This document shows, piece after piece, positions 1 to 64,000 of a stretch of 64,000 nt of DNA. Position 1 is the stretch's first letter, and the number at the start of each line of letters is the position of its first letter. Origin of the DNA: a virus; the IMG/VR virus record IMGVR_UViG_3300036790_000060, positions 1 to 64,000 of that record; one strand, written 5' to 3'. The translations under genes and the position numbers were made by a program. The notes below the pieces were generated by a model, which had not been told where the DNA came from, made no database searches, and worked only from the letters and a program-made list of their open reading frames with translations.

Positions 1-278
1 ATCGCCACGTGGTAGTCGTCGTGAACTTCGACATCGTATTCCAGATTAAGAAGTTCCGTAACCCTGTGTTTTTGAAGCGCTGCCAGCGGCGCGCCGGGCT
101 TCTTGAATTCGATCAGGAACGGCTTCCCGCCCGACATCAGGAAGAGGCGATCCGGCCACCCAGCGTCGAACTTGAGGTTCATCTGGATGGACCGGATGCC
201 GTACAGGCGAAGCGCGTCCGCGCATACCCGGTCGCGGATCGGGTTTTCGCGCTGGTAGCGGAGGACGCGCGTGGTCAT
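1..278 (-). CDS. VRR-NUC domain nuclease (runs off the left edge of the window)
   Basis: Hand-translated from ATG 278: ...GWPDRLFLMSGGKPFLIEFKKPGAPLAALQKHRVTELLNLEYDVEVHD, the PD...ExK...Q pattern of VRR-NUC; ATGA overlap with the upstream ORF. Confidence 0.85.
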   Translation of the reverse strand, partial: MTTRVLRYQRENPIRDRVCADALRLYGIRSIQMNLKFDAGWPDRLFLMSGGKPFLIEFKKPGAPLAALQKHRVTELLNLEYDVEVHDDYHVA

Positions 279-625
279 TTCTGTTTCATCCGGCTATCGA
301 GTCGTTCCCGCAAACATTTCGTGATCTCGTCCTCCGATCGACCGAAGTGGGCGACCGCCTCTTCGGTCGTCGTGCATACCACGCCGCAGTGGAAGCAAGT
401 GAAGACCGCCGATGCCGCCGTCCACTTCCGCGCCAGCTGGAGCGGGTCGTGATGACAGGTTTCCACGGTATGGCCGGAGTCGCCGCAAACCATGCACCCG
501 GTCTGAGGTTCCCCGCGCCGCATCGACCGGCGCTGGAAATAGGCGTTGCGGAGGTCGGATATCGCTTCCACGTAATCGATATCCCCCCATCCGTCACGGT
601 AGCAAACGCCCGGTTCGATCGTCAT
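275..625 (-). CDS. Hypothetical Cys/His-rich (putative zinc-binding) protein
   Basis: CxxC..H..C and CxxC..H motifs; overlaps both neighbours by 4 nt. Confidence 0.65.
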   Translation of the reverse strand: MTIEPGVCYRDGWGDIDYVEAISDLRNAYFQRRSMRRGEPQTGCMVCGDSGHTVETCHHDPLQLARKWTAASAVFTCFHCGVVCTTTEEAVAHFGRSEDEITKCLRERLDSRMKQK

Positions 626-1167
626 TCCCTAGCGTCCTCCTTCACGAGCAGCCTAACCGCGTGCTCGGCCTGGCACTCCGCGTCGCTGAGCGCGTTATGG
701 TGCGTGCCGGGCGGACGGATCAGCTTGATGTTCGGATGCTGCATCTTAATCGTCCGATAGCAGCGGACAGCGTAGGGCTTCCACGGGATGTCGAACCCGC
801 ACTTCCGGAACGCGGCGGCGAGGATGGGCGGATCGAAGTCGGCGCCGTTCCCGTAGATCAGGACCTCCATGTTCAGGAAACCGCAGACGTAATCGTGGAA
901 ACGGGATAGCGCGAGTCCAAGCGACTCCGTCGCCGGGGTGTCCGACAGGACCTTCCGCGCTTCGTCGCTCTGCCCGCTCCACCATATCAGCGTATCCGGG
1001 TCTTCTTTCAGACCGGCGTTCAGGCACGTCTTCCGGCTGATCATCGTGTAGAACGGGTTGCCGACGCCGCTCACCTTGCTGAACGTCGCCGCCCCGATCG
1101 ACAGGATGGAACACCCCGGCGCCGTCCCTAGGGTCTCCAGATCGACCATTATCCTTACCGTCGTCAT
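622..1167 (-). CDS. DEDD-family 3'-5' exonuclease (phage RNase T-like)
   Basis: MVDLETLG, ILSIGA, GNGADFD and HNALSDA motifs. Confidence 0.9.
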   Translation of the reverse strand: MTTVRIMVDLETLGTAPGCSILSIGAATFSKVSGVGNPFYTMISRKTCLNAGLKEDPDTLIWWSGQSDEARKVLSDTPATESLGLALSRFHDYVCGFLNMEVLIYGNGADFDPPILAAAFRKCGFDIPWKPYAVRCYRTIKMQHPNIKLIRPPGTHHNALSDAECQAEHAVRLLVKEDARE

Positions 1168-1169
1168 GT

Positions 1170-2036
1170 TCAGAAAGCTCCTACTTCGATGAGTTTACGC
1201 AGCTGGATGAAGCCGTCGAAGTTGCCGTGAAGATCGGGTCTCGACCAGGTCCCGTAGCCGTGCACCGGACTGCGTCCGTAGACGTCCGGCGTACACTGAT
1301 GCTCGGCCGGTGACGCGTGTCGCGGACGGCTCCCCACCAGCTTATCGTAAAGCGCTGCGTCTTCCTCGACCGTCGAAGCCTTCGCTTCGTGGGTCAGATA
1401 GGAGACGCGGGCGCAGCGGGCGACCGACACCTTGCGGAGAATGCAGGTCGGATCGGTGATGCCGCCGTGGTCATCGATCTCGTTCGACCGGACATACGGC
1501 AGGTGCCATTCGCCCGGTCGACGAAGGACCGGCGTGCTATTCGCTAGCGCGTCCATGATCGAGTCTGCCAGTTCGTGCATCTCCGGCATCGCCGCTTCGT
1601 GACAGCGGAGTTCGCGGAAGTTCGCCCATTCGGTCGAAGTGACGACCGTGTTGATGTGGGAGAACGGCTCGATGATCCGGTTGACGATCTGCTTATGCGC
1701 GCCGGACGCCGCCATTATCGACGCCGCTTGGACAGCTTCGTGTCGTGCGCGCGCCCACCACGTCTTGACGGCGACCAACGCCTCGCCGGTCAGTTCTTCC
1801 GCAGCCTGCATCCCCGGCTGGTCCTTGCCCCAGAACGACGGATTAACCGGATCGCTGATGCAGTCGGCAATCAGGCGCCTTACCGGGATCGCCCGCGACG
1901 ACGACGAATTGCGGGTGAACTTACGGTGGGTCAGGAACTCACCGTGGATGAACTTCGGATATCGAAGCTGGAGCGACGCCGCCCGTTCGTTGTTCGGGCT
2001 AACCGAATGGCATATGATATGGGCACGTATCGTCAT
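1170..2036 (-). CDS. thyX: Flavin-dependent thymidylate synthase (ThyX/Thy1-like)
   Basis: EFLTHRKFTRNSSSSRAIP variant of the RHRxxSxxxxSxR motif; HKQIVNR, SVARCARVSY and HASPAEH motifs typical of phage Thy1. Confidence 0.85.
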   Translation of the reverse strand: MTIRAHIICHSVSPNNERAASLQLRYPKFIHGEFLTHRKFTRNSSSSRAIPVRRLIADCISDPVNPSFWGKDQPGMQAAEELTGEALVAVKTWWARARHEAVQAASIMAASGAHKQIVNRIIEPFSHINTVVTSTEWANFRELRCHEAAMPEMHELADSIMDALANSTPVLRRPGEWHLPYVRSNEIDDHGGITDPTCILRKVSVARCARVSYLTHEAKASTVEEDAALYDKLVGSRPRHASPAEHQCTPDVYGRSPVHGYGTWSRPDLHGNFDGFIQLRKLIEVGAF

Positions 2037-2281
2037 GACTTGTCCTTCGATGATAGAGTAGCCGTTCCGGTGCGTAGAATGCCGATCGGTGGTGCGTGGA
2101 CCTTCATGGCCATCGGCGAATTATCGATCACCTTCGTCCTGCACGTGGTGCAGATGAGGTTCCCGCTTTCCCACGCCATCGGCGACTCGCACGCGACGAG
2201 CGTGACCTTCTTATCGCGCGGACACTTGAGTACCATCGTCTCGTCCTTAGACCTACGGTGGTAAGTCGCCCCGTGCTTCAT
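2033..2281 (-). CDS. Small hypothetical protein, possible zinc ribbon (start uncertain, 2281 or 2236)
   Basis: CPRD...CTTC; ATGA overlaps with neighbours. Confidence 0.5.
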   Translation of the reverse strand: MKHGATYHRRSKDETMVLKCPRDKKVTLVACESPMAWESGNLICTTCRTKVIDNSPMAMKVHAPPIGILRTGTATLSSKDKS

Positions 2282-2472
2282 GGCGATCGCGGCGAGTTCC
2301 GCATCCGGTCGGTCTCGGCCGCGATGTAAGCGACCGCCTCCGCCGCCGGGGTGCCGGTGATCGATATCTGCGGACTGCCGGTGACGTGCACGACGCATCC
2401 GCCGCTACCCTCGTCCGTGACCATCGTGATGTGGTAAGGATTGACGTAATGGATACCGACTTTGATGAACAT
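2278..2472 (-). CDS. Small hypothetical protein
   Basis: MFIKVGIHYVNPYHIT...; fills the gap in the tightly packed operon. Confidence 0.55.
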   Translation of the reverse strand: MFIKVGIHYVNPYHITMVTDEGSGGCVVHVTGSPQISITGTPAAEAVAYIAAETDRMRNSPRSP

Positions 2473-2473
2473 T

Positions 2474-2719
2474 TCAGCCCCCTTCGTGCTTCCGTTTGGC
2501 GATTTCATCGTTCAGATACCACGCCGCCTTTTCGAGGTCTTCGACGTCGGAACCCTTCTCGTCCACGCGCCAGATGTATTTAACCGCGTTGCCAAGGTTG
2601 AAACCCATATGCCGCGTGATCTGGATACATTCGATCCCGGACGGGTGCGACGTGTAGTGCGGCGGGCGGTTCACCATGTCCGGCTTCGACACGGTGGTTC
2701 GAGTGGATACGCGCTTCAT
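2474..2719 (-). CDS. DUF3310 family protein (T7 gp1.7-like nucleotide kinase family)
   Basis: DMVNRPPHY, GIECI, GNAVKYIWR and EDLEKAAWYL signature. Confidence 0.9.
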   Translation of the reverse strand: MKRVSTRTTVSKPDMVNRPPHYTSHPSGIECIQITRHMGFNLGNAVKYIWRVDEKGSDVEDLEKAAWYLNDEIAKRKHEGG

Positions 2720-2733
2720 ACAAGTCCTCCCTT

Positions 2734-3477
2734 TCAGAATTTACACTGACCGCCGCCCGCCGCCTTGTTCCCCGATCTGAAAAAACAGCTATAGCAAAAG
2801 CGGTTCGGCTTCGGCGCGAACGTCTTGTCGTTCAGCATCGGCCTTACCCGCTTTTCCCACTCCTTCTTGAGGCGCGGCAGATCGGCCGGGGTGTACACCT
2901 TCTCGTTGCCCGGTTCCGGATAGATGATCTCGTGGTCGAGGAAGTGGAGGCGCGGGATGATCCGGAGGTTCGGCCCCTTATCGGCATATATGATTAGCCC
3001 CGCCGCCGCGTACAGGTCCAGCTGGAGCATGTAATCCTCCAGGTTGTATTCCGGGCTGAACTTCCCGGTCTTATGATCGACGACCGACAGCGTCATGTTA
3101 TCGCTGAAATACGCGCAGTCGAGCTTAACGCGGAGCCAGCATCCGGCCCAGTCGTTCCACGTCGTCCGGGTCCAGTCCCTCCGGAACGCCCAGGTCTCTT
3201 CGATCGCGATCAGGCCCGGCCGCTTCTTGTAAAGCGCCTTCATCTTCTTGAAGAAGTTCTGGAACAGGCTCAGTTCCGCCGGCAGCTTCTTGATTTCGCC
3301 CTTAATGAACGCATCCGCGAGCTTGTGGATATCGTCGCCGCGTTTCATCGGGGCGGACTGCGGTTCCTTGATCTTTTCCAGTGCCGACATCTTGAGTTTG
3401 AACGGGCACTGATCGTAAGCCTTGTAACGGCTAAACGACCAGCTGGTGATCGTCGTCGGTTTCGCCCAGGCCATCAC
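2734..3477 (-). CDS. PD-(D/E)XK exonuclease (Cas4/RecB-like)
   Basis: WSFSRY..YDQCP, RGDDIH, KLD...VVDHKTGK, QLDLYA and a C-terminal CxxC..C cluster. Confidence 0.85.
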   Translation of the reverse strand: MMAWAKPTTITSWSFSRYKAYDQCPFKLKMSALEKIKEPQSAPMKRGDDIHKLADAFIKGEIKKLPAELSLFQNFFKKMKALYKKRPGLIAIEETWAFRRDWTRTTWNDWAGCWLRVKLDCAYFSDNMTLSVVDHKTGKFSPEYNLEDYMLQLDLYAAAGLIIYADKGPNLRIIPRLHFLDHEIIYPEPGNEKVYTPADLPRLKKEWEKRVRPMLNDKTFAPKPNRFCYSCFFRSGNKAAGGGQCKF

Positions 3478-3677
3478 AGCACCCCCGATATTATCACGGA
3501 CTTGACAGTAGGCGTCCCGATGATCGTCAAGGACCGCGAATGGTCCTGCTTGAGCGCGTCCTTAGCGGCATTGATAGCCATAAGGTGCGTGCGTTCGATA
3601 GATGTCGCATCGGATATGTCGACGCTGACGTGTATCTCTATCGCCGCCGTCATTATCACGGATACGCTGAAGGCCAT
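3474..3677 (-). CDS. Hypothetical protein
   Basis: ORF coupled to both neighbours. Confidence 0.55.
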   Translation of the reverse strand: MAFSVSVIMTAAIEIHVSVDISDATSIERTHLMAINAAKDALKQDHSRSLTIIGTPTVKSVIISGVL

Positions 3678-3943
3678 CAGTTAATGCTCCCGTTTCCACG
3701 TTCGTGTTCCGGCGCCACTTCGATCTTCGTATCATCGAACGGCAACCCGAGGTTCTGTGCCATCTGCACGAAGAGCTTCTGGATGAACTCCAGGTACAGT
3801 TCCTTGCACTTCGGGTCGGCGACGACCGTCAGGGCGACCGATGAAAGCAGGACCGCATGCTTCATCGTGTCCGGCTTCGCCAGGTAGGCGTTCCACATCT
3901 TGCCTTCCGATCGGATGGCGATGCGGATTTCAGGATTTTCCAT
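3677..3943 (-). CDS. Hypothetical protein
   Basis: ORF with an AGGA RBS; fits the operon. Confidence 0.6.
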   Translation of the reverse strand: MENPEIRIAIRSEGKMWNAYLAKPDTMKHAVLLSSVALTVVADPKCKELYLEFIQKLFVQMAQNLGLPFDDTKIEVAPEHERGNGSIN

Positions 3944-3971
3944 TCATACATTCCTTTTTGATCAGTTGCCC

Positions 3972-6131
3972 TTACGCCGAGACGCGCTCCTTGACCACCT
4001 GCCGCTTCTGCGGCGGCAGCTTACCCGCCACGCGTTTGCCTTTCTTATCGAAATCCTTCATCACGCTCCAGTTATCCGGCGACCACGATCCTTCCGAAAG
4101 TATCTTGACGTCGAATTCCACGGACTCCATCGCTTCGCGCAGCGCTTCCTGGCATTCGACCAGGTCACCGGCGGGAACCGATACCACGATTTCGTCGTGC
4201 ACCTGTAGGATCATCCGCCACCCGCGATTATGCTGGCGGTGGACGTACTCCATGAACCGGATCATCCCTTCTTTCGTGCAGTCGGCCGCCGATCCCTGGA
4301 CCAGGACGTTGATCATCTTGTAGTCGAACGTCTGTATCCGGCCGTCGATGATCCTCGGTGGTTCGCAGTAGTATTCGCGCCCGCCCCAGGTCCGGATCGG
4401 CTGGTTCGATCGCGCCCGCAGCTTCATGTCCTTACCCATGTCCTTGAGCCCCGGATAAAGGGCCAGGATGGCGTTCTTCAGGTCCTGGGTAGCTTCGACC
4501 GTCTCCCCGTTCTTGAACGCCAGGGACGGGACGCCCTGCCCATAGATGATACCCAGGTTGATGTTCTTAACCGGCTTGCGCTTGAACGGCCGGTTGAATA
4601 TCCGCTCTAGGTGGAACTTCGCGTTATCGTGGTAATCGATCCACGGGTCAGCCTGATACTGGGCCAGAAGGGCGCCATCCTCGAAATGGGCCAGGATGCG
4701 CGGCTCCTGCTGGCTGTAATCGCGCCCGACCAGGACATGGCCCTTCGAATAGGGGACGATGTAGCCCCTGCAAAGAGGCAGAGAGGGTAAATCCTTCCAG
4801 GGGCACGACGGTAGGCGGTTCGCCGCCGCCCTCTCTTCGGCCGTCTGGGAGGCCGCAAGGGCTTCTTCCTTGAAGATCGGTTCGAATTCCTTGGGGATAT
4901 TCTGGAAGTTAGGCGTCGAAGAGAACCGCCCGGTTCGCGCCCCGGCGTCGGCGCCGCGTATCTGGTTCCACGTCGTGAAGATAAACCCGCCCGATCGGAT
5001 CGCCATCGCCAGCCACGGCTTCATGAACGTGTTCAGACACGTCTTAAGCTGGGTGGCGTATTTCATGACGGCCGACAGCACCTTATCGGCGACACCGACG
5101 TCCAGCGCGTTCTTATCCGACTTGACCTTCCCGGTCTTCGTGATCCCCATCGCGGCGACGTCCGCCAGACCGGCGGCGACCAGCGCCGCGACGACCTGCT
5201 GGCCGGAGTCGACGTTGAATTCCGGATCGCCGTCTACGCCGAGCCGCTGCTTGATGTACGTGTCGAGCCTGGTGACGATGTCACCGTAACGCGCCACGTC
5301 CGCCCGCAGACGCGGCAGGTCGACTCGTATTCCGCTGCGCTCCATCCCGAGGAGGATTGGAGTGAGACGCCGTTCGCGATCATAGGCTGGCAGCATTTCC
5401 CGCTGGGCGAGAGATGGATAAAGATGCTCGAAGAGTCTGACGGTGCGATCAACGTCCCCGATCGCGTATGGCCCCGCAACAGCAGGCGGCGCCCAAGCGA
5501 TGTATTTTCCATACGGTTCTTTCCCCTTCGGTGACCGGCTGATCTTGACGCCTTCGACCGGCTGGTTTTCCACTAGCCAGTCGGCGACCGCGTCGCGTTC
5601 TTCCGGCGGCTGGCCCAGGATGCTTTCGGCCGCTTCCTTCAGGCCCACGAACCGGATGTGGGGATCATGCAAAAATAGCATGAAGGTGGTATCATGCGCG
5701 TGACGCCACGGCGGCAGTTCCAGGCCGAAGTGTACTTCTGCCACGTCCAGGTCGAACTTTGCGTGGTGGAACAGGATGCCGTCCGGATTAGCATAGGCGG
5801 CTCGTAACGCGGCACTGGCTTCCTCCTTCGTGCAGTTGTTCGCCCCGCGCAGGTGTCCCCACGCGTAGTATTTCGCCTTCTTGCCCCACGGCTTGATCGC
5901 GACACCGACCGGCTCGGGCGGGTAATCCGGTCGTCCTTCGATGCCCATCGTTTCGAAGTCGATCGTCGTGACCTTCGGTATCTTCACGGCTTTCGTAGCA
6001 GCCGGCTTCTTCGGCGCGATCGGTTGAGGATCGGGCACGGTGAGTTCTTCCGTGTCCCGATCCCATCCGTCGTCGCCCGGCGGGACCGGCTGCCCCGTCG
6101 CATAGTATGGCTCCCGCCGTTTAACACCCAT
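3972..6131 (-). CDS. DNA polymerase, family A, with 3'-5' exonuclease
   Basis: ExoI IDFET, ExoII HHAKFD, ExoIII YAIGD; TGRFSS.PNFQNIP; motif A DYSQQEPRILAH; motif B RKPVKNINLGIIYG; motif C QVHDEI. Confidence 0.97.
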   Translation of the reverse strand: MGVKRREPYYATGQPVPPGDDGWDRDTEELTVPDPQPIAPKKPAATKAVKIPKVTTIDFETMGIEGRPDYPPEPVGVAIKPWGKKAKYYAWGHLRGANNCTKEEASAALRAAYANPDGILFHHAKFDLDVAEVHFGLELPPWRHAHDTTFMLFLHDPHIRFVGLKEAAESILGQPPEERDAVADWLVENQPVEGVKISRSPKGKEPYGKYIAWAPPAVAGPYAIGDVDRTVRLFEHLYPSLAQREMLPAYDRERRLTPILLGMERSGIRVDLPRLRADVARYGDIVTRLDTYIKQRLGVDGDPEFNVDSGQQVVAALVAAGLADVAAMGITKTGKVKSDKNALDVGVADKVLSAVMKYATQLKTCLNTFMKPWLAMAIRSGGFIFTTWNQIRGADAGARTGRFSSTPNFQNIPKEFEPIFKEEALAASQTAEERAAANRLPSCPWKDLPSLPLCRGYIVPYSKGHVLVGRDYSQQEPRILAHFEDGALLAQYQADPWIDYHDNAKFHLERIFNRPFKRKPVKNINLGIIYGQGVPSLAFKNGETVEATQDLKNAILALYPGLKDMGKDMKLRARSNQPIRTWGGREYYCEPPRIIDGRIQTFDYKMINVLVQGSAADCTKEGMIRFMEYVHRQHNRGWRMILQVHDEIVVSVPAGDLVECQEALREAMESVEFDVKILSEGSWSPDNWSVMKDFDKKGKRVAGKLPPQKRQVVKERVSA

Positions 6132-6132
6132 A

Positions 6133-6678
6133 TCAGACGATCTCCAGGTCTTCCCATTCGCCGATCTTCACGGGCACGCCGCCAGCGTCCTTCTTCATGA
6201 CGCCTCTCGTCGGATCGTAGACCGCGAAGCACGGCGCGTCGCGCGTGTCGACCAGGCATTCGCCGTTATCATCGAAGTGATCGAGCGGCGCGATCGCGTA
6301 GAAGTATGCCTTGTCCGGACCTTTGGAATTCGGGCCGACGAGCCAGTAGGTCGTCCCGCCAAGCCGAACCTGCGGCAGGCGGTCGTTCACGATCGTCACC
6401 ATGTTTTCCAGCGCCGCTATGGACTCCGGCGTCTGCCACTTGCCTTCGTTCGCCTTGCGCCACGTGATCATCGCCTGCGCGCATTCCAGCGCTTCCACGA
6501 TCTGCGGAAGATCGTCCATCGGACGTTCGCCCGCCATCACCTGGGCAGCGCGCGTCGTCGCCCATTCGGTGACGAATAGCGGCGCGGTCTCGTCGCGCGC
6601 CAGCAGGACGAACACCGGCTCGTCCGTCAACGCTTTTTCGATACAGTCGAACCGCCCAGGCTTTTCCTTCGTTCCCAT
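6133..6678 (-). CDS. Hypothetical phage protein
   Basis: AAGGAG RBS; EPVFVLLARD..AP motif of a type seen in phage hypothetical proteins. Confidence 0.7.
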   Translation of the reverse strand: MGTKEKPGRFDCIEKALTDEPVFVLLARDETAPLFVTEWATTRAAQVMAGERPMDDLPQIVEALECAQAMITWRKANEGKWQTPESIAALENMVTIVNDRLPQVRLGGTTYWLVGPNSKGPDKAYFYAIAPLDHFDDNGECLVDTRDAPCFAVYDPTRGVMKKDAGGVPVKIGEWEDLEIV

Positions 6679-6826
6679 GTCATCGTCTCCTTCTGGATAT
6701 GAACGGGGTTACTCTCCACCCCGGAAGTCATACCACTAGGCAGGTATCGCCCTCCGCAGGCCCCGCCGGGTGCAAGCTGGGGAAATGAAGATGCCACGAA
6801 ACCCATCCCGGCGTGCTGCAAGCTGG

Positions 6827-7051
6827 TTAAGGCGTGTAGTCGGCGGGCGCGACGAGCGCGACGGTCGGTTCGTTCAGATCGACCACCTGCCAGCACGGGT
6901 TATCCATAGGGTTGTGTTCCAGGCGGCTGTCGAAGAACACGCACGCCGCTTCGCCGCTATCGAATGGCCCGACCAGGCGGACGCGGTGCTTCTCGCCGCC
7001 GTTCGGTCCATCAGCGTTGTTGAGATTACTACTCACTACCACGTATAGCAT
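6827..7051 (-). CDS. Hypothetical protein
   Basis: ORF in the operon. Confidence 0.5.
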   Translation of the reverse strand: MLYVVVSSNLNNADGPNGGEKHRVRLVGPFDSGEAACVFFDSRLEHNPMDNPCWQVVDLNEPTVALVAPADYTP

Positions 7052-7328
7052 CGTCCGTTTTCTCCTGTTGTTTCGCCAGTTCCGGGAACCGAGCGATTAC
7101 CGTTTTCAGCCACGCGATATGGATCGTCTCCGGGTATCGGCCCTTGTAGTGGCTTGCGCCGTTCCGGAAGACCATCTTCGGGTTATCAAACACCGCCTCC
7201 TTACCGCGTTTCCCGCGTCCCCAGCGGCGGAATGTCCATACCTTGCCGTCCCTACCGGTGAAGGTCATCCCCGGCGTCAGGACGTCCTTCAGGACGTCCT
7301 CCGCACGTGTTTCAGTACTTCTTGGCAC
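7029..7328 (-). CDS. Hypothetical protein
   Basis: ORF in the operon. Confidence 0.5.
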   Translation of the reverse strand: MPRSTETRAEDVLKDVLTPGMTFTGRDGKVWTFRRWGRGKRGKEAVFDNPKMVFRNGASHYKGRYPETIHIAWLKTVIARFPELAKQQEKTDDAIRGSE

Positions 7329-8172
7329 CGCGCTTCACTTCTGGCCGCTGGCTAACCGGCGGCGCCTTCCCCCGGCCGCCCTTCGCTGGCGCGGCTGGCG
7401 CCTGTTCCTCGACGTCCAGGTTGTAGGGTTGTTCGATCATCGTGGCGACGTCCTTGTTCCGCTTCATCATAAGCGGGATCAGGCTGTTCGGGATCGTCGA
7501 GAGCGGTTCGAACGTCACCTTGATCTGGGTCTTCGGATCGGGGCCGAGCGTCACCCTTGTGAAGATACCGTGCGGCGGGCGGCGAAGCGTCCCCGCGACC
7601 TGCTTGACGAACGCGGCGTAGCCCTTGACCGACGTTGGCGGCAGCTTCATGAACGCGGCGCTCACCGACGTAAAGTGATCCTCGTCATCGAACGCGGTGA
7701 ACCGCCCCTGCGCGTCGAACTGACCGGCCGGGATCATCGCGATCCGGCGCCGGTTCCCGCACGCCTTGCCCTTCCCCTTATCGGCTGTCCCGAACTCGTT
7801 CATCGGGCAGCCACGGCAGGTCTCGTTCTGTGCCTGGTCGTGCTCCACAACGGTTTTATGCGGCGCCAGGGTGGTATCGTCCCGGCCGAACGCGAAGCAG
7901 GTCGGCGGCGTCAGTGCGTTCGCATCATAGGCGCCTTCGTAGAAGACGTTCTCCAGGATGGAGTCGATGATCACGACGGCCATCGTGTTGCCGGGGATCG
8001 GCGCATCGTTGAGGGATAGGATGCCGCCCTTGAGGGAGAAGTAGTTACCGCCCCCGGTATTGGCTTCCATCGCCGCAGCGACTTCAGCCTGTTTTGCCAT
8101 CTCCTCGTCCCAGTTGGTGACGGCGGTCGTCTGCGACGCGGCGGCTGCCGCGACCTTTGCTGCTCTTGCCAT
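7312..8172 (-). CDS. Putative ssDNA-binding/annealing protein
   Basis: PTCFA, CRGCPMNEFGT..KGKAC and KLPPTS motifs; AAGGA RBS; position upstream of PolA. Function is inferred. Confidence 0.6.
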   Translation of the reverse strand: MARAAKVAAAAASQTTAVTNWDEEMAKQAEVAAAMEANTGGGNYFSLKGGILSLNDAPIPGNTMAVVIIDSILENVFYEGAYDANALTPPTCFAFGRDDTTLAPHKTVVEHDQAQNETCRGCPMNEFGTADKGKGKACGNRRRIAMIPAGQFDAQGRFTAFDDEDHFTSVSAAFMKLPPTSVKGYAAFVKQVAGTLRRPPHGIFTRVTLGPDPKTQIKVTFEPLSTIPNSLIPLMMKRNKDVATMIEQPYNLDVEEQAPAAPAKGGRGKAPPVSQRPEVKRGAKKY

Positions 8173-8213
8173 TCGGTTCTCAGTTCCTTCGGTTCTCAGG
8201 TTCTTTGCGTAGG

Positions 8214-8387
8214 CTAGTTCGTCTTCTTCGGCGGTTCACGCCAGCCCTTCGTAACGTGGCAGCGACGTCCACCCAGTAGGATGATGTCGCCGTCGAAGTA
8301 GGCCGGATCGCGCACCCGTCGAACGTTCGGATAATACACGAGCCGGTGACGCTTGTAAACTTTGTTGTATTCAGTCTTGTATGGCAT
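8214..8387 (-). CDS. Small hypothetical protein (57 aa, not in ORF track)
   Basis: Hand-translated MPYKTEYNKVYKRH...KKTN*; TGATG coupling to the upstream ORF. Confidence 0.5.
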   Translation of the reverse strand: MPYKTEYNKVYKRHRLVYYPNVRRVRDPAYFDGDIILLGGRRCHVTKGWREPPKKTN

Positions 8388-8623
8388 CAGTCAATCTCCA
8401 GGGCGAAGCGCACCGCGTCGATCGCGTGTTCCAGATCGCGCAGCTCCCGCAGGAGCGTGACGCAGTTCGTCTCGTAATCGGGGTGACCCGGCGGACGCTT
8501 CGGGTGGTAGCTGTCCATCCCGAAGCGCTGGATCTTCCCGAACGCCTTCAGGACCTCGCCGATCTCCTCCACCATGTGGTCCAGCTTGCCGTTCACCGTC
8601 GCCGGCAGATACCTATCTTCCAT
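8387..8623 (-). CDS. MazG-like helical protein
   Basis: HMVEEIGEVL...LRELRDL resembles the EExxE..ExxD NTP-pyrophosphohydrolase pattern. Confidence 0.5.
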   Translation of the reverse strand: MEDRYLPATVNGKLDHMVEEIGEVLKAFGKIQRFGMDSYHPKRPPGHPDYETNCVTLLRELRDLEHAIDAVRFALEID

Positions 8624-8703
8624 TACCCCTACCTTTCATCTGGTTAACGCGATTATGACGCAGGCGTAAAGTACACCGACTGCTATCGCTCCGAGCCAGT
8701 ATG

Positions 8704-8976
8704 TCATCCCCGCCCCCACCGTTCCGCATCCTTTGGTGGCGGTCGGAGATACCGCCAGTGGGTCGGGTTAAGCGTGACGCCTAGTTCCCCGGTCCAACAG
8801 GGCGGCCGCATCAGCGGTTCCCACCAGCCGATGCAGATGCCTACGTTCAGGTCGGTGTTCGGGCCCACCATATCCGGGCAGTAGACTTCCAAATAGATGG
8901 CGTCGATCGTCCGGCCGCGCACTACGGACTTCGGGGCGGTTTCGATCGGCGCCCAGCCATTATTCTCCTTGTTCAT
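8704..8976 (-). CDS. DUF551-like phage protein
   Basis: WAPIETAPK...PTHWRYL.PPP signature. Confidence 0.7.
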   Translation of the reverse strand: MNKENNGWAPIETAPKSVVRGRTIDAIYLEVYCPDMVGPNTDLNVGICIGWWEPLMRPPCWTGELGVTLNPTHWRYLRPPPKDAERWGRG

Positions 8977-9269
8977 CTCACCACCAAGCAATGAAGGACG
9001 TAAACGTGGGTAGGATCGTCCACGGTATAATCCCACTCTTCCGGAAGCGGCGTGTTATGCCCCGCGTAGAAGTAGTTCTGGTTGGGCTTGAGCGTCACCG
9101 GGATGCTCTCCTTCCGCCCGACGTGTTCCAGCACGCCTTGGACGTAGGTAGCGTCTGGGAAGTGCCGGCGGATATCTCGGTGCGAGATGCTGATCCGCCG
9201 TCCCGCCGCGTCGCCCGTCAAGCCATTATGACGGACGACGACCGGGATGATCTTGCAGGCTTCGGTCAC
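8973..9269 (-). CDS. Hypothetical protein
   Basis: ORF coupled to both neighbours. Confidence 0.55.
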   Translation of the reverse strand: MTEACKIIPVVVRHNGLTGDAAGRRISISHRDIRRHFPDATYVQGVLEHVGRKESIPVTLKPNQNYFYAGHNTPLPEEWDYTVDDPTHVYVLHCLVVR

Positions 9270-10225
9270 TTCGGACCAAGACGCGTGCGCGTCGGTCCGC
9301 CACGCTCTTCGATCGGGCGGTTATCGAATGCTGTTCCAAGAATATGGACCGGCCTCGTCTTAAGCAATACCCGCGCCGGGATGTTCTTAATATCCTTCCC
9401 AACGTAATAGGCATTCCACACAAACGCTGCCGCACGGATGCGCTGCCAGTATTTAGCTTCTCCACCTTTATGAGTCGAAAGGTAGTCGAACAGAACCTTC
9501 CACTGACCCTTCGGTTGCAGTCCGTGGCCTTCGTTCCGCATCACCGCCCCCCAGAACTCAAGAGCAGCTTCCGGTTTGATCGCCGTCGTCACGAGAGCGA
9601 CCGCGTAAACTGGCCCTGTCATGATAAGAGGAAGATACCCTTTCACGCCGTCCGCCCGCGCAGCTTCTAGAGCGTATGAAGCAGTCTGATACTCATTCAG
9701 CAGGGTAGCTTGGTGGATATCGCGATCCTTCGTGATGTCCTCCTTGTTATCGTCCTTCGCGAACCGGCATAGGACGTGCTGCATCGCAGCTAGGGCAACT
9801 TTTATATTTGGTATCTTCTCGTCGAGCCCCGTCCCTTTCGCCGCATCGATCGGTTTCCTACCCAATTGTAGATCGATGCGGCTGTAAGCCTTCCCGACTT
9901 CTTCAGCGTTAGACACTTTATGGATAGTCCGAACGAAGGGGACGGTGATGCCGGACTGGATAACGGCGTTCAGCCGGTGATAGCCGTCCACGAGCTGCAG
10001 CGATCCATCCGGAAGCTCGCAGAAGTAAAGTTGCGTCCATGGCAGGAACGTCCCGTTCCGCATCTTGCTAGCGAGACTGTTCACGTGTCGCTGCCTGATA
10101 TCACGCTGTCTTTTAAAGGCGTATTTACCCGTGTATTCCGTAGCCGTCGCGACGTCTACGGTTACTAGCTTTGTCTCAGCTGGATGTAATCCAGCATACG
10201 GCGATATTTTGTTCTTCGCGAGCAT
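9266..10225 (-). CDS. ParB/Srx-like N-terminal domain protein
   Basis: QRDIRQRHVNSLASKM..G...LVDGYHRLNAVI...ID....R; AAGGAG RBS. Confidence 0.75.
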   Translation of the reverse strand: MLAKNKISPYAGLHPAETKLVTVDVATATEYTGKYAFKRQRDIRQRHVNSLASKMRNGTFLPWTQLYFCELPDGSLQLVDGYHRLNAVIQSGITVPFVRTIHKVSNAEEVGKAYSRIDLQLGRKPIDAAKGTGLDEKIPNIKVALAAMQHVLCRFAKDDNKEDITKDRDIHQATLLNEYQTASYALEAARADGVKGYLPLIMTGPVYAVALVTTAIKPEAALEFWGAVMRNEGHGLQPKGQWKVLFDYLSTHKGGEAKYWQRIRAAAFVWNAYYVGKDIKNIPARVLLKTRPVHILGTAFDNRPIEERGGPTRTRLGPK

Positions 10226-10258
10226 CCGTAATCTCCTTCGGGTTAAGGTTCGTAAATT

Positions 10259-11107
10259 TTACGAACCCAGTTCTTCGTATATCCGATCACGCCACGCGGC
10301 TTTACCGCTTTTCCATACAGAAAGCAGCTCCTTTCGCCACGCTGTCTCAGCCTTCTTATCAGCGGCGGATGCGGCCTTGACCGTCTTCGCCACCTCAGGT
10401 TCAGGCTTTGGTTTCACGACCACCGTCTCTTCCTTCGCCGCGTTCCGTTCGGCGATCTTCCTGACGACCTCGAACTGCTCCTCCTTCGGCGCCTTCGCCA
10501 CTTCGTCCAGCACCACGCCCTTGTCCAGCGCCGTGCCCTTGATCTCGTCCAGCACGGCGGGATCGATCGCCTTGGCGCGGGCGACGTCGCGAAAGACTTT
10601 CCGTTCGGACTGGCCAGTATTAGCTGCGGTATCGGCGACGAAAGACGTGACATCAGACCTGGGTGCCAAATTGGCAGTCAGGTCCTGACTGGCCGCTTTC
10701 TTCATGCCGATCCCCTGCGCTACCCCCGCCTTCGTCTCCGGGTGGATGTTCTCGTATATCTCCTTCCGCCGTAGAAGGAACCACGCGCGTTCGGACGGGG
10801 ATAGTTTCGTCCCGCACAGGTTCTCGTCGCACTCGGCGAGCTGGCAGTGAAGGTCGTCCAGCGATACTACGTGGACTTCTACTTCGTCCCATCCAAGGCG
10901 CTTCACCGCTTCCAGCCGATGGAACCCAGCGACTAGACCGAACCCGTCCACCCAGCCGCCGCCTTTCAGCACCTTGGCAGGTTTGACTGTGAGAGGGTTT
11001 AGCAGCCCGACGTCGGTGATACTGGCGACGAGCGCTTCAACCTGTTTTTCATCGATCCCACGTAACCGGCCGGTCCCGACGATGATCATATCGATGTCGA
11101 TTAGCAT
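10259..11107 (-). CDS. ParB N-terminal domain protein with HTH-like region
   Basis: VEALVASI..VGLLNPLTV, LVAGFHRLEA, AECDENL, then TAANTGQSERKVFRD. Confidence 0.88.
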   Translation of the reverse strand: MLIDIDMIIVGTGRLRGIDEKQVEALVASITDVGLLNPLTVKPAKVLKGGGWVDGFGLVAGFHRLEAVKRLGWDEVEVHVVSLDDLHCQLAECDENLCGTKLSPSERAWFLLRRKEIYENIHPETKAGVAQGIGMKKAASQDLTANLAPRSDVTSFVADTAANTGQSERKVFRDVARAKAIDPAVLDEIKGTALDKGVVLDEVAKAPKEEQFEVVRKIAERNAAKEETVVVKPKPEPEVAKTVKAASAADKKAETAWRKELLSVWKSGKAAWRDRIYEELGS

Positions 11108-11116
11108 TATATTTTC

Positions 11117-11518
11117 CTATACCTTCGTGACGGAAACGGACACCGCGTTGAACGCGCCGACGCCAGGAACCTTCTTCCCGGCTTCCCACCGTTCGTGGAT
11201 CGCCGCTTCGTTCAGACGCTTCTGCATCAGCTCGAACTGGCCGGTCTTCTTGAGGTATTTGTAGAAGAGTTCCCAGTCCTCGACGATCGGGATCATCTTC
11301 GTGACGATCGTCGCCTTGGCGACCTTGCCGATGGCGCCGCGCGAGTCGGACTTCGGGAGCGTGGCGATCAGGTGCTCCTTGATTGCCTTTTCGTAGGCGT
11401 CCAGTTCCGCGACGTCCTTCTGTTCGGACAGGCGCTGTTCGCGCGTCGCGTAAAGGGTATCCGCGCACGCTCCGATCGTCTTCGGGATCGGGCGGGTCTT
11501 CTTCGGCGGTGCTGGCAT
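11117..11518 (-). CDS. Phage hypothetical protein (replication module)
   Basis: AAGGA RBS; VEDWELFYKY...LMQKR...VPGV motif. Confidence 0.75.
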   Translation of the reverse strand: MPAPPKKTRPIPKTIGACADTLYATREQRLSEQKDVAELDAYEKAIKEHLIATLPKSDSRGAIGKVAKATIVTKMIPIVEDWELFYKYLKKTGQFELMQKRLNEAAIHERWEAGKKVPGVGAFNAVSVSVTKV

Positions 11519-11576
11519 TTCGTATTCCTTTCCTGTTCTAGATCATATCGCGTCGATCGATCACTTGTCGACGATT

Positions 11577-11966
11577 TTATTCAGCTGGCGTTTCGTCTTT
11601 CACGCATTCCATTACGCTGATGTATTTCCCGGCGGGACCGTCTTTCAGGTTATCCAGCACGCCGTGAACGACCTGTCGGATAACCTTACCCGGATTATTG
11701 CAGTCCCCGATCGCGTAAGGCATCAGGACGCGCTCCACCGTCCGTCGGTTCGACGGCTTCAGCAGCGCGTGGACGTCCGGTATTTCGCCGGACGGCGCGG
11801 TGAAGAAGACGAAGACGTAGACCTTCGGGTTAGACCGGGCGAACGTCAGTATCTGGTGCGCGTTCCGGTCGATCAGGATGGCGTAGCGGAGTTCGCTGGC
11901 GGGAGGCGTCGGGGCGGTCGCGGCGCTGACGTCTACGACCACCATAGGCGGCTTCTTGCGGGTCAT
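11577..11966 (-). CDS. Hypothetical protein
   Basis: ATG 11966 overlaps the upstream stop (ATGA). Confidence 0.55.
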   Translation of the reverse strand: MTRKKPPMVVVDVSAATAPTPPASELRYAILIDRNAHQILTFARSNPKVYVFVFFTAPSGEIPDVHALLKPSNRRTVERVLMPYAIGDCNNPGKVIRQVVHGVLDNLKDGPAGKYISVMECVKDETPAE

Positions 11967-12307
11967 GGATCGGATCGTCCGGCGTGATCCGGCGACCATA
12001 TGTAAAGCGGTTCGCCAGCAGCGTTCTCCTTTATGGTTGCTGTACCAGTGAACCGAACGTTGCCGCCGTGATGAGTATCGATAACCGCAGTAACGTGGCA
12101 CACTATTGACGCCGACGCGCGATCGAGCGATACCGTCGTTATGTGTTCAAGATCGACCACGTAAAAATTCAATCCGCGATCGTGGAATTGGTTCGTCATG
12201 AACCCCATAATCACGCTGGCTACTAGCTGATCGCGACAGTTATCGATCTGCGCCATCGCCGGGAACGCCAGGGCAACGAATGCCCCGGCCAACAAGAGCT
12301 TACGCAT
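11963..12307 (-). CDS. Hypothetical exported protein
   Basis: Signal peptide MRKLLLAGAFVALAFPAMA-Q. Confidence 0.65.
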   Translation of the reverse strand: MRKLLLAGAFVALAFPAMAQIDNCRDQLVASVIMGFMTNQFHDRGLNFYVVDLEHITTVSLDRASASIVCHVTAVIDTHHGGNVRFTGTATIKENAAGEPLYIWSPDHAGRSDP

Positions 12308-12310
12308 CGA

Positions 12311-12712
12311 TCAGTCCTCCTTGGCTGCCTTCATACATGCCTGGTAGCCATCTACCAGGATCATCATCAGTAGGTCGTCGGGATCGTCGGACGGCGGCGT
12401 GATCTGGATGATGACCATCCGCGCGTTGCTCCTCGGATCGATCTCCGCCTTGAACCCCTTCGTCGCGTTGAACATATCAACGATGTCCTGCGGGGTATGG
12501 ATCGGGGTGCCGAAGTCGTCCTGCACGTCGGCGACCGCCGTGCAGAGGTTCGGCGGTTTCCCGACGATCCGCCAGTCCGGTTCCGACGCGTGGGCGCACG
12601 AGTAGGCGGCGAGGCACAGGAGCGCGACGATCCCCCAGCCGACGACGAACCGCACGGGGCGGAACATCAGCAGCACGATCAGGAATAGCGCGGGAAGCGT
12701 GAGTATGATCAT
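12311..12712 (-). CDS. Hypothetical membrane protein
   Basis: Two N-terminal hydrophobic segments. Confidence 0.6.
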   Translation of the reverse strand: MIILTLPALFLIVLLMFRPVRFVVGWGIVALLCLAAYSCAHASEPDWRIVGKPPNLCTAVADVQDDFGTPIHTPQDIVDMFNATKGFKAEIDPRSNARMVIIQITPPSDDPDDLLMMILVDGYQACMKAAKED

Positions 12713-12918
12713 GGGAACGACTCCTCCTTAGTTTCGTATCGGCGCATCGTAACGCGGCACGTGAAGCCGTAGTCGCATTCGATCTCGGCTTCCACGTTGT
12801 TGAACCGCTTCGCGTCGGCGTGGTTCCGCAGGACGTGCGACGATACCAGGTGCGCGACTTCGTCCTTATCGAGGGTGAAGACCTTCGTCTCCGTCAGCGT
12901 GACATCGACCTTGATCAT
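12709..12918 (-). CDS. Hypothetical protein
   Basis: AGGAGG RBS; ATGA coupling. Confidence 0.6.
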   Translation of the reverse strand: MIKVDVTLTETKVFTLDKDEVAHLVSSHVLRNHADAKRFNNVEAEIECDYGFTCRVTMRRYETKEESFP

Positions 12919-13115
12919 GACGGCCTCCTAGCGACGTGGCGTAGCTTCGCCGGTTCGCCCATCTCGTATTCGACCTGCTGCTGGGACACGAGCGCGTCGT
13001 CGAGGTTATCGAAGGCGAACAGCGGCGCCCAGTAGCCGTCCTGGTTGACATGGACTATCATACCGTCGCGGTAAGCCCGATACCCCGGACGCCATACGTA
13101 GAGGTGATACTCCAT
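12915..13115 (-). CDS. Hypothetical protein
   Basis: GGGAGG RBS before ATG 13115 (MEYHLYVW...). Confidence 0.55.
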   Translation of the reverse strand: MEYHLYVWRPGYRAYRDGMIVHVNQDGYWAPLFAFDNLDDALVSQQQVEYEMGEPAKLRHVARRPS

Positions 13116-13336
13116 CACAGCCTCCCGCAGAATAAGTTCGGTCCGATCCCCCACGCGGGAAGGAATAGGTCGAACAGGGTGTAGATCGCCGGGACGGTCA
13201 TCGCCACCATGACGATCCCCGATGCGGCGAGCGCTACCGAAGCGTTCGTCTGATACATCTTCGGGAATTCGATCGAACACGATTTGATCATCTTGTACAA
13301 GACGATCACTTGCGCCAGCATGAGCCACGTGATCAT
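13115..13336 (-). CDS. Small membrane protein
   Basis: Two hydrophobic segments; coupled to neighbours. Confidence 0.5.
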   Translation of the reverse strand: MITWLMLAQVIVLYKMIKSCSIEFPKMYQTNASVALAASGIVMVAMTVPAIYTLFDLFLPAWGIGPNLFCGRL

Positions 13337-13509
13337 AGCCCCATCCCCCTGATAAGCAGCTCGATCTTGAGCCGTTCCACGATGTTATGTCGTTTGTCCT
13401 CGTCGCCGACGATATCGAACCCCTGGGATAGGCAGCGCTGGACGTCGCCCAGCGCCATCTTCGCTATCGGGACTTCGGCACCGTCGATCTGATACATGTA
13501 GTCCCGCAT
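13333..13509 (-). CDS. Small hypothetical protein (58 aa, not in ORF track)
   Basis: Hand-translated MRDYMYQIDGAEV...RGMGL*; GAGG RBS. Confidence 0.5.
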   Translation of the reverse strand: MRDYMYQIDGAEVPIAKMALGDVQRCLSQGFDIVGDEDKRHNIVERLKIELLIRGMGL

Positions 13510-13510
13510 A

Positions 13511-14122
13511 TTAGACCTCTCCGTTCCGCTTCATTTCGCCCAGGTAGAACCGAACACCGGCGGTCGCGCGCTTCTGGTCGTGCATAACCGGGAACCGGCC
13601 TTTCGAAAAGTCGTCCGTCAGCTTCGCGACGACCACCTCGACCGTCAGGCCCTTCAAGAGGTATTCGCGGGCGACGGACCGGAACGTCTCGGCACGGACG
13701 CCAGGAGCCTTCACAGAGGCCTTCCTCGCCGGTTCCGCCGCGTCGCCCGCGATCAGCTTCTGCGCGAGGTTCGCCGTGGTCGATTTCGCGGCTACCTCGT
13801 TCGCCATCCGCCTCACGGCCTTCATCATCGCGGGTGACGGTTCCGGCACGTGGCCGATAACGAGCTGGGCGACCGGAGGCGGTTCCTCGGTCGGCTTGCC
13901 GGGAAGGACGATATCGGTCAGGTGGTTCGGGCAGGGTGTGCCGTTCGCGGTATCACGGAGGGACGTGGCGACCTTCACGAGGCGCTTGATCCCGGTCGGG
14001 CGATCCTGGAACTTCTTGACCTGCGGGACGTTCGCCGCGAAGGAAAGGTTATTGAAGCTGAAGACCAGTTCGGCGCTGGTCATACCGTTGATCTGTTCGT
14101 CGGTGGGGATCGTGGTAGACAT
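13511..14122 (-). CDS. Putative DNA-binding protein; paralogue of 59196-59684
   Basis: AGGAG RBS before ATG 14122; N- and C-terminal similarity to the 59196-59684 protein. Confidence 0.65.
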   Translation of the reverse strand: MSTTIPTDEQINGMTSAELVFSFNNLSFAANVPQVKKFQDRPTGIKRLVKVATSLRDTANGTPCPNHLTDIVLPGKPTEEPPPVAQLVIGHVPEPSPAMMKAVRRMANEVAAKSTTANLAQKLIAGDAAEPARKASVKAPGVRAETFRSVAREYLLKGLTVEVVVAKLTDDFSKGRFPVMHDQKRATAGVRFYLGEMKRNGEV

Positions 14123-14180
14123 TCTAGTTCTCCTGTTTAGGCGTTTCTGGTTTTTCGCCAACCGTTCGTTGGTGATTTGG

Positions 14181-14209
14181 GATATACGCCACGACGTTGG
14201 GGATGTAAA
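14181..14209 (-). promoter_or_regulatory. Sigma70-like leftward promoter
   Basis: TTTACA-17 bp-TATATC on the - strand, downstream of a terminator in an AT-rich gap. Confidence 0.5.
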
Positions 14210-14291
14210 CGAAATTGTGTTGATATAATGAAAAAAGATTTTTGGTTACTGATTGTAATAACCCTGGACAGGGCTATTTCAGACACAGCAT

Positions 14292-14323
14292 AAAAAAAGG
14301 GGCGATCCCGCGAAGGACCGCCC
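14292..14323 (-). terminator. Rho-independent terminator
   Basis: - strand GGGCGGTCC-TTCGC-GGGATCGCCC followed by C and T7. Confidence 0.85.
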
Positions 14324-14384
14324 AAGTTTACAGGGAGGAAACGTCCTAGAAAGCAGAGACCAAACGGCGCCTGCGGGATCATCA

Positions 14385-14711
14385 TTAACCGACGTCCGGC
14401 GGGATGTACAGGACTGTTTTCGCCGGGTGCCGCTTCCCCGTCTCGCCGCAGAGTTCGCACGGCATCATGACGGACTGCCAACCGCGCGATAGAAGGACAC
14501 GGCCGACGCCCGCGCAGTTCGGGCACATATCGTCCAGGGCGTAGCGCGTCGCGGCCAGGCGTGCCTGGACGAGCTGATCGTAGGCGTAGACCGTCCCGCC
14601 GCCGTCCGGATGCGCGATCTTCGAAAGCTGGCGGAACCGCCTGTGGATATCTTCCGGTGACGCGTTCGGCGTCAGCCGGAGGAGCGCGAAGGCTTCGGTA
14701 GCGTTCATCAT
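14385..14711 (-). CDS. Small J-domain (DnaJ-like) protein with one CxxCxGxG zinc-finger pair
   Basis: AFALLRL...IHRRFRQLSKIAHPDGGG (HPD motif); CPNCAGVG and CELCGETG. Confidence 0.85.
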   Translation of the reverse strand: MMNATEAFALLRLTPNASPEDIHRRFRQLSKIAHPDGGGTVYAYDQLVQARLAATRYALDDMCPNCAGVGRVLLSRGWQSVMMPCELCGETGKRHPAKTVLYIPPDVG

Positions 14712-14884
14712 ATCAGGTCCAGTATCACGGTGATGATTTCACATAATTCGGCGATCGTGTCCGCCATGACGAGCGCGTCGCCGATCGCCTGCTTAATGAG
14801 AACGCGGCGCGCGTGGGTTAAGCTGCATTCGTGCTTAACCCGATACGCCTTGATTTCCGCTATGGTGACCCGTCGAACGGTCAT
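14708..14884 (-). CDS. Small hypothetical protein (58 aa, not in ORF track)
   Basis: Hand-translated MTVRRVTIAEIKAYR...; GAGG RBS; coupled to neighbours. Confidence 0.5.
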   Translation of the reverse strand: MTVRRVTIAEIKAYRVKHECSLTHARRVLIKQAIGDALVMADTIAELCEIITVILDLI

Positions 14885-15124
14885 TCAGATTTCCTCGTAG
14901 CACTGGCTGTGTTCGCGGCGCCCGTCGTCGTCCGTCCAGTCGTGGAACGTGGTGAAGTTCGGACAGACAGCGGAGTGGTCCGGATACCCCGGACGAATAA
15001 GCGGCGCGATATGCGGGTGGTCGGTGAACACCACACGGCTGGCGCTGGCGTTATGGGCTTCGGGGATCGCTACATAGATCGCGAGCATCGCGACCAAGGC
15101 GACCAGCGTGACTGCGTAGGACAT
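14885..15124 (-). CDS. Small exported/membrane protein
   Basis: GGAG RBS; hydrophobic N-terminus. Confidence 0.55.
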   Translation of the reverse strand: MSYAVTLVALVAMLAIYVAIPEAHNASASRVVFTDHPHIAPLIRPGYPDHSAVCPNFTTFHDWTDDDGRREHSQCYEEI

Positions 15125-15193
15125 GTTTCGTCTCCCCCTTGGTTCGGACGGCGCGGGCTTCGGGACCGCGCCGCTCGATGTGAACCCCCTTCG

Positions 15194-15403
15194 TTAAGCC
15201 TTCAGCGCGGCGACGAGCTCGGCGCCGTGCGCCTTCGCGGCCTTGACCATGTCCTTGGCACCGGCGGTCGCGTGGAATTCGACGTGCTGCGCGGTGACCG
15301 TCTTCGCGATGGCGACGTGCGCCTTGGTCACTTCCTTCACGGCCTTGTCGACGGACTTCTGGACGAGCTCGGCAACACCGGGCTGTTCGATCAGTTTAGC
15401 CAT
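15194..15403 (-). CDS. Small Ala/Lys-rich protein
   Basis: AAGGAG RBS; strongly GC3-biased codons; promoter upstream. Confidence 0.7.
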   Translation of the reverse strand: MAKLIEQPGVAELVQKSVDKAVKEVTKAHVAIAKTVTAQHVEFHATAGAKDMVKAAKAHGAELVAALKA

Positions 15404-15445
15404 TCTCAGTCTCCTTCGTTCGTTGTGCCATAAGCGGCGGTCGGA

Positions 15446-15474
15446 AACCTAATCGCGCGCTCACGCTTTGTAAA
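15446..15474 (-). promoter_or_regulatory. Sigma70-like leftward promoter
   Basis: TTTACA-17 bp-TAGGTT on the - strand; the same -10 occurs at 62910-62915. Confidence 0.5.
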
Positions 15475-15494
15475 TCATTAAAATACAAACGGCG

Positions 15495-17609
15495 TCAGTA
15501 TTTTTTCCCGTCAGCGTTCCTCTTCGCGATCGACTTCGGCTTCGGTGACGAAGGCGCAGGTGGGACACTACCAGTCGTTGAGTCATCGTCACTATAGCCC
15601 GTGAACCCAGGCGGCGGTAGGAACCGGCGCGTTCCGTTGCTGCGCTTCTCCGTCCATCCCAGGCGCTTAAGCGTCGTCGCGATCTTGTTCGATATCCCGC
15701 TGTGGATGCTCTTCTTCTCGAAGTTGAGGCCCTCTTCAGCGACGCTGTTCGTTGTAACCGTGAACGACGCGAGACGAACCGGGTCCATCGATACGATCTT
15801 GTACGTGTGATTAAGGTGCTCCTTGATGAAGTCATCCCAGTCGCCGCCCGCGAAGTATTTGTCCTGCTCGGGGTTAAACAGCCGGGCTTCCAGGTCAGGC
15901 GTCGGATACCACTTCTCACCGGCCTGATACATGATGAACGCCTCGGCGAACAGCTGGTCGCGGTCGGCGCGTAGGCCGGATAGATCGATCTTCCCGGAAT
16001 GGACGGGCCAGAACCTACGGTTCCCGGTTTCGTCCTTAAGGAACTTCTCTTCGTTGGTCGTGCCGACGAATACACACTGGCGGGGCTCGATCGACTCCGT
16101 CTTCCCATACATCCGCGTGTACTTTTCCGTCTGCCGTGTAATGAACCGCTTGATATCCTCGACTTCGGCTTTCCGCATCGCGGATAGTTCGGCGATCTCG
16201 ATTAACCACTTCCCGTTGAGGTGGGAAGACAGGCGCTTCTCGTCGTTCCCGTCCAGCTTCGGTAGCTGATCGGAGAAGTATTCCTCACTAGCGAGGATCG
16301 AAAGCGCGGTAGACTTCCCTTCGCCCTGCTTCGGATCGACAAGGACCATCATGTAGTCGCACTTGCATCCCGGTTTCTCGACACGTGCGACCATCGCGAT
16401 CAGGACCATCCTGCCCATCGCGTCGGTGTATTCGTTTTGCTCCACGCCGAAGTATCGCGCCAGCCAACCGGTCAGGCGCGGTTTCTTGTCCCACGTGACG
16501 GAACGCAGATAGTCGCGGACGGGGTGGAACGGCTTCTGGTAGGAACGCAGCTTGATCGCGGTTCGCACGTCGTTATCTCCTATTCGGGAAAGGCCACCGT
16601 ATCCCTGAAGCCAGTCCTGGGTGCGTGATACGTCGTGGTCGGTCCATCGCCGCCGCGTGAATGTATCCGCGTCGTCGTCGAGTAGCGGCTGGATGACCGA
16701 CGGTTCGACCTGCATCTGATCGAACGCGAAGACGTCCTTGATATCGGGCGCTGAACGCATCGCGACGCCAACGTTATGGAGATTATTGATTGGCCCGGTA
16801 TCACTCATCTGATACTGGCTCTGCCAGTCTTCCAGGCGCGGCGCCGCCTTCATCAGTGCTTTAAGATTGGCGCCCTTCGTCAGGAGGTAGTCGTCAAGCC
16901 CCACCTTAAGGTCGTCAGGCTGCGGAAGATCGATCCGGTAGACTAAGGCGCCCCGCTTGATGAGACGGGCTGTCAGCGCGCTGAGGGCATTCTGGACTTC
17001 GGGTTTAATCGCGATGTCGGAGTCGAACGCGATGTAGACCTGGCGAAGTTCCCACGGGACGTGGAGTTCGGGAAGGAGTTCGTAGTCCATCTTCCCGGCC
17101 ATGAATGACCATACGCCACCGAGGCCGATCGTCGGGAACCCGTGCTTCGCCCCGGCTGCGGCTTTTAGTTCGCCTTCGGTGATCACGATCGGTCGCGCTG
17201 TGTCTTCCAGCACTTCTCGCCAGTTCACGGTCGGCGGGAAGTAGGCGCGGACGCGGGAGCCGAAAGCCTGCGCGTATTTCGGAAACCGGCGCGGCTTCCC
17301 CTTATCGTCGGGCGGTAGGATCGGGAGGGGATCGGTCAGGCAGCGTGCGCGGTAGAACGGACCTGACGGGTCGAGTCCGTTGATCATCGGCACTGTAGTG
17401 TTCCACGGATCGAAGTAGGGTATCCGTAGCGCCGGGTGCCCACCCTTCCAGAGCTTCGCCGCGCCGGACTCGGTCGCGGTCATCGCTGACATCTTAAGAG
17501 CGTGGCCGTCTTTTTCGGTCAGGCCTGATGTCGCCAGCTTCGCGACGGCTATCTTCCAGATAGCTGGCGCGTCGAGTACCGTCTTGCCGGTGAAATCTTT
17601 TGCAGCCAT
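15495..17609 (-). CDS. Primase (DUF3854/TOPRIM) fused to VirE/VapE-type helicase
   Basis: ITEGELKA, IGLGGVW, IAFDSD and KVGLDDYL (TOPRIM); FHPVRDYL, KQGEGKST Walker A, IEIAEL, FVGTTN and DETGNRRFWP (VapE). Confidence 0.93.
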   Translation of the reverse strand: MAAKDFTGKTVLDAPAIWKIAVAKLATSGLTEKDGHALKMSAMTATESGAAKLWKGGHPALRIPYFDPWNTTVPMINGLDPSGPFYRARCLTDPLPILPPDDKGKPRRFPKYAQAFGSRVRAYFPPTVNWREVLEDTARPIVITEGELKAAAGAKHGFPTIGLGGVWSFMAGKMDYELLPELHVPWELRQVYIAFDSDIAIKPEVQNALSALTARLIKRGALVYRIDLPQPDDLKVGLDDYLLTKGANLKALMKAAPRLEDWQSQYQMSDTGPINNLHNVGVAMRSAPDIKDVFAFDQMQVEPSVIQPLLDDDADTFTRRRWTDHDVSRTQDWLQGYGGLSRIGDNDVRTAIKLRSYQKPFHPVRDYLRSVTWDKKPRLTGWLARYFGVEQNEYTDAMGRMVLIAMVARVEKPGCKCDYMMVLVDPKQGEGKSTALSILASEEYFSDQLPKLDGNDEKRLSSHLNGKWLIEIAELSAMRKAEVEDIKRFITRQTEKYTRMYGKTESIEPRQCVFVGTTNEEKFLKDETGNRRFWPVHSGKIDLSGLRADRDQLFAEAFIMYQAGEKWYPTPDLEARLFNPEQDKYFAGGDWDDFIKEHLNHTYKIVSMDPVRLASFTVTTNSVAEEGLNFEKKSIHSGISNKIATTLKRLGWTEKRSNGTRRFLPPPGFTGYSDDDSTTGSVPPAPSSPKPKSIAKRNADGKKY

Positions 17610-17652
17610 AGGTGACGTCCTCTACCAGGTTTTAAGATCAGCCTGGCGAGGA

Positions 17653-17832
17653 TCATCCATCGGTTTCGTCGGGATACACGACCGTAGGGACAGGGCGATC
17701 GAGTTCGCGGATAATCGCGCGGCGCATGATTTCCGAAGGGCGCCGGTCTTCGACCACGGCACGGTCTTTCAGCCTGGCTACGGTCCCTGGTGGGAGACGA
17801 ACCATGATCATATCCGTAAGCACGCGAGCCAT
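17653..17832 (-). CDS. Ribbon-helix-helix (Arc/CopG-like) regulator, 59 aa, not in ORF track
   Basis: Hand-translated MARVLTDMIMVRLPPGTVARLKDRAVVEDRRPSEIMRRAIIRELD...; AAGGAG RBS; first gene of the left arm. Confidence 0.75.
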   Translation of the reverse strand: MARVLTDMIMVRLPPGTVARLKDRAVVEDRRPSEIMRRAIIRELDRPVPTVVYPDETDG

Positions 17833-17929
17833 AGGCAGCTCCTTCGGTAAGCGGGGTAGCCCGTTTATACGAACCCCGGCGGGATGTAAATCATCATATA
17901 ACCTGGTATGATGGAAGGGCCGTTTTGGG

Positions 17930-18265
17930 CCCTTAGTGTCGACCTTTCGCGAATTATGTCGACACTAGACGTCGACACTTCCTCTAAGCTGCTGATCTAT
18001 AAAGGGAAAAATCGAAAGTGTCGACTAGTGTCGACTACTTCTTGAAACCCCCCGGATGGTTTTTCCTAAAACCCTATTACCTATTAGATAGAGACCCTGT
18101 CGGCACTTATCGACACTTCCCCCCTTAAACCGCTGATATGATTAGGCAAATCGTAGTGTCGACGGTCGGCCCTAGTCGACACTATTGGGCCCCTTTTGGC
18201 CCTTTTGACCGTGTACTCGCATAACCGTGGCGATCGCCGATTGCAGGTGATTTAGTGTCGACACG
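17930..18265. repeat. Cluster of GTGTCGAC/GTCGACAC repeats around an AT-rich core; candidate replication origin or control region
   Basis: Exact GTCGAC at 17938, 17958, 17971, 18020, 18030, 18158, 18175 and 18257, plus variants; two similar ~55-bp units (17971-18025, 18109-18163). Confidence 0.7.
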
Positions 18266-18321
18266 CCCCTTCCCATGATATCCCACGCGATCCCATGCGA
18301 TCCCATGTTCGGCACTAGCCC

Positions 18322-18350
18322 TGGACATGGTGTTTTGGCGTCATTATATA
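18322..18350 (+). promoter_or_regulatory. Sigma70-like rightward promoter
   Basis: TGGACA-17 bp-TATATA upstream of the nusG-like gene. Confidence 0.5.
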
Positions 18351-18558
18351 CGCCGCTGCCGGCCAGCTTGCAGCGACCATCCGGCGTCGGCCACGGCAGG
18401 AGTTCATTGGTGTAGATCGAACGAAGACATACGCGACCTATCGACGGCTCCCCATCGGAGTAACTAACGTGAGGCTGATGGGGCAAGAGTCGGCAGGCGC
18501 CGGGCGCTTCCACCCGCTATCCGATGTTCAACCCATTCAAGTGAGGCAGTGGCGATCT

Positions 18559-19119
18559 ATGGCTTTGAACGACGTGGTCGATTGGAAGTCGGAATTCTTC
18601 CCGTGTACACGCAACGATGAACAGATACGCTGCCCCGAATGGTTCGTATTGCACTACATCGTTACGCATGAGACGATCCTTCTTCGGTTGATGAACATAA
18701 TCGGCGTTCGATATCGCCATTTCACGTTCATACAGCCCAGCGAACGCCGCCGTGGCCCTTCGACCACGAAGCGTTGGTTTCACGGGTATCTATTTGTCGA
18801 ATGCGATATCGTTCTCGACCGCTGGCAACAGCTACTGAACATGCCCGGCGTCGTTACCATCCTAGGCGATCCGTCCCCGATCACGATCGAAGACATCGAC
18901 CGGATGGAAATGGTATGCTGCGGCGAAGTGAAGCGCGGCGATCCCGGCTTCAAAGTGAAACCAGGCGACAACGTGCGCATCTGCGATGGCCCGTTCACTT
19001 CGTTCCCTGGGGTGGTTAGCGAGATCAAATACGATAAGAGGTTGGTCACTGTGGTTGCGATGATATTCGGACGGCCCTGTGATGTCGAGTTGCACGTTAG
19101 TGCTCTCGAACTGCTATAG
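18559..19119 (+). CDS. NusG/RfaH-family transcription antiterminator (start uncertain)
   Basis: WFVLH, WFHGYLFVE and MPGVVTIL (NGN domain); GDNVRICDGPFTSFPGVV...IFGR (KOW domain). Confidence 0.92.
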   Translation: MALNDVVDWKSEFFPCTRNDEQIRCPEWFVLHYIVTHETILLRLMNIIGVRYRHFTFIQPSERRRGPSTTKRWFHGYLFVECDIVLDRWQQLLNMPGVVTILGDPSPITIEDIDRMEMVCCGEVKRGDPGFKVKPGDNVRICDGPFTSFPGVVSEIKYDKRLVTVVAMIFGRPCDVELHVSALELL

Positions 19120-19130
19120 GCTGACGTGTC

Positions 19131-19757
19131 ATGGCCACCAAACCAAAGAAAGCTACGGTCGCGACGCCGCCTACTGCGCCCCCGAAGGCGAAGAGGACGT
19201 TCAAAGCGACTCCGCCTTTGAATAAACCGTATCTTAAGAAACCACCGAAAAATCAACTGAACGTCACGCCCGACGCGCCGAACACGAGAACGCACGTTGA
19301 TCAGCTTTTGAAAATGGTATGCGGTCGTCCGTCCGTGTACAATTCAGAAACGTCCGCCGCGATTGACAAGGTCGTTTACGAGTTTGAACTGCTTGGAATG
19401 ACTGACGCTGAGATCGCGAGGTTCTTCCAAATACACCCGGATACACTAGCCCAGTGGGATAAGAAATACCCCTCCTTCTACGTTGCACGTGCGCGTGGTC
19501 GCGAGTACGCAGACGGCGAAGTGGTCCGCGCGCTTCATCATCGGGCGATCGGCTACACCCATAAAGCCAAGAAGTTCTTCAGCACTCCCCAGGGTATCCT
19601 TGAAGTCGAATACGATGAACATTATCCGCCGGACGCCAATTCCGCAGCCCTATGGCTAACGAACCGCAGGAAGGATAAATGGAAGTCCAAGCCGGATGAC
19701 TCCGACGCTTCCGGTGGTTCAACCGTTCGGATTATAGGAGGCCTGCCTGATGACTAG
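19131..19757 (+). CDS. Terminase small subunit
   Basis: GRPSVY, LGMTDAEIARFF, ALHHRAIGY and PPDANSAALWLTNRR..W motifs; upstream of TerL. Confidence 0.88.
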   Translation: MATKPKKATVATPPTAPPKAKRTFKATPPLNKPYLKKPPKNQLNVTPDAPNTRTHVDQLLKMVCGRPSVYNSETSAAIDKVVYEFELLGMTDAEIARFFQIHPDTLAQWDKKYPSFYVARARGREYADGEVVRALHHRAIGYTHKAKKFFSTPQGILEVEYDEHYPPDANSAALWLTNRRKDKWKSKPDDSDASGGSTVRIIGGLPDD

Positions 19758-20352
19758 AGATGTAGTCGCTGCTAAGGACTTCGGCCGCACCGCCGCGACG
19801 TGGCGCGAAGCCGATCACGCGATCGAAAGCATGCGTATCGGCGGCGCGGCCCCGCCGTCCTTATATACGCACCGCCTGATCGAAGCCCAGCACCGCATGG
19901 TCGAAGCCCACTACGCGGCGCCGCCACGCCAGCCAGGGAAAAGCTACCTTCAGCGCCTGATGGATACCTACGGCGACGGCGCCGCGAAGGACCACGATAC
20001 GGTCCACGAATGGACGGGGGAAGTATCGATGCCCTTTAACGACGCCGTGAACACGGTCGAGAACCTCTACGAGGTCGTCGCGGCCACGCTAGGCTTCCCC
20101 GTCCGTCTACTTATGGGCATCGATACGGCGATGGTCGAACAGCCGAAGCACGATCCCGCGTTCGACAAGAAGGTGACCGACGTCCTCGATCATATCGTCG
20201 GCGGTAAGAGCACGGCCGGTGAACGTAAGGCGCTCAAGGGCGCGATCGACAAGACCGAAGCGCCGCTGACCGGCAGGGCGAAGTCCGACCACGCGATGGG
20301 GCGGGCGCTCCGCTTCGGCGGGAACGGCGAGATCAACGGCTGCTTCAAATAG
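19750..20352 (+). CDS. Hypothetical protein between the terminase subunits
   Basis: GGAGG RBS; overlaps the TerS stop. Confidence 0.65.
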   Translation: MTRDVVAAKDFGRTAATWREADHAIESMRIGGAAPPSLYTHRLIEAQHRMVEAHYAAPPRQPGKSYLQRLMDTYGDGAAKDHDTVHEWTGEVSMPFNDAVNTVENLYEVVAATLGFPVRLLMGIDTAMVEQPKHDPAFDKKVTDVLDHIVGGKSTAGERKALKGAIDKTEAPLTGRAKSDHAMGRALRFGGNGEINGCFK

Positions 20353-20379
20353 CGTTTCTGGCTGGACGAGGATCGTGGC

Positions 20380-21768
20380 GTGGGTAGAGAGATCGTCGTC
20401 CAGCTTCCTACGTTCCACGCTGGCCAGCTGCGCGCTTACCAGGTCTTCAAAGACAACAAGCGTGTCGCTGGCCGGTGCGGACGACGCTGGGGGAAGACCG
20501 ACTTAGGCAAAATCCTGGCCTCTGACTACGCGGTCAAGGGCCGCTACGTCGGGTGGTTCGCCCCGTCGTACAAGGTGCTGGTCGAAGCCTATTCGGAGAT
20601 CGCCGCGTCCCTGCTTCCGGTCAAGCTGACGTCATCGAAGACCGAAGGCATCATCCGGACGATCCCGACCGAAGGGCGAAGCCACGGCGGACGCATCGAC
20701 TTCTGGACGCTTGAAAACGAGAACGCGGGTCGATCGCGCAAGTATCACCTGGTCATCATCGATGAAGGCGCGTTTACCAAAGCCAACATGATGAAGATAT
20801 GGGAGCAGTCGATTGAACCGACGCTTCTGGACTACGCGGAACTGCCCTACGGCGGCCGGTGCTTAGTGCTATCGAACACGAACGGCATTGATAAGGACAA
20901 CTTCCTCTACCAGATATGCGAACCCCTTCATAAACGTGAAATGGGAACGCCTGGGAAGAAGTATGGTTTCGCGGAGTTCCACGCTCCGACCGAAGAGAAC
21001 CCCTACATGTCCAAGGGGGCGATCGAACTCCTGCGCCAGCGGAAACACCCGTTGGTGTTCAAGCAGGAATATCTGGCCGAGTTCGTTGACTGGTCCGGCG
21101 TCGCGTTCTTTCAGCTGCAGAAGATGCTGGTCGATACCGTCGAAGTCGATGGCGTCCTGACTGGCGGCACCCCGGTGAATTATCCCACCGCCTGCAAGTT
21201 CGTCGTCGCGGTCATCGACACGGCGGTGAAGACCGGATCGGAAAACGACGGAACCGGCGTGTCATACTACGCCGTGATGCACGACCACTTCGACCAGTAT
21301 CGAATGGTCATCCTGGACTGGGATATCGCCCAGATCACCGGCGCCCTGCTTGCCGAATGGATGCCGTCCGTCTACCGGCGCCTGAATGAACTGTCGAAGG
21401 CGTGCAGCGCGCAGTTCGGGTCGATCGGTGCCTATATCGAAGACCGTGGATCAGGCTCTGTCCTGCTTCAGCAGTGCGTTCTGCGCGGGTGGGACGCGAC
21501 ACCCCTGCCCGAAGAACTCACTGCCAAGGGCAAAGACGAACGTGCGATGAACGCGGTCGATCCCGTCTTTCGTGGCGAGGTCAAGATCAGCTACCACGCG
21601 CACGATAAGACATCGACGTACAAGGAAGAGACCAGGAACCATTTCGTGGACCAAATCGTAAGTTTCAGGATCGGCGATCCGGACGCGGCGAAACGGGCAG
21701 ATGATCTGCTCGACACGTTCACGTATTCGATCGCGATCAACTTAGGTGGACCGGAGGGCACGGCGTGA
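20380..21768 (+). CDS. Terminase large subunit
   Basis: Walker A CGRRWGKT, Walker B VIIDEG; nuclease motifs IDTA, IEDRGSG and DDLLD. Confidence 0.95.
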   Translation: MGREIVVQLPTFHAGQLRAYQVFKDNKRVAGRCGRRWGKTDLGKILASDYAVKGRYVGWFAPSYKVLVEAYSEIAASLLPVKLTSSKTEGIIRTIPTEGRSHGGRIDFWTLENENAGRSRKYHLVIIDEGAFTKANMMKIWEQSIEPTLLDYAELPYGGRCLVLSNTNGIDKDNFLYQICEPLHKREMGTPGKKYGFAEFHAPTEENPYMSKGAIELLRQRKHPLVFKQEYLAEFVDWSGVAFFQLQKMLVDTVEVDGVLTGGTPVNYPTACKFVVAVIDTAVKTGSENDGTGVSYYAVMHDHFDQYRMVILDWDIAQITGALLAEWMPSVYRRLNELSKACSAQFGSIGAYIEDRGSGSVLLQQCVLRGWDATPLPEELTAKGKDERAMNAVDPVFRGEVKISYHAHDKTSTYKEETRNHFVDQIVSFRIGDPDAAKRADDLLDTFTYSIAINLGGPEGTA

Positions 21769-21959
21769 TCATCAACAAGCTCAGGACGAATAAGGCGATC
21801 TGCGACGCGCTCGGTATCGATCCATCGAAGGTCAGTAAAGTCACTATCACGCTAGGCAGCGACGCGCCGATGATCGAAGTCCTATGTTACCTGGACGTCG
21901 AAAAAACCGGCAGGCTGGTCGAAGTTCTCTCTAACTGCGAGTTTAGCTGGAAGTCATGA
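21765..21959 (+). CDS. Small hypothetical protein
   Basis: GGAGG RBS; 4-nt overlaps on both sides. Confidence 0.6.
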   Translation: MIINKLRTNKAICDALGIDPSKVSKVTITLGSDAPMIEVLCYLDVEKTGRLVEVLSNCEFSWKS

Positions 21960-23482
21960 GCGGTTTCCAAGGAACGAACACGGCCGAAGGCGGCGAAGGC
22001 AATACCTTCGTCGGCCTGTCGTCGGGCGCCGGATCACAGCTGACCAGGCTGATGCTGTCTGACGACATCGTTCCGGGCGATACGCCGTCCTACCAAACGT
22101 GCAAGATCACCTACACCTACCACCCGCTAGGCGGGAAGATGGTCGACACGCCGATCAAGGTGATGCAGTCCCAGGAACGCGAGATCACGGTTTCGGGCGG
22201 TCCTGAGACGAAGCTAATCCCGGAGTTCAAGCGTGTATGGAAGTCGCTTGCCAGTGTAGGCGCCGACTCGATCATCCAGAACGTTATCCGCACCGCGCGT
22301 ATCTACGGCATCGGTTCCCTGGCCTGCGGCACGCGCGGCATCGGCCAGAACGCGCCGCTCGTCTTCGAAAACATTACCGAAGAGAACGTGTACTTCAACA
22401 CGCTTGACCCGTTGAACACGGCCGGATCGCTAGTCCTTGACCAGGACCCTTCGAGCCCCGACTTCCAGAACCCGACGTCGATCACGTCAGGCGGGAAGAA
22501 CTGGCATGCGTCGCGCACCGTCGTGGTCATGAACGAAAAGCCGATCTACATCGAATTCACCAGTTCGGCGTTCGGCTTCGTCGGCCGGTCGGTTTACCAG
22601 CGCGCCCTGTTCCCGATGAAGACGTTCCTGCAATCCATGATCACCGACGACATGGTGACCAAGAAGTGCGGGCTGCTGGTCATCAACGCTACCGCGCCGG
22701 GTCCGGTCACGAACAACCGCATCCTGAACTTCTTCGGTCTGAAGCGCTCATATCTCAAGGGCGGCGTGACCGGGAACGTCATCACGATCGGCGAAAAGGA
22801 ACAAATCAGTTCCCTCAATTTCCAGAACCTGGAAGGTCCGGCGAAGTTCGCCCGCGACAACGCGCTGAAGAACATCGCCATGGCCGCCGGGATGCCAGCC
22901 AAGCTCCTCGAACAGGAGGAAATGGTCGGCGGCATGGCCGAAGGAACCGAGGACGCGAAGGCGATCGCGCAGTACATCAACGCGATGCGCGAAGAGTCGC
23001 AGCCGATCTATCGGTTTATGGATAAGGTCGTGATGCGCCTGGCCTGGTCCCCGACGTTCTACAAGACGATCCAGAAGGAATTCCCCGAGCTGTACGGCGG
23101 CGTCGATTACAAGACCGCGTTCATCGAATGGGCGAATGCGTTCGAAGCCACGTGGCCGAACCTGCTGGAAGAGCCCGATAGCGAAAAGATCAAGGTCGAG
23201 GAAACGCGGTTCAAGTCAGTCGTCGCCCTCCTGGAAACGCTGGTCCCGTCGCTCGATCCGGAGAACAAAGCCGCCGTGATCGCCTGGGCCGTGGACGAGA
23301 TCAATACGCGCCGCCAGCTGTTCTCCGCGAACCTGGACATCGACGCGAAGAAGCTGGCGAAGTTCGGGATCGAACAGCAGAAGCAGCAGCAACAGATGGC
23401 CCAGCAGGGCGCCGCTGGCGGGGCGGGCGAAGGCGGGGCGAAGGAACCTGCGCCGCCGAAGCCGTTTAGTTCGACGTCATGA
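21956..23482 (+). CDS. Portal protein (DUF1073-like)
   Basis: Size and position after TerL; ARIYG, HASR, GRSVYQR, NIAMAAGMP..LL and GTED motifs. Confidence 0.88.
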   Translation: MSGFQGTNTAEGGEGNTFVGLSSGAGSQLTRLMLSDDIVPGDTPSYQTCKITYTYHPLGGKMVDTPIKVMQSQEREITVSGGPETKLIPEFKRVWKSLASVGADSIIQNVIRTARIYGIGSLACGTRGIGQNAPLVFENITEENVYFNTLDPLNTAGSLVLDQDPSSPDFQNPTSITSGGKNWHASRTVVVMNEKPIYIEFTSSAFGFVGRSVYQRALFPMKTFLQSMITDDMVTKKCGLLVINATAPGPVTNNRILNFFGLKRSYLKGGVTGNVITIGEKEQISSLNFQNLEGPAKFARDNALKNIAMAAGMPAKLLEQEEMVGGMAEGTEDAKAIAQYINAMREESQPIYRFMDKVVMRLAWSPTFYKTIQKEFPELYGGVDYKTAFIEWANAFEATWPNLLEEPDSEKIKVEETRFKSVVALLETLVPSLDPENKAAVIAWAVDEINTRRQLFSANLDIDAKKLAKFGIEQQKQQQQMAQQGAAGGAGEGGAKEPAPPKPFSSTS

Positions 23483-25110
23483 CGACGCTACGCGATATCG
23501 CCCGGACGCTTGGCGTCATCAAGCCATCTCGCGAAGAGAAGCTGGCGGCAATCCTTGATGACCTGTCGTCGGTCGAAGTGCGGATGGACCTCGAATGGAA
23601 CGAGTCCGATCATCCGCGCGCCGCTGACGGCAAGTTCGGATCGGGTGGTGGCGGGTCCGTCGCGCACGGCGCGAAGTCGTATATCAAGAGCCTGGCCGGC
23701 AAGAAGGGCAGCGGCGCAGGGATGATCAAACACATGCTGCAGGCCGGCACCTATAGCAAGGCGGATATTATCGCGGCGACGAAGGAAGTAGGCTTCAACC
23801 TCGGCGGGAACCCGTCATACGCCATTGAAGCGTATCACAAGCAGATGATGAACCCGCCCCCGATCCCGGCGAAGTCTGGGCCGAAGGAAGTGAACACGCC
23901 AACGGGCACCGATCCTGATGGTTCGTTCGCCGCGCACGGCAAGAAGATACTGGCCGAGATCGAAGCGGCGAAGGCAGCGAAGGCGGCGGTTAGTGGGAAG
24001 TCGGCGCAGCAGCAAAAAGCCGTCGCGTCGCTGACTTCGATCGCCGAACTGCCGGATGAGAAAAAGACGGAAAAGTTCAAGGACGCCGCATACAAGTATC
24101 TCCCGTCGAACATCTTTTCAGCGATGAAACCGACGCTCGACCACTTCGAAAACCTGACGGCGGAAAACAAGCCGAAGGTCGAAAGCAAGCTGATGGAGGT
24201 GCTTACCGCGTTCGCCGAGAATGAGGGTAGCGATACGGATACGAATGACATCTACACGGCGCTGATGAAGATTGATCCGATCGCCGGTTCCGGGATGTCG
24301 GTCAACGCGGTGAACACAATGCTCGTCGGCGTGAAAGCCGACTACGCCTCGAAGGCGAACGTGACCGGTTACGCGCCGACGTCCGAAGCCGAGAAGAAGG
24401 TCTACAGCAAGCTATCGAAGGTCGCGCATTACGCCACCGATAGCGGTGCCGTCGCGGAAGACCACGAAGGCAAGGACATCAAAGCGCGGCTGAAGACCAG
24501 CACGAAGGCGATCCCCGGTGACTATTACGCCAAGGTGTCGTCGGCCTACAACGGGAAGAAGAACGTTGGCGATACCCCGCACGTCGGGTCGGCGATGCAG
24601 GACTACGGTAACGAGGTCTGGAACACGTTTGACGAAGAGCAGCGGGGCTCGCTTGATTTGTACAAAGGGTCAGGGTACATGTCGATCAATCAGGCGCTAT
24701 TAAGTGAGAACTTCGATGAGTATGCCAGCAGCGGTGTAAAGTCGCGTATCAAGAACATCGACGCGGCGATGGCAAAGTCAGTCGTTCCGGCCGATACCCC
24801 TGTGTTTCGTGGGATGACTGCCACCCTGAAGGACCTGACCGGCTTCGATGATCCCGACGAAGCCGTGGGCCGCGCGTTCGAACACAAGAACTACGCCTCG
24901 GTGTCGCGGAATATCGAAGTGTCGAAGAACTTCGGCTCGACGACGATGCTGCGGTTCACAATCCCCGCTGGGGCAAACGGCATCGTGCTGGGAAGTCAGT
25001 CGGCGGGCGAAAAGGAGATCGTCCTACCACGGCGCGGTGTGTTCCGGGTGGACAAGGTGACTGGCAATATGGTAGACGTCACCTATTTGGGAGTCCGTGA
25101 GGATGACTGA
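23479..25110 (+). CDS. VIP2/Alt-like (R-S-E) ADP-ribosyltransferase, putatively virion-associated
   Basis: C-terminal Y.GSGY.SIN..L, VFRG, YASVS and EKEIVLPR (ExE); N-terminal WNESDHPRAADGKFG motif. Confidence 0.88.
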   Translation: MTTLRDIARTLGVIKPSREEKLAAILDDLSSVEVRMDLEWNESDHPRAADGKFGSGGGGSVAHGAKSYIKSLAGKKGSGAGMIKHMLQAGTYSKADIIAATKEVGFNLGGNPSYAIEAYHKQMMNPPPIPAKSGPKEVNTPTGTDPDGSFAAHGKKILAEIEAAKAAKAAVSGKSAQQQKAVASLTSIAELPDEKKTEKFKDAAYKYLPSNIFSAMKPTLDHFENLTAENKPKVESKLMEVLTAFAENEGSDTDTNDIYTALMKIDPIAGSGMSVNAVNTMLVGVKADYASKANVTGYAPTSEAEKKVYSKLSKVAHYATDSGAVAEDHEGKDIKARLKTSTKAIPGDYYAKVSSAYNGKKNVGDTPHVGSAMQDYGNEVWNTFDEEQRGSLDLYKGSGYMSINQALLSENFDEYASSGVKSRIKNIDAAMAKSVVPADTPVFRGMTATLKDLTGFDDPDEAVGRAFEHKNYASVSRNIEVSKNFGSTTMLRFTIPAGANGIVLGSQSAGEKEIVLPRRGVFRVDKVTGNMVDVTYLGVREDD

Positions 25111-25258
25111 CGACGCGGCTGACCGCCGTTTTATCATCGAGAAGGGCTCGGTCGTCCCGATCGGGAAGATCAAGCAGACGATTGACCACACGTCCGAAGC
25201 CGACAAGAAGGCGAAGGCCGAGGCCGAACGCGCCCAGCAGATCGATGTCGACGAGTAG
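25103..25258 (+). CDS. Small protein (51 aa) coupled to the ART gene, not in ORF track
   Basis: Hand-translated MTDDAADRRFIIEKGSVVPIGK...IDVDE*; overlaps the ART stop and the MuF start. Confidence 0.5.
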   Translation: MTDDAADRRFIIEKGSVVPIGKIKQTIDHTSEADKKAKAEAERAQQIDVDE

Positions 25259-26096
25259 CCCCCAGACCTTTCAGGAACTGCTGACGGCCGCGATCAACGA
25301 ATTCTCCGAACGCGGATATGATAATCCGGAGCGCGTCCAGCACTGGTTGATGATCCTCCGGAACGCGGCGGAACGCGACCTAGGACCGGAGTGGCAGACC
25401 AACGCTGACGTCCGCGAACAGATGACGCGGCTGTTCGAAAAAGCGACTTCGGTCAACGACGTCAAACGCTACGTCCCGGATATCCAGCCGTGGACGATAT
25501 CGATCGTGAAGCCGAAGGTCAGGCCAGAACTGGACCGGCGCGTCATCGCCTCGGTTAACCTAATCAAGCTGAACCGCAAGACGGCCGTGGAGAATACGCT
25601 TAGGCGCGCTGAAGGGTGGATGACGTCCGTCCCGCCCGGTGGCGTCGAAGATATCGATCGGCGTGAGGTCAAGACGGGGATCACTAAGTCCCTCGCGCAG
25701 CATAAATACGAAGTCCGCCGGGTCACGATCGACCAGTCACATAAGCTCCTGTCGAACGTCCGCGACGTTATCGCGATGGACGCGGGGGCGATCGCCGTCA
25801 TCTGGCATAGCCACTGGCGCGACGCATCGTATAACTACAGGAAGGACCACAAGGGTCGGGACGAACGTGTCTACCTGATCCGCGACTCCTGGGCCCACAA
25901 GCAGGGGCTCGTCAAGCCGGGTCCAGCTGGCTACTTCGACCAGATCACGAAGCCCGGCGAAGAGGTCTACTGCCGCTGCTGGGTGGTTTACATCACGTCG
26001 CCGCGAAAGCTACCCGACGAAATGCTGACTTCGAATGGCCAGGCTTGGATCGAACGCGGCCGGATCGCCGCACAGAACAGGATAGCCGGATCATGA
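25245..26096 (+). CDS. MuF-like minor head morphogenesis protein
   Basis: IDQSHKL, WHSH, R.DH..RD and PGEEVYCRC motifs; ATG 25245. Confidence 0.88.
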   Translation: MSTSSPQTFQELLTAAINEFSERGYDNPERVQHWLMILRNAAERDLGPEWQTNADVREQMTRLFEKATSVNDVKRYVPDIQPWTISIVKPKVRPELDRRVIASVNLIKLNRKTAVENTLRRAEGWMTSVPPGGVEDIDRREVKTGITKSLAQHKYEVRRVTIDQSHKLLSNVRDVIAMDAGAIAVIWHSHWRDASYNYRKDHKGRDERVYLIRDSWAHKQGLVKPGPAGYFDQITKPGEEVYCRCWVVYITSPRKLPDEMLTSNGQAWIERGRIAAQNRIAGS

Positions 26097-26323
26097 ACGT
26101 CATCGACGAGATGAAGAAGATCGGCCAGCTTGTCGCCGACGCGGGCGGCCGGGTCCACCTGGAGATCGACACCAGGTTCTTCAACGAAGAGACGAAGGTC
26201 ACCGTCACGACGTGGCTACCCGGCGGTCACGATATCAAGTCGTCGGCGCATTCGATTGAGGATGCGCTTCACCACCTGCGAACGAACATCCGGGCGGCCG
26301 AAAGCTGGAGGAAGACACGATGA
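26093..26323 (+). CDS. Hypothetical protein
   Basis: ATGA coupling on both sides. Confidence 0.55.
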   Translation: MNVIDEMKKIGQLVADAGGRVHLEIDTRFFNEETKVTVTTWLPGGHDIKSSAHSIEDALHHLRTNIRAAESWRKTR

Positions 26324-26496
26324 GCTACGTCGATGAAGTGATGGCGCGGTTCACCGCTTACCGCAAGCGTGAAACCGAAAAGTTGGAAGAGCAGGACGAG
26401 GCGCTGCGCCAAGTGATCGAAAGGAACGCGCGGTATGCCGATGAGGTCCAGTCACAAATGGCGGAGGTCTTCGCCAAACTTCAATGGAAGAAGTGA
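26320..26496 (+). CDS. Small coiled-coil protein (58 aa, not in ORF track)
   Basis: GGAGG RBS; [11 protein letters not shown]...QWKK*. Confidence 0.55.
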
Positions 26497-26497
26497 C

Positions 26498-26704
26498 ATG
26501 CCGCTAGCATCCGGGTCGTCCAAGGAGGCGATCGGTCAGAACATCGCGACCGAACGCCACGCCGGCAAGCCGGAGAAGCAGGCGATCGCGATCGCGTATT
26601 CCGAAGCTGGGAAGTCGCGGAAGGACACGATGGGCCAGGTCCTGAAGGACTGCATGGCGCTCAGCGATCGGTTCGACAAGTTCATGAAGAGCAATAGCCG
26701 ATGA
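26498..26704 (+). CDS. Small head-module protein (DUF6496-like)
   Basis: [37 protein letters not shown] signature. Confidence 0.75.
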
Positions 26705-26949
26705 CGCCGTTCACGTTCCGGCTGCGCGTCCCGATGGACGTCAAGCCGCCGAGCTTCATGCCGCACGCGGTCATGGTCTGCCGTATCCGGGTCGGCATTC
26801 GCACGCACTTCATGGAAGTCACGTTCGAAAAGCTCGGCGAAGACGAACTGATCGCGACGTCGGTTATGGAACTGCCCGACTTCGACGCGATGAAAGACTT
26901 CGAGTTCGGCTGGATGGCTGAGGGCGTGTTCCTCCTGCTGGCCGTATAG
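26701..26949 (+). CDS. Hypothetical protein
   Basis: ATGA coupling; its stop abuts the tRNA 5' end. Confidence 0.5.
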
Positions 26950-27021
26950 GCGCCGCTTTCTGGCGAGGGTCCGGGCTTTCAATCCCAGGACAGCCCGGTT
27001 CGATCCCGGCGCGGCGCACCA
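26950..27021 (+). tRNA. Non-canonical 72-nt tRNA with 8-nt anticodon loop (CT-TTCA-AT); putative quadruplet UGAA decoder
   Basis: Perfect 7-bp acceptor stem GCGCCGC/GCGGCGC, A discriminator, encoded CCA (27019-27021); T-arm CCGG-TTCGATC-CCGG; anticodon arm TCCGGG/CCC-A-GGA; minimal D arm TTC-TGGC-GAG; variable loop CAG. Confidence 0.85.
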
Positions 27022-27036
27022 ATTCGTGAGGACGAT

Positions 27037-27136
27037 ATGACCAAACCCGATACGTGAATACGCGGCTAGAGGCCCACCCCGTCTCCCCAGGCTGACCCGT
27101 TCAACCTCAGGAGATGATCATGCACGTATTCCTTAA
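27037..27136 (+). promoter_or_regulatory. Leader ORF MTKPDT-[TGAA]-YAARGPPRL... with anti-Shine-Dalgarno hairpin (27080-27116)
   Basis: GAGGA RBS 27028-27032, ATG 27037, TGA 27055-27057 plus A; the +1 frame encodes RGPP (27068-27079); CGTCTCC (27080-27086) pairs with GGAGATG (27110-27116). Confidence 0.7.
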
Positions 27137-27476
27137 AGTCAAGATTTGTTCCCTCGCCGCCGAGGCTTCCATCATCCGTCGCGAAGAGCGCCGGTGGAAA
27201 CCGCGCTGGCGGTCCCACCAGGACCAGATGTTTTTCCGGCTGAAAGGACATCGCACCTGCGACGTCCGATCGGAGCAGCGGTCGGCCCTGCTGGCTTACG
27301 GCTTCCTTCGCGGGACGCCGTATCTGGTGATCGAGTCGAAGTGCTATGAAGAGCCGAACTGGGGGCGGGTCGCGAAGATCGTCCGGAAGTTCGGACCGCT
27401 GATATCTGAGACCGACGCCATGAAGGCGGTGTCGGAATGGTCCAAAGTGCCGCTGCCGGTCGCGCTGGCGGCTTAA
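27120..27476 (+). CDS. Basic protein of unknown function downstream of the leader
   Basis: AGGAG RBS 27109-27113, 6 nt from ATG 27120; LKVKICSLAAEASIIRREE...HR..DVRSEQR...LAYGFLRG.PY..IE. Confidence 0.8.
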   Translation: MHVFLKVKICSLAAEASIIRREERRWKPRWRSHQDQMFFRLKGHRTCDVRSEQRSALLAYGFLRGTPYLVIESKCYEEPNWGRVAKIVRKFGPLISETDAMKAVSEWSKVPLPVALAA

Positions 27477-27499
27477 CCCTGATCGCCGGAGAGGCGTTG

Positions 27500-28423
27500 A
27501 TGACGAAGAACGCTGCCGGTGTGATGATCATGTCGAAAGGGAGGGCGCTGCTGCTGCAGCGCTCCTCGACGTCCAGCCATCCGGGCGAATGGTGCTTTCC
27601 CGGCGGCGGGATGGAAGACGGCGAAACGCCTGACGAAGCCGCGTTCCGCGAACTGTTCGAAGAGATCGGCGACCAGGACGTGGGCGAACTCAAGTTCTGG
27701 ATCAGGCGGATCAAGGACGACGTTGACTTCACGACGTTCATCGCCAAGTCGCCGACGTGCTTCGAACCGCGACTGAACGACGAACACACGGCGTTCGCCT
27801 GGATCGATCCGGTGCACCCCGCCGTGAACATGCACCCCGGCGTCAAGATCGCGCTCGACAAGCTATCGATGGACGAGCTCGATATCGCCGACGCGATGGC
27901 GGACGAAGAGCTTTCCAGCCCGCAGGTGTACGGGAACCTCTGGATGTTCGCGATCCGGATCACCGGGACCGGCTTCGCCTACCGGGCAGGGCGGAAGGAA
28001 TACGCCTGGCGGGATACGTCGATCTATCTGACCGATCGGTTCCTGCGCCGTTGCAACGGCCTCCCGGTGACGATCGACCACCCGGACAAGTCTTCGCTCG
28101 ACACGAAGGAATACGAGGATAGGGCGGTCGGTTCCGTCTTCGTCCCCTACTTCAAGGGCGAAGAGGTCTGGGCGATCGTCAAGATACATAACGCTGCGGC
28201 CGCCGCGCTAATGCAAAGCGAGCAGCTTTCCACGTCTCCGGGCGTGGTCTTCCGAGACGCGACCAGCACGAACGCGACGTTCCAGCTAGGTGGTGGCAAG
28301 GCGCTACTGATCGAGGGCAAGCCCGCTCTCCTCGATCATATCGCAATTTGTGAGCAGGGCGTATGGGACAAAGGTGGAGAGCCCGCCGGAGTCGACATCA
28401 ACGGAGTAATCGATAATGGCTAA
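27500..28423 (+). CDS. NUDIX hydrolase fused to DUF2213 (putative prohead protease)
   Basis: Nudix box GGGMEDGETPDEAAFRELFEEIG; GLPVTIDHP, LSTSPGV and DHIAICEQG motifs; position before scaffold and capsid. Confidence 0.85.
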   Translation: MTKNAAGVMIMSKGRALLLQRSSTSSHPGEWCFPGGGMEDGETPDEAAFRELFEEIGDQDVGELKFWIRRIKDDVDFTTFIAKSPTCFEPRLNDEHTAFAWIDPVHPAVNMHPGVKIALDKLSMDELDIADAMADEELSSPQVYGNLWMFAIRITGTGFAYRAGRKEYAWRDTSIYLTDRFLRRCNGLPVTIDHPDKSSLDTKEYEDRAVGSVFVPYFKGEEVWAIVKIHNAAAAALMQSEQLSTSPGVVFRDATSTNATFQLGGGKALLIEGKPALLDHIAICEQGVWDKGGEPAGVDINGVIDNG

Positions 28424-29396
28424 GGAAGGTGAAGACGACGGCCTCCTGGACAAAATCCACGACGCAGTGAAGTCCCTGCACGGCCGGATGGATGCGTTCG
28501 AGAAAGAGCGCAAGGACGAAGACGACCGGAAGGACGCCGAGGAAAAGGTGCGTATGGACAAGGCGCGCCACGACTCCGCCCGGAAGGACAAGTTCGGCGC
28601 CCGGAAGGACGGCGAACGTCATGACGCTTGGAAGAAGCGCCACGACGAAGACGAGAAGGCCATGTGCGATGCCATGGGCGGCGACGATGCCGCGAAGGAC
28701 TCCGCCCGGAAGGATCGTCACGACGCTGAAGAGGAAGAGAAGCGCAACGACGAGGACTTCGAAAAGTGGGCCAAGGAAGAGGAAAAGGAGCCCGAGCACA
28801 AGAAGGACTCCGAGATGTCCTCCAAGCAGGCCGAGTCGCCTGAGATTAAGGACAGCGCTGAAACCGAAAAGGAAAAGGAAGAAGCTGTGAAGGACAAGGC
28901 GCGGCACGACGCGGTCGTTGCCGAGAACGCGGACCTGAAAGCCAGGTTCGAAAAGATGGAAAGCATCATCGCGAACCTGACCCGTGAAACTCCGGCGTCC
29001 GAACGTTCGGCTCTGGCGAACGCGCAGGCTCGCGCCGACAGCGTGGCGGTGATGTTCGCCGATCGCGCCCCGCCCCCGATCGGCGGCGAGACTTCGCTGG
29101 ACTACCGGAAGCGGATGCTCCGCCGGTTCCAGGCGCATTCCCCGCGCTTCAAGGAAACGCGGTTCGACAGCTACGACGAGGCATCGGTCAGCACGGTCGA
29201 GGACGTCATCTATCACGACGCGATCAACCGTGCGCGGGAACCCGGCGACACCCGTCCCGGTCAGCTGATGGCTTTCGAGGAGCGGGACCGCGCAGGCCGG
29301 ACGATCACCAAGTACTCCGGTGACATCCTGGGCTTCATGGCACCGTTCATGACGGGCGCCACGACCGGCACGATCAACCGCAAACCGAACGGCTAA
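28416..29396 (+). CDS. Capsid scaffolding protein
   Basis: Highly charged D/E/K/R coiled-coil; position. Confidence 0.75.
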   Translation: MAKEGEDDGLLDKIHDAVKSLHGRMDAFEKERKDEDDRKDAEEKVRMDKARHDSARKDKFGARKDGERHDAWKKRHDEDEKAMCDAMGGDDAAKDSARKDRHDAEEEEKRNDEDFEKWAKEEEKEPEHKKDSEMSSKQAESPEIKDSAETEKEKEEAVKDKARHDAVVAENADLKARFEKMESIIANLTRETPASERSALANAQARADSVAVMFADRAPPPIGGETSLDYRKRMLRRFQAHSPRFKETRFDSYDEASVSTVEDVIYHDAINRAREPGDTRPGQLMAFEERDRAGRTITKYSGDILGFMAPFMTGATTGTINRKPNG

Positions 29397-29429
29397 TCCG
29401 TTCCCGAACCTCTGAAAGGCGATTGAATT

Positions 29430-30071
29430 ATGTCGATCACGATCAACCCGTTCTCCACCAATCAGCCCCAGGACAGCTTCCTGCTTCAGACGCAGGGCCT
29501 GATCCAGGGGATGATGTATGACGATCCGACCGCGCGCCTGGAACTCGCGGGCGGCGTCCTGAACAGCGGCGAGACCGTCCCGATGTGGGGCGGCCGGGCC
29601 ATCTCCGAATTCGTCAACTACGCAGGATCGAACTCGGACGGCCTCGGTCCCCAGATTTATTCGGGCACCGCTGCGGGCAATAGCCAAAGCGCGACCGCGC
29701 AGACCATCACCGGCTTCAGCGTGTACAACCAGGCGAACAGCATGGTGATCACGCCGGGCCAGACGGCGCCGCAGGCAGGCGTCGGGAACTACGTCGCATT
29801 CGTGCGGAATGGTTCCAACGCGCGCATCGCGGTCAAGATCGCCCCGGCGCTGGTAACCGCGTTGATCGCCACGCCGGGTCCGATCGCCCAGCCGCTTTAC
29901 TGGGACACGACCAATTACCAGATCACGACGTCTGGTGGCACCACCCCGATCCAGCTGGCGGTGACGACTCGGCTGCTGTCCATCAATACGAACAGCAAAC
30001 TGGTCAGCTACAACAGCGGTACCGGCGCGGTCACCTGGACGACCGGCACGCTCTGCATGATCCAGATCTGA
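29430..30071 (+). CDS. Capsid decoration/cement protein
   Basis: Position between scaffold and major capsid; beta-rich composition. Confidence 0.65.
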   Translation: MSITINPFSTNQPQDSFLLQTQGLIQGMMYDDPTARLELAGGVLNSGETVPMWGGRAISEFVNYAGSNSDGLGPQIYSGTAAGNSQSATAQTITGFSVYNQANSMVITPGQTAPQAGVGNYVAFVRNGSNARIAVKIAPALVTALIATPGPIAQPLYWDTTNYQITTSGGTTPIQLAVTTRLLSINTNSKLVSYNSGTGAVTWTTGTLCMIQI

Positions 30072-30131
30072 ACCAACCCCGCAACACGTTCTAAGGCGGG
30101 GCGAGCCCCCGGCAAAAGGAGCTTCATTTAG

Positions 30132-31157
30132 ATGGGTAACATCTTCCCGGTGGCCGTAAAAGCGTCACCGTCCTACACCGAGCCTGAACTGATCCTCACT
30201 TACGCTCAGGCATCCGGTGCGTTCGCGGCTTTGGCGGGCGGCAAGCCGCGCGTCAAGATCGGTTCCGAAGACATGGTGGTTTACATCAACCGCCTGGACC
30301 TCCGGACCGAAGCGACGGCGGGCCAGTCCCCGTTCAACCTGTTGCCTTCCGCTTCGCTGGAAGCCAACTACTACCAGACGCCGACGTATCTCATCCGCGT
30401 CCGGGCGATCTGGGACCACCACGATATGGCCCGTGCGTCGGGCTGGAACGTGGCGCTTCCGGCGGCGCAGGACCTGGCGATGCGTCAGGGTATCTTCCAG
30501 CAGATGCGGACTGCGCTGCTGTACGGTTTCAACCCCGCGAACGGCGAAGGCTTGCTGAATACCTCCGGCGCGACGGCGGTCTCCCTTCCGCCTGATACGT
30601 TCGGCAACTCGACCGCTTCCACCTACGACAATGGCCAGATGGCCATGTTCTTCCTCAACCAGATGGTTGCGCTGAAGAGCCGGATGTGGCAGTCGGGCGG
30701 GAATATCAAGAACAAGATCGTGGTCATCTCGCCGCAGTCGATCTTCTTGCAGTTCGCCTACGCCAACATCGTGCAGGTCACTTCCTACCAGCGCCCCGGC
30801 GCCGGCACCGAGACGACCGGCCGGGTGATCAAGGACGTGGCGATGGAGTCCGGCGACACGTTCGACTGGTATTTCGATGATACCCTCATCGGCCAAGGTT
30901 CGGGCGGAACGAACGCCGTCCTGCTGACGATGCCCGAGATCGAACAGCCTTCGATGCCGGGGATCGACACTAACGAGTTCGCCGGTCTGATGCCCAACAT
31001 CAAGGCGGCGAACCTGATGTATGCGGATATGGCGGCGCCGATGAAAATCCCGACTCCGACTCCGGACGGGGCGATCACCGAGCTGCAGGAACTCCGCATC
31101 ACCTCCGGCTGGTGCATCCGGCCGCAGGCGATTTCCATCATCGCGATGCCGAGCTGA
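30132..31157 (+). CDS. Major capsid protein
   Basis: 341 aa; AAGGAG RBS; LLYG....GEGLLN and R.TSG..IRPQAI motifs; position. Confidence 0.85.
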   Translation: MGNIFPVAVKASPSYTEPELILTYAQASGAFAALAGGKPRVKIGSEDMVVYINRLDLRTEATAGQSPFNLLPSASLEANYYQTPTYLIRVRAIWDHHDMARASGWNVALPAAQDLAMRQGIFQQMRTALLYGFNPANGEGLLNTSGATAVSLPPDTFGNSTASTYDNGQMAMFFLNQMVALKSRMWQSGGNIKNKIVVISPQSIFLQFAYANIVQVTSYQRPGAGTETTGRVIKDVAMESGDTFDWYFDDTLIGQGSGGTNAVLLTMPEIEQPSMPGIDTNEFAGLMPNIKAANLMYADMAAPMKIPTPTPDGAITELQELRITSGWCIRPQAISIIAMPS

Positions 31158-31169
31158 AGGAGGATCGCC

Positions 31170-31559
31170 GTGACGCACGTTTACAACCAAGACTCGACGC
31201 TCAGCACGGCGAACTCTAACCAGACCGTGACTAACTTCACGGTCACTGGTTCGGGCACCGTCACCGTGATCAAGGGCTCCGCCGGTTTCCTCGCCAACAT
31301 CACTGTTGCCGGGGCTACGAACGGTTCCTATTTCACGATTTACGACAACGCATCGGCGGCGTCCGGCGCCGTCGTTCCGCCGAATTCCAACCTCGGCGAC
31401 GCGACGACCTACCAGGGACCGACGATGGAGCAGACCGGCCTCGCCTTGCAAGCGGCGGCCGGGCAGGGCGCGACGCAGTACAACTACGGCGTGTCGACTA
31501 CCAATGGCATCACCATGCTGTCCTACGGAACGATCACCGGAGTGGCAGTCTTCCAGTAA
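31170..31559 (+). CDS. Small beta-rich virion protein; paralogue of 36602-36907
   Basis: AAGGAGG RBS; VIKGSAGFL...TIYDNAS. Confidence 0.7.
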   Translation: MTHVYNQDSTLSTANSNQTVTNFTVTGSGTVTVIKGSAGFLANITVAGATNGSYFTIYDNASAASGAVVPPNSNLGDATTYQGPTMEQTGLALQAAAGQGATQYNYGVSTTNGITMLSYGTITGVAVFQ

Positions 31560-31569
31560 AGGATTGATC

Positions 31570-32094
31570 ATGACTGTTCTATACCTATCCAACCCGTCGA
31601 AGCAGAACCACACTTTCTATTACCGCACCGGTGGCGGGGCTCTGCTCGCGAACGTTGAGATACCGTCCGGCCAGCAGGTTGCCCTGAACAGGGACAGCCG
31701 TTGGTCGGGTAAGGACCTGGAGGACGTGCTGCGGCATATCCGCCTGTACGGTGGGCACGAGGCGTCGGACACTCACCGGCCGATGCCGAAGTTCACCGGT
31801 CTGCTTTATCGCGTCGATGACGAAGTGACCGAGGATGAGATCGTCGCAGGTCACGAAGCGACCGTGGCGAACCAGGAGCAGCGGTCGGCGACCGAAGCGA
31901 CGCGCGCCGCGCTGGCGTTCGATCGCGGGGCGAACAAGCTCACCGGTCGCGGCAAGCAGCAGCGCGTGGCCAAGGTGACCCAGGTCGAAGTCATCCAGGA
32001 GCTGGAGAAACACCAGCGCCCGACCGGCAACGAAGTTCACTTCGATGTGTCGATCGATCCCGAAGGGCGTGGCGACGCCGGGCTGCCGGTCTAA
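31570..32094 (+). CDS. Head-module hypothetical protein
   Basis: AAGGA RBS; MTVLYLSNPSKQNHTFYYR. Confidence 0.7.
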   Translation: MTVLYLSNPSKQNHTFYYRTGGGALLANVEIPSGQQVALNRDSRWSGKDLEDVLRHIRLYGGHEASDTHRPMPKFTGLLYRVDDEVTEDEIVAGHEATVANQEQRSATEATRAALAFDRGANKLTGRGKQQRVAKVTQVEVIQELEKHQRPTGNEVHFDVSIDPEGRGDAGLPV

Positions 32095-32291
32095 CTTGGC
32101 TCGTATCATCGTGCCGCTGCGCCGGATAAGCGTAGCGGCCGGTGCCACCGGTAAGCAGACGTTCTTGCTGCCGGTCGTCATCGAAGTGACAGACGGGCGC
32201 GTGACGAAGTCATATCTTCAGGACCCAGACTCCGATCGCCACATTCACGAAGGCGTTTCCGGCGTTCTGGTCATGGTAATGAGGCGAGCTG

Positions 32292-32597
32292 ATGAGCGAG
32301 ATAAATTCCCCCACTGGCCAGAACCGGAACCTAACCTGGGACTCGGTTAAGACCTACGTGACCGTGATCGGGACGACGCTCCTGTTCTGGTGCGTCGCTA
32401 TTTTCATCATAACGCATACGACGCTGACACGGAGCCCGACGCAGCAGGAAATCGACGCCGTGACGCAGGCCGCGCTTAGGGCGATTACCGCGCTGCACGA
32501 CCAGGTCTCGCAGGACCAGGCAATCATATCCAAGCTCCAGGACCGGCTGTCCAATTGCGATCGATACACGCAGCCTCTCAAGGAAAAGACGAAGTGA
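32292..32597 (+). CDS. Single-pass membrane protein with coiled coil
   Basis: One TM segment followed by a heptad-rich C-terminus; GAGG RBS. Confidence 0.6.
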   Translation: MSEINSPTGQNRNLTWDSVKTYVTVIGTTLLFWCVAIFIITHTTLTRSPTQQEIDAVTQAALRAITALHDQVSQDQAIISKLQDRLSNCDRYTQPLKEKTK

Positions 32598-34531
32598 AGA
32601 ACTTTTTCGTCATCGCGCCCTTCGCCGCCACGTTCCTGTTCGGGACGGCGGCGGTCGCACAGACACCTGCGCGCGTGGCGAACGTGATCGGGCGTGTGGG
32701 CATGAACACCCACATCCCCGAGAACAACTACGGATACCAGACCTATTCGCAGGTCGAGTCGAACCTGGAGTATCTCGGCCTCCCGATCATGCGCGACAGC
32801 GCCGAAGCGACCATCGACGTGACGAACATCTCGACGGTGGCGAACGCGGCTGGCGTTAAGGTCGATGACTACATCGGCGAGAACTCCCCCGCCGGGATGG
32901 CGGTCGATCTGTCGCTGATGCCGAACTTCGCGCCGGGTCTTCTGATGGCGATCGAAGGCGGTGACGAAGAAGACGACGGATATCCGGTCGGCCTCGGCAA
33001 TAGCCTGTCGATCACCGCCGCGTTCCAGCAGCGCAGCGTGTGGCCGATGGGACGGCAGCTAGGACTGCCGGTCATCGGCATGTCGTTCGGCTCTGGGTAC
33101 ACGTCTGATAACGCCTACATCGGCGATTACGGGATGGTCGGCGACCTTTCCGTCTGGACCAATCACTCGACCGCGCACGCGTATCCGCAGTTGGGCCAGA
33201 CTCCCGCGTTCTCGATGGGCGACGTCAACGGCCTGGCCCACATGTCCGGCCTGTCCGTCCCCGTCGCCATGACCGAACTCGGGTGGGAAGACACCGTATT
33301 CACGCAGGCCGCTATCGCGCAAAATGCGGTGGCCGCCGTCCTGGACGCACAGCTGTTTGGTAACAGCTATCTCATGTTCTACGCGCTGTATGATGACGGT
33401 TCGGGAAACTGGGGCTTCTTCTCCGCTGCCGGCGCCACCCGTCCGGCGGCCGTCGCGATCCACAACCTGACGACGATCCTCGCCGATACCGGCGCCACCG
33501 CGAAGTCGTTCACGCAGTCCGCGCTCGGCTACACCCTGGTCGGCCAGCAGACCGGCGACTCGGTCGTCGTGATGGAGAATTCGACCGGCGGCTATTATGT
33601 GGCGATCTGGAACGAGAACGAAGCGGTGACCCACACCGTCAAGGTGCTGTTCAGCGGAACCGTTCCGACCGTCTCGATCTATGATCCAACCGTACAGGCG
33701 ACGCCTACCAGCACGGCGTCCAGTGCTACGTCGGCCACGCTGACCGTCCAGACCTACCCCACGTTCGTCGGAACGTCCGCCGGGGCGAACCTACCGGCGC
33801 TGCTGCCAACCGCTCTGGGAGTCCTCCTGACGCCGCCTACGGCGATCGGGACCGCGACATCGACCGCGAACCCGCTAGGCGCCATACCCCTGTCAGACGC
33901 GGCGGAGCAGGGTGTTACGGGCAACCTGACGATACACCTGACCGCGACCGGGACGTTTACGGTCTCCAGCGCCCAGGGAACCGTCACCGGATCGGGCACG
34001 GCGTCCCTTACGGATACCGTGACCTGGGCGCAGATCGCCCACGATCTCAGTTCGATCGTCTACACGTCGCCAGCTTCCGGCACCGCCGATCAGGTCGTGA
34101 TGACGATCACCGACCAGGCTTCGAACGTCACCGTCTTCACGGTCCCGGTGACGATCCCGCAGCCCTACAACTACCCAGTGCTGGTGGTTCCCACAACGCT
34201 GGCCGCCGTGACGAACGTTCAGATGGCGCTGACGCCGATTAACATCACCGACTATCAGGCGCTGATCGTGCCGACTGCACAGGTCATCAACGTCCGGGAC
34301 TACTACGGCCTGCTCCAGGTTCCGGTATCGCAGTGCGGCGGCACCGTCGTGTCCGGCAACAATACGGCGACGCTCAGCCTCAGCGGAACGACGAACCAGC
34401 TTAATCAGTGCATTCAGTATCTGACGTATCAGGCCGCGAACAACACGACGTCCGACATCGTGGTCGTGAAATACATCAGTCAATTCGGTCAGACGGCAAC
34501 CGCGTCGGCCGCTGTCACGGTGAGTAACTAA
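32594..34531 (+). CDS. Signal-peptide protein with putative clan GH-A glycoside hydrolase barrel and Ig-like tail
   Basis: GTG start MKNFFVIAPFAATFLFGTAAVA-Q; GMNTH, IEGGDE (acid/base-like), HAYP, MTELGW (nucleophile-like) and FYALYD...WGFF motifs. Confidence 0.65.
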   Translation: MKNFFVIAPFAATFLFGTAAVAQTPARVANVIGRVGMNTHIPENNYGYQTYSQVESNLEYLGLPIMRDSAEATIDVTNISTVANAAGVKVDDYIGENSPAGMAVDLSLMPNFAPGLLMAIEGGDEEDDGYPVGLGNSLSITAAFQQRSVWPMGRQLGLPVIGMSFGSGYTSDNAYIGDYGMVGDLSVWTNHSTAHAYPQLGQTPAFSMGDVNGLAHMSGLSVPVAMTELGWEDTVFTQAAIAQNAVAAVLDAQLFGNSYLMFYALYDDGSGNWGFFSAAGATRPAAVAIHNLTTILADTGATAKSFTQSALGYTLVGQQTGDSVVVMENSTGGYYVAIWNENEAVTHTVKVLFSGTVPTVSIYDPTVQATPTSTASSATSATLTVQTYPTFVGTSAGANLPALLPTALGVLLTPPTAIGTATSTANPLGAIPLSDAAEQGVTGNLTIHLTATGTFTVSSAQGTVTGSGTASLTDTVTWAQIAHDLSSIVYTSPASGTADQVVMTITDQASNVTVFTVPVTIPQPYNYPVLVVPTTLAAVTNVQMALTPINITDYQALIVPTAQVINVRDYYGLLQVPVSQCGGTVVSGNNTATLSLSGTTNQLNQCIQYLTYQAANNTTSDIVVVKYISQFGQTATASAAVTVSN

Positions 34532-34532
34532 C

Positions 34533-35000
34533 ATGTCGTGGTCGAACCCCGCATCGCCGAACCTCGCTGACTACATGCTGTTCCTCCAGAACAACGTGGG
34601 GATACCGGAGAGCTACCTTCCGTACACCCCCGTCCCGTCGCCGTTTATCGAATACGCCTTCTACCGGGCGATGAACCTCGTCATCCGGGTGTCGACGTTC
34701 GGCAGCGGTTTCGATTACACGCTGGCGGTGTATAACTGCGCGGCGCATATCCAGCTGGTCATCACGCCGGACCAGACCGAGCGGACGTTCTTCCGGAAGA
34801 AGCGGGACGAATATGACCTGCTGAAACCAGTCGTCGGCCTGGTCGCGTCGTCGAGCGACGAAGGGACATCGGTGACGAACGCGGTCCCCGACGCGCTCCG
34901 CCAGCTAACGATCAGCGACCTCGGCTTCATGCGGACGGTCTGGGGACGCGAGTATCTCGCCTACAACCAGGACTACGGCTGCCCGTGGGGGCTATCATGA
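34533..35000 (+). CDS. Head-tail adaptor (DUF4054-like)
   Basis: AVYNCAAH, GLVASSSDEGTSV and TVWGREYL motifs. Confidence 0.8.
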   Translation: MSWSNPASPNLADYMLFLQNNVGIPESYLPYTPVPSPFIEYAFYRAMNLVIRVSTFGSGFDYTLAVYNCAAHIQLVITPDQTERTFFRKKRDEYDLLKPVVGLVASSSDEGTSVTNAVPDALRQLTISDLGFMRTVWGREYLAYNQDYGCPWGLS

Positions 35001-35509
35001 AGATCACGTTCGGCGTCATCGACATCCCGTACTCGGCCGACGCATCGCCAGCGAAGACGGCGAAGCAGGTCCAGTCGGAGAAGCGGAATGCGATGCGCGC
35101 CGCGCTCGGCGTCCCGGAAGTCAATAACACGACGGCCGAGGTCGGTCAGATGCTTGAAGACAAGTATCACATCATGGAGCACTTCTGGCAGGCGAAGGGC
35201 AACGCGATCGTCGGCGAGATGGAACCGGCGCTGCAGGTCGCGTTCGAAGACATCCTGTCGGGCGGGACGCCGCAGTCACTTGATACCGTGTTCCTCCAGG
35301 TGACCGGCAACGTCTTCACGATGTTCCAGAACTTCATCGACCTGAAGGAAATGGATAGCCTGGGTTACACCGGCATCCCGACGATGGCCGCGAAGAAGGG
35401 CGTGAACCACCGGTTGAAACACCCCTACGCGAAGGATAACCCCGAGCGTCCGTCGTTCAAGGACACCGGCGTGTTCATGGCAGCATTTCGAATGGAGGTT
35501 AGCGAATGA
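34997..35509 (+). CDS. Neck/tail completion protein
   Basis: C-terminal RPSFKDTG motif; position. Confidence 0.7.
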   Translation: MKITFGVIDIPYSADASPAKTAKQVQSEKRNAMRAALGVPEVNNTTAEVGQMLEDKYHIMEHFWQAKGNAIVGEMEPALQVAFEDILSGGTPQSLDTVFLQVTGNVFTMFQNFIDLKEMDSLGYTGIPTMAAKKGVNHRLKHPYAKDNPERPSFKDTGVFMAAFRMEVSE

Positions 35510-35637
35510 CCGACGACGAACGCACGCTCCTGATGGCCGTTGCCAAAGTGGCCATGCAGAGCCTGGATACACCGCGCAACGATCGCGTCCGCATCCAGGA
35601 ACTGATGCATAAGTTGACTGACAAGAAGGACTAGGCC

Positions 35638-36588
35638 GTGTCGCTGATCGATGAGACCGCCGTAGCGAGTGCGAACCTAGCCGGTCTGCGGACGCTGTCC
35701 AACGATCAGCTGGTTCCGTTCTCACTGTATCAGCGATACGTCCTACCGCTCGATGGCTATGTCTACTGGCTCCGCGTGAACGAAGGCGATCCCGTCCGGG
35801 GATCGATCCACGTGACGGCCGATAAGCGGCAGCTGGAAGACGAGACGATCGCGGTCAACCGCGTCGTTATGACGACCGGCGAAATGGTTCAGGCGTTCAA
35901 CGATATCGGGCCTGACCAGATGTGGATCGGCGAGATCGCTGGCGTCCGCTTCGCGTTCCGGTCGTCGGGTCCGCGATACAAGGTGGCCGGGCTTTACCAC
36001 TACTGGGGCGAAGCCGTCTACCCGGCGCTGACGTCGCAGCTCGTCGATAACGGCGCCCAGCTATCGGCAAAGACGCTGGTGACGTCCAGCAGCCTCCCGC
36101 TATGGCTTAGCCTGAAAACCTACGATCCGGTCCTGACGTCCGTCGTCAACCCCGCCGTTACGCTCTACCCCGCGTTCCTCGTGCCGGACAACCTACGGCC
36201 GCCCTATGGGACGGTCTACGTGATGCCCGACTCGACGACCGCGCTTCAGGACTTCCCAAGCCTCGGTCACACCGAATGGAGACAGCACCAGCTGGTTTCC
36301 GACCGAGTCCGGATAACGCTCTATGGGTTGACGAACGACCAGGTGATGGACTTCGCCCGCGTCGTCTACCAGTACAGTGAGAACGAGGACCTGATGGGGA
36401 TCATGAATGATACCCCCGCCGTTCGGAACCCACAACGCACGCAGGCGGAACTCGGCGTTCTCGCGATGAAGCAGACGCTCATGTACACCGTCAGCTACTA
36501 CCAGCACCGCGCGAACGAGGTGGCGCGCCAGCTGATCACGCAAGCCTCGGTAGCAATCGTCCTTTCGCCCGATGGGCCGGACATCTGA
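35638..36588 (+). CDS. Head-closure/tail-terminator-like structural protein
   Basis: Position before the sheath; function inferred from gene order. Confidence 0.6.
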   Translation: MSLIDETAVASANLAGLRTLSNDQLVPFSLYQRYVLPLDGYVYWLRVNEGDPVRGSIHVTADKRQLEDETIAVNRVVMTTGEMVQAFNDIGPDQMWIGEIAGVRFAFRSSGPRYKVAGLYHYWGEAVYPALTSQLVDNGAQLSAKTLVTSSSLPLWLSLKTYDPVLTSVVNPAVTLYPAFLVPDNLRPPYGTVYVMPDSTTALQDFPSLGHTEWRQHQLVSDRVRITLYGLTNDQVMDFARVVYQYSENEDLMGIMNDTPAVRNPQRTQAELGVLAMKQTLMYTVSYYQHRANEVARQLITQASVAIVLSPDGPDI

Positions 36589-36601
36589 AGGAGTTTTCCA
36601 A

Positions 36602-36907
36602 ATGCCGCAGTATCCCTCCAATCAGCCCGTTGGCCTGAATTACGCCAACATCGCGGCGACCGGCACGAAAGTCGTGAAGTCATCGCCCGGTTTCCTCAAG
36701 GGCTTCGTCATCAATAGCGCGGTCGCTGGCGCCGTCGTGACGTTCTACGATAACACCGCCGGGTCGGGGACGGTCATTTCGGCATTCACGCTGACCAACG
36801 CAATCACGGTGCCGCAGCCTTTCGTGGAAATGGACATCCTGTTCCAGAACGGTTTCGCGGTTGTGGTCGCGACGGACAATGCGGATATCACGTTCACGTA
36901 TCGGTAA
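36602..36907 (+). CDS. Small beta-rich virion protein; paralogue of 31170-31559
   Basis: AAGGAG RBS; VVKSSPGFL...TFYDNTA. Confidence 0.7.
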   Translation: MPQYPSNQPVGLNYANIAATGTKVVKSSPGFLKGFVINSAVAGAVVTFYDNTAGSGTVISAFTLTNAITVPQPFVEMDILFQNGFAVVVATDNADITFTYR

Positions 36908-36951
36908 TCCGCCTCCCTGGCTGAACCTGAACTCCAAGGAGACGCGCACGA

Positions 36952-38625
36952 ATGCCCGCTATCGTAAACGTCAACGTCACGTTGACGCAAGCGCCCACGC
37001 CCAATACGCTGCAGGGCACCGGCGCGTTCATCAGCCAGGGCGGGACGAACACCGCCCCCGGCACTAAAACCTTGCTGACACAGATGTCGACCTTGTCGAC
37101 CTACCTGAACGGCAATAAGGCAATCACGTCCATCACCCAGACGACCGGAACGGCGACGGTCACCACGACCGCCGCACACGGTTTCGCGATCGCCGATACG
37201 ATCTGGCTCACCATTTCCGGTGCGACGCAGACCGGCTACGACGGGTCGTTCCTCTGCACGATCACGACCACGACCGCCTTCACCTATGCCGTCCCGTCCG
37301 GCACCGTCACCCCGGCGACCACGACGACCACGTTCACCTACACCGAAGAAGACGTCGGCGAACTCAACGCGATGAACACCACGTTCTTCGCGCAGGGTGG
37401 CAGCAAGGCCGTCTACGTCCTGGAGCTAGGGCCAGGGAGCGTCAACGAAGGCGTCGCGTCGCTGACTACCTGGATCGCGGCAAACCCGCCAGGCGTCGCC
37501 TATGGGTCCGGCTTCTACGGTTTCTACGGATACCTGGTCCCCCGGACCTGGGACGGGAACGCGAATTTCATCACGCTGCTGGCCAGCTACGAAAGCACGA
37601 CCGCGCTCACGTACTTCTGGATCACGACGACGCTGGCGACCTACACGCTCTACCCCGCGACGGCGAAGTGTGCGGTTCTGTTCATCGAGTCGCCGAACCT
37701 CGCTGTCTACCCGGCGAACGCGCTGACCGCCATCGCCGAGTCCGGCACCGTCGTCACGGCTGCGACGACGACCGCACACGGCGTCGCAGCCGGCGACTGG
37801 TTCCAGGTTTCCGGATGCGTCCCTACCGGCTACAACGGCTGGTGGCAGGCGCAGGTCGGGACGACCGGGACCGCGCTCGTCTGGAACGCGCCGTCCGGCC
37901 TTGGTTCCGAGACGACGCTTGGCACGCTGCTCGCGAACCAGTATGCGAACACGTTCAACCCAACGTCGGAATTCAGCTGGGCATCCGGTTTCTTCGTCAC
38001 GCTGAACTACAACCCGTCCGCGACGAACCAGGTGACGCAGTTCGAATATGCGTTCACGTTCGGCGTCACGCCGTTCCCGGTCCTGGGCATGTCGGCGCTC
38101 CTGACGACGCTGAAGACCGCGAACGTCAACGTGATGGGGACCGGCGCGGAAGGCGGCTTGTCAGGAACGATGATCGTCGGCGGTAACACGCTGGACGGGA
38201 ACTCGTTCAACTTCTGGTATGCCATCGACTGGATGAACGTCAACATCAACCTGAACGTTTCGAACTACATCATCAACGGTTCGAACAACCCGTCAGCGCC
38301 GGTCTATTACAACCAGCCCGGTATCAACGGCGGACAGGCGGTCGGCGCCGGGACGATCACCAGCGCCATCTCCTACGGGATGTGCTACGGCAGTCTGCTT
38401 CAGACCGAATTGTCGTCCACGCAGTTCGCCGCGAACGTGGCGGCGGGTATCTACAACGGCTACGCCGTCATCAACGCGATCCCGGCGGCGACCTACGCGC
38501 AGGTGAACCCGAGCGCCTACAAGCTGCGATCCTACGGCGGCTACGCCGTGTCGTTCGCGCCGCAGCTCGGGTTTGATAACGTCACGTTCAATCTCAACGC
38601 AACCACGTTCGTCGGTCAGGGGTAA
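36952..38625 (+). CDS. Contractile tail sheath protein (DUF3383-like) with two inserted beta domains
   Basis: IVNVNVT, FFAQG, FNFWYAIDW and YYNQPGIN motifs; size and position before the tube gene. Confidence 0.82.
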   Translation: MPAIVNVNVTLTQAPTPNTLQGTGAFISQGGTNTAPGTKTLLTQMSTLSTYLNGNKAITSITQTTGTATVTTTAAHGFAIADTIWLTISGATQTGYDGSFLCTITTTTAFTYAVPSGTVTPATTTTTFTYTEEDVGELNAMNTTFFAQGGSKAVYVLELGPGSVNEGVASLTTWIAANPPGVAYGSGFYGFYGYLVPRTWDGNANFITLLASYESTTALTYFWITTTLATYTLYPATAKCAVLFIESPNLAVYPANALTAIAESGTVVTAATTTAHGVAAGDWFQVSGCVPTGYNGWWQAQVGTTGTALVWNAPSGLGSETTLGTLLANQYANTFNPTSEFSWASGFFVTLNYNPSATNQVTQFEYAFTFGVTPFPVLGMSALLTTLKTANVNVMGTGAEGGLSGTMIVGGNTLDGNSFNFWYAIDWMNVNINLNVSNYIINGSNNPSAPVYYNQPGINGGQAVGAGTITSAISYGMCYGSLLQTELSSTQFAANVAAGIYNGYAVINAIPAATYAQVNPSAYKLRSYGGYAVSFAPQLGFDNVTFNLNATTFVGQG

Positions 38626-38631
38626 TCAGAC

Positions 38632-39075
38632 ATGTCGGGTAACAACCCTAATATTGCGTTGGGGACGCTGAACCGGATACGGGCGAGCGTGACCTGGGCC
38701 ACCTTCCCAGGTCTGAGCGTGTCCGCGTCCTACCTCAGCAAACGTGGCATTACCCTGTCGTTCGCGGGTGAAGCGACGGTCTACATCGACGTGATGACCG
38801 GCGCCGTCACGTCGCCGGAACCGTATCTTCGCGCGACGTTCACCCTCCACCTTCTGAAAACCCAGTCGCTCGCGAACTCCTACAAGCTCCAGATGGAGCT
38901 GTTCTCCCTGTTGGGTCAGTGCACGATCCGGCCGGACGCGGCGACGATGAACCCGTGGAACCTGACGAACTGTTCGATCACCGGTGTCGAAGGTCTCGAC
39001 TTCGCCGGCACGACACCCGAGTACACCGTGCGGTGCGGTGGCATCTACCTTATCAACTCCACACTCTTTACCTGA
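38632..39075 (+). CDS. Tail tube protein
   Basis: 147 aa directly after the sheath; GAVTSPEPY motif. Confidence 0.78.
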   Translation: MSGNNPNIALGTLNRIRASVTWATFPGLSVSASYLSKRGITLSFAGEATVYIDVMTGAVTSPEPYLRATFTLHLLKTQSLANSYKLQMELFSLLGQCTIRPDAATMNPWNLTNCSITGVEGLDFAGTTPEYTVRCGGIYLINSTLFT

Positions 39076-39087
39076 AGGACTTCCAGG

Positions 39088-39711
39088 ATGCGACTCAATG
39101 AGCGACTTAACCTGGTGATACCAGTCTACGACGATCACGACAAACTCGTCGGCCACGTCCATTCGACGCCGGTGTCTCTCGCGACGTTCGAAGTCAACCA
39201 CGCGATCGTCGCCCGGACGTTCACCTCGCTGTTCTCTTCCGGCTACGGCGAAGTGGCCGGGCCGCGCGTCGCGGCGATGATCATGCGTAGCCTGGCGAAA
39301 AGGTATGGCGATGACGCCGAGGAATTCATCGGCGAAGTCGTCCGTCTTTCCCGCTACGTGCACGGCGCGGCGAAGGGATGGGAAACGCTCCCGCTAGAAG
39401 ATGCGATCGCTGAAGGCGTTCTCACCGATGAGGATGCTTCGGAGGTCATCAACGCAATCGTTTTTTTTACTGTCGCCTCGGCGATGCTTCCTCGGAAGAC
39501 GGTGAATTCAACGATCGCGTCGGCTGCAAGAATATGGAATGCGTCGACATCCTCATTAGAGTTTACGGCCTGGGTAACTTCCTTGCGGACGTCGACAAAA
39601 GCCGTAGCTTCGAAGAAGACGGTCGCACCGCCTACCGAACACGCGGTGGAACCGGCGGGACTCCAGGTGATGAAAGATGGACTGACATCAACGTTGCAGG
39701 TGCCATCCTAG
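39088..39711 (+). CDS. Tail assembly chaperone; possible -1 frameshift product extends to 39842
   Basis: Between tube and tape measure; T8 run at 39461-39468 with an open -1 frame. Confidence 0.7.
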   Translation: MRLNERLNLVIPVYDDHDKLVGHVHSTPVSLATFEVNHAIVARTFTSLFSSGYGEVAGPRVAAMIMRSLAKRYGDDAEEFIGEVVRLSRYVHGAAKGWETLPLEDAIAEGVLTDEDASEVINAIVFFTVASAMLPRKTVNSTIASAARIWNASTSSLEFTAWVTSLRTSTKAVASKKTVAPPTEHAVEPAGLQVMKDGLTSTLQVPS

Positions 39712-39845
39712 GGTGGGCGGCCGGGTCCGGCTTCCGTGAACTCGCCGAGGACGTCGGATTGATGTTCTCGACGGCCTCCGAATTCCGGTCCCGGCATATG
39801 ACGAAGAGTCTGTTCGCTGCCTTAAAGGCGCTGAAAGGATAAGCC

Positions 39846-41774
39846 ATGACGATACACGCGCTCCTCGATGTCGACGTGGCGGATGAGAAGTTCAAGCAGT
39901 TTGCGCAGGTCTTCGACCAATACCAGGAGGCGCTCAAGAAGACCGCGCCGCAATGGAAACAGGTCAATACGGAGATCGACGCGGCGGCCGACGCGATGGA
40001 CGAAGTCCACGATGCGACGTCCCAGGTCGATGAGCGCGTGCGTCAGATCGGCACGACCTTCCAGCAGAACATCCTGATCCTCGGCCAGCAGACCAAGGAA
40101 CTGACCGAACAGGAGAAACTGGCGAAGGCGAAGGCCGACGCGGAGAAGAAGGCCGCTGCCGATGCCGCACGGCACGATAAAGAGCGGGCCAAGATGTGGC
40201 ACGACATGGCGCGTGACTCCAAGGCGTTCGCCGTGGGGATCGCCGACGCGACCAAGCAGCTCCTTCGCTGGGGCGAACTGACCGGCCTGATCGGCGGCCT
40301 CCTCGGCGCCGGTGGCCTGTTCGGCATCGATCGCCTCGCCCAGGCGGCGGGGAACGAACGGCGCACCGCGACCGGCCTGGGTCTCACGACCGGGCAGGAA
40401 CGGTCTATCGGCGTCAATCTCCAGCGGTATGTCGATCCCGGCGCAGTCGAGAACGGCATCGTCAGCGCTCTTCAGGACCCGACGAAAGCCGTCCCGTTCA
40501 TGAACCTCGGGCTGAACCCGCAGGCCGAAGCCGGGAAGGGAAACTTCCAAGCCATAATCGACACGATGACGGCCGTGAAGAAGCTGGTCGATGCGACGCC
40601 TACCAATCAGCTCGGGAACGTTCTGCAATACCGCCACCTCGACCAGCTCGGCCTTAGCCTTCAAGATCTGAACCGGATCAAGAGCGAGAACCCGGCCGAA
40701 TTCGCGAAGAACATGCAGCGCACGGCGGCCGACGCGAACAACCTCGGTTACAGTGATCCGACTGCGAAGGCGTGGCAGGATTTGCAGGTTCAGCTCAAGC
40801 GTGCCGGGGCGGAGATCGAAGCCGATCTAGTCCAGGGGCTCGTGAAGGCGGCGCCCGCGATCGATCACCTGTCGTCCGCCGTGACCGACGCGGTCGGCGA
40901 ATTCACCAAGAGCAATGGGTTTACGTATCTCATTTCCGAAGTGTCCGAAGGTTTGGAAGACTTCTCCAAGTTCATCGGATCGCAGGGTTTCAAGGATGAC
41001 GTAAAGACGTTCGCGGCCGACGTCGGTGTGCTGGCGCACGCGATCGATAGCGCGATGCACTGGATCGCCAGATGGATCAAGGGCGATGCCGATAAGGACT
41101 ACTCCGATCCGACCGGGATGTACGGTCCTGCTACCGGAAACGATCCTGCCCACCCCGGCGTGAACCTGGGGAGCGGCAAGGACTGGAACTGGCTGATGGG
41201 TAATCCCAACCCGAACGCCCACGCCTCCAGGATCAGTAGCCCGGAAGCGATGGCGAACGAAGTCGCGATCCACAACCAATTGATCGCGGGCGGTCTCAGC
41301 GAAACCGCTACCGCCGGTATCCTCGGGAACCTCCAGCAGGAGAGCGGTTTCAACCCGATGAACGAAAATCCCAGTCATCACTTCGGCATCGCGCAGTGGG
41401 ATACGAACCGGCAAGCGAACTTCAAGAAGCTGTTCGGCCACGACATCCGTCAGTCAACGCTGGCGGAACAGGTGGCGTTCCTTCAGCACGAACTCCACGG
41501 TGACTACGGCGAAACGCTCTCCCAGCTGAACGCAGCCGGATCGCGCCGTCAGGCCGCTACGGTGTTCAACCAAGGCTTCGAAGTGTCCGGCGACGACTCC
41601 GGCGTGCGCGAAGCGAACGCGGTTCAGGCTGGCAACAAGTTCGCGACGCAGGGGCCATCCACCCCGGCCTATAACCAGCTGCCGGTTCGGAACGGTTCGC
41701 AGGTCGTGATCACCGACGCGACCGGCGGTAACGTGCATATGAACCTTGCGGCCGCTGCTTCGGGAGGTCCGTGA
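39846..41774 (+). CDS. Tape measure protein with C-terminal phage tail lysozyme domain
   Basis: Ala-rich helical N-terminus; AGILGNLQQESGFNP, GIAQWD..R and EQVAFLQHEL (Phage_lysozyme2-like). Confidence 0.88.
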   Translation: MTIHALLDVDVADEKFKQFAQVFDQYQEALKKTAPQWKQVNTEIDAAADAMDEVHDATSQVDERVRQIGTTFQQNILILGQQTKELTEQEKLAKAKADAEKKAAADAARHDKERAKMWHDMARDSKAFAVGIADATKQLLRWGELTGLIGGLLGAGGLFGIDRLAQAAGNERRTATGLGLTTGQERSIGVNLQRYVDPGAVENGIVSALQDPTKAVPFMNLGLNPQAEAGKGNFQAIIDTMTAVKKLVDATPTNQLGNVLQYRHLDQLGLSLQDLNRIKSENPAEFAKNMQRTAADANNLGYSDPTAKAWQDLQVQLKRAGAEIEADLVQGLVKAAPAIDHLSSAVTDAVGEFTKSNGFTYLISEVSEGLEDFSKFIGSQGFKDDVKTFAADVGVLAHAIDSAMHWIARWIKGDADKDYSDPTGMYGPATGNDPAHPGVNLGSGKDWNWLMGNPNPNAHASRISSPEAMANEVAIHNQLIAGGLSETATAGILGNLQQESGFNPMNENPSHHFGIAQWDTNRQANFKKLFGHDIRQSTLAEQVAFLQHELHGDYGETLSQLNAAGSRRQAATVFNQGFEVSGDDSGVREANAVQAGNKFATQGPSTPAYNQLPVRNGSQVVITDATGGNVHMNLAAAASGGP

Positions 41775-42088
41775 TGTCGACCGTCACCGACTTCACCCCA
41801 TCGATCAATTCCGTCTTCCAGTTCCAGGCGAACCTGACCGGGGCGAACCCGATCAACGTATCGTCTACGTCCACCACGTTCATCGTGTCGGTCATCTGGA
41901 ATGTCTACAGAGGCGGCGGCGGGTATCCCGGCTGGTACATCCTGATCGCCGACGAAGGCGGTAGTCAGGTCCTGTGCACGCCTCTGATCGGTTCGCCGCC
42001 CGGTTATCCGATATCGCTGACGGCCGGATACTTCACGTCAACGCTCGTCTTCCTTGAAGCGACGAACCAGTTTGTGGTGACGCCGTGA
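41771..42088 (+). CDS. Small baseplate protein
   Basis: Position; WNVY...WYI motif. Confidence 0.65.
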   Translation: MMSTVTDFTPSINSVFQFQANLTGANPINVSSTSTTFIVSVIWNVYRGGGGYPGWYILIADEGGSQVLCTPLIGSPPGYPISLTAGYFTSTLVFLEATNQFVVTP

Positions 42089-43128
42089 GGTATTATCGGA
42101 TCATCATCACCAACGATGACGGGTCGATCTACAGGTTCAAGTCGCTCGGCACCGCGATCGATCCGCCATCGACGCTGAGCAGTCTGCTGCCGGGTGGACC
42201 GCAGAACCCGGCGTATGGATTGACGAACCCGGCCGCGCTTCAGATCGAACTCGACCTGCCGGTGTCGTCCTACGGCGATCCGACCGGGAACGCGCTGCTG
42301 ACGATCCATAACCTCGGGATCGTGGACGTCAGCAGCGCGGCCGATCTGGCCGGATTGAACATCCAGATATTCGGCGGGATGGCGAAGGGCCTGCCGCTGG
42401 CGAACCCGGCGCAGGCCGGGCTCCTGTTCGAAGGGCACATCTTCACGTCGTGGGGGATGTGGTTCAACGAACGGCAGTGCATCACGCTGAACATGACGCC
42501 CGGACTGCTCGCGGCGAACAAGAAGGGTCCGGCTGTCGGCAGCCCGAACGCGCCGCAGAACTTCCCAGTCGCCTGGAAAACCGGGACGCCGCTGGGCCAA
42601 GCCATCGCCCAGACGCTGTCGATCGCGATGCCGGGGATGGCGCAGAATATCAATATCTCGCCGAACATCGTCCTCAATCACGACTCGGCCGGGCAGTATC
42701 AAAGCCTGACGCAGTTCGCCGAAGCGGTCGATGTCGTCGCGCGATCGATCCTCGGCGCCGGTTATCCGGGCATCAGCGTCTACGTGAACGGCGGGACGAT
42801 CACCGTCGCGGATATGACGGCGACCGCGAACGTGATCAAGATCGCGCCGCAGGATATCATCGGCCAGCCTACGTGGGTCCAGTTCAACCAGATTAGCGTT
42901 CAGCTCGTCATGCGCGCCGATATCCACAACGGCGACACGATCACGCTACCCGCGATCGTCGTTCAGACAGGTTCCGGCGCACGGTCAGCGTGGCAGAATA
43001 TACCGGCTAACAAGCTCACGTTCAGCGGCAACTTCGTCGTCCAGCAGCTTCGCCACCTTGGCAATTTCCGCCAGGAAGACGGCGAGGCGTGGAACACGAC
43101 TTACACCTGCAACGTCGCTTCGGCGTAG
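42085..43128 (+). CDS. Baseplate hub protein
   Basis: MRYYRIII start; IIGQPTW and HLGNFR...W.T motifs. Confidence 0.75.
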   Translation: MRYYRIIITNDDGSIYRFKSLGTAIDPPSTLSSLLPGGPQNPAYGLTNPAALQIELDLPVSSYGDPTGNALLTIHNLGIVDVSSAADLAGLNIQIFGGMAKGLPLANPAQAGLLFEGHIFTSWGMWFNERQCITLNMTPGLLAANKKGPAVGSPNAPQNFPVAWKTGTPLGQAIAQTLSIAMPGMAQNINISPNIVLNHDSAGQYQSLTQFAEAVDVVARSILGAGYPGISVYVNGGTITVADMTATANVIKIAPQDIIGQPTWVQFNQISVQLVMRADIHNGDTITLPAIVVQTGSGARSAWQNIPANKLTFSGNFVVQQLRHLGNFRQEDGEAWNTTYTCNVASA

Positions 43129-43137
43129 GAAGACCAG

Positions 43138-43929
43138 ATGTCAGGCGCACTATCGGCCGCTACCACCGTCGTCCAGGTCGGCCTGATCACGCCGTTCAAG
43201 CTGGCGTTCGAGCTGTCGCCCATTATCTTGTGCGGCGGTATCGCGCAGAATTCGGTCGGCGGTATGATGCCGATACTCCAGCTTACGCAGCCTGATCTGA
43301 CGTCGTTCAATCCGACGTCGATCGGGCCGAACGGCCTCCTGCTGCCGGTCACGCTTGATCAGTATTTCGCCCACTGGGTGCCACTACCCGGCGGCGAGAT
43401 CGGGAAGAACAAGGTCAGCACGTTCCCGTTCGCGAACCAGGCGGTGGCCGGCAACGCGATGATCGCGCAGCCGCTTACGCTTTCGATGCTGATGGTCTGC
43501 CCGACGCAGGCATCGTACAGCCAGTCGGCCACGGTGTTTTCGTCTGTCGTCTACGCGCTGAACCAGCACGATGCACTGGGCGGCAGTTACACGATCATGA
43601 CACCGAAGTTCCCCTACACGAACATGCTCCGACTCCGGGGTGTGGATGCGTCGCACGGAAGCACGCATCAGGCGCAGAACGCATACCAGTTCGACTTCTA
43701 CGCGCCGCTGCTGACGCTCGAACAAGCGCAGAACGCGCAGAACTCACTGATGTCGAAGCTATCCGCCGGGACGCAGGTTTCGACGCCTCAGTACTCCAGC
43801 CCGGCGACGACCGTAGGCACGCCGTCGTCCCTGGCGACCGGGACGGCTACCGGTAGTTCGATCGCCGGGACGAGCATCGCGCCGTTCCCGACGCCACCGA
43901 TACCGCCCACTGGGACGCCACCAACATAA
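43138..43929 (+). CDS. Baseplate/tube-initiator-like protein
   Basis: FPFANQAVAGNAMI..P motif; position. Confidence 0.65.
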   Translation: MSGALSAATTVVQVGLITPFKLAFELSPIILCGGIAQNSVGGMMPILQLTQPDLTSFNPTSIGPNGLLLPVTLDQYFAHWVPLPGGEIGKNKVSTFPFANQAVAGNAMIAQPLTLSMLMVCPTQASYSQSATVFSSVVYALNQHDALGGSYTIMTPKFPYTNMLRLRGVDASHGSTHQAQNAYQFDFYAPLLTLEQAQNAQNSLMSKLSAGTQVSTPQYSSPATTVGTPSSLATGTATGSSIAGTSIAPFPTPPIPPTGTPPT

Positions 43930-44588
43930 TGCCCAATCTATCACAGCGCGTCTGGACTGGTCAAGTCACCCAGCGTCTAGCGAAGCAGAAGGCGGCGGAC
44001 CAGATCGTAGAGACCGGGATGTCGCTGCCGTGCCACGTGACGAAGGTCATAAGCGCGCACATCGTGGTCGTCGCGTTCGACGTTCAGGCGGTATCGGGGC
44101 ACACCCCGCTTACGCTCCAGTCGATCACGCTGCCCGTCCTCGGAAGCCAGTGGTTCAGAAGCCCGATCCAGGTTGGCACGCAGGGCTCGACGATAGCGGC
44201 CGACGTCTACCTCGGCGGCGTGTCCGGTCTGGGAGGCGGCACGGCCGTGATGGCGAGGCCGCTGAACCTCGACGGGCTGATGTTCTCCCCGCTAGGTCAG
44301 ACCAACTGGCCTACCGCGCTTGGAAGCTATTCGATCAACCCGAATATGGCGACCGTTTATGGCCCGGCCGGTGCGGTGCTTTCGGACACGGCGGGCGAGA
44401 ATATGGTGGTCGTATCGTCCGGCGGGACGGTCGCGATCACGGCGCAGACGTCGATCACCTTGACGGTCGGCGGCAAGACGATCGTTATCAATTCGTCCGG
44501 CATCACGCTGGACGGCATCCTCTGGGATACGCACCAGCATCAGGGTGGCAACGGCGGCACTGGCTTGACCGGAGGACCACAGGCATGA
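43929..44588 (+). CDS. Baseplate central spike
   Basis: SLPCHV N-terminal OB-like region, beta-helix-like repeats and C-terminal HQH...TGGP. Confidence 0.82.
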   Translation: MPNLSQRVWTGQVTQRLAKQKAADQIVETGMSLPCHVTKVISAHIVVVAFDVQAVSGHTPLTLQSITLPVLGSQWFRSPIQVGTQGSTIAADVYLGGVSGLGGGTAVMARPLNLDGLMFSPLGQTNWPTALGSYSINPNMATVYGPAGAVLSDTAGENMVVVSSGGTVAITAQTSITLTVGGKTIVINSSGITLDGILWDTHQHQGGNGGTGLTGGPQA

Positions 44589-44944
44589 GGACGTGGGGAC
44601 GAATAAACCAGGTCAACGGCCTGGGCGGCACATGGGTCGAAGTGACGACCGACTCCAACGGCTATAACGACGGCGTGTATTTGACGACGCTGGTTCAGGT
44701 GTTGAAGCTGAACCTCGGCGAGTCGCCGTTCTACGCGAACTACGGCATCCCGGCGGCGCCGTCCGTCATCACGCAGATACAGCCCGACTACTACGCGGCT
44801 ATGACGCAGAAGCAGTTCGCACCGTATTTCGCCAGCCTGCAGATATTCAAGGCGACCGTCCAGGCGAACCCGGTCAAACCGACGTATAACATCACTCTTA
44901 TAACCCAGAACGGCTCGACCGTCAGTGGTCCGGTGGCGACATGA
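44585..44944 (+). CDS. Baseplate wedge (gpW/gp25-like)
   Basis: GGAGG RBS; LKLNLGESPFYANYGIP motif. Confidence 0.75.
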   Translation: MRTWGRINQVNGLGGTWVEVTTDSNGYNDGVYLTTLVQVLKLNLGESPFYANYGIPAAPSVITQIQPDYYAAMTQKQFAPYFASLQIFKATVQANPVKPTYNITLITQNGSTVSGPVAT

Positions 44945-46380
44945 GTGGAACTGTAAACGTAACCCTTACGGCGGCGGGACGGGTCAACACCCCGCCAGCC
45001 ACGCTGAACGCCACGCTCATCGCCAACGCGGTGTCGCTATCGCCGGGCCTGACCGCGACGCTGCCGGGATCGCTGATCGAAGACATCAGCAGCACAGACA
45101 CCGGCGCGCTGATCGTGATCGATCAAGCGGTGACCGAGACGCTGGCATCGATATCGCCCTATACCGCGAACCCATACATCCTTACCCAGCTCGGCCAGAT
45201 ATACCTTGGCCAAGGTTCGACCGCGACACCAGCCACGAACACGTCGGTCTACTGCGTGTTCACCGGTTCCGGCGTGGACGGCTTCGTGGTTGCGCCCGGC
45301 TTCACCGTGTCGGACGGGTCAAACCAATACGTCACGACGATCGGCGGCATCGTCGAGTCGGGCGGTTCGACCGGCCTGATACAGTTCTACGCCATCAGTT
45401 CCGCGTCGTTCGCCGTCCCGGCTAACTCCGTCACGACGATCGTAACCTCATTGCCCGTGGGGATCGGCCTGACGGTCACCAACCCGTCCTCAGGGACGCC
45501 GGGCGGGGCGGCGCAGACGGAAGGCGCCTACAGGGCTCAGGTGCTTACTGCGGGCCTGGTAGGAGCTACCGGGATGCCGAACTACCTGACGACGCTGCTA
45601 TTGGCGATCCCAGGCGTCCAGTCGAACCTGATCAACATCAGGCAGCAGCCGGGACCGACGTGGGAGATCATCGTCGGCGGGACGGGCGACCAATACGCGA
45701 TCGGGCTGGCGATCTTCGAAGCGCTGTTCGATATCAACACGCTGACCGGGTCCAGCCTACTCGTCACTGGGATCACGAACGCGAACCCAGGCGTTGTGAC
45801 GACGGACCTGAACCACGGCTACGCTACCGGGCAGACGGCGCAGATCAACGGCGCGGTCGGCATCACCGGGATCAACGGGACGAACTTCACCGCTACCGTG
45901 ATCAGCCCGACGAGCTTCAGCATCGGGATCGACACGACGTCGTCCGGCGCGTGGACCTCCGGCGGGATCGTCACGCCGAACTTCCGGAACGCGACGGTCA
46001 CGATCAACCAGTATCCGAACTCATACACGATCCCCTACGTCCTGCCGCCGGTCCAGGTCGTCTCGCTGGAAGTGACGTGGAATACGTCAGACCTGAACTT
46101 CGTGTCGCAGTCCGGTGTCGCGCTGCTCGTCCAGCCAGCGATGGCCGCGTACATCAATGGCCTTCCGGTCGGCGCCCCGATCAACGAATTGGAGATGGAC
46201 TCGGTGTTCCAGACGGCGGTCATCTCGCTGATCCCGACGAACCTCCTGACCCGGCTCGTCTACACCGTGACGATCGATGGCGTCGTGACGGCGCCTGGAA
46301 CGGGCGAGGCTACCATCTTCGGCGATCCGGAAAGCTACTTCTCGATCGCCGCCGCTTCCATCATCGTTCAGCAAGGATGA
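44941..46380 (+). CDS. Baseplate J-like protein with inserted beta domain
   Basis: LPGSLIEDI, VTNP...PG...T...YR and IPGV motifs. Confidence 0.85.
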   Translation: MSGTVNVTLTAAGRVNTPPATLNATLIANAVSLSPGLTATLPGSLIEDISSTDTGALIVIDQAVTETLASISPYTANPYILTQLGQIYLGQGSTATPATNTSVYCVFTGSGVDGFVVAPGFTVSDGSNQYVTTIGGIVESGGSTGLIQFYAISSASFAVPANSVTTIVTSLPVGIGLTVTNPSSGTPGGAAQTEGAYRAQVLTAGLVGATGMPNYLTTLLLAIPGVQSNLINIRQQPGPTWEIIVGGTGDQYAIGLAIFEALFDINTLTGSSLLVTGITNANPGVVTTDLNHGYATGQTAQINGAVGITGINGTNFTATVISPTSFSIGIDTTSSGAWTSGGIVTPNFRNATVTINQYPNSYTIPYVLPPVQVVSLEVTWNTSDLNFVSQSGVALLVQPAMAAYINGLPVGAPINELEMDSVFQTAVISLIPTNLLTRLVYTVTIDGVVTAPGTGEATIFGDPESYFSIAAASIIVQQG

Positions 46381-46384
46381 GATC

Positions 46385-46642
46385 ATGGCCTCCGCGTCGC
46401 CCTCACCAGTCGCCCCAACTGTTCCAGTTCACGGCATACAGATCGTCGTCGGGACCGTTTATAGCCCGCCGTTCACCAGAGTTTATGTAGGGCCGGTCCA
46501 ATCAGCTTTCACGATCTTGATGGCTGAGGATACCGTGGCTCTAGCTTTGGGCGCGGTTCCGGCCGGGACGACGCTTGATCTTTGCATTCAGGAAGTCACC
46601 GCCGCCACTACCATCACTGGCTGCTTCGGCTTCTGGGGATAA
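46385..46642 (+). CDS. Small hypothetical virion protein
   Basis: ORF filling the gap; AGGA RBS. Confidence 0.55.
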   Translation: MASASPSPVAPTVPVHGIQIVVGTVYSPPFTRVYVGPVQSAFTILMAEDTVALALGAVPAGTTLDLCIQEVTAATTITGCFGFWG

Positions 46643-46645
46643 TCA

Positions 46646-47593
46646 GTGTCAGGTTTCGTCTTCCCGCCGGGCGCGCCGACATGCCTTCAAGGCATCATAC
46701 CGGCATACGTGTATCAGCAGTACAGCGACGACGCGAACATCCAGGCGTTCAACTCATCGTATAATGCCTACGCTCAGGTGTACCTGAACTGGTTCAACAC
46801 CATCGAGCTACCGATATACACGGGCCTGTCGGGATCGCTTCTCGACTGGGTGGCGAACGGCGTCTACGGGATATACCGGCCGTCGCTGCCCTACGGCATC
46901 GTTCAGGCGGTCGGGCCGCTCGCGACGTGGGAACCCGGAACCTACCTACTGGCGTCCTATACGACGACGGGCCAGGTCCAGGACTTCACGACGACCGATG
47001 ATATCTTCAAGCGTATCATCACCTGGTACTTCTTCAAAGGTGACGGCCAGAACTTCTCGGTCACGTGGCTCAAGCGCCGCATCATGCGGTTCCTGATCGG
47101 CATCAACGGCGTCGCGCCGAACATCGATAATACGTATCCGATCAGCGTCGCGTTCGGCGTGTCTAACAGCGTATCGATCCAGATCACGCTGACGACTGAT
47201 TACCCGATCACCCTGGCGACGGCGCAGGTGTTCCAGGCGGCGGTCGCGTCGGGTGCGGTATCGCTCCCGTTCCAGTTCACCTTCTCGGTATCGATCGTCA
47301 ACCAGCTGTCGTCCACCGGGCTGTTCGACGCGGGCGGCATCCTTCAGGTCACGGACGCATCCGGATGGCCTACCGTCGGGACCGGCGCGGCTGGGACCGT
47401 GTGGGACGCTGGCGGCGCCGTCTACGTTATACCCGGCCACACGCCTGACCCAACGGCGCCACCCGTGTTCTACAACCAGATCACGGCCGCCCAGCTCCTC
47501 GCCCTCGGTGGTGGAAACCTGCCGGCGACCGATCCGAGGAACCTCCTTCAACTTTGGAATAATACGGGGATCGTATGCGTATCTCTTGGGTAA
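46646..47593 (+). CDS. Baseplate wedge protein (DUF2612-like)
   Basis: GSLLDWVA.GVYG..R and TDDIFKR motifs; follows baseplate J. Confidence 0.78.
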   Translation: MSGFVFPPGAPTCLQGIIPAYVYQQYSDDANIQAFNSSYNAYAQVYLNWFNTIELPIYTGLSGSLLDWVANGVYGIYRPSLPYGIVQAVGPLATWEPGTYLLASYTTTGQVQDFTTTDDIFKRIITWYFFKGDGQNFSVTWLKRRIMRFLIGINGVAPNIDNTYPISVAFGVSNSVSIQITLTTDYPITLATAQVFQAAVASGAVSLPFQFTFSVSIVNQLSSTGLFDAGGILQVTDASGWPTVGTGAAGTVWDAGGAVYVIPGHTPDPTAPPVFYNQITAAQLLALGGGNLPATDPRNLLQLWNNTGIVCVSLG

Positions 47594-49503
47594 TCGCTAT
47601 TTTTATCATCGGGCTCACGGCGTTCGCCGGAAAGGCGGAGGCGCAGTGCGCGCTGACGAACCTGACGGCCTGCCCGTCGCCGCCGCTAAACGCGGTCACA
47701 GCGGAGTCCATGACGCTGGCTACGCCCTTGGCGATATCAAGCGGGGGGACCGGCGCGACGACGAGCGGAGCCGCCCTGACCGCCCTTGGAGCGATCGGAT
47801 CAGCGTCCCCAAATTTCACTGGAACTCCGACCGCGCCCACGGCCGCATCGTGCACGAGCACGACGCAGCTCGCGACGACCGCCTACGTCCTGGGGAACGG
47901 CTGCCTCGTCACGCCGAACCTATCGGGCCTCGAAGCGATATCGACGGCGACCGTATCCACCGTCTACCGAGGCGGCTACGCGACCGTGGGCGACGGCGGA
48001 CAGGAATGGTATTACGCATCGGGCGGCGCATGCACGCTTCATTCCGGCGCGGGCGACAATGGTTCGCAGGTCCCATCCGCGAACGGCAAGTGCTGGATCG
48101 CCGCCTTCCCGGCCACGGGTGCTGACATCCGTGCGTTCGGCGCGGCCGTCGCGACAACCAATAATTCCGTCGCGATCCAGAACTGGGCGAACTACGCCTG
48201 CACCGGGAAGCTGATCGCGCCGCAAGGCGTGTTCAAATTCACGGCCGCGCCGATCGTCTTCCCGGCTTGCAACGGCGGCTCCGTCCAGGGCTCCGGTATG
48301 TACGGGACCACGTTCATGTACTCCGGCGCCTCGACGACGCCAGACCTGTTCGACTTCGGCGCGGCGTCGAACACCGGATCGCAGGTGCTGGGCTGGACGG
48401 TCGATGGCATCAACGTCGACAGCCAGACGCAGATGACGGCCGGGACCGCGATCCACCTGATCTTCCTCGTCGCGTCTACGTTCAATAACGTGAACGCTGC
48501 CGGGCAATACGGGAACGGCGGGACGTCGCCGCATACCTGGAACGGCGTCTGGTGCGATTATTGCTTCGATGTCTATTATAACAACTTCGAGGCGTCGGGC
48601 GCCAACGACGGCGTTCGCGCGTCGGGCACCGTGTCCGCGACCGGCGCCGGGTTTTATCCGTCGAACTGCAAGATCAGCGGTTCGGCGATCGGCTGGCACC
48701 AGGGCGGCAACTATGGCGCGATGAACCCGACGAACTGCGATATCATCGCGAACGTCGTGAACGTCGAGGTGGACCATTCGATCGTCGCGGCCGGGAACTC
48801 GACGAGCATCTTCGACAGCGCCACGGACGTCGACACGCCGATAAGTGGGAGTAACATCATCCTGAACGACAGTTCGTTCCAGTCCGGGCAGATGATGGTC
48901 TTCAACGGGACGTGGTCCTGTTCCGCCCTGACCGGCGCCTACGGTCTCTGGGTCGAGAACATGAACGGGCAGAAGGTCATCGCGAACTTCGGCGCGATAT
49001 GCAATAACCAAGGCGGCGGCATCCGGATCGATGACGCGAGTGCCAACGTCTCGGATAATAATGGGCCGGGCATCTATGAGAACGGCGGCTACGGCATCGA
49101 CGCGACGGTGGTCAATAATCACGTCTATGTGAACGGCACGCCGATCGGGAATTCGACCGGGCCGTGGACGGCCGACGCGATCCTTGGGACGGTCGGTGGA
49201 TGCACGACGACGGCGTGCTATACGAAGGACTTCTCTGGAACGATAACCCAGTATTTCCAGGCGAACTTCACTGGCGCCGCAAGCACGGCATTGCTTAATA
49301 CGCCGTCCTATCCCATCACGTTCCCCAACGCAGTCATTTCCGGAACCTTGGCATGCGTGCCTTACGGCATCAATAACACAAACGCTCTCATGGGGACCGG
49401 CGCAGCCATCGCGCCGGGACTGTCCAGTGCCGAGATATTCCTCGTCAGCTCGGTTACTGTGACGAACTCCCAGCCCGTCATCTGCCAGATCAAGGGGAAC
49501 TAA
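47575..49503 (+). CDS. Tailspike-like beta-helix protein with N-terminal signal peptide
   Basis: SPNFTGTPTAPT, GYATVGDGG, DIRAFGA....NSVAIQ and LIAPQGVF (pectate-lyase-3-like start); C-terminal ITFPNA motif. Confidence 0.7.
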   Translation: MRISWVIAIFIIGLTAFAGKAEAQCALTNLTACPSPPLNAVTAESMTLATPLAISSGGTGATTSGAALTALGAIGSASPNFTGTPTAPTAASCTSTTQLATTAYVLGNGCLVTPNLSGLEAISTATVSTVYRGGYATVGDGGQEWYYASGGACTLHSGAGDNGSQVPSANGKCWIAAFPATGADIRAFGAAVATTNNSVAIQNWANYACTGKLIAPQGVFKFTAAPIVFPACNGGSVQGSGMYGTTFMYSGASTTPDLFDFGAASNTGSQVLGWTVDGINVDSQTQMTAGTAIHLIFLVASTFNNVNAAGQYGNGGTSPHTWNGVWCDYCFDVYYNNFEASGANDGVRASGTVSATGAGFYPSNCKISGSAIGWHQGGNYGAMNPTNCDIIANVVNVEVDHSIVAAGNSTSIFDSATDVDTPISGSNIILNDSSFQSGQMMVFNGTWSCSALTGAYGLWVENMNGQKVIANFGAICNNQGGGIRIDDASANVSDNNGPGIYENGGYGIDATVVNNHVYVNGTPIGNSTGPWTADAILGTVGGCTTTACYTKDFSGTITQYFQANFTGAASTALLNTPSYPITFPNAVISGTLACVPYGINNTNALMGTGAAIAPGLSSAEIFLVSSVTVTNSQPVICQIKGN

Positions 49504-49504
49504 C

Positions 49505-50407
49505 ATGCCCAAGCTTCTGAAAGCTTGGCTGACATCGATCATCCTGGTGTCTAGCCTGCTCGTCATGAAGCAGGCGGTCATCCAGTTCATCCCGAAAGCC
49601 TATGCCCAGACCGCGTGCACAGTCACGTCGGTATCGGCCCTTCAAACCTACTTCTCCGACAGCGCGGCGGCGGGATCGATCGTTCCGGCTTACATCCGGG
49701 ATATCATCTGTTCCGCCGTCAACTTCAGCCTGACGCCTACCGGGACCGGATACACGGACTCGATCGGCAACTTCTTCGCTGATCTGTTCACCGGCGCGCC
49801 GAATACCCTGCCGCTTTACGCCAGCACGCTCAACGTTAGTACGGCGCTGGCTGGGGCGGGTTTCACCAACTGGGCATCGTCCCCGCCCCCGATCGGCAAC
49901 ACCGCGCCGAACACCGGTGCGTTCACGACGCTGGCAGCAACGACCGGATCGATGACCAAGCTTACGCTCAGCGGCGACGACGCGATGACGTACATCAACA
50001 CGTCAGGTCAGTCGATCCCGAATTCGACCAACACGACGATCACCGGATGGACGCTGGTGACCGATCGCCTAGGCGTTAACTTCAACGCCACGACCGGGAT
50101 ATTCACGGCACCGGCTGCCGGGGCTTACGTCATCGCCGCGAACGTTCTGTTCAACGCGGCGGTGCCAGGTGCCGTGACGGACGTCGTCAACCTTTTGGTC
50201 GTGGCGAACGGGACGAACGTTTGCACTGTCAGTCACGGCACTGACGGCATTACCAACACGGTCTACGGCGCCGAGATGCCGGCGTGCTTATTCACGCTGC
50301 TGGCGGGACAGACGGCGCAGATCGAAGTCGCTCATAACTTCGGCTCGGCCGAAACGCTCAGCACGACGTCGCCGTTCATCCACTTTTCACTCTGGCAGGT
50401 GCCCTGA
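49505..50407 (+). CDS. C1q-like domain fibre protein with N-terminal hydrophobic signal
   Basis: FNATTGIFTAPAAGAYVI motif; PPPIGNTAPNTGAFTTL motif. Confidence 0.7.
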   Translation: MPKLLKAWLTSIILVSSLLVMKQAVIQFIPKAYAQTACTVTSVSALQTYFSDSAAAGSIVPAYIRDIICSAVNFSLTPTGTGYTDSIGNFFADLFTGAPNTLPLYASTLNVSTALAGAGFTNWASSPPPIGNTAPNTGAFTTLAATTGSMTKLTLSGDDAMTYINTSGQSIPNSTNTTITGWTLVTDRLGVNFNATTGIFTAPAAGAYVIAANVLFNAAVPGAVTDVVNLLVVANGTNVCTVSHGTDGITNTVYGAEMPACLFTLLAGQTAQIEVAHNFGSAETLSTTSPFIHFSLWQVP

Positions 50408-51375
50408 TGTCTAGCGTCGTATGGGCTAATTTCGCGGCGACGACTCTAGCCGCATCGATCACATCCACGCAGACGTCGATCACGGTGGTGAACGGATCAC
50501 TGTTCCCGTCGCCGAGCGGCGGTCAGTTCTTCGCTCTGGTCCTATCCAGCGCCACCCTGGCGAACACCAACGAGATCACCTACTGCACCGCGCGCAGCAC
50601 CAACACGCTGACGATCGTCCGCGCCCAGGAGGGGACGTCCGGCCTGGCGTTTAACGCGGGCGATAACGCGGCGAACCTCGTGACCGCCGGGACGCTAACC
50701 CAGGGGCGGCTCCTGAACGTCCAGGTGTTTAATTCGTCGGCGACCTATACCCCGACGCCGGGTATGCTGAGCGCGATCGTGGAAGGCGTAGGCGGCGGTG
50801 CCGGATGCGGCGGGTGCGGCGCGACGTCGTCATCTCAGAACGCGGTCGTGGGCGGCGGCGGCGCCGGGTCTTATGGCAAGTCGTTGTTCTCGTCCTCGAC
50901 GATCGGGGCGAGCCAGGTCATCACCATCGGCGCCGGTGGTTCGGCGGGCGCAGCTGGGAACAACGCTGGCGGGAACGGTGGAACCACGACGTTCGGCGGC
51001 CTGATGTCGATGTCCGGCGGGTTTGGTTCGACCGGCGGCCCCGCTACCGCGCTGTCCCTCGTCTCGTTCGCGCTGGCGGGCGGGTCGGGCGGCGCGACCG
51101 TATCGGGCGCCTCGATCCTATCGGCGATCGGCGGCAGCGGCGCGACGGGCATCTTCACGAGTTCGGCCGTCATCATCGGCGGCGTCGGTGGCGCAAGTCT
51201 TTTCGGATCGACCACGGCCGCTACGGTGACGTCAACGAACGCCGTCAGCAATGCTGCGGTGGCAGGTGGTAGCGCTGGAGCTGGAGCATCCGGCGGATCG
51301 AACAACACGTCTTGCTCCGCGATACCCGGCGCGATCGGCGCGGCTGGTAAGATCATCGTCTACGAGTACGGTTGA
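50407..51375 (+). CDS. Glycine-rich tail fibre protein
   Basis: EITYCTAR...LTIVRAQEGT and TYTPTPG...VEGVGGG motifs; ends GKIIVYEY. Confidence 0.78.
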   Translation: MSSVVWANFAATTLAASITSTQTSITVVNGSLFPSPSGGQFFALVLSSATLANTNEITYCTARSTNTLTIVRAQEGTSGLAFNAGDNAANLVTAGTLTQGRLLNVQVFNSSATYTPTPGMLSAIVEGVGGGAGCGGCGATSSSQNAVVGGGGAGSYGKSLFSSSTIGASQVITIGAGGSAGAAGNNAGGNGGTTTFGGLMSMSGGFGSTGGPATALSLVSFALAGGSGGATVSGASILSAIGGSGATGIFTSSAVIIGGVGGASLFGSTTAATVTSTNAVSNAAVAGGSAGAGASGGSNNTSCSAIPGAIGAAGKIIVYEYG

Positions 51376-51394
51376 TATCAAAGGAGTTACCTAA

Positions 51395-51985
51395 GTGAAC
51401 CTCGCACAAGTTACCGGCGGCGTCGGTCTGAACTTCGTCGCTCTCTTGCACAACGCTTCCACGATGACGTGGTATTCCGGCACGCAACCCGCGACGCCTG
51501 AGACCGTGTTGTCGGGCAACACGTCGCTGGCCGTGTGGACGATGTCTACCCCGGCGTTCGGCACGCCGTCATACGGCTCGTCGAAGATGACCGCGACCGC
51601 GTCGTTCACGTCGGCGACCGTCACGCCCGGCGCGAGCGGCACCGTCACGTTCGCCCGCGTCACAATGCCGTCCGTCGCCTGGACTGCTTCGCACGCGTAC
51701 ACGTTCGGCACGATCGTCACGAACTCGTCGAACTTCTACCTCTGCACCGGCGCGGGAACGTCAGCCGCGTCCGGTGGTCCGACCACGACCGCGCAGGGTA
51801 TCAGTGACGGCACGACCGATCCAGTGACCTGGTGCTATATCGGTTCGACCTCGGGTCAGGGTAACGTCGTGGCTGACTATACGGTCGGCACGTCCGGCAC
51901 CGACATCATCGTCGGTTCGACCGCCCTGTCCACCGGCGTCCCGGTCGACATCACCAGCTTCACGCTTTCGATCCCGGTCGTCTAA
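51395..51985 (+). CDS. Virion structural protein with CBM5/12-like insert
   Basis: AAGGAG RBS; YSGTQPATP and WTASHAYTFG..V....YLC motifs. Confidence 0.65.
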   Translation: MNLAQVTGGVGLNFVALLHNASTMTWYSGTQPATPETVLSGNTSLAVWTMSTPAFGTPSYGSSKMTATASFTSATVTPGASGTVTFARVTMPSVAWTASHAYTFGTIVTNSSNFYLCTGAGTSAASGGPTTTAQGISDGTTDPVTWCYIGSTSGQGNVVADYTVGTSGTDIIVGSTALSTGVPVDITSFTLSIPVV

Positions 51986-52026
51986 CTCTAGAGACTTCCC
52001 GAAGTCGGCAACGAGGTTTTCATAGG

Positions 52027-52431
52027 ATGAGCAGTTCTTCAGTTATCCCGCCGAACACCTCGGATACCACGTTCTTGGCCGACAGCGTCGCGGTTGCCAC
52101 GATCGTCCCGGCTGACATACGGCAGGTCAATGACTCGCTTGCGTCGTTGCCCTTCAGCAGTCAGTCCGGGACAACTTACACGTTCGCGGCGGCGGACTTC
52201 GGGACGGTCGTTAGGTTCACCAGCAGTTCGGCGGTCACGGTCACGATCCCGTCCGGTGTGTTCACCGCTGGGAATGTCGTCTACGGGCGGGCGGAAGGAA
52301 CCGGCGCGCTTACGATCGTCGCCGGTAGCGGCATGACCCTGAACGTTCCGAGCACGCTGGCATTGACACCTGTCCAGTGGGCGACCTGGGCGATACACTT
52401 CACGTCAACTTCCGTATCGGTGTTAATGTAA
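52027..52431 (+). CDS. Tail fibre-associated protein
   Basis: QSGTTYT...D.G......SAVTVTIP motif. Confidence 0.65.
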   Translation: MSSSSVIPPNTSDTTFLADSVAVATIVPADIRQVNDSLASLPFSSQSGTTYTFAAADFGTVVRFTSSSAVTVTIPSGVFTAGNVVYGRAEGTGALTIVAGSGMTLNVPSTLALTPVQWATWAIHFTSTSVSVLM

Positions 52432-53084
52432 TGCTACCGATTGTCATGAACCGTGGCATGCGAAGCTACACCACGAAGTTCCCGGCGACTGAGAACCCCA
52501 TCTCCGAGAACGGCATCTGGGTAAACGGTGCCGTCACCGGGGTGGAATGGTATAATATGCGGACGACGCCGAACCTCGCGTATGGGACGATGCCTGGGAA
52601 CGGCACCGGCAGCGCCCAATACGCTGATGCGACGGCCGTGCTCGGCGGCACCTGGGGCGCGAACCAGGACGCATCCGCTACGATCGCCGTGACGTCCGCA
52701 TCCAGCACCTCTGGCGTTTACGAAGAACTGGAGATACGTCTCCGCACGACGATCACGGCCAACTCGATCACGGGCTACGAGATCAACACGTCGATCGCTA
52801 CCGGGCAGAACAGCTACATCGAGATCGTGCGGTGGAACGGCGCGCTCGGTAGCTTCACGATCCTCGGTGAATGGGACGGCGTCGGTTCGTCCGTCAACGG
52901 CGACGTGATGCGCGCGACCGCCGTGGGATCGCTGATTAGCGTGTACCGGAACGGCACCCTGATCGGGACCGCCACCGACACGACGTATCCGACAGGTTCG
53001 CCTGGCATCGGCGCGTTCTTGCAAGGGGCGACCGGCGTGAACGCGAACTACGGTCTATCCGCATTCTCGGTGACGGCATGGTAG
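52431..53084 (+). CDS. Beta-sandwich (lectin-like) hypothetical protein
   Basis: ATG 52431 coupled to the upstream stop; ISVYRNG...TATDTTY.TGSPGIG. Confidence 0.6.
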   Translation: MLPIVMNRGMRSYTTKFPATENPISENGIWVNGAVTGVEWYNMRTTPNLAYGTMPGNGTGSAQYADATAVLGGTWGANQDASATIAVTSASSTSGVYEELEIRLRTTITANSITGYEINTSIATGQNSYIEIVRWNGALGSFTILGEWDGVGSSVNGDVMRATAVGSLISVYRNGTLIGTATDTTYPTGSPGIGAFLQGATGVNANYGLSAFSVTAW

Positions 53085-54310
53085 GCATCATACTCTCCAG
53101 GCAGGACGCGATCGATCAGCGATACGTCGCGCCGTATCGACGTGCGAAGTTCTTCGTTCCGAACGTCCTGCCGCATTGGCGCGTGCTTCGCCGGTTGCGG
53201 TTCCAAGGCGAGCCGCGCTGGCGCTGCCCGATCTACACCATCGTGTACGAGATAACGCCGCTCGGTCAGCCGGGCGACGTGTTGACGTGCTGGGAAGGAA
53301 ACGCCTTCGAGTGCCCGACGTCGTGGTGGTGGGACGACGCGGTGCCATGGTGCTGGTTCACCACGGACTTCCTGACGACACCGACCGGATCGACACAGAC
53401 TTGGACGTTCGACGTGACGTGGAATAACGCCAATAACAGCATCGGCGTCATCGGCGCGGGCGGCGGCGGTGCCGATGGCGTTAACGACTCCGATGGCGCG
53501 GGCGGCGGCGGTTACAGCGGGAAGACGAACCTGACGCTGACTACGAACGCGACGTGGGAAACCGGGACCGGCGGCGCCGGGTCAACCGCCGGGACGGCAG
53601 GCGGTAGCACGTGGTTCAATGGCGCGACGATCGGCGCCTCTAGCTGCGGCGCGACAGGCGGTGCTGGCGGGTCCGGCTCCGGTACGAACGCGGCGGGCGG
53701 GACGGTCAGCGTCGGGACCGGGTCCGCCGGTGGCGCCGGTGGTAATGGTGCGAACCAGCCGGGTGGTGGAGGCGGTGCGGGTGGCCCTGCCGGCGTCGGC
53801 GGTGCGGGCGGCACGGCTGCGGTGGCGTCCTACTACGGCGCCGGTGGCGGAGGCGGTGGCGGTGGTTCGGCCGGTGGCGTCGCGGCGGCGGGATCAGCAG
53901 GCGCCGGTGGGAACAACCATCTAAGCGCCGGAGGCGGCGCCGCTGGCGTTACGACCGGCAGCGCTGGAACGGCGGGGACCGCAGGCGGTGGCGGCGGCGC
54001 AGGTTCATCCCAGTCTTCGACGGTCCACACGACGCCTTACGCTGGTGGCGCCGGTGGACCGGGCACGGACTATAGTGCGTCGTTCGGTTCCGGCGGTGGC
54101 GGCGGCGCGGCGAGCGCGAATACCGTTGCGCAATCCACCACGGCGATCGGCGGCGTCGGCGGCGCGTTCGGTGGCGGCGGCGGTTCCTCCGGATGGGCGA
54201 CGAGCGCCGGTGCGGGTGGCGCCGGGCTGATCGTCTTGACCTGGACGCCGTCCGGCACCGGGTGGGTGCCTTACAACAGGCCACCACCCATCCAGATATG
54301 GGACCATTGA
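53078..54310 (+). CDS. Glycine-rich tail fibre-like protein
   Basis: IGAGGGG, GGSTWF and GLIVLTW motifs; long Gly-rich tract. Confidence 0.72.
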   Translation: MVGIILSRQDAIDQRYVAPYRRAKFFVPNVLPHWRVLRRLRFQGEPRWRCPIYTIVYEITPLGQPGDVLTCWEGNAFECPTSWWWDDAVPWCWFTTDFLTTPTGSTQTWTFDVTWNNANNSIGVIGAGGGGADGVNDSDGAGGGGYSGKTNLTLTTNATWETGTGGAGSTAGTAGGSTWFNGATIGASSCGATGGAGGSGSGTNAAGGTVSVGTGSAGGAGGNGANQPGGGGGAGGPAGVGGAGGTAAVASYYGAGGGGGGGGSAGGVAAAGSAGAGGNNHLSAGGGAAGVTTGSAGTAGTAGGGGGAGSSQSSTVHTTPYAGGAGGPGTDYSASFGSGGGGGAASANTVAQSTTAIGGVGGAFGGGGGSSGWATSAGAGGAGLIVLTWTPSGTGWVPYNRPPPIQIWDH

Positions 54311-54322
54311 AAAGGATACATC

Positions 54323-54820
54323 ATGCAAGACCAGCTAGGCGTATGGACGATCCGGGCACCTGCCATGTCGATCACGGCAGGAACCGGCAAGACCGTTATC
54401 CAATACGTAGCATCATCGACCAATACCGCAGAGGTGCTTTACTGGAGCGCGTCTCAAAGTGGCAGTACAACGTCCGCTATGGACGCTTTCGGTCTGATCG
54501 TTCCCAGTGCTGCTGCAACGATGGCGGCGGCCGGAGTATCAACGCCGGGTACAACTGCGACCGTCATCGATATGGCCGGTGGCGCGAGCACGTTGCGTGC
54601 TTCGTTATCAACGACGACGATCGGCATCGGGCCGACGACGCTATCGACTATCAACGGTGTTCCGAAGAAGTTCAACTTCAATACCTTGGCCGGTTATGAA
54701 TGGAATGCCCAGCCGAACACTCGGTTATGGGTGCCGGTGTCGGGTATCATCCAGCTCATCTGCTATGGCATATCGACCGCGACGTGGGACTGCGAACTGG
54801 TTATCCGCGAGTCCAAGTAA
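54323..54820 (+). CDS. Hypothetical virion protein
   Basis: AAGGA RBS; beta-rich composition. Confidence 0.62.
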   Translation: MQDQLGVWTIRAPAMSITAGTGKTVIQYVASSTNTAEVLYWSASQSGSTTSAMDAFGLIVPSAAATMAAAGVSTPGTTATVIDMAGGASTLRASLSTTTIGIGPTTLSTINGVPKKFNFNTLAGYEWNAQPNTRLWVPVSGIIQLICYGISTATWDCELVIRESK

Positions 54821-54845
54821 TCCCGTAGTCCGGGAGGACTGACCC

Positions 54846-57644
54846 GTGACGACGGTTTACAGGCTTCCGACCTTCGCCCCGGTAACAGCGGCGAAACTTC
54901 ACCCGCCGCTACTGAAGAGCGGACCGGTTGCTGCTGCTGGCGCGGCAACGATCGGTCCGCGTGGCGCGTTCAGTCCGAAGTTCGATGCCCGGTTCGCGGG
55001 CGGCGGCGGCGCGATCCAGGCGCACGCGACGGCATCGACCAGCACGAATAACGCGACGGTCGCGCCATCGATCGGCGCCCTGACGTCGCACGGCACGACT
55101 ACGCAGACCGATGGTGCGACCGGCCACCCGGTGATCGGCGCCCTGACCGCAGCCGGCACGACATCGGTCAGCAGCACGACGACCATATACCTCGTCGGTA
55201 ACGGCACATCGCTCTCGTTCACGCCAGCGGCGACGGCGACGGCGATCGTTCAATGTTGGGGTGCTGGCGGCGCCGGTAACGCACCGTCGGGCGGTTCCGG
55301 CGCTGGCGGTTACTGGTCGAAGCTCAATACCTTCAGCCTCGTAAGCGGCACGCCGGTCACGTTCACTTTGGGCGCACCCGGCACGACGTCGGGGCAGACC
55401 GGCGGCGACACCTGGTGGTCGTCGTCTTCCACGGTCATCGCGCCGGGCGGCGGGTCATCAACGACCGTCATCGGCAGCTCGTCGAACGCGGGCGGCGCCG
55501 GGCAGAGTAGCGGCGGTGCGACCGGCAACCCAGGCGGCGGCGGCGCGGGTGGCCCCGATGGCGTCGGCGGCGCGGGCGGCGCGGGTAGCAATACGTTCTA
55601 TACCGCAGCGTCCGGCGGCGGTTCCGATGGCGGCGGTGCTGGTGCGTCACCCGCCGGTGCGACGGCCGGTGCGATCGGTGGCAATAACTTCGCCGGGTCC
55701 GGCGGCGGCGTCGGCGGAACGTCCGGCAGCATCAATGGTGGGAACGCGACCGCTGCCGGTGCGGGTGGTGGTGGCGGCTACGGTGCGAACGGCGGGACCG
55801 AAGGTATCGGCGGCAACGGTTCGAACAACTTCGACCAGGGCGGTGGCGGCGGTGGCGGCGGTGGTTACTCCGGCGGCGCGTCGGCGGCGATCGGCGGCAC
55901 GGGTGGAACGCCTGGCGGTGGCGGCGGTTACGCAGACCCGGTGAATGGCGTCCCGTCCGCTGGGTGGGGCTTGATCAAGCTCACGTATCCCAGCGGTTCG
56001 ACCGTCACGCAGACATACTACTACGGGACGTATCCGGGTGCCGCGACCGGTGCCGCGACGATCGGCGCCCTGACCGCTGCCGGCACCGCGTCGTCCACGA
56101 CCAACATAGCGGTCGGCGCGGCGATCCTCGGTCCGCAAGGTCCGGCGAACTACCAGTTCGACTTCCAGTTCGAAGGTGGTGGCGGGGCGATCATCGCCGC
56201 CGGGACTGCCGTTCAGAACGTTGTGATCGCGACCGGTGCGCCGGTCATCGGTGCTCTCACTGCGCACGCTACGACCACGCAGACGAACGCGGCGCACGGC
56301 ACCCCGGCGATCGGCGCCCTGACCGCTTCGGGAACGACGATCGAAACGGACCACGCGACCGGTGCGCCGGTCATCGGTGCGTTGACCTCCGCCGGGACGG
56401 CTACGCAGACTGACATAGCCACGGCGGCTCCGGTCGTGGGCGCCTTGACGGCTACCGGAACCACGTCGCAGACGAACCACGCGACGGCCGCGCCGACGAT
56501 CGGTGCGTTGACGGCCTCAGGCACGACTACCCAGGCGGACGTCGCGACCGGTGCGACGACGATCGGCACGTTGACGGCTGCCGGCACGACGGCTCAGACG
56601 GATCACGCAACGGCCGCGCCGGTGATCGGTGCCCTGACCGCGCACGGCGTCGTCCCGCTGGTCGCGACCGGGACGCCTACGATCGGCGCCCTGACCGCTT
56701 TAGGTTCGACCGGGTCGCAGGTCGTCGCCACCGGAGCGCCCGTCATCGGCGCGATCACTTCCGCCGGGACTACGACGCAGGTCAACGACGTGACGGCGGC
56801 GCCCGCGATCGGCGCGCTGACGGCGTCGGGCACGACCGCGCAGACGGACCACGCGACCGGATCGCCAGCGATCGGCGCGCTTACGGCATCCGGCACGACG
56901 AGCACCCAGCTTACCGCGACCGGCGCGGCCGTCGTCGGCGCCCTGACCGCTGCCGGGACGTCCACCCAGACGGACCACGCGACCGGATCGCCAGCGATCG
57001 GCGCCGCGACGGCCGCCGGGATCGCGACGCAGACCGACTCCGCTACGGCCGCTCCGTCCATAAGCGCCATCACAGCCTCTGGGGCGGCTTCACAGACCGA
57101 TCACGCGACGGCGGCGCCGGTTATCGGCGCCCTGACCGCGAACGGCTCAGCGGGGCAGCAGAACGCCGCAACGGCCGCGCCGACGATCGGCGCCCTGACC
57201 GCGATCGGCCTAACCGGCGGAACGGCGATAGCGGCGGCCGTAATCGGCGCCCTGACGGCGTCTGGGACGGTCGCACAGACCGATCGCGCTACGGCGGCGC
57301 CGACTATCGGCGCCATGACCGCGAACGGCTCAGCGGGGCAGCAGGACGTCGCCACGGGGCACCCCGTCCTAGGGGCGATCTTCGCGGCGGCGGTCGCGTC
57401 GGCGAAGAACCCGGCCATGGCTGCGGCGTCGATCGGCGCCCTGACTGCGCTCGGCGTGGCGGCTGGCGCCGGGATCGCCGCGCAGGGTGCCGGCGTCATC
57501 GGTTCCGTGACGGCGAAGGCGCGGGCGATCCAGTTCATGGTGCCGCCGGAGAACCGGATCGCCGTGGCGCGCCAGTCTCGGACGCTATTGCAGAACGCGC
57601 CATCATCGACGGCGATAACGGCACCACCCAACCGGAGAATTTGA
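54846..57644 (+). CDS. Long fibre-like protein: Gly-rich domain plus ~21-aa tandem repeats
   Basis: GGAGG RBS; repeat unit approximately ATAAPTIGALTASGTTAQTDH. Confidence 0.8.
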   Translation: MTTVYRLPTFAPVTAAKLHPPLLKSGPVAAAGAATIGPRGAFSPKFDARFAGGGGAIQAHATASTSTNNATVAPSIGALTSHGTTTQTDGATGHPVIGALTAAGTTSVSSTTTIYLVGNGTSLSFTPAATATAIVQCWGAGGAGNAPSGGSGAGGYWSKLNTFSLVSGTPVTFTLGAPGTTSGQTGGDTWWSSSSTVIAPGGGSSTTVIGSSSNAGGAGQSSGGATGNPGGGGAGGPDGVGGAGGAGSNTFYTAASGGGSDGGGAGASPAGATAGAIGGNNFAGSGGGVGGTSGSINGGNATAAGAGGGGGYGANGGTEGIGGNGSNNFDQGGGGGGGGGYSGGASAAIGGTGGTPGGGGGYADPVNGVPSAGWGLIKLTYPSGSTVTQTYYYGTYPGAATGAATIGALTAAGTASSTTNIAVGAAILGPQGPANYQFDFQFEGGGGAIIAAGTAVQNVVIATGAPVIGALTAHATTTQTNAAHGTPAIGALTASGTTIETDHATGAPVIGALTSAGTATQTDIATAAPVVGALTATGTTSQTNHATAAPTIGALTASGTTTQADVATGATTIGTLTAAGTTAQTDHATAAPVIGALTAHGVVPLVATGTPTIGALTALGSTGSQVVATGAPVIGAITSAGTTTQVNDVTAAPAIGALTASGTTAQTDHATGSPAIGALTASGTTSTQLTATGAAVVGALTAAGTSTQTDHATGSPAIGAATAAGIATQTDSATAAPSISAITASGAASQTDHATAAPVIGALTANGSAGQQNAATAAPTIGALTAIGLTGGTAIAAAVIGALTASGTVAQTDRATAAPTIGAMTANGSAGQQDVATGHPVLGAIFAAAVASAKNPAMAAASIGALTALGVAAGAGIAAQGAGVIGSVTAKARAIQFMVPPENRIAVARQSRTLLQNAPSSTAITAPPNRRI
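56040..57510 (+). repeat. Imperfect ~63-bp coding tandem repeats
   Basis: Recurrent ATCGGCGCCCTGACC/G (IGALT), roughly twenty copies. Confidence 0.85.
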
Positions 57645-57647
57645 TCG

Positions 57648-58115
57648 ATGTTCGATGATTTTTGTCCTCCGTCGCCGCCCCCGCTATGGTGGCCAATCGC
57701 GCAGCCCACGGACTCGAAGCCGTATTCGCTTAGCACGTTCCAACAGCTGGAGCCGATTGCTGACGCGATCGTTCAGGTGGAACTGAGCATCAAGCCGTCC
57801 GGCATCGGTGAACTCCAGGCGTCCGATCTGACGACGTTCATCAACCCGAACTACCCGCTGCAGATGACGGCCTACGATATCGGCGTCAGGCTGACGGGCG
57901 GCGTCGCCGGGCGCGAGTACACGATCATGATCATCGTGACGACGTTCGCCGGCAACGAGTTCACTTACATAATCGGCCTACCCATCTCCAGGGTCCTGGC
58001 CTCGTTCCCCCTTCCGCCGTCCCCCAACCCTGGGTTTGGTCCGGTGCTCACGCTGCAAGGCGCGGCGGCTGCGGCGAGCATCGGATCGCTGACATCTGCG
58101 GGAGCGGCTACATGA
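57648..58115 (+). CDS. Hypothetical virion protein
   Basis: GGAG RBS; LTGGVAGREY.I motif. Confidence 0.6.
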   Translation: MFDDFCPPSPPPLWWPIAQPTDSKPYSLSTFQQLEPIADAIVQVELSIKPSGIGELQASDLTTFINPNYPLQMTAYDIGVRLTGGVAGREYTIMIIVTTFAGNEFTYIIGLPISRVLASFPLPPSPNPGFGPVLTLQGAAAAASIGSLTSAGAAT

Positions 58116-58507
58116 CATCAGATCAACTGACTAAGTTCAAGGAATACCTCCTGATCGTCGCGGCTATCCTTGGCATCTGCGCGTCCATGTGGTGGATGAT
58201 CAGCTGGTTTACCGGCGGTCTTAAGCCGGGCGACCAGGTCGTGACGGAGTCGCTTTCCGATAAGGTCACGGCGATCCAACTCAGCGTGTCGACGCTCAGC
58301 AACCAGATGTCGGCGATGCCGCGACCGACTGATTACCAGTCGCTCGAAAACCATCTCGAAAGCATCGACCGATCTATCGGCCTTCTAGGCGACCGGCTGA
58401 CCCAGGATGAGATATCCGCCGCCCGAACGTCGGCGACGATCGGGAATATCGGGAATGCCGTCAATAGTCTTCAGCAACCTGGCAGTCGCCAGCAGCAAGG
58501 ACGGTGA
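58112..58507 (+). CDS. Membrane protein with coiled coil (holin/lysis accessory candidate)
   Basis: One TM segment; directly upstream of the endolysin. Confidence 0.6.
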   Translation: MTSDQLTKFKEYLLIVAAILGICASMWWMISWFTGGLKPGDQVVTESLSDKVTAIQLSVSTLSNQMSAMPRPTDYQSLENHLESIDRSIGLLGDRLTQDEISAARTSATIGNIGNAVNSLQQPGSRQQQGR

Positions 58508-59151
58508 CGGGCTACTGGGTCGTTATCCTGATGCTCACGGTATTCCTAATTATAGGCCACGCATCGGCACATCGACGCGCAACGTCTACCCATCATCCGA
58601 GGTATCACAACATGACGATCGAACACCCAGCGATCAAAACGCCCATCACCCCCGAAGTAGACCTGATGGCGAGGACCCTGGACGGTGAGGCCGAGTCCGG
58701 CGGCGCCCTGGCGATGCGGGCGGTGGCCTGCGTCATCATGAACCGGGTCAACAACCCGCGCTGGTGGGGACGGGACATCACGAGCGTTATCCGGATGCCA
58801 TACCAGTTTTCGTGCTGGCTGCCCGGTATCGATTGCAAGAGGATCGAAGGTCTTGCCCAGGACGATCCCTGGTATCTGATCGCGGTCGGGATATCGCAGC
58901 AGGCCATCGATGGGCAGCTGATCGATATCACGAACGGGGCGGACTCCTACTACGCGAAGTCGATGACGAAGCCGCCACCGTGGGCGCACACGGCGCCGCT
59001 GACATATCAGGATGCGTGGCAGCGGTACTATCGAACCGAACTCCCGGCGCCGACTGCGAAAAATCAGCCGTGTGCGCCGGGAACACCGGTGACGACTGAC
59101 AAGCTGAACCAGATGGAGATCGATAAGATCGACAAGTCTTCCAAGCCCTAA
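58504..59151 (+). CDS. Endolysin, SleB-like cell wall hydrolase (Hydrolase_2), with possible signal peptide
   Basis: MARTLDGEA, AVACVIMNRV, YQFSCW and DITNGA..YY motifs; N-terminal WVVILMLTVFLIIGHASA. Confidence 0.9.
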   Translation: MTGYWVVILMLTVFLIIGHASAHRRATSTHHPRYHNMTIEHPAIKTPITPEVDLMARTLDGEAESGGALAMRAVACVIMNRVNNPRWWGRDITSVIRMPYQFSCWLPGIDCKRIEGLAQDDPWYLIAVGISQQAIDGQLIDITNGADSYYAKSMTKPPPWAHTAPLTYQDAWQRYYRTELPAPTAKNQPCAPGTPVTTDKLNQMEIDKIDKSSKP

Positions 59152-59156
59152 CGTGG

Positions 59157-59189
59157 AAACGGCGGTCTCTTTCATCGAGACCGCCGTTT
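59157..59189. terminator. Terminator hairpin between convergent genes (probably bidirectional)
   Basis: AAACGGCGGTCTC-TTTCATC-GAGACCGCCGTTT, perfect 13-bp stem. Confidence 0.85.
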
Positions 59190-59195
59190 ACGGGA

Positions 59196-59684
59196 TCAAG
59201 TGGTGATCTTCCCACGCTTACCAGTTGGCGGTGGCGTCCCGCTTTCCGTCATCGTTCGCCGGTAGTGCGCGACCGTCGATGGCGCGACGCGGTCCTTCCC
59301 GAATAGCTCCCGCGTCTTCTCGAGTATTTCCGTATCCGTCATCGTCCCACGCGTAAGGTATTCGCGTATCGTCGCGGCGATCGTCTTGTGGCCGTTCCGC
59401 GTCGTCACGCCGTTCCCGTTCCCGTTCGTCACGTGCGCCGTCGCTGGTGGCGTCGTTGCGGGTGGCGGCGTCACGATCGTCGTCCGCGTCGGCCGTGGCG
59501 TCACCTCTTGAAGAGGTATCGTCTCCGTGTCCTGGATAAACGCCTTGCCGATATCATCGATCATTTTCAGCAAGGCTACCGTGGCCTCCATTCGCGTCTT
59601 GAAAGTCGCGACGGTCGGGAGTCCAGCGTATTCCGCCAGCATGTTGTGTCGGCGGGTAAGCTCTTCTAGAGTCGGCGTATTCAT
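59196..59684 (-). CDS. Putative DNA-binding protein; paralogue of 13511-14122
   Basis: AAGGAG RBS before ATG 59684; C-terminal HTH-like TDTEILE...APSTVAHYR. Confidence 0.7.
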   Translation of the reverse strand: MNTPTLEELTRRHNMLAEYAGLPTVATFKTRMEATVALLKMIDDIGKAFIQDTETIPLQEVTPRPTRTTIVTPPPATTPPATAHVTNGNGNGVTTRNGHKTIAATIREYLTRGTMTDTEILEKTRELFGKDRVAPSTVAHYRRTMTESGTPPPTGKRGKITT

Positions 59685-59747
59685 CTTTCTACTCCTTCGT
59701 TTTTGTATACGGATCGGCCATCCCGTCCGCGATTTGATATATACGGC

Positions 59748-59767
59748 ATTCCAACCGAAATTGGAAT
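59748..59767. promoter_or_regulatory. Palindrome, candidate operator
   Basis: ATTCCAA-CCGAAA-TTGGAAT in a divergent AT-rich intergenic region. Confidence 0.45.
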
Positions 59768-59894
59768 ACCCTCTGAGTAACACTATAGCGAACGCTGCGA
59801 AGTATTTCACACCCTAGATATCGGTAGTAAACGTGTCCCTAAGTGGACGCGTGCTTGGCGCTACGTTAAAGGTCGTAATCCATAGGAGGTATAA

Positions 59895-60197
59895 ATGAAC
59901 TCGAGTTCGCCTGTCGCTACCGGTGCCGCTGCCCTATCGGGCGGTTCCATCGGCGAGGTTATCAGCTGGCTATGCACGGCGGTCCACATCCCCGCCCCGC
60001 CGGAGAACGTCGCGATGGCGCTAGGCGCCGTGATCCTGGCGATCGGTCACGCGCTTTACGTCAAATATCTAGCGGCGTCGGAACCCGTCGCCGCCGTGTC
60101 GGAACCGGAAAAGGCGTCGGCGCCGACGCCGTCGTTTGCCGAAGCCCGGCACCAAGCTGCCGTCGCGGAACTCGCCGCTGTTCATACGGCGCCGTGA
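59895..60197 (+). CDS. Holin-like membrane protein
   Basis: AGGAGG RBS; two hydrophobic segments separated by IPAPPE. Confidence 0.6.
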   Translation: MNSSSPVATGAAALSGGSIGEVISWLCTAVHIPAPPENVAMALGAVILAIGHALYVKYLAASEPVAAVSEPEKASAPTPSFAEARHQAAVAELAAVHTAP

Positions 60198-60736
60198 CGC
60201 ATCGCTGCCCCCGGCGGTCGGAGAACCCGATCGCCGACGACCTGTTCCCCGATCCCGACGACTGGCGGACGGGGCGACACGGTATCCGGACCTGCTCATA
60301 CTGCGGCAGCCTGTCACCGGAAACCTTCTTCGCATATGCCGAAGCGGGCTGCATGGTCGATCCGACCGATAAGAACTATAAGGTCTACATCCACCCGCCG
60401 AACCCGGACGTGGGGAAGATCGTCGAGTACGGTTCGGATAGCGGTGCCGCGTTCGACCGTCACGGCAATCCACGACGCCACGATCTGACCGACGAAGAGA
60501 AAGCCACCGGACGATACAACCGCACGCTCGTGGGTCCGGCATCGGCGACGCTTCACGAGAAGTTCTACTTCCAGCACTTTTCGGAAGACGATCGGCAACG
60601 GTTCATCCAGATGGCGAACGCGAAGAAGTTCAACCTGGCCTTCCCTGGCCGCTTCTACGTGACGCCGTACTTCTGCACGGTCGTGCAGGTACCACCTGTC
60701 GTCCCCGATCAGACGCCTGAATCACGCGCAACCTAG
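60194..60736 (+). CDS. Hypothetical protein
   Basis: GTG start coupled to the upstream stop; CSYCGSL, PTDKNYKVY and KFYFQH motifs. Confidence 0.65.
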   Translation: MTHRCPRRSENPIADDLFPDPDDWRTGRHGIRTCSYCGSLSPETFFAYAEAGCMVDPTDKNYKVYIHPPNPDVGKIVEYGSDSGAAFDRHGNPRRHDLTDEEKATGRYNRTLVGPASATLHEKFYFQHFSEDDRQRFIQMANAKKFNLAFPGRFYVTPYFCTVVQVPPVVPDQTPESRAT

Positions 60737-60743
60737 CTAGGAA

Positions 60744-61337
60744 ATGAAAATGAACGATCTTCTCGTCTCGCGCCGCAACGCCTTGAAAGTGGCGATCGGC
60801 GCCGCGACCGCGCTCAGCGCCATGTCCGCGATCCTGTCCGCCTGTTCCGGCTCCGCCGCCGTTATCAGCGCCCAGGCTCTGGCCGACGCGCAGGGCCTTA
60901 TCGGCGTCGCCCAGGCGATCGTCGCGGCGATCCTCCAGAACGATCCGATGGCACTGACCACCGACATTCAGGCGAAGATCACCGCAGCCGAGAACGCGGC
61001 CACGGCGGCGATCAAGAGCCTGTCGACGTCCACGGCGGCGATCCCCGGCGCGACGACGCTCCAGGCGGTGGATGCCGATCTGAATACGATCCTGGCGGCG
61101 GTCGGCGCGGCGCTGCCTGCGGCCGCGATCGCGTTCCCGGTCATCGCCCCGTTCGTGCCGGAATACGACGCGGCCGTGGCGCTGCTCCCCGCGATCGAGA
61201 CCTGGGTCAACGGCGTCCTCGCGTCGGCGACCGTCACCGCCCCGCCGGCAGCCGCGATGATGCCGATGGCGGCGATCCATACGGCTTACACCGTGGCGCA
61301 GGCGCGGGCGCTGCTGAGTATCCCGGTGGTGAAGTGA
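60744..61337 (+). CDS. Tat-signal lipoprotein, Ala-rich helical
   Basis: SRRNALK twin-arginine motif followed by lipobox LSA-C. Confidence 0.7.
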   Translation: MKMNDLLVSRRNALKVAIGAATALSAMSAILSACSGSAAVISAQALADAQGLIGVAQAIVAAILQNDPMALTTDIQAKITAAENAATAAIKSLSTSTAAIPGATTLQAVDADLNTILAAVGAALPAAAIAFPVIAPFVPEYDAAVALLPAIETWVNGVLASATVTAPPAAAMMPMAAIHTAYTVAQARALLSIPVVK

Positions 61338-61450
61338 GACCGCTGGCGTTCGTTCTGCTGGTGCTGGTCGCGATCGGAACGGCGGCGTGCGTCGTCCCGG
61401 TCGGCGTCGGCGGTCCGCACTGGCACGACTCGCATTGGCGTGGCCGGTGA
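61334..61450 (+). CDS. Small lipoprotein (38 aa, not in ORF track)
   Basis: MRPLAFVLLVLVAIGTAA-CVVPVGVGGPHWHDSHWRGR; GTGA coupling on both sides. Confidence 0.55.
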   Translation: MRPLAFVLLVLVAIGTAACVVPVGVGGPHWHDSHWRGR

Positions 61451-61914
61451 GGCTTCCGGTCCTCGCGTTCCTGACGACTCTGGGCGGCTGCACGGTCGCC
61501 CAGACCGTCACCGTCCATATGGCGCGGACGGCGATCGTCGGGATGAACGTGGTCGATCTTCAGGGATGCGCCGGTCGGCCGGACTCCGTGACGGTACTGG
61601 ACCAGGACGAACTCCTCGTCCAATACGACAGCAAGACGTCCGGGAACGCTGCCAGTTCGGCGTACACGATCGCGCTACCGTTCGGCGCGACGATCAAGCT
61701 AGGGGCCCAGACGGGCGAATGCCACGCCCACTTCCGCGTGTTCCGCGACGGGACGGTGGCGGCTGTCAGTTTTTCGGGTCCGATCCTCGCCGACGCAGCG
61801 GCGGTCTGTTCCGGCCTGGTGTCCGAGTGCCTGATGCACCCGGACCAGACCGAACTACCTAAAGGCTTCGACGCCTTCGTGGTGATGGCGCCGCTGATGT
61901 CGAAGGCTAAGTAG
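61447..61914 (+). CDS. Lipoprotein (SmpA/OmlA-like small domain possible)
   Basis: MRLPVLAFLTTLGG-C lipobox; VGM...L..CAG.PD motif. Confidence 0.65.
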   Translation: MRLPVLAFLTTLGGCTVAQTVTVHMARTAIVGMNVVDLQGCAGRPDSVTVLDQDELLVQYDSKTSGNAASSAYTIALPFGATIKLGAQTGECHAHFRVFRDGTVAAVSFSGPILADAAAVCSGLVSECLMHPDQTELPKGFDAFVVMAPLMSKAK

Positions 61915-62128
61915 GCGGAAGAGCCTGCTTGTTGTCAATCCAGACGTGCCGCCAGAAGTCGATCTGGACATTCAGCGCGGCGGCGTATCCCGCCTTGAAC
62001 CCCTGGTCTCTTTGCGTGCGCTGCTTGCGCGAGCATTCTTTCGCGGCTTGCGCGTAATCACTCTCCAGCACTTCCAGCATTTCGTCACGCATTTCGGATG
62101 CGGTAACGCTGTCTGATATTACGGCCAT
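61907..62128 (-). CDS. Hypothetical protein
   Basis: AAGGAG RBS. Confidence 0.6.
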   Translation of the reverse strand: MAVISDSVTASEMRDEMLEVLESDYAQAAKECSRKQRTQRDQGFKAGYAAALNVQIDFWRHVWIDNKQALPPT

Positions 62129-62153
62129 CGGTATTCTCCTTGTTGATACAGTA

Positions 62154-62402
62154 TCAGATTAAGTCCCAATCGTCGGTCGTGCATTCCGCTTCGTCGGGGC
62201 GGAACACCTGCAGGCAGTTGTCCCACGCGTCGAGCTCCGGGAAATACTCGTCCAGCCGGACCTCGAACAGGTGCCCCATGCCGTGGTCGGCGCCAGGGTC
62301 CGGATCAGCCCAGACTACGGTGCCCGTGGCGCCGGTCAGGAAGGAGCCGAGTTGGAATATGTCGACGTCGCCCGTCAGGCGAACGCGATCGTTGAGCTTC
62401 AT
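62154..62402 (-). CDS. Hypothetical SH3-like small protein
   Basis: GGAGG RBS; DRVRL...GATGTVV...VRLD. Confidence 0.6.
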   Translation of the reverse strand: MKLNDRVRLTGDVDIFQLGSFLTGATGTVVWADPDPGADHGMGHLFEVRLDEYFPELDAWDNCLQVFRPDEAECTTDDWDLI

Positions 62403-62698
62403 GTCAGCCTCCCATCGCTGGACGATATGACATTCGCCTTCTGCAGGGTCACGCGGATCGTCTGGCTCTTATCATCCTTCAGGACATTCGGGTCCTGCCA
62501 GCCGAACTTCGCAGTCAGGCGCCGGAAGGCGTTTGCGGTCGTTACCGCGTCGAACCCGGTCACCTTCGGGACGAAGAACGTCACGACGACGTAATCGGAG
62601 TAGGTGCTAGATACATCGACGCAGCGGCTCGTCAGGTTCAGGTCGGCGGTCACTCCGGCGATGGTCAGGTTCAGATCGGCTCGGGTCATGCGGGTCAT
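62399..62698 (-). CDS. Hypothetical protein
   Basis: GGAG RBS; ATGA coupling. Confidence 0.55.
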   Translation of the reverse strand: MTRMTRADLNLTIAGVTADLNLTSRCVDVSSTYSDYVVVTFFVPKVTGFDAVTTANAFRRLTAKFGWQDPNVLKDDKSQTIRVTLQKANVISSSDGRLT

Positions 62699-62709
62699 CG
62701 GTCGTCTCC

Positions 62710-62886
62710 CTAGTTCGCGCCGACTGCGCGGCAATACTCGGCGGGGCTGATCTGCCAGATGCCGCTGTCGCGGTTCTCGAAGAACCAGCGACGTTCGCCG
62801 ATCGGGGCGGTGATGCAGATAACGTAGCCAACCGGCAGATCGATCAAAAGTTCTTCTGCGGACTCGTAAGCTGCTTGGGTGTTCAT
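62710..62886 (-). CDS. Hypothetical protein
   Basis: AAGGAG RBS; promoter-like TGTACG-17 bp-TAGGTT upstream. Confidence 0.55.
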   Translation of the reverse strand: MNTQAAYESAEELLIDLPVGYVICITAPIGERRWFFENRDSGIWQISPAEYCRAVGAN

Positions 62887-62971
62887 TGACGTTCTCCTTG
62901 TCGGTAGAGCTAACCTACCGCAGTTCAACGACCACGTACAGGACTATCTCACTAAAAGGTTGGAAAAAATT

Positions 62972-63652
62972 ATGAACCGTTCCCTCGGCCGTATGCCACA
63001 CGATCCCGTCCGGATCGCCGCCGAACGTCCCCACGTGATGTCGGCGACCGCCCCCGCGCCGCTCGTCCTGTCGCGCCCGGCGGTCCTCGCCCAGCCGTCG
63101 CTGGTCTTCAACGACAGCCTTCCGACGTGCACCGTCGCCGGGCTGATCAACTGCGCGCGGGCCTGGGCGCAGCTGCACGGGTTTGATCTGACATACACCG
63201 ACGACGCCTGCCTCGCCTTCTTCGCGAAGGTCGCGGGTTGCGACAACACGATTGAGGCCATCGCGAAGGTTCCCGGTCTCGTCATGCAGGACGTCCTGGA
63301 CTACGGCCGCGTCAACGGCTTCGACTGCGGCGGTCCGGTCATCCTGGAATACGACTACCAGGTGGTCGATCCGCACGACGAAGCGGCGATCCGCGACGTG
63401 ATCTCGTTGGACGGCGGTGCCTACGTCGGCATCGACGTGTACGCGCGTGATATGGCCGATCCGGATAACTGGAACACGACGGTATCGACGGCGGGGGAAC
63501 TGGTCGGGGGGCATTGCCTCGTCCCGAAGGATTACACCACGCTCAACTACGACGCGGTGACGTGGGGAGAAGACCTCCAGATGACGAACGTCTGGCTGGA
63601 CGAACGCATACAGGAGGTCTTCCGCATCGAGTGGTTGTTCCCGATCGCCTAG
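62972..63652 (+). CDS. Papain-like cysteine peptidase
   Basis: NDSLPTCTVAG (Cys), GGHCLV (His) and VTWG motifs; N-terminal LGRMP. Confidence 0.65.
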   Translation: MNRSLGRMPHDPVRIAAERPHVMSATAPAPLVLSRPAVLAQPSLVFNDSLPTCTVAGLINCARAWAQLHGFDLTYTDDACLAFFAKVAGCDNTIEAIAKVPGLVMQDVLDYGRVNGFDCGGPVILEYDYQVVDPHDEAAIRDVISLDGGAYVGIDVYARDMADPDNWNTTVSTAGELVGGHCLVPKDYTTLNYDAVTWGEDLQMTNVWLDERIQEVFRIEWLFPIA

Positions 63653-63942
63653 GCGACGAAGGTAAACCCGTAGGCTTCGACGGCGTTCATCCACGTTTGG
63701 GCATCGGACTGCTCATCGCGGACGAACGCTTCGTGCTCGTGATCGTAATAGGCTTCGAGCCATCCCATGAACTGCCGGCGCGTCCCGCGTAGTCTGATCG
63801 TCGGGACGCCGCCGGGTCCGCACGTAACCCAGTGGATGAGGACGAGCTTCTGCTCGAAGATCGCTTCGAGTAGTTCGATCAGTTCGCCCGTCCCGTAAGC
63901 GACGACGTCGAACTCACCGTCATAGATCGGTTGGTAACCCAT
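63649..63942 (-). CDS. Hypothetical protein
   Basis: GPGGVPTIRLRG motif; AAGG RBS. Confidence 0.55.
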   Translation of the reverse strand: MGYQPIYDGEFDVVAYGTGELIELLEAIFEQKLVLIHWVTCGPGGVPTIRLRGTRRQFMGWLEAYYDHEHEAFVRDEQSDAQTWMNAVEAYGFTFVA

Positions 63943-64000
63943 CGTTCTAGCCTTCCGTTTTCCCGGTTCGCCCCATACGGCCTCCGGTTCGATCCTTATA

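What the first reader, a model, noticed from the sequence alone, without database searches (positions are those of the whole stretch)
26950..27476. Candidate natural quadruplet-decoding switch: TTCA-anticodon tRNA, TGAA leader ORF, RGPP stall motif, SD-hiding hairpin and target gene
Seen in the sequence: (1) a tRNA (26950-27021) whose anticodon stem closes an 8-nt loop CT-TTCA-AT. (2) 15 nt after its CCA, an RBS-preceded ORF ATG ACC AAA CCC GAT ACG TGA-A; TGAA (27055-27058) is the exact reverse complement of TTCA. (3) Reading TGAA as one codon continues TAC GCG GCT AGA GGC CCA CCC = YAARGPP, whereas plain UGA readthrough hits TAG after three more codons. (4) Immediately after RGPP a hairpin pairs with the RBS of the gene at 27120. 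Established: tRNAs with 8-nt anticodon loops act as +1 frameshift/quadruplet suppressors (suf mutants, engineered qtRNAs); RAPP/RAGP/RGPP-type motifs are ribosome arrest motifs (ApdP, SecM); stalled ribosomes unmask downstream RBSs (secM-secA, ermCL). Inference: the downstream gene is translated only when this phage tRNA is intact, charged and out-competes RF2 at UGA. That would make it a sensor of tRNA integrity (e.g. anticodon nucleases), charging or release-factor activity. I know of no described natural system with this layout, but cannot check the literature here.
Basis: partly seen in the sequence, partly recalled or inferred. Interest (0 to 1): 0.96.

Follow-up and report, generated by a model that had tools for sequence, protein, structure and literature searches.

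The report
Phage four-base-codon tRNA gene switch
A soil phage carries an odd tRNA with one extra base in its anticodon loop, followed by a tiny leader gene that reaches a ribosome-stalling signal only if the stop codon UGA plus the next A is read as one step; dozens of distant phages keep the same matched parts, so this looks like a natural four-base-codon switch.

Summary
All four observations are in the sequence as described. I fetched 77 further loci that encode relatives of the 118-aa protein. With the window, 71 of 78 loci gate entry to that gene by a recoding event.

- 57 loci have a mini-leader whose stop is followed by an R-x-P-P motif.
- 14 loci put the recoded site in the gene's own N-terminal extension or use another four-base codon.

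The tRNA's loop size and anticodon change together with the leader:
- 7-nt CUA or UUA loops go with UAG or UAA, and the Pro-Pro lies in frame 0.
- 8-nt UUCA or UCUA loops go with UGA-A or UAG-A, and the Pro-Pro lies in frame +1.
- Three loci use further matched pairs, AUAA:UUAU and CAUU:AAUG.

In 47 of 53 folded leaders the Shine-Dalgarno site pairs with the Pro-Pro codons or the bases just after them.

RGPP is published as the strongest arrest core. I found no paper on this layout. The scan has noted the same switch on other DNA before.

Nothing has been tested at the bench. The 118-aa helical product has no known relatives of known function. The window's tRNA is non-canonical, with a reduced D arm, and standard tRNA detectors miss it.

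The parts
26950..27021 (+). tRNA-like gene, 72 nt with encoded CCA. It has a 7-bp acceptor stem, a reduced 14-nt D region, an anticodon arm of 3 bp + internal loop + 3 bp, an 8-nt loop CTTTCAAT (26976-83; four-base anticodon TTCA at 26978-81), and a T arm with loop TTCGATC. It starts one base after the TAG of the upstream ORF.
   Evidence: ARAGORN at 90% threshold. (Rfam tRNA-Sec, 20.2 bits). (uniform cloverleaf parse; 19 of 36 8-nt-loop tRNAs share the short D form). (RNAalifold, compensatory pairs).
27028..27058 (+). Leader. It holds SD GAGGA (27028-32), the ORF ATG ACC AAA CCC GAT ACG (27037-54), the stop TGA (27055-57) and the four-base word TGAA (27055-58).
   Evidence: The same P-D-T-TGAA ending occurs in L003, L034, L042 and L062.
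27059..27079 (+). +1-frame continuation TAC GCG GCT AGA GGC CCA CCC = YAARGPP. The arrest core RGPP lies at 27068-79. This frame stays open to the TAA at 27134-36.
   Evidence: RGPP is published as the strongest arrest core and is EF-P-resistant (PMC12992588, passages read).
27080..27116 (+). Hairpin. Its 5' arm starts right after the Pro-Pro codons. Its 3' arm holds the SD AGGAG (27109-13) of the target gene.
   Evidence: MFE. P(SD unpaired) is 0.17 when free, 0.17 with a ribosome at the stop, and 0.72 with a ribosome held on Pro-Pro.
27120..27476 (+). Target gene. It encodes a 118-aa all-helical protein of unknown function, with a C-terminus ...VALAA.
   Evidence: 160 homologues. (start MxV[YF]LKVKI conserved). 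(pLDDT 92.9). (no known family or fold).

Best explanation
This is a self-contained phage cassette of three parts: an orthogonal tRNA, a leader and a target gene. It works as a translational lock.

Proposed steps:
1. The tRNA-like RNA is cut out of the late polycistronic transcript.
2. Ribosomes start on the six-codon leader and reach UGA.
3. Normally RF2 releases them there. The hairpin at 27080-27116 then stays closed and hides the SD of the 118-aa gene.
4. When the phage tRNA, with its 8-nt loop and UUCA, takes UGA-A as one step, the ribosome enters the +1 frame. This step could be true four-base pairing, or triplet pairing followed by a +1 slip.
5. The ribosome makes YAARGPP and arrests on Pro-Pro.
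6. The arrested ribosome covers the 5' arm of the hairpin, the SD is freed, and the 118-aa protein is made.

Because RGPP arrest is stable, even inefficient four-base decoding could latch the mRNA open.

What is shown here: the anatomy, its conservation, and the co-variation of anticodon, codon and frame.

What is inferred: processing and charging of the tRNA, the decoding step, the arrest and the SD unmasking.

What the product does is unknown. My best guess is a short-lived factor that the phage makes only once its own tRNA works, serving as a timer or a check on the translation apparatus.
For: The cassette recurs.
- 71 of 78 loci have a recoding-gated entry to the gene: 57 arrest leaders, 11 in-gene stops, and L041, L043 and L077.
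- Apart from the tRNA and leader, no neighbouring gene is shared by more than 3 loci.

Loop size against frame.
- 8-nt loop: 33 loci in frame +1, 1 in frame 0.
- 7-nt loop: 1 locus in frame +1, 23 in frame 0. Fisher's exact test gives 6e-14.
- The single 7-nt/+1 case, L050, is a misassignment: its adjacent tRNA has the 8-nt loop CTTTCAAT.
- The single 8-nt/0 case, L029, has CCUA opposite UAG-A, so the fourth pair would be a C:A mismatch.

Stop words: TGAA/+1 34, TAGA/+1 7, TAGA/0 5, TAGC/0 7, TAGG/0 3, TAAA/0 1. The TAA leader (L073) goes with a UUA tRNA.

Further matched pairs sit exactly where the +1 shift is needed: ATAA:TTAT and CATT:AATG. The chance values are 0.039, 0.012 and 0.012.

The constraint is on the peptide, not the RNA.
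- R at -2 in 43 of 57 leaders, encoded by all six Arg codons.
- Pro wobble bases vary: CCT 30, CCG 16, CCA 8, CCC 3.

Geometry. The Pro-Pro lies 46-76 nt before the gene start in 53 of 57 leaders.

SD pairing.
- In 47 of 53 leaders the SD pairs with positions -3..+30 from the first Pro codon.
- Median P(SD unpaired) is 0.17 free, 0.17 with a terminating ribosome and 0.46 with a stalled ribosome.

No slippery codon. The last sense codons before the +1 step are diverse, 14 kinds.

Published support. RGPP arrest is strong, tolerant of context and EF-P-resistant (PMC12992588).

This is the only tRNA-like gene in the 72.8-kb record. There is no sign of genome-wide recoding.
Against: - No experiment exists for any member.
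- The window's tRNA fails standard detectors. It has a C-C mismatch in the T stem, a C-A mismatch in the anticodon arm and a reduced D arm. Whether bacterial EF-Tu and ribosomes accept such a body is unknown.
- The closest relative, L003, has an even weaker anticodon stem and RYPP instead of RGPP.
- Published RAPP/RGPP arrests were studied in longer nascent chains. Here the chain is 14 residues.
- L044 pairs UUUA with UGAA, which needs a G-U at the second position.
- L036, L047 and L075 have a matching stop but no Pro-Pro.
- L034 and L042 lack a clear leader start outside the tRNA.
- In 10 of 68 loci no cognate tRNA was found in the 5 kb held.
- The protein tree is too poorly resolved to count independent switches of codon type.
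- The leader table is partly curated by eye.
Confidence: 0.75

Rival explanations
1. The cassette is real in the family but is a decaying relic in this phage. The tRNA-like RNA no longer decodes, and the 118-aa gene is silent or made only by leaky initiation.
For: - ARAGORN at default and Rfam at gathering score miss it.
- There are mismatches in the T stem and the anticodon arm.
- The nearest relative, L003, is weaker still.
Against: - The reduced-D form is shared by 19 of 36 8-nt-loop tRNAs, with compensatory changes.
- The acceptor stem is perfect and CCA is encoded.
- The leader, RGPP, hairpin and gene are all intact.
- The protein is 68-72% identical to several relatives and keeps all invariant residues.
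Confidence: 0.12
2. The +1 shift at UGA-A is a prfB-like programmed frameshift. It senses RF2 without any special tRNA, and the neighbouring tRNA is incidental.
For: An in-frame UGA early in a short ORF, with the functional frame at +1, is the prfB layout. The prfB paper PMC12421855 was seen only in the listing.
Against: - There is no slippery P-site codon. The window has ACG, and 14 different last codons occur in the family.
- Stop word and frame follow the adjacent tRNA's loop.
- Amber, ochre, AUAA and CAUU versions exist.
Confidence: 0.04
3. The element acts only at the RNA level. The tRNA-like fold is an RNase P/Z processing signal, the CC-rich stretch is simply an anti-SD, and the leader is not read through.
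For: - CTCC lies within the Pro codons in 30 of 57 leaders.
- The tRNA is embedded between genes of one operon, with no promoter or terminator nearby.
Against: - The Pro-Pro keeps a fixed frame relative to the stop: 0 or +1, according to loop size.
- Arg and Pro codons vary at synonymous sites.
- 14 loci need the recoding to enter the gene itself.
Confidence: 0.05
4. Chance coincidence or assembly error: a one-base insertion made the 8-nt loop.
For: There is only one sequencing run, which is probably the source.
Against: - The same loop occurs in some 30 unrelated contigs.
- A second assembler gives the identical sequence at depth 14.5.
- The leader grammar is enriched about 200-fold.
Confidence: 0.01

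Closest known systems
RAPP/RGPP-type regulatory arrest peptides (ApdA, ApdP, ApcA; SecM with RAGP). Sources: PMC12992588 (passages read); PMC10951233, PMC7897499 and PMC10987492 (abstracts in the listing).
   Same: - A small upstream ORF ends in R-[AGDS]-P-P.
- The stalled ribosome is thought to open a structure that hides the SD of the next gene.
- The window's core is RGPP, the strongest published one.
   Different: - The arrest motif lies behind a stop codon and, here, in another frame. The input is a tRNA rather than secretion or insertion activity.
- The nascent chain is only about 8-20 residues and has no signal or membrane segment.
- The leader is phage-borne.
- The target is an unknown protein rather than Sec/YidC.
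Laboratory +1 frameshift-suppressor tRNAs (sufD, SufB2, sufJ) and engineered quadruplet tRNAs. Sources: PMC9094753 (passages read); PMC8481270 and PMC4238358 (listing only).
   Same: - The anticodon loop has 8 nt.
- Four bases are complementary to the word that is read.
- UAGA is also a favoured engineered quadruplet.
   Different: - These are wild-type, conserved genes with a dedicated, co-evolving target site.
- They read stop-based words, UGA-A and UAG-A.
- Many have a reduced D arm.
- PMC9094753 calls only suppressor mutants 'naturally occurring' and expects natural cases to be rare.
Suppressor tRNAs of stop-codon-recoded phages (crAss-like, Lak). Sources: bioRxiv 10.1101/2021.08.26.457843 and PMC10879173, abstracts in the listing.
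   Same: Both have a phage-encoded CUA, UCA or UUA tRNA in a host that uses the standard code.
   Different: - In this phage the genes read normally under code 11.
- The only evident client of the tRNA is the leader beside it.
Synthetic amber-gated leader switch (Liu, Qi, Yanofsky and Arkin 2011, as described in PMC6412442, section 6, read).
   Same: Downstream expression requires suppression of a stop codon placed in a leader peptide.
   Different: - That switch is man-made and transcriptional (tna leader, Rho).
- It uses a triplet UAG.
- The present one is natural and translational, and in the window it uses a four-base word.
prfB (RF2) +1 frameshift autoregulation
   Same: An early in-frame UGA is in competition with RF2, and the productive frame is +1.
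   Different: There is no CUU-U slippery site and no fixed upstream SD stimulator. The shift depends on a dedicated tRNA.

Membership tests
Canonical bacterial tRNA | 7-bp acceptor stem, discriminator base and 3' CCA | tested here: met
   26950-56 pairs with 27011-17 at 7 of 7 positions, followed by A and CCA.
Canonical bacterial tRNA | T arm with 5 bp and a T-loop GTTCRANNC | tested here: met
   The loop is TTCGATC, and 4 of 5 stem pairs form (C-C at the outer pair).
Canonical bacterial tRNA | D arm of normal size, 5-bp anticodon stem and 7-nt loop, and detection by standard tools | tested here: not met
   - The D region has 14 nt.
- The anticodon arm is 3 bp + internal loop + 3 bp, and the loop has 8 nt.
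- ARAGORN at default finds 0 tRNAs.
- Rfam is below its gathering score.
Canonical bacterial tRNA | Processed and aminoacylated in the cell | not testable with these tools
   No RNA run is listed for this DNA.
+1 frameshift-suppressor / quadruplet tRNA | 8-nt anticodon loop with four bases complementary to the word that is read | tested here: met
   - TTCA (26978-81) matches TGAA (27055-58).
- In the family, 27 loci pair TTCA with TGAA and 4 pair TCTA with TAGA.
- Further pairs are TTAT:ATAA and AATG:CATT.
+1 frameshift-suppressor / quadruplet tRNA | The product continues in the +1 frame | tested here: inconclusive
   This is only inferred. The conserved R-x-P-P or the gene itself lies in +1 in 33 of 34 8-nt-loop loci. 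No protein data exist.
RAPP/RGPP arrest-peptide regulators | R-[AG]-P-P near the end of a small ORF upstream of the regulated gene | tested here: met
   RGPP lies at 27068-79. R is at -2 in 43 of 57 leaders and G at -1 in 31 of 57.
RAPP/RGPP arrest-peptide regulators | A stall site placed so that the ribosome opens a structure hiding the downstream SD | tested here: met
   In silico only: 47 of 53 leaders. In the window, P(SD unpaired) rises from 0.17 to 0.72.
RAPP/RGPP arrest-peptide regulators | Monitoring substrate with a localisation signal, released by Sec/YidC activity | tested here: not met
   The leader has 6 codons before the stop and 7 after it up to Pro-Pro, with no hydrophobic segment.
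Stop-codon-recoded phage (codes 4/15) | Many in-frame reassigned stops in phage genes | tested here: not met
   - Terminase, portal, MuF-like and other genes are open under code 11.
- TGAA followed by a long +1 frame is not in excess.
prfB-type programmed +1 frameshift | A slippery P-site codon that re-pairs in +1 | tested here: not met
   The last codon is ACG in the window. Fourteen different last codons occur in the 41 +1 leaders.

The most novel reading that the evidence does not exclude
Phages carry a family of natural orthogonal tRNA-codon pairs. It includes at least four four-base pairs (UGAA, UAGA, AUAA, CAUU) beside amber and ochre pairs. Their only client is a leader or N-terminal extension of one small gene.

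This would be a natural extension of the code to four-base words, used purely as a genetic lock. A stable RGPP arrest would serve as a latch that turns rare decoding events into sustained expression.

The output would be a labile protein: one third of the family ends in -AA, and the window's copy in -ALAA, like the ssrA tag. Such a protein could report in real time whether the phage's tRNA, and so the host's tRNA-handling machinery, still works.
Probability: 0.5. Interest if true: 0.97.

Novelty: categorically new. Interest (0 to 1): 0.93.

Why it matters
- Wild-type four-base decoding with a dedicated target has, as far as my searches show, been known only from suppressor mutants and engineered tRNAs.
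- A conserved natural system would show that evolution has used codon size as a regulatory channel.
- It would give ready-made orthogonal tRNA/codon pairs (UGAA, UAGA, AUAA, CAUU) and compact tRNA bodies for genetic-code expansion.
- It would add a new input, a tRNA, to the arrest-peptide class of switches.
- It would point to an unknown phage protein whose production is tied to tRNA function.
- It is directly testable, because cultured phages carry relatives of the cassette: Stenotrophomonas phages DLP_5 and Summit, and Agrobacterium phages OLIVR1-3.

Tried and rejected
Searches that gave nothing useful:
- blastn of the region against cultured phages found no match.
- The metagenome scan with the single protein returned one weak, uninformative locus, L079.
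- The single-protein viral scan returned only L002, which is doubtful.

Function of the 118-aa protein. Nothing was found in:
- Pfam or PHROGs;
- Pfam and PADLOC on 32 members;
- a PDB profile search;
- Foldseek against PDB;
- VIA-align wide, which gave only generic helical hairpins with Z up to 7.0;
- the protein atlas.
BFVD gave only uncharacterised phage proteins.

Other negative or limited results:
- No gene other than the tRNA and leader is shared by more than 3 loci.
- A genome-wide search for TGAA followed by long +1 frames showed no excess over other tetranucleotides and frames.
- My idea that the NUDIX/DUF2213 gene pair is joined by a TGAA step was wrong. The junction is ATGgcTAA.
- No RNA holder is listed for this DNA.
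- Laying contigs of the one DNA run confirms only the assembly.

Methods that were flawed or left unfinished:
- My first two home-made tRNA detectors were flawed. One search replaced them.
- In one search the 'nearest tRNA' rule misassigned L050 and L033. I corrected both by inspecting.
- The MAFFT alignment A2 of 33 tRNAs put 7- and 8-nt loops out of register. I built no covariance model from it.
- The selection of leaders folded used the expected frames.
- The careful tree search did not finish. Only the quick tree was seen, with 38 of 61 inner branches unresolved. I therefore make no claim about the number of independent changes of codon type.

Literature:
- Searches for a description of this layout were. 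None was found.
Lists of RGPP/RAPP upstream ORFs in PMC12992588 or PMC10987492 could hold phage cases that I could not see. The word 'phage' occurs 0 times in the main text of PMC12992588.

Complex prediction, the search of protein representatives and build_rna_model were not used.
Full report
**Context.** The window is the first 64 kb of a 72.8-kb IMG/VR virus record. The finding lies in a head-morphogenesis block:
- terminase, 20380-21768;
- portal, 21956-23482;
- an ADP-ribosyltransferase, 23479-25110;
- a MuF-like head protein, 25182-26096;
- two small ORFs;
- the tRNA-like gene;
- the 118-aa gene;
- a NUDIX/DUF2213 protein.

No sigma-70-like promoter on the coding (+) strand, and no terminator between the tRNA-like gene and the start of the 118-aa gene, separates these genes (the scan's only + strand terminator-like hit lies inside the 118-aa gene, at 27211-27225). 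ARAGORN finds no other tRNA in the window or in the remaining 8.9 kb.

- 26950-27021 has a perfect acceptor stem, an encoded ACCA end, a T arm with loop TTCGATC, and an 8-nt loop CTTTCAAT closed by GGG/CCC.
- It is not a standard tRNA. ARAGORN finds it only at 90% of its threshold, as 'tRNA-?(Glu|SeC)(ttca)'. Rfam gives only tRNA-Sec at 20.2 bits.
- The leader ATG lies 15 nt after the CCA, behind GAGGA. The leader ends ACG TGA A.
- The +1 frame reads YAARGPP. The 0 frame stops after three codons.
- The hairpin 27080-27116 pairs the bases just after Pro-Pro with the AGGAG of the ATG at 27120.

**Related loci.** I therefore fetched 73 viral and 3 genomic loci with the alignment.

ARAGORN on these loci gave the key lead. 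Directly beside the gene there is very often a suppressor-type tRNA. It is either CTA with a normal loop or a 'four-base anticodon' call: ttca, tcta or ccta. Apart from this tRNA and the leader, no neighbouring gene is shared by more than 3 loci. So tRNA, leader and gene travel as one small cassette.

**Leaders.** Reading the stretch between tRNA and gene shows that 71 of 78 loci, the window included, gate entry to the gene by a recoding event.
- 57 have an arrest-type leader.
- 11 carry the stop or the four-base word in the gene's own N-terminal extension. Examples are M-T-TAG-... in L014, L019, L027 and L063, and TGAA with the gene in +1 in L065.
- 3 use other words (L041, L043, L077).
- Seven loci show no such pattern. 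L002 and L066 are doubtful homologues. L035 and L071 show nothing. L036 has TGAA and then ...GP-stop. L047 and L075 have a TAG leader without Pro-Pro.

**Co-variation.** In the 57 arrest leaders the stop word and frame are TGAA/+1 34, TAGA/+1 7, TAGA/0 5, TAGC/0 7, TAGG/0 3 and TAAA/0 1.

Against the tRNA found by one uniform cloverleaf parse plus ARAGORN, one search gives:
- 8-nt loops: 33 in frame +1, 1 in frame 0;
- 7-nt loops: 1 in frame +1, 23 in frame 0;
- Fisher's exact test, 6e-14.

Notes on these assignments:
- The one 7-nt/+1 case (L050) and one 'TTTA' label (L033) are errors of my nearest-tRNA rule. Their true neighbours have the loop CTTTCAAT.
- The one 8-nt/0 case is L029, which is Agrobacterium phage OLIVR1. 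It has CCUA opposite UAG-A, so a fourth pair cannot form.
- L044 has UUUA opposite UGAA, which needs a G-U pair.
- The ochre leader of L073 goes with a UUA tRNA.
- In 10 of 68 loci no cognate tRNA lay within the 5 kb held.

Three loci use other words placed exactly where a +1 step is needed:
- L041 has loop UUAU and a codon-aligned AUAA. After that word the +1 frame reads ...RARGPPG.
- L077 and L043 have AAUG and ATG(-TTT)-CATT. After that word the +1 frame is the gene itself.
- The chance values are 0.039, 0.012 and 0.012.

The sequences are related, so the Fisher value overstates independence. The quick tree is too unresolved to count events. End branches are long, with a median of 0.49 changes per site.

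**Peptide or RNA?** The motif is R-[GDSA]-P-P.
- R is at -2 in 43 of 57 leaders and G at -1 in 31 of 57.
- Arg uses all six codons: CGC 12, AGA 10, CGT 9, CGA 7, CGG 3, AGG 2.
- The Pro wobble bases vary.
- CTCC is present in only 30 of 57 leaders.
- With the fixed frame relation to the stop, this points to selection on a translated peptide.

SD-preceded mini-ORFs followed by R[GADS]PP occur at 3.15 per kb upstream of the genes, against 0.014 per kb in the rest of the loci on both strands.

**Geometry and folding.**
- Pro-Pro lies 46-76 nt before the gene start in 53 of 57 leaders.
- In 47 of 53 folded leaders, at least 3 SD bases pair in the MFE structure with positions -3..+30 from the first Pro codon.
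- The median probability that the SD is unpaired is 0.17 free, 0.17 with a ribosome at the leader stop, 0.46 with a ribosome held on Pro-Pro, and 0.38 after shuffling the spacer.
- For the window the values are 0.17, 0.17, 0.72 and 0.36.

**The tRNA body.**
- Of 36 8-nt-loop tRNAs parsed, 19 share the window's short form, with a D region of 12-15 nt.
- In that form the acceptor and T stems show many pair types. This is partly by selection, since my parse required pairing.
- RNAalifold finds an anticodon arm of 3 bp, an internal loop and 3 bp, with compensatory changes.
- The discriminator base varies: A 8, T 7, G 4. That fits a tRNA whose inserted amino acid does not matter.
- A first-reader note (e1-6193734) likens the body to tRNA-Pyl. 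I did not test that.

**Literature.**
- RGPP gives the most robust arrest among RAPP-like cores. It works with varied upstream sequence, is not relieved by EF-P, and is the most avoided four-residue word in many phyla. RDPP and RSPP are partly permissive (PMC12992588, passages read).
- PMC9094753 (passages read) uses 'naturally occurring' only for suppressor mutants and expects natural quadruplet tRNAs to be rare.
- The yeast mitochondrial tRNA-Thr1 has an 8-nt loop but reads triplets (PMC7609411, passage read).
- A man-made amber-gated leader switch exists (PMC6412442, section 6).
- Six searches found no description of a phage tRNA with an 8-nt loop tied to a UGA-A or UAG-A leader.

**Earlier notes of this scan.** The scan's earlier notes describe the same kind of switch on other genomes, some with a PTH2-like output gene. 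They are AI notes and not independent evidence. I reached my reading before I opened them.

**The output.** The 118-aa protein folds with high confidence (pLDDT 92.9) into a long helical hairpin plus three short helices. It has no match of known function.

39 of 120 homologues end in -AA: KAA 19, LAA 2, and the window ...VALAA. From memory this resembles the C-terminal ClpX recognition signal of the ssrA tag. It is a lead that the product is short-lived, and I did not test it.

**Cultured relatives.**
- Stenotrophomonas phages DLP_5 and Summit have the leader M-K-TAG-VYKPP-stop. The tRNA is annotated tRNA-Sup-CTA or 'suppressor tRNA' and lies just after the gene.
- Agrobacterium phages OLIVR1-3 carry the cassette. 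Their tRNA is annotated tRNA-Val and the gene 'putative structural protein'.
- The assembled Phage NCTB has MLNN-TGAA-CNRGPP.

**Verdict.** The anatomy is real. It is far more regular than chance allows and is conserved with matched changes of anticodon, codon and frame. The main reservations are the lack of any experiment and the non-canonical tRNA body in this window.

Noticed in passing
window 14285-14361 (-): Rfam match to the alphaproteobacterial sRNA mmgR (RF00519, 54.9 bits) inside a record classed as viral. Upstream of about 18 kb the ORFs and the GC skew change. The record may therefore include host flank of a prophage in an alphaproteobacterium.
   Followed up: no
window 27437-28423 and 28416-29396: A NUDIX + DUF2213-like protein and the next ORF match the two halves of one PHROG (phrog_6216, profile positions 3-289 and 322-537). 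They are separate genes coupled by an ATGgcTAA overlap, not a frameshift or a four-base site.
   Followed up: yes
window 23479-25110: A stand-alone ADP-ribosyltransferase (Alt-like; PF03496, E 3.7e-19) lies between the portal and the MuF-like head protein.
   Followed up: no
proteins P0001-P0120 (homologues of window 27120-27476): 39 of 120 end in -AA (KAA 19; the window ends in VALAA), far more than expected. This may be a C-terminal degradation signal like the ssrA tag.
   Followed up: partly
L041 2223-2299 and 2359-2440; L077 2467-2480 and 2787-2863; L043 2482-2495 and 2809-2885: Other matched four-base pairs occur in the same cassette: loop UUAU with a codon-aligned AUAA, and loop AAUG with CAUU. 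In both, the word is a sense codon plus one base, followed soon by a 0-frame stop.
   Followed up: partly
L012, L017, L033, L050, L052, L053, L057: In large phages the cassette sits inside arrays of 8-18 ordinary tRNA genes.
   Followed up: no
L012, L017, L040, L059, L067, L078: In these loci the read-through frame stays open from the leader through Pro-Pro into the gene. A long N-terminally extended form is therefore possible as well.
   Followed up: no
L082 (Agrobacterium phage OLIVR1, MT234338) 284-357: The cassette's tRNA, with the 8-nt loop GCCCTAAC, is annotated as tRNA-Val in the public record. The gated gene is annotated 'putative structural protein'.
   Followed up: partly

What the first reader, a model, noticed from the sequence alone, without database searches (positions are those of the whole stretch)
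27059..27122. RGPP codons sit one ribosome footprint from an anti-SD hairpin
Seen: CGTCTCC(27080-86)/GGAGATG(27110-16), AGG(27089-91)/CCT(27105-07) and TGA(27093-95)/TCA(27101-03), with loop CCCGT. The 3' arm contains AGGAG, the RBS of ATG 27120. Inference: a ribosome arrested on Pro-Pro (27074-27079) would cover the 5' arm and free the RBS, while one terminating at TGA 27055 would not reach it. This is translational-attenuation geometry and supports the +1 frame independently of the tRNA.
Basis: partly seen in the sequence, partly recalled or inferred. Interest (0 to 1): 0.72.

Follow-up and report, generated by a model that had tools for sequence, protein, structure and literature searches.

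The report
Four-base-codon sensing switch in a phage
A soil phage hides the ribosome-binding site of a small conserved gene in a hairpin that should open only when the phage's own unusual tRNA reads a stop codon as four bases and the ribosome then stalls on Arg-Gly-Pro-Pro, a design repeated in about a hundred distant phages.

Summary
The hairpin is real, exactly as described (27080-86/27110-16, 27089-91/27105-07, 27093-95/27101-03). It is stable beyond chance (dG -15.8 kcal/mol, z -3.0). It buries GGAG of the Shine-Dalgarno site of ATG 27120, the start of a conserved 118-aa phage protein of unknown function.

Homologues of the gene sit next to stop-reading tRNAs in about 100 phage loci:
- 7-nt CUA loops go with a TAG leader and an R-x-Pro-Pro motif in frame 0.
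- 8-nt loops (N-Y-UUCAA-N, as at 26950-27021) go with TGA-A leaders and the motif in frame +1. This held at 30 of 32 TGAAT sites, and at 37 of 50 in a second set; frames 0 and +2 scored 0 of 32 each, then 2 and 5 of 50.
- The stretch from Pro-Pro to the start codon folds into an anti-SD hairpin: 37 of 50 and 38 of 46 loci have z < -2, against 14 of 100 control segments.

RGPP is a published RAPP-like arrest motif.

Best reading (0.7): a suppression-gated arrest leader that unmasks the SD. Nothing here is experimental, the tRNA-like gene fails standard detectors, and the protein's role is unknown. An earlier report of this scan described the amber form on other DNA; this window is the four-base form.

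The parts
26950..27021 (+). tRNA-like gene with an 8-nt anticodon loop CUUUCAAU (4-base anticodon UUCA, cognate to UGAA). It has a 7-bp acceptor stem, T arm, discriminator A and encoded CCA, a shortened D region (14 nt) and a long interrupted anticodon arm.
   Evidence: Sequence. The cloverleaf-like parts are tabulated with 19 relatives and 56 distinct relatives. L003 shows a compensatory acceptor change. ARAGORN does not call it, and the best Rfam hit is tRNA-Sec at 20.2 bits against a gathering score of 47.
27028..27032 (+). Shine-Dalgarno-like GAGGA of the leader ORF, 4 nt before ATG 27037.
   Evidence: Leaders in the relatives also carry an SD.
27037..27057 (+). Leader ORF ATG ACC AAA CCC GAT ACG TGA (M-T-K-P-D-T-stop).
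   Evidence: L003 has M-K-P-D-T-stop with a synonymous CCC to CCG change. The P-D-T-stop ending also occurs in L034, L042 and L062.
27055..27058 (+). UGAA, the proposed four-base codon. The fourth base A and the following U are conserved.
   Evidence: TGAAT lies 65-94 nt (once 134) before the gene start in 32 loci and in 45 further loci.
27067..27069 (+). TAG in frame 0. It stops any ordinary three-base read-through of UGA before it reaches the hairpin.
   Evidence: A 0-frame stop before the end of the Pro-Pro codons occurs in 39 of 80 loci, against 4 of 80 for the +2 frame. A footprint at this TAG does not free the SD.
27068..27079 (+). AGA GGC CCA CCC = Arg-Gly-Pro-Pro in the +1 frame, an RxPP (RAPP-like) arrest motif.
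   Evidence: Frame tests are. RGPP is listed among RAPP-like arrest motifs (PMC10987492, passages and section 13 read). PMC10951233 reports RxPP as a minimal arresting motif (passages).
27059..27136 (+). +1-frame continuation of the leader (Y A A R G P P R L P R L T R S T S G D D H A R I P, stop TAA 27134-27136). It runs through the hairpin and the SD and ends 14 nt after the A of ATG 27120.
   Evidence: In 13 loci of the first set the read-through ORF ends between -7 and +16 of the gene's ATG.
27080..27116 (+). Anti-SD hairpin (5' arm 27080-27095, loop 27096-27100, 3' arm 27101-27116).
   Evidence: An equivalent hairpin of different sequence occurs in L003 and in most relatives.
27109..27113 (+). 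AGGAG, the SD of the 118-aa gene. GGAG 27110-13 is paired in the hairpin.
   Evidence: P(unpaired) is about 0 in free mRNA and 0.66-0.86 with 27062-27089 masked.
27120..27476 (+). Gene for a conserved 118-aa all-helical phage protein of unknown function, the regulated output.
   Evidence: 160 of 165 candidates are homologues at E <= 0.01. The AF2 model has pLDDT 93.3. There is no Pfam, PHROG, NCBIfam or PADLOC family.

Best explanation
The hairpin is the output stage of a translational switch that reports whether the phage's own stop-reading tRNA works. The steps below are inferred unless marked as shown.

1. Ribosomes start at ATG 27037 behind an SD (27028-32) and reach UGA 27055 after six codons.
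2. If release factor 2 wins, the ribosome ends there. Its footprint stops about 13 nt short of the hairpin, and the SD of the gene stays paired. The geometry is shown; the SD state is from in-silico masking.
3. If the tRNA-like RNA encoded 34 nt upstream (8-nt loop CUUUCAAU) decodes UGAA as one four-base step, the ribosome moves into the +1 frame.
4. In that frame it translates Y-A-A-R-G-P-P and stalls with Pro-Pro (27074-79) in the P and A sites, as RAPP-like arrest motifs do.
5. The stalled ribosome covers the 5' arm 27080-86. That frees AGGAG 27109-13 for repeated initiation at ATG 27120, so a weak decoding event is amplified.
6. Ribosomes that pass the stall unfold the whole hairpin and end at TAA 27134. 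They may then reinitiate at ATG 27120.
7. A three-base read-through of UGA ends at TAG 27067 and never reaches the hairpin (shown by the sequence and by masking).

The tRNA, the leader and the 118-aa gene travel together as a self-contained cassette. The role of the protein is not known. My guess is a regulator that couples some phage function, or the level of the tRNA itself, to suppressor activity.
For: Structure: the hairpin is the MFE fold (dG -15.8, z -2.99, 3 of 200 shuffles). GGAG 27110-13 has P(unpaired) of about 0 in free mRNA and with a ribosome at UGA or at the 0-frame TAG. It rises to 0.66-0.86 with a footprint on Pro-Pro.

Nearest relative: L003 (gene 72% identical) has the same order of tRNA-like gene with CUUUCAAU, M-K-P-D-T-UGA-A, R-Y-P-P in frame +1, and a 12-of-13-bp hairpin of different sequence over its SD.

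Frame test blind to the motif: of 32 TGAAT sites upstream of the gene in 32 viral loci, Pro-Pro follows within 18 codons in frame +1 at 30, in frame 0 at 0 and in frame +2 at 0. In 45 further non-duplicate metagenome and genome loci with 50 sites, the counts are 37, 2 and 5. The distance from stop to Pro-Pro varies from 1 to 12 codons but always keeps the frame. The third bases of the Pro codons vary.

tRNA covariation:
- 7-nt CUCUAAA loops: TAG with Pro-Pro in frame 0 in 13 of 19 typed loci; 5 more have no leader motif.
- 8-nt N-U-UCUA-A-N loops: Pro-Pro in frame +1 after a TAG in 5 of 5; the leader stop reads TAGA in the 8 such loci whose leader I read.
- 8-nt N-Y-UUCAA-N loops: TGA with frame +1 in 36 of 42.

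tRNA detection: 8-nt-loop tRNA-likes with 7 of 7 acceptor pairs were found in 63 of 158 loci on the gene's strand against 1 of 158 on the other strand, and 0-2 with scrambled cores. 56 of these sequences are distinct.

Hairpin conservation:
- First set: the stretch from Pro-Pro to the ATG has median z -3.1, with z < -2 in 37 of 50 loci. The SD has at least 3 nt paired to a 5' partner in 45 of 50, and that partner starts -5 to +15 nt from the end of Pro-Pro.
- Second set: median z -3.6, 38 of 46 and 41 of 46.
- Control: same-length coding segments have median z -0.3, with 14 of 100 below -2.

Dependence on suppression: TAG lies in frame at codon 3 or 5 of the gene itself in L006, L014, L019, L027, L063, L051-L053, L057, L109, L121, L154 and L156.

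Motif: R-x-P-P occurs in 31 of 46 loci. RAPP, RGPP, RDPP and RSPP dominate. RGPP and RAPP are published arrest motifs next to SD-sequestering stem-loops (PMC10987492 and PMC10951233; passages read).
Against: Nothing is measured: there is no RNA, no footprint and no protein.

- The tRNA-like gene is not called by ARAGORN. It scores only 20.2 bits to Rfam tRNA-Sec, against a gathering score of 47. Its D region is shortened. Whether it is processed, charged and accepted by EF-Tu is unknown.
- RAPP-like motifs alone often do not arrest. [quoted passage not shown] The nascent chain here is only about 13 residues, and EF-P may relieve the pause.
- The 116-nt region as a whole is not unusually stable (z -1.26).
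- Exceptions exist. 2 of 32 and 13 of 50 TGAAT sites lack Pro-Pro in frame +1. L044 pairs a UUUA loop with a TGAAT leader. L034 and L042 have no clear leader start outside the tRNA.
- The loci are related by descent, so the counts are not independent events.
- No other gene of this 72.8-kb phage was found to need UGAA decoding, so the biological purpose of the circuit is open.
Confidence: 0.7

Rival explanations
1. Coupling without arrest. The four-base decoding and the +1 ORF are real, but RGPP is not an arrest signal. Ribosomes simply translate through the hairpin, end at TAA 27134-36 and reinitiate at ATG 27120 (termination-reinitiation coupling). The hairpin only prevents independent initiation.
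For: The +1 ORF of the window ends 14 nt after the A of the ATG. In 13 loci of the first set the read-through ORF ends between -7 and +16 of the gene's start, several with ATGA overlaps. RAPP-like motifs often fail to arrest out of context (PMC10987492 section 13).
Against: In many relatives the read-through ORF ends right at or a few codons after Pro-Pro, 44-75 nt before the gene's start (L020, L021, L022, L025, L029, L030, L032, L037, L039 and L044). Reinitiation cannot be the link there, yet R-x-P-P and the hairpin are kept. Conservation of R-x-P-P with free third bases is not explained by coupling alone.
Confidence: 0.15
2. Decayed or idle copy. The family-wide switch exists, but in this phage the tRNA-like gene is degenerate and no longer decodes. 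The hairpin then merely damps constitutive translation of the gene, or the gene is silent.
For: ARAGORN and Rfam do not recognise the tRNA-like gene. Its anticodon stem has a C-A mismatch or a bulge.
Against: The same short-D architecture occurs in about 25 loci, with perfect 7-bp acceptors of different sequence, intact T arms, the same 8-nt loop and covarying distal anticodon-arm pairs. L003 keeps it with a compensatory acceptor change. Leader, 0-frame TAG, RGPP, hairpin and gene are all intact in the window.
Confidence: 0.08
3. tRNA-independent +1 frameshift of the prfB type. The shift at UGA happens by slippage of the P-site tRNA when release factor 2 is scarce, so the switch senses RF2 and not a phage tRNA.
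For: A UGA stop followed by a required +1 shift is the logic of prfB autoregulation (recalled knowledge). Read-through here must compete with RF2 in any case.
Against: The codon before UGA is ACG in the window, and ACC, UUC, AGC, AAC, UAU or UUG elsewhere. ACG cannot re-pair in the +1 frame, and no internal SD sits 3 nt before the stop. The fourth base A is kept only where the linked tRNA has an 8-nt loop, while 7-nt CUA loops go with TAG plus any fourth base and frame 0. A cognate 8-nt-loop tRNA is linked in 63 of 158 loci.
Confidence: 0.05
4. The hairpin is an unrelated RNA element (terminator, processing site or stability element), and its overlap with the SD is incidental.
For: Short GC-rich hairpins are common. 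The region-wide z-score is weak.
Against: No U-tract follows, and the scan found no terminator there. The position relative to Pro-Pro and the SD is conserved while the sequence is not, in 45 of 50 and 41 of 46 loci.
Confidence: 0.02

Closest known systems
RAPP-like arrest-peptide leaders (SecM-secA, ApdA/ApdP-secDF2, the 'RQH' uORFs; PMC10987492, PMC10951233)
   Same: A short upstream ORF carries R-(A/G)-P-P. A ribosome stalled there disrupts a stem-loop that sequesters the SD of the next gene.
   Different: Here the arrest motif is reached only after a stop codon is decoded, in the +1 frame, by a dedicated phage tRNA. There is no signal peptide and no Sec/YidC link, the nascent chain is about 13 residues, the host is a phage, and what releases the stall is unknown.
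Amber-read-through-gated leader switch reported earlier by this scan on another phage (note e1-5705437)
   Same: A stop codon in a tiny leader, Pro-Pro, an anti-SD hairpin, and a phage suppressor tRNA. Amber-type members of the same gene family appear among my loci (L004, L005, L008 and others).
   Different: This window is the four-base form: an 8-nt anticodon loop, UGA-A, the arrest motif in the +1 frame, and a 0-frame back-stop TAG.
Frameshift-suppressor and engineered quadruplet-decoding tRNAs (SufB2; UAGN decoders PMC4764823; PMC9094753; titles and abstracts seen)
   Same: An 8-nt anticodon loop, a fourth codon base complementary to the extra anticodon base, and a +1 outcome.
   Different: Those are laboratory mutants or engineered tRNAs. 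These are natural, phage-encoded, aimed at stop-based quadruplets UGAA and UAGA, and wired to a sensor.
Engineered leader-peptide switches with an inserted UAG (review PMC6412442, section 6 passages)
   Same: Translation of a leader beyond an inserted stop codon by a suppressor tRNA turns on the downstream gene.
   Different: That switch is synthetic and transcriptional (tna-type, rut masking). Here it is natural and translational, by SD unmasking.
prfB (RF2) programmed +1 frameshift (recalled knowledge)
   Same: Competition at UGA between release and a +1 event sets expression of a downstream reading frame.
   Different: There is no slippery P-site codon and no internal SD. A cognate tRNA is supplied, and the output is a separate gene reached through a hairpin.
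Suppressor tRNAs of stop-codon-recoded phages (bioRxiv 10.1101/2021.08.26.457843, passages)
   Same: Phage-encoded tRNAs that read stop codons.
   Different: This phage reads well in the standard code, and no other recoded gene was found. That paper's passages mention no leader sensor or four-base decoding.

Membership tests
RAPP-like (RQH) arrest-peptide leader | R/Q/H-A/G-P-P motif near the end of an upstream ORF | tested here: met
   RGPP at 27068-27079 in the +1 continuation of the leader. R-x-P-P occurs in 31 of 46 relatives.
RAPP-like (RQH) arrest-peptide leader | Stem-loop sequestering the SD of the downstream gene, placed so that the stalled ribosome disrupts it | tested here: met
   for the window; for the relatives.
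RAPP-like (RQH) arrest-peptide leader | Located upstream of secA, secDF or yidC, with an N-terminal localisation signal | tested here: not met
   The downstream gene is an uncharacterised 118-aa phage protein. The leader has 6 codons and no signal sequence.
RAPP-like (RQH) arrest-peptide leader | Demonstrated ribosome arrest (peptidyl-tRNA accumulation, toeprint) | not testable with these tools
Canonical bacterial tRNA | Recognised by tRNA detectors or a covariance model | tested here: not met
   ARAGORN finds 0 genes in the window and in the 72,835-nt genome. The best Rfam hit is tRNA-Sec at 20.2 bits against a gathering score of 47.
Canonical bacterial tRNA | 7-bp acceptor stem, 5-bp T stem with a TTCRANY loop, discriminator and CCA | tested here: met
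   7 of 7 acceptor pairs, 4 of 5 T-stem pairs, loop TTCGATC, then A and CCA.
Canonical bacterial tRNA | Standard D arm and 5-bp anticodon stem with a 7-nt loop | tested here: not met
   The D region is 14 nt, the anticodon arm is 3 bp + bulge + 4 bp, and the loop is 8 nt.
Quadruplet-decoding (+1 frameshift-suppressor type) tRNA | 8-nt anticodon loop whose four central bases complement a four-base codon | tested here: met
   CUUUCAAU holds UUCA, opposite UGAA at 27055-58. The TGAA context is shared by 61 of 80 quadruplet-type leaders, with the rest TAGA.
Quadruplet-decoding (+1 frameshift-suppressor type) tRNA | Decoding moves the ribosome to the +1 frame | tested here: inconclusive
   This is supported only by comparison: a conserved coding motif in frame +1 at 30 of 32 and 37 of 50 sites. 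No product has been observed.
prfB-type programmed +1 frameshift site | Slippery P-site codon able to re-pair in +1 (CUU U), plus an internal SD 3 nt upstream | tested here: not met
   The site reads ACG UGA A with no SD inside the leader.
Intrinsic terminator | GC-rich stem followed by a U-tract | tested here: not met
   The hairpin is followed by AUCAUGCACG. The scan lists no terminator at 27080-27125.

The most novel reading that the evidence does not exclude
Phages carry a mobile, self-contained genetic circuit built on natural four-base decoding. A dedicated 8-nt-loop tRNA, often with a reduced D arm, reads UGAA or UAGA. A leader with a back-stop in frame 0 and an RxPP arrest motif in frame +1 turns that rare event into sustained opening of an anti-SD hairpin. 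The 118-aa helical protein made as a result acts as a feedback regulator or effector that ties a phage decision to the balance between the suppressor tRNA and the host's release factor. This would be the first natural quadruplet codon with a regulatory purpose, and a natural counterpart of synthetic orthogonal-translation switches.
Probability: 0.35. Interest if true: 0.95.

Novelty: new variant of a known kind. Interest (0 to 1): 0.85.

Why it matters
Leader peptides that stall ribosomes to unmask a start site are known. They sense secretion, drugs or amino acids. Here the input would be the activity of a phage-encoded stop-reading tRNA, and in this window a four-base codon.

If the reading is right, three things follow:
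- It gives a natural, widespread use of quadruplet decoding, which has so far been a matter of laboratory suppressors and engineering.
- It shows that phages monitor their own recoding machinery.
- It supplies compact, evolved parts for synthetic biology: tRNAs reading UGAA or UAGA, a 0-frame back-stop, and very short RxPP arrest leaders.

It also flags an uncharacterised protein family (160 homologues found) and a class of short-D-arm tRNA-like genes that standard detectors miss.

Tried and rejected
- tRNA detectors: ARAGORN on the window and the whole 72,835-nt genome found no tRNA. Rfam with permissive thresholds on 26000-28000 gave only sub-threshold hits: tRNA-Sec at 20.2 bits, and a chance SAH-like hit on the minus strand.
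- blastn of 25200-29400 against GenBank phages gave 7 weak hits. None covers the leader or the gene.
- A single-sequence locus search found 1 weak locus. The alignment-based search was needed.
- Protein function. Pfam, PHROGs, NCBIfam and PADLOC gave nothing. The ESM Atlas gave no usable hit. Foldseek against the PDB gave nothing at E <= 0.001. VIA-align wide gave only generic helical hairpins at Z <= 7.0. BFVD gave only uncharacterised phage proteins. A profile search against PDB sequences gave Myb at E 0.68, which is not significant.
- Gene neighbourhood: no second protein family is shared by more than 3 of 74 loci.
- A scan of the genome for other ORF pairs joined by TGAA in +1 listed 34 sites, all explainable by long open frames or ATGA overlaps. 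None was convincing.
- The MAFFT alignment A2 of the tRNA-likes misaligned the 5' acceptor strands, so I did not use it for pair counts.
- The stop-class frame table is partly confounded. The TGA that overlaps many leader ATGs (ATGAC.) lies in the Pro-Pro frame and scores as 'frame 0'. I rely on the TGAAT test instead.
- picked the internal TAGAG site instead of the leader stop in about 10 loci. The Pro-Pro site is the same, but the context counts are slightly off.
- The promoter and terminator scan found nothing relevant.
- Sequencing runs: one DNA holder (soil metagenome, possibly the source) and no RNA holder listed. No reads were laid.
- Literature: five searches found no paper describing a natural phage leader gated by a suppressor or four-base-decoding tRNA.
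- Supplementary tables of PMC10987492 (lists of RAPP-like uORFs) could not be seen and might hold phage or prophage examples.
Full report
**1. The observation**

The window is 64 kb of a 72,835-nt IMG/VR virus record. Its head-morphogenesis genes lie on the + strand.
- CGUCUCC 27080-86 pairs with GGAGAUG 27110-16, with one G-U pair.
- AGG 27089-91 pairs with CCU 27105-07.
- UGA 27093-95 pairs with UCA 27101-03.
- The loop is CCCGU.

RNAfold gives exactly this structure.
- The 37-nt hairpin alone has -14.3 kcal/mol.
- In 27076-27122 it has -15.8 kcal/mol, 83% of the ensemble and z -2.99. Only 3 of 200 dinucleotide shuffles fold as well.
- It persists in the MFE of 27025-27140 and 27023-27150.
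- The larger region as a whole is unremarkable (z -1.26).

AGGAG 27109-13 lies 6 nt before ATG 27120. There is no U-tract and no terminator call.

**2. What surrounds it**

ATG 27120 opens a 118-aa ORF that ends at 27476. It is a real, conserved protein: 160 of 165 candidates match at E <= 0.01. The N-termini M-x-x-[VY]-[YF]-L-K-[VI]-K-I fix the start at 27120. It has no Pfam, PHROG, NCBIfam or PADLOC family.

AlphaFold gives a confident all-helical model (pLDDT 93.3). It has a long helical hairpin at residues 2-64 plus three short helices. The model matches only uncharacterised phage proteins and generic coiled coils.

Upstream, 26950-27021 is a tRNA-like gene.
- It has a 7-bp acceptor stem, a T arm with loop TTCGATC, discriminator A and CCA.
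- Its D region is only 14 nt.
- Its anticodon loop is CUUUCAAU, 8 nt.
- ARAGORN and Rfam do not accept it.

Seven bases after the CCA comes GAGGA. Then follows the leader ATG ACC AAA CCC GAT ACG TGA (27037-57), followed by A.
- Frame 0 continues ATA CGC GGC TAG (27067-69).
- Frame +1 after TGAA reads Y A A R G P P R L P R L T R S T S G D D H A R I P and stops at TAA 27134-36, 14 nt past the A of the gene's ATG.

**3. Comparative evidence**

An alignment of 30 homologues (A1) retrieved 73 viral loci. It later retrieved 5 genome loci and 80 metagenome loci. Of those 85, 69 had at least 150 nt of upstream sequence and were not duplicates.

*(a) Linked tRNAs.* ARAGORN on the 500 nt upstream of the gene in the window and the 73 viral loci (74 regions) found 31 tRNAs:
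- 17 with anticodon CUA;
- 4 with four-base anticodons (ttca twice, tcta, ccta);
- 2 read as 'tc';
- 4 'Glu ttc', 2 of which (L028, L050) hold a UUUCAA loop;
- 1 'ta';
- 3 ordinary tRNAs.

My own search looked for 8-nt loops N-Y-UUCAA-N with a T arm and 7 of 7 acceptor pairs.
- It found them in 63 of 158 loci on the gene's strand.
- It found them in 1 of 158 on the opposite strand, and in 0-2 with scrambled cores.
- The UCUAA core gave 34 loci.
- 56 of the UUCA-type sequences are distinct.
- About 25 of them, including the window's, share the short D region and an anticodon arm of 3 bp + bulge + 3-5 bp whose distal pairs covary.

L003, the nearest relative (72% protein identity), differs from the window in the acceptor stem by a compensatory pair.

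*(b) Stop type and frame follow the tRNA.* In loci with 7-nt CUCUAAA loops, a mini-ORF (often ATG-NNN-TAG) behind an SD is followed in frame 0 by x-G/A/S/D-P-P.

I then ran a test that does not look at the motif first. I took every TGAAT lying 40-170 nt before the gene's start and asked in which frame Pro-Pro follows within 18 codons without a stop.
- First set: 32 sites in 32 loci. Frame +1 scored 30, frame 0 scored 0 and frame +2 scored 0. The misses are L036 (G-P-stop) and L065.
- Second set: 50 sites in 45 loci. Frame +1 scored 37, frame 0 scored 2 and frame +2 scored 5. Four of the five +2 hits are PPP runs that also score in +1.

With typed loops:
- 8-nt UUCA loops have a TGA with Pro-Pro in +1 in 36 of 42 loci.
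- 8-nt UCUA loops have Pro-Pro in +1 after a TAG in 5 of 5. In the 8 such loci whose leader I read (L030, L037, L049, L080, L087, L092, L117, L148), the leader stop reads TAGA.
- 7-nt CUA loops have TAG with Pro-Pro in frame 0 in 13 of 19. Five have none.

That table is partly confounded, as explained under Tried and rejected.

The number of codons between the stop and Pro-Pro varies from 1 to 12, but the frame is kept. The third bases of the Pro codons vary. The constraint is therefore on a reading frame and not on an RNA spacing.

The fourth base is A wherever the loop has 8 nt. It is free where the loop has 7 nt.

A 0-frame stop lies before the end of the Pro-Pro codons in 39 of 80 loci. 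The +2 frame, as control, has one in 4 of 80. The window's TAG 27067 is one of these back-stops.

*(c) The hairpin.* The segment from Pro-Pro to the gene's ATG is 49-84 nt long in the 50 loci of the first set.
- First set: median z is -3.1, with z < -2 in 37 of 50. The SD has at least 3 nt paired to a 5' partner in 45 of 50, and is fully paired in 24 of 50. That partner starts between -5 and +15 nt of the end of Pro-Pro, and is often the CCUCC of the Pro codons themselves.
- Second set: median z is -3.6, with z < -2 in 38 of 46 and the SD paired in 41 of 46.
- Control: same-length segments inside the gene give a median z of -0.3, with 14 of 100 below -2.

The hairpin sequences are not alignable between loci. 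What is conserved is the structure and its place.

*(d) Dependence on suppression is selected.* In L006, L014, L019, L027 and L063, TAG is codon 3 of the gene itself. In L051-L053 and L057 it is codon 5. L109, L121, L154 and L156 also have TAG as codon 3. None of these has a separate start after the stop.

*(e) The cassette is self-contained.* No other protein family is shared by more than 3 of the 74 loci. The whole genome of this phage has no other detectable tRNA and no convincing second UGAA-dependent gene.

**4. Mechanism**

Masking the footprint of a ribosome ending at UGA (27040-67), or at the 0-frame TAG (27052-79), leaves GGAG 27110-13 paired, with P(unpaired) about 0. Masking a ribosome with Pro-Pro in its P and A sites (27062-89) raises P(unpaired) to 0.66-0.86.

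RGPP belongs to the published RAPP-like arrest motifs. PMC10987492 lists RAPP, RGPP, RAGP and RAPG uORFs upstream of sec and yidC genes and recalls the SecM stem-loop that hides the secA SD (passages and section 13). [quoted passage not shown] It also states that a minimal RxPP can suffice (passages).

Among my loci RAPP, RGPP, RDPP and RSPP dominate.

The best-supported mechanism is therefore as follows. The 8-nt-loop tRNA decodes UGAA as four bases and the ribosome enters frame +1. It arrests at RGPP directly in front of the 5' arm. The SD is held open and the 118-aa gene is translated. Termination at TAA 27134 with reinitiation is a second route.

- Shown: the sequence features, the folds, and their conservation and covariation.
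- Inferred: that the RNA is a working tRNA, that decoding is four-base, that the ribosome arrests, and that the gene's output changes.

**5. Caveats**

- Nothing is experimental, and no RNA data set holds the locus.
- The tRNA-like gene is non-canonical.
- RAPP-like motifs often fail to arrest out of context (PMC10987492, section 13).
- There are exceptions among the loci (L036, L044, L065, the single-Pro leaders, and 13 of 50 sites in the second set).
- The loci share ancestry, so the counts overstate the number of independent events.
- The purpose of the circuit and the function of the protein remain unknown. A feedback or timing regulator is my guess. A non-significant Myb-like hint (E 0.68) is the only lead.

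**6. Novelty**

Five literature searches and passages of the main paper on phage recoding turned up no natural example. A review describes the engineered equivalent, a UAG inserted into a leader peptide (PMC6412442).

An earlier report of this scan (e1-5705437) described the amber form on another phage and also found no publication. I reached my reading before I saw that note. Its citation of PMC10987492 was useful.

This window adds the four-base form, the 0-frame back-stop, and the short-D tRNA class.

I file it as a new variant of a known kind, namely arrest-leader translational attenuation. It is not a member of the Sec/YidC monitoring-substrate families, whose defining context it lacks.

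Noticed in passing
window 27049-27056 and 27123-27130: GAUACGUG at the end of the leader (including the U and G of the UGA) is complementary to CACGUAUU, codons 2-4 of the gene. It forms an outer helix around the hairpin in the MFE. The helix is absent in L003, so it may be chance or specific to this phage.
   Followed up: partly
window 27500-28423 and 28416-29396: One PHROG profile (phrog_6216, 545 positions) is split over two ORFs that overlap by 8 nt, with the second in the +1 frame. The first ORF is a NUDIX domain fused to a DUF2213 / prohead-protease-like part. The stop context is TAAG, so it is not a UGAA site.
   Followed up: partly
window 23479-25110: A 543-aa head-module protein carries a C-terminal ADP-ribosyltransferase domain (PF03496, E 3.7e-19; PHROG Alt-like). 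It is probably an injected or internal-head host-modifying enzyme.
   Followed up: no
L044 upstream region: The linked tRNA-like gene has an 8-nt loop AUUUUAAA (UUUA, ochre-type), but the leader stop is TGAAT with RGPP in frame +1. This mismatch is not explained by simple cognate pairing.
   Followed up: no
L065 and L137 upstream regions: The only good ATG lies one frame behind the gene body and joins it through a four-base step at a TGA. These are candidate forms with the quadruplet inside the gene itself. L065 also has a possible internal TTG start.
   Followed up: partly
L097, L098, L116, L119: The leader +1 peptide is C-R-D-P-C or C-R-D-P-stop, with one proline instead of two, next to canonical-D-arm 8-nt-loop tRNAs. 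This is a variant arrest motif or a weakened switch.
   Followed up: no
window 26950-27021 and about 25 loci: This is a class of 65-70-nt tRNA-like genes that standard tRNA finders miss. They have an 11-15-nt D region, almost no variable loop, and an anticodon arm of 3 bp + bulge + 3-5 bp.
   Followed up: partly
L073, L074: More distant homologues of the gene have leaders ending in TAA or TAG followed by I-x-x-I-R-G-P-P in frame 0, so all three stop codons are used in the family.
   Followed up: no
L076-L080: Only 5 loci were found in 185,579 species genomes: an Alsobacter MAG, Rhizobium leguminosarum, a Rhizobium MAG, a Planctomycetota MAG and an Enterobacterales MAG. The cassette is therefore mostly in free phage or metagenome contigs and rare in prophages.
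   Followed up: no
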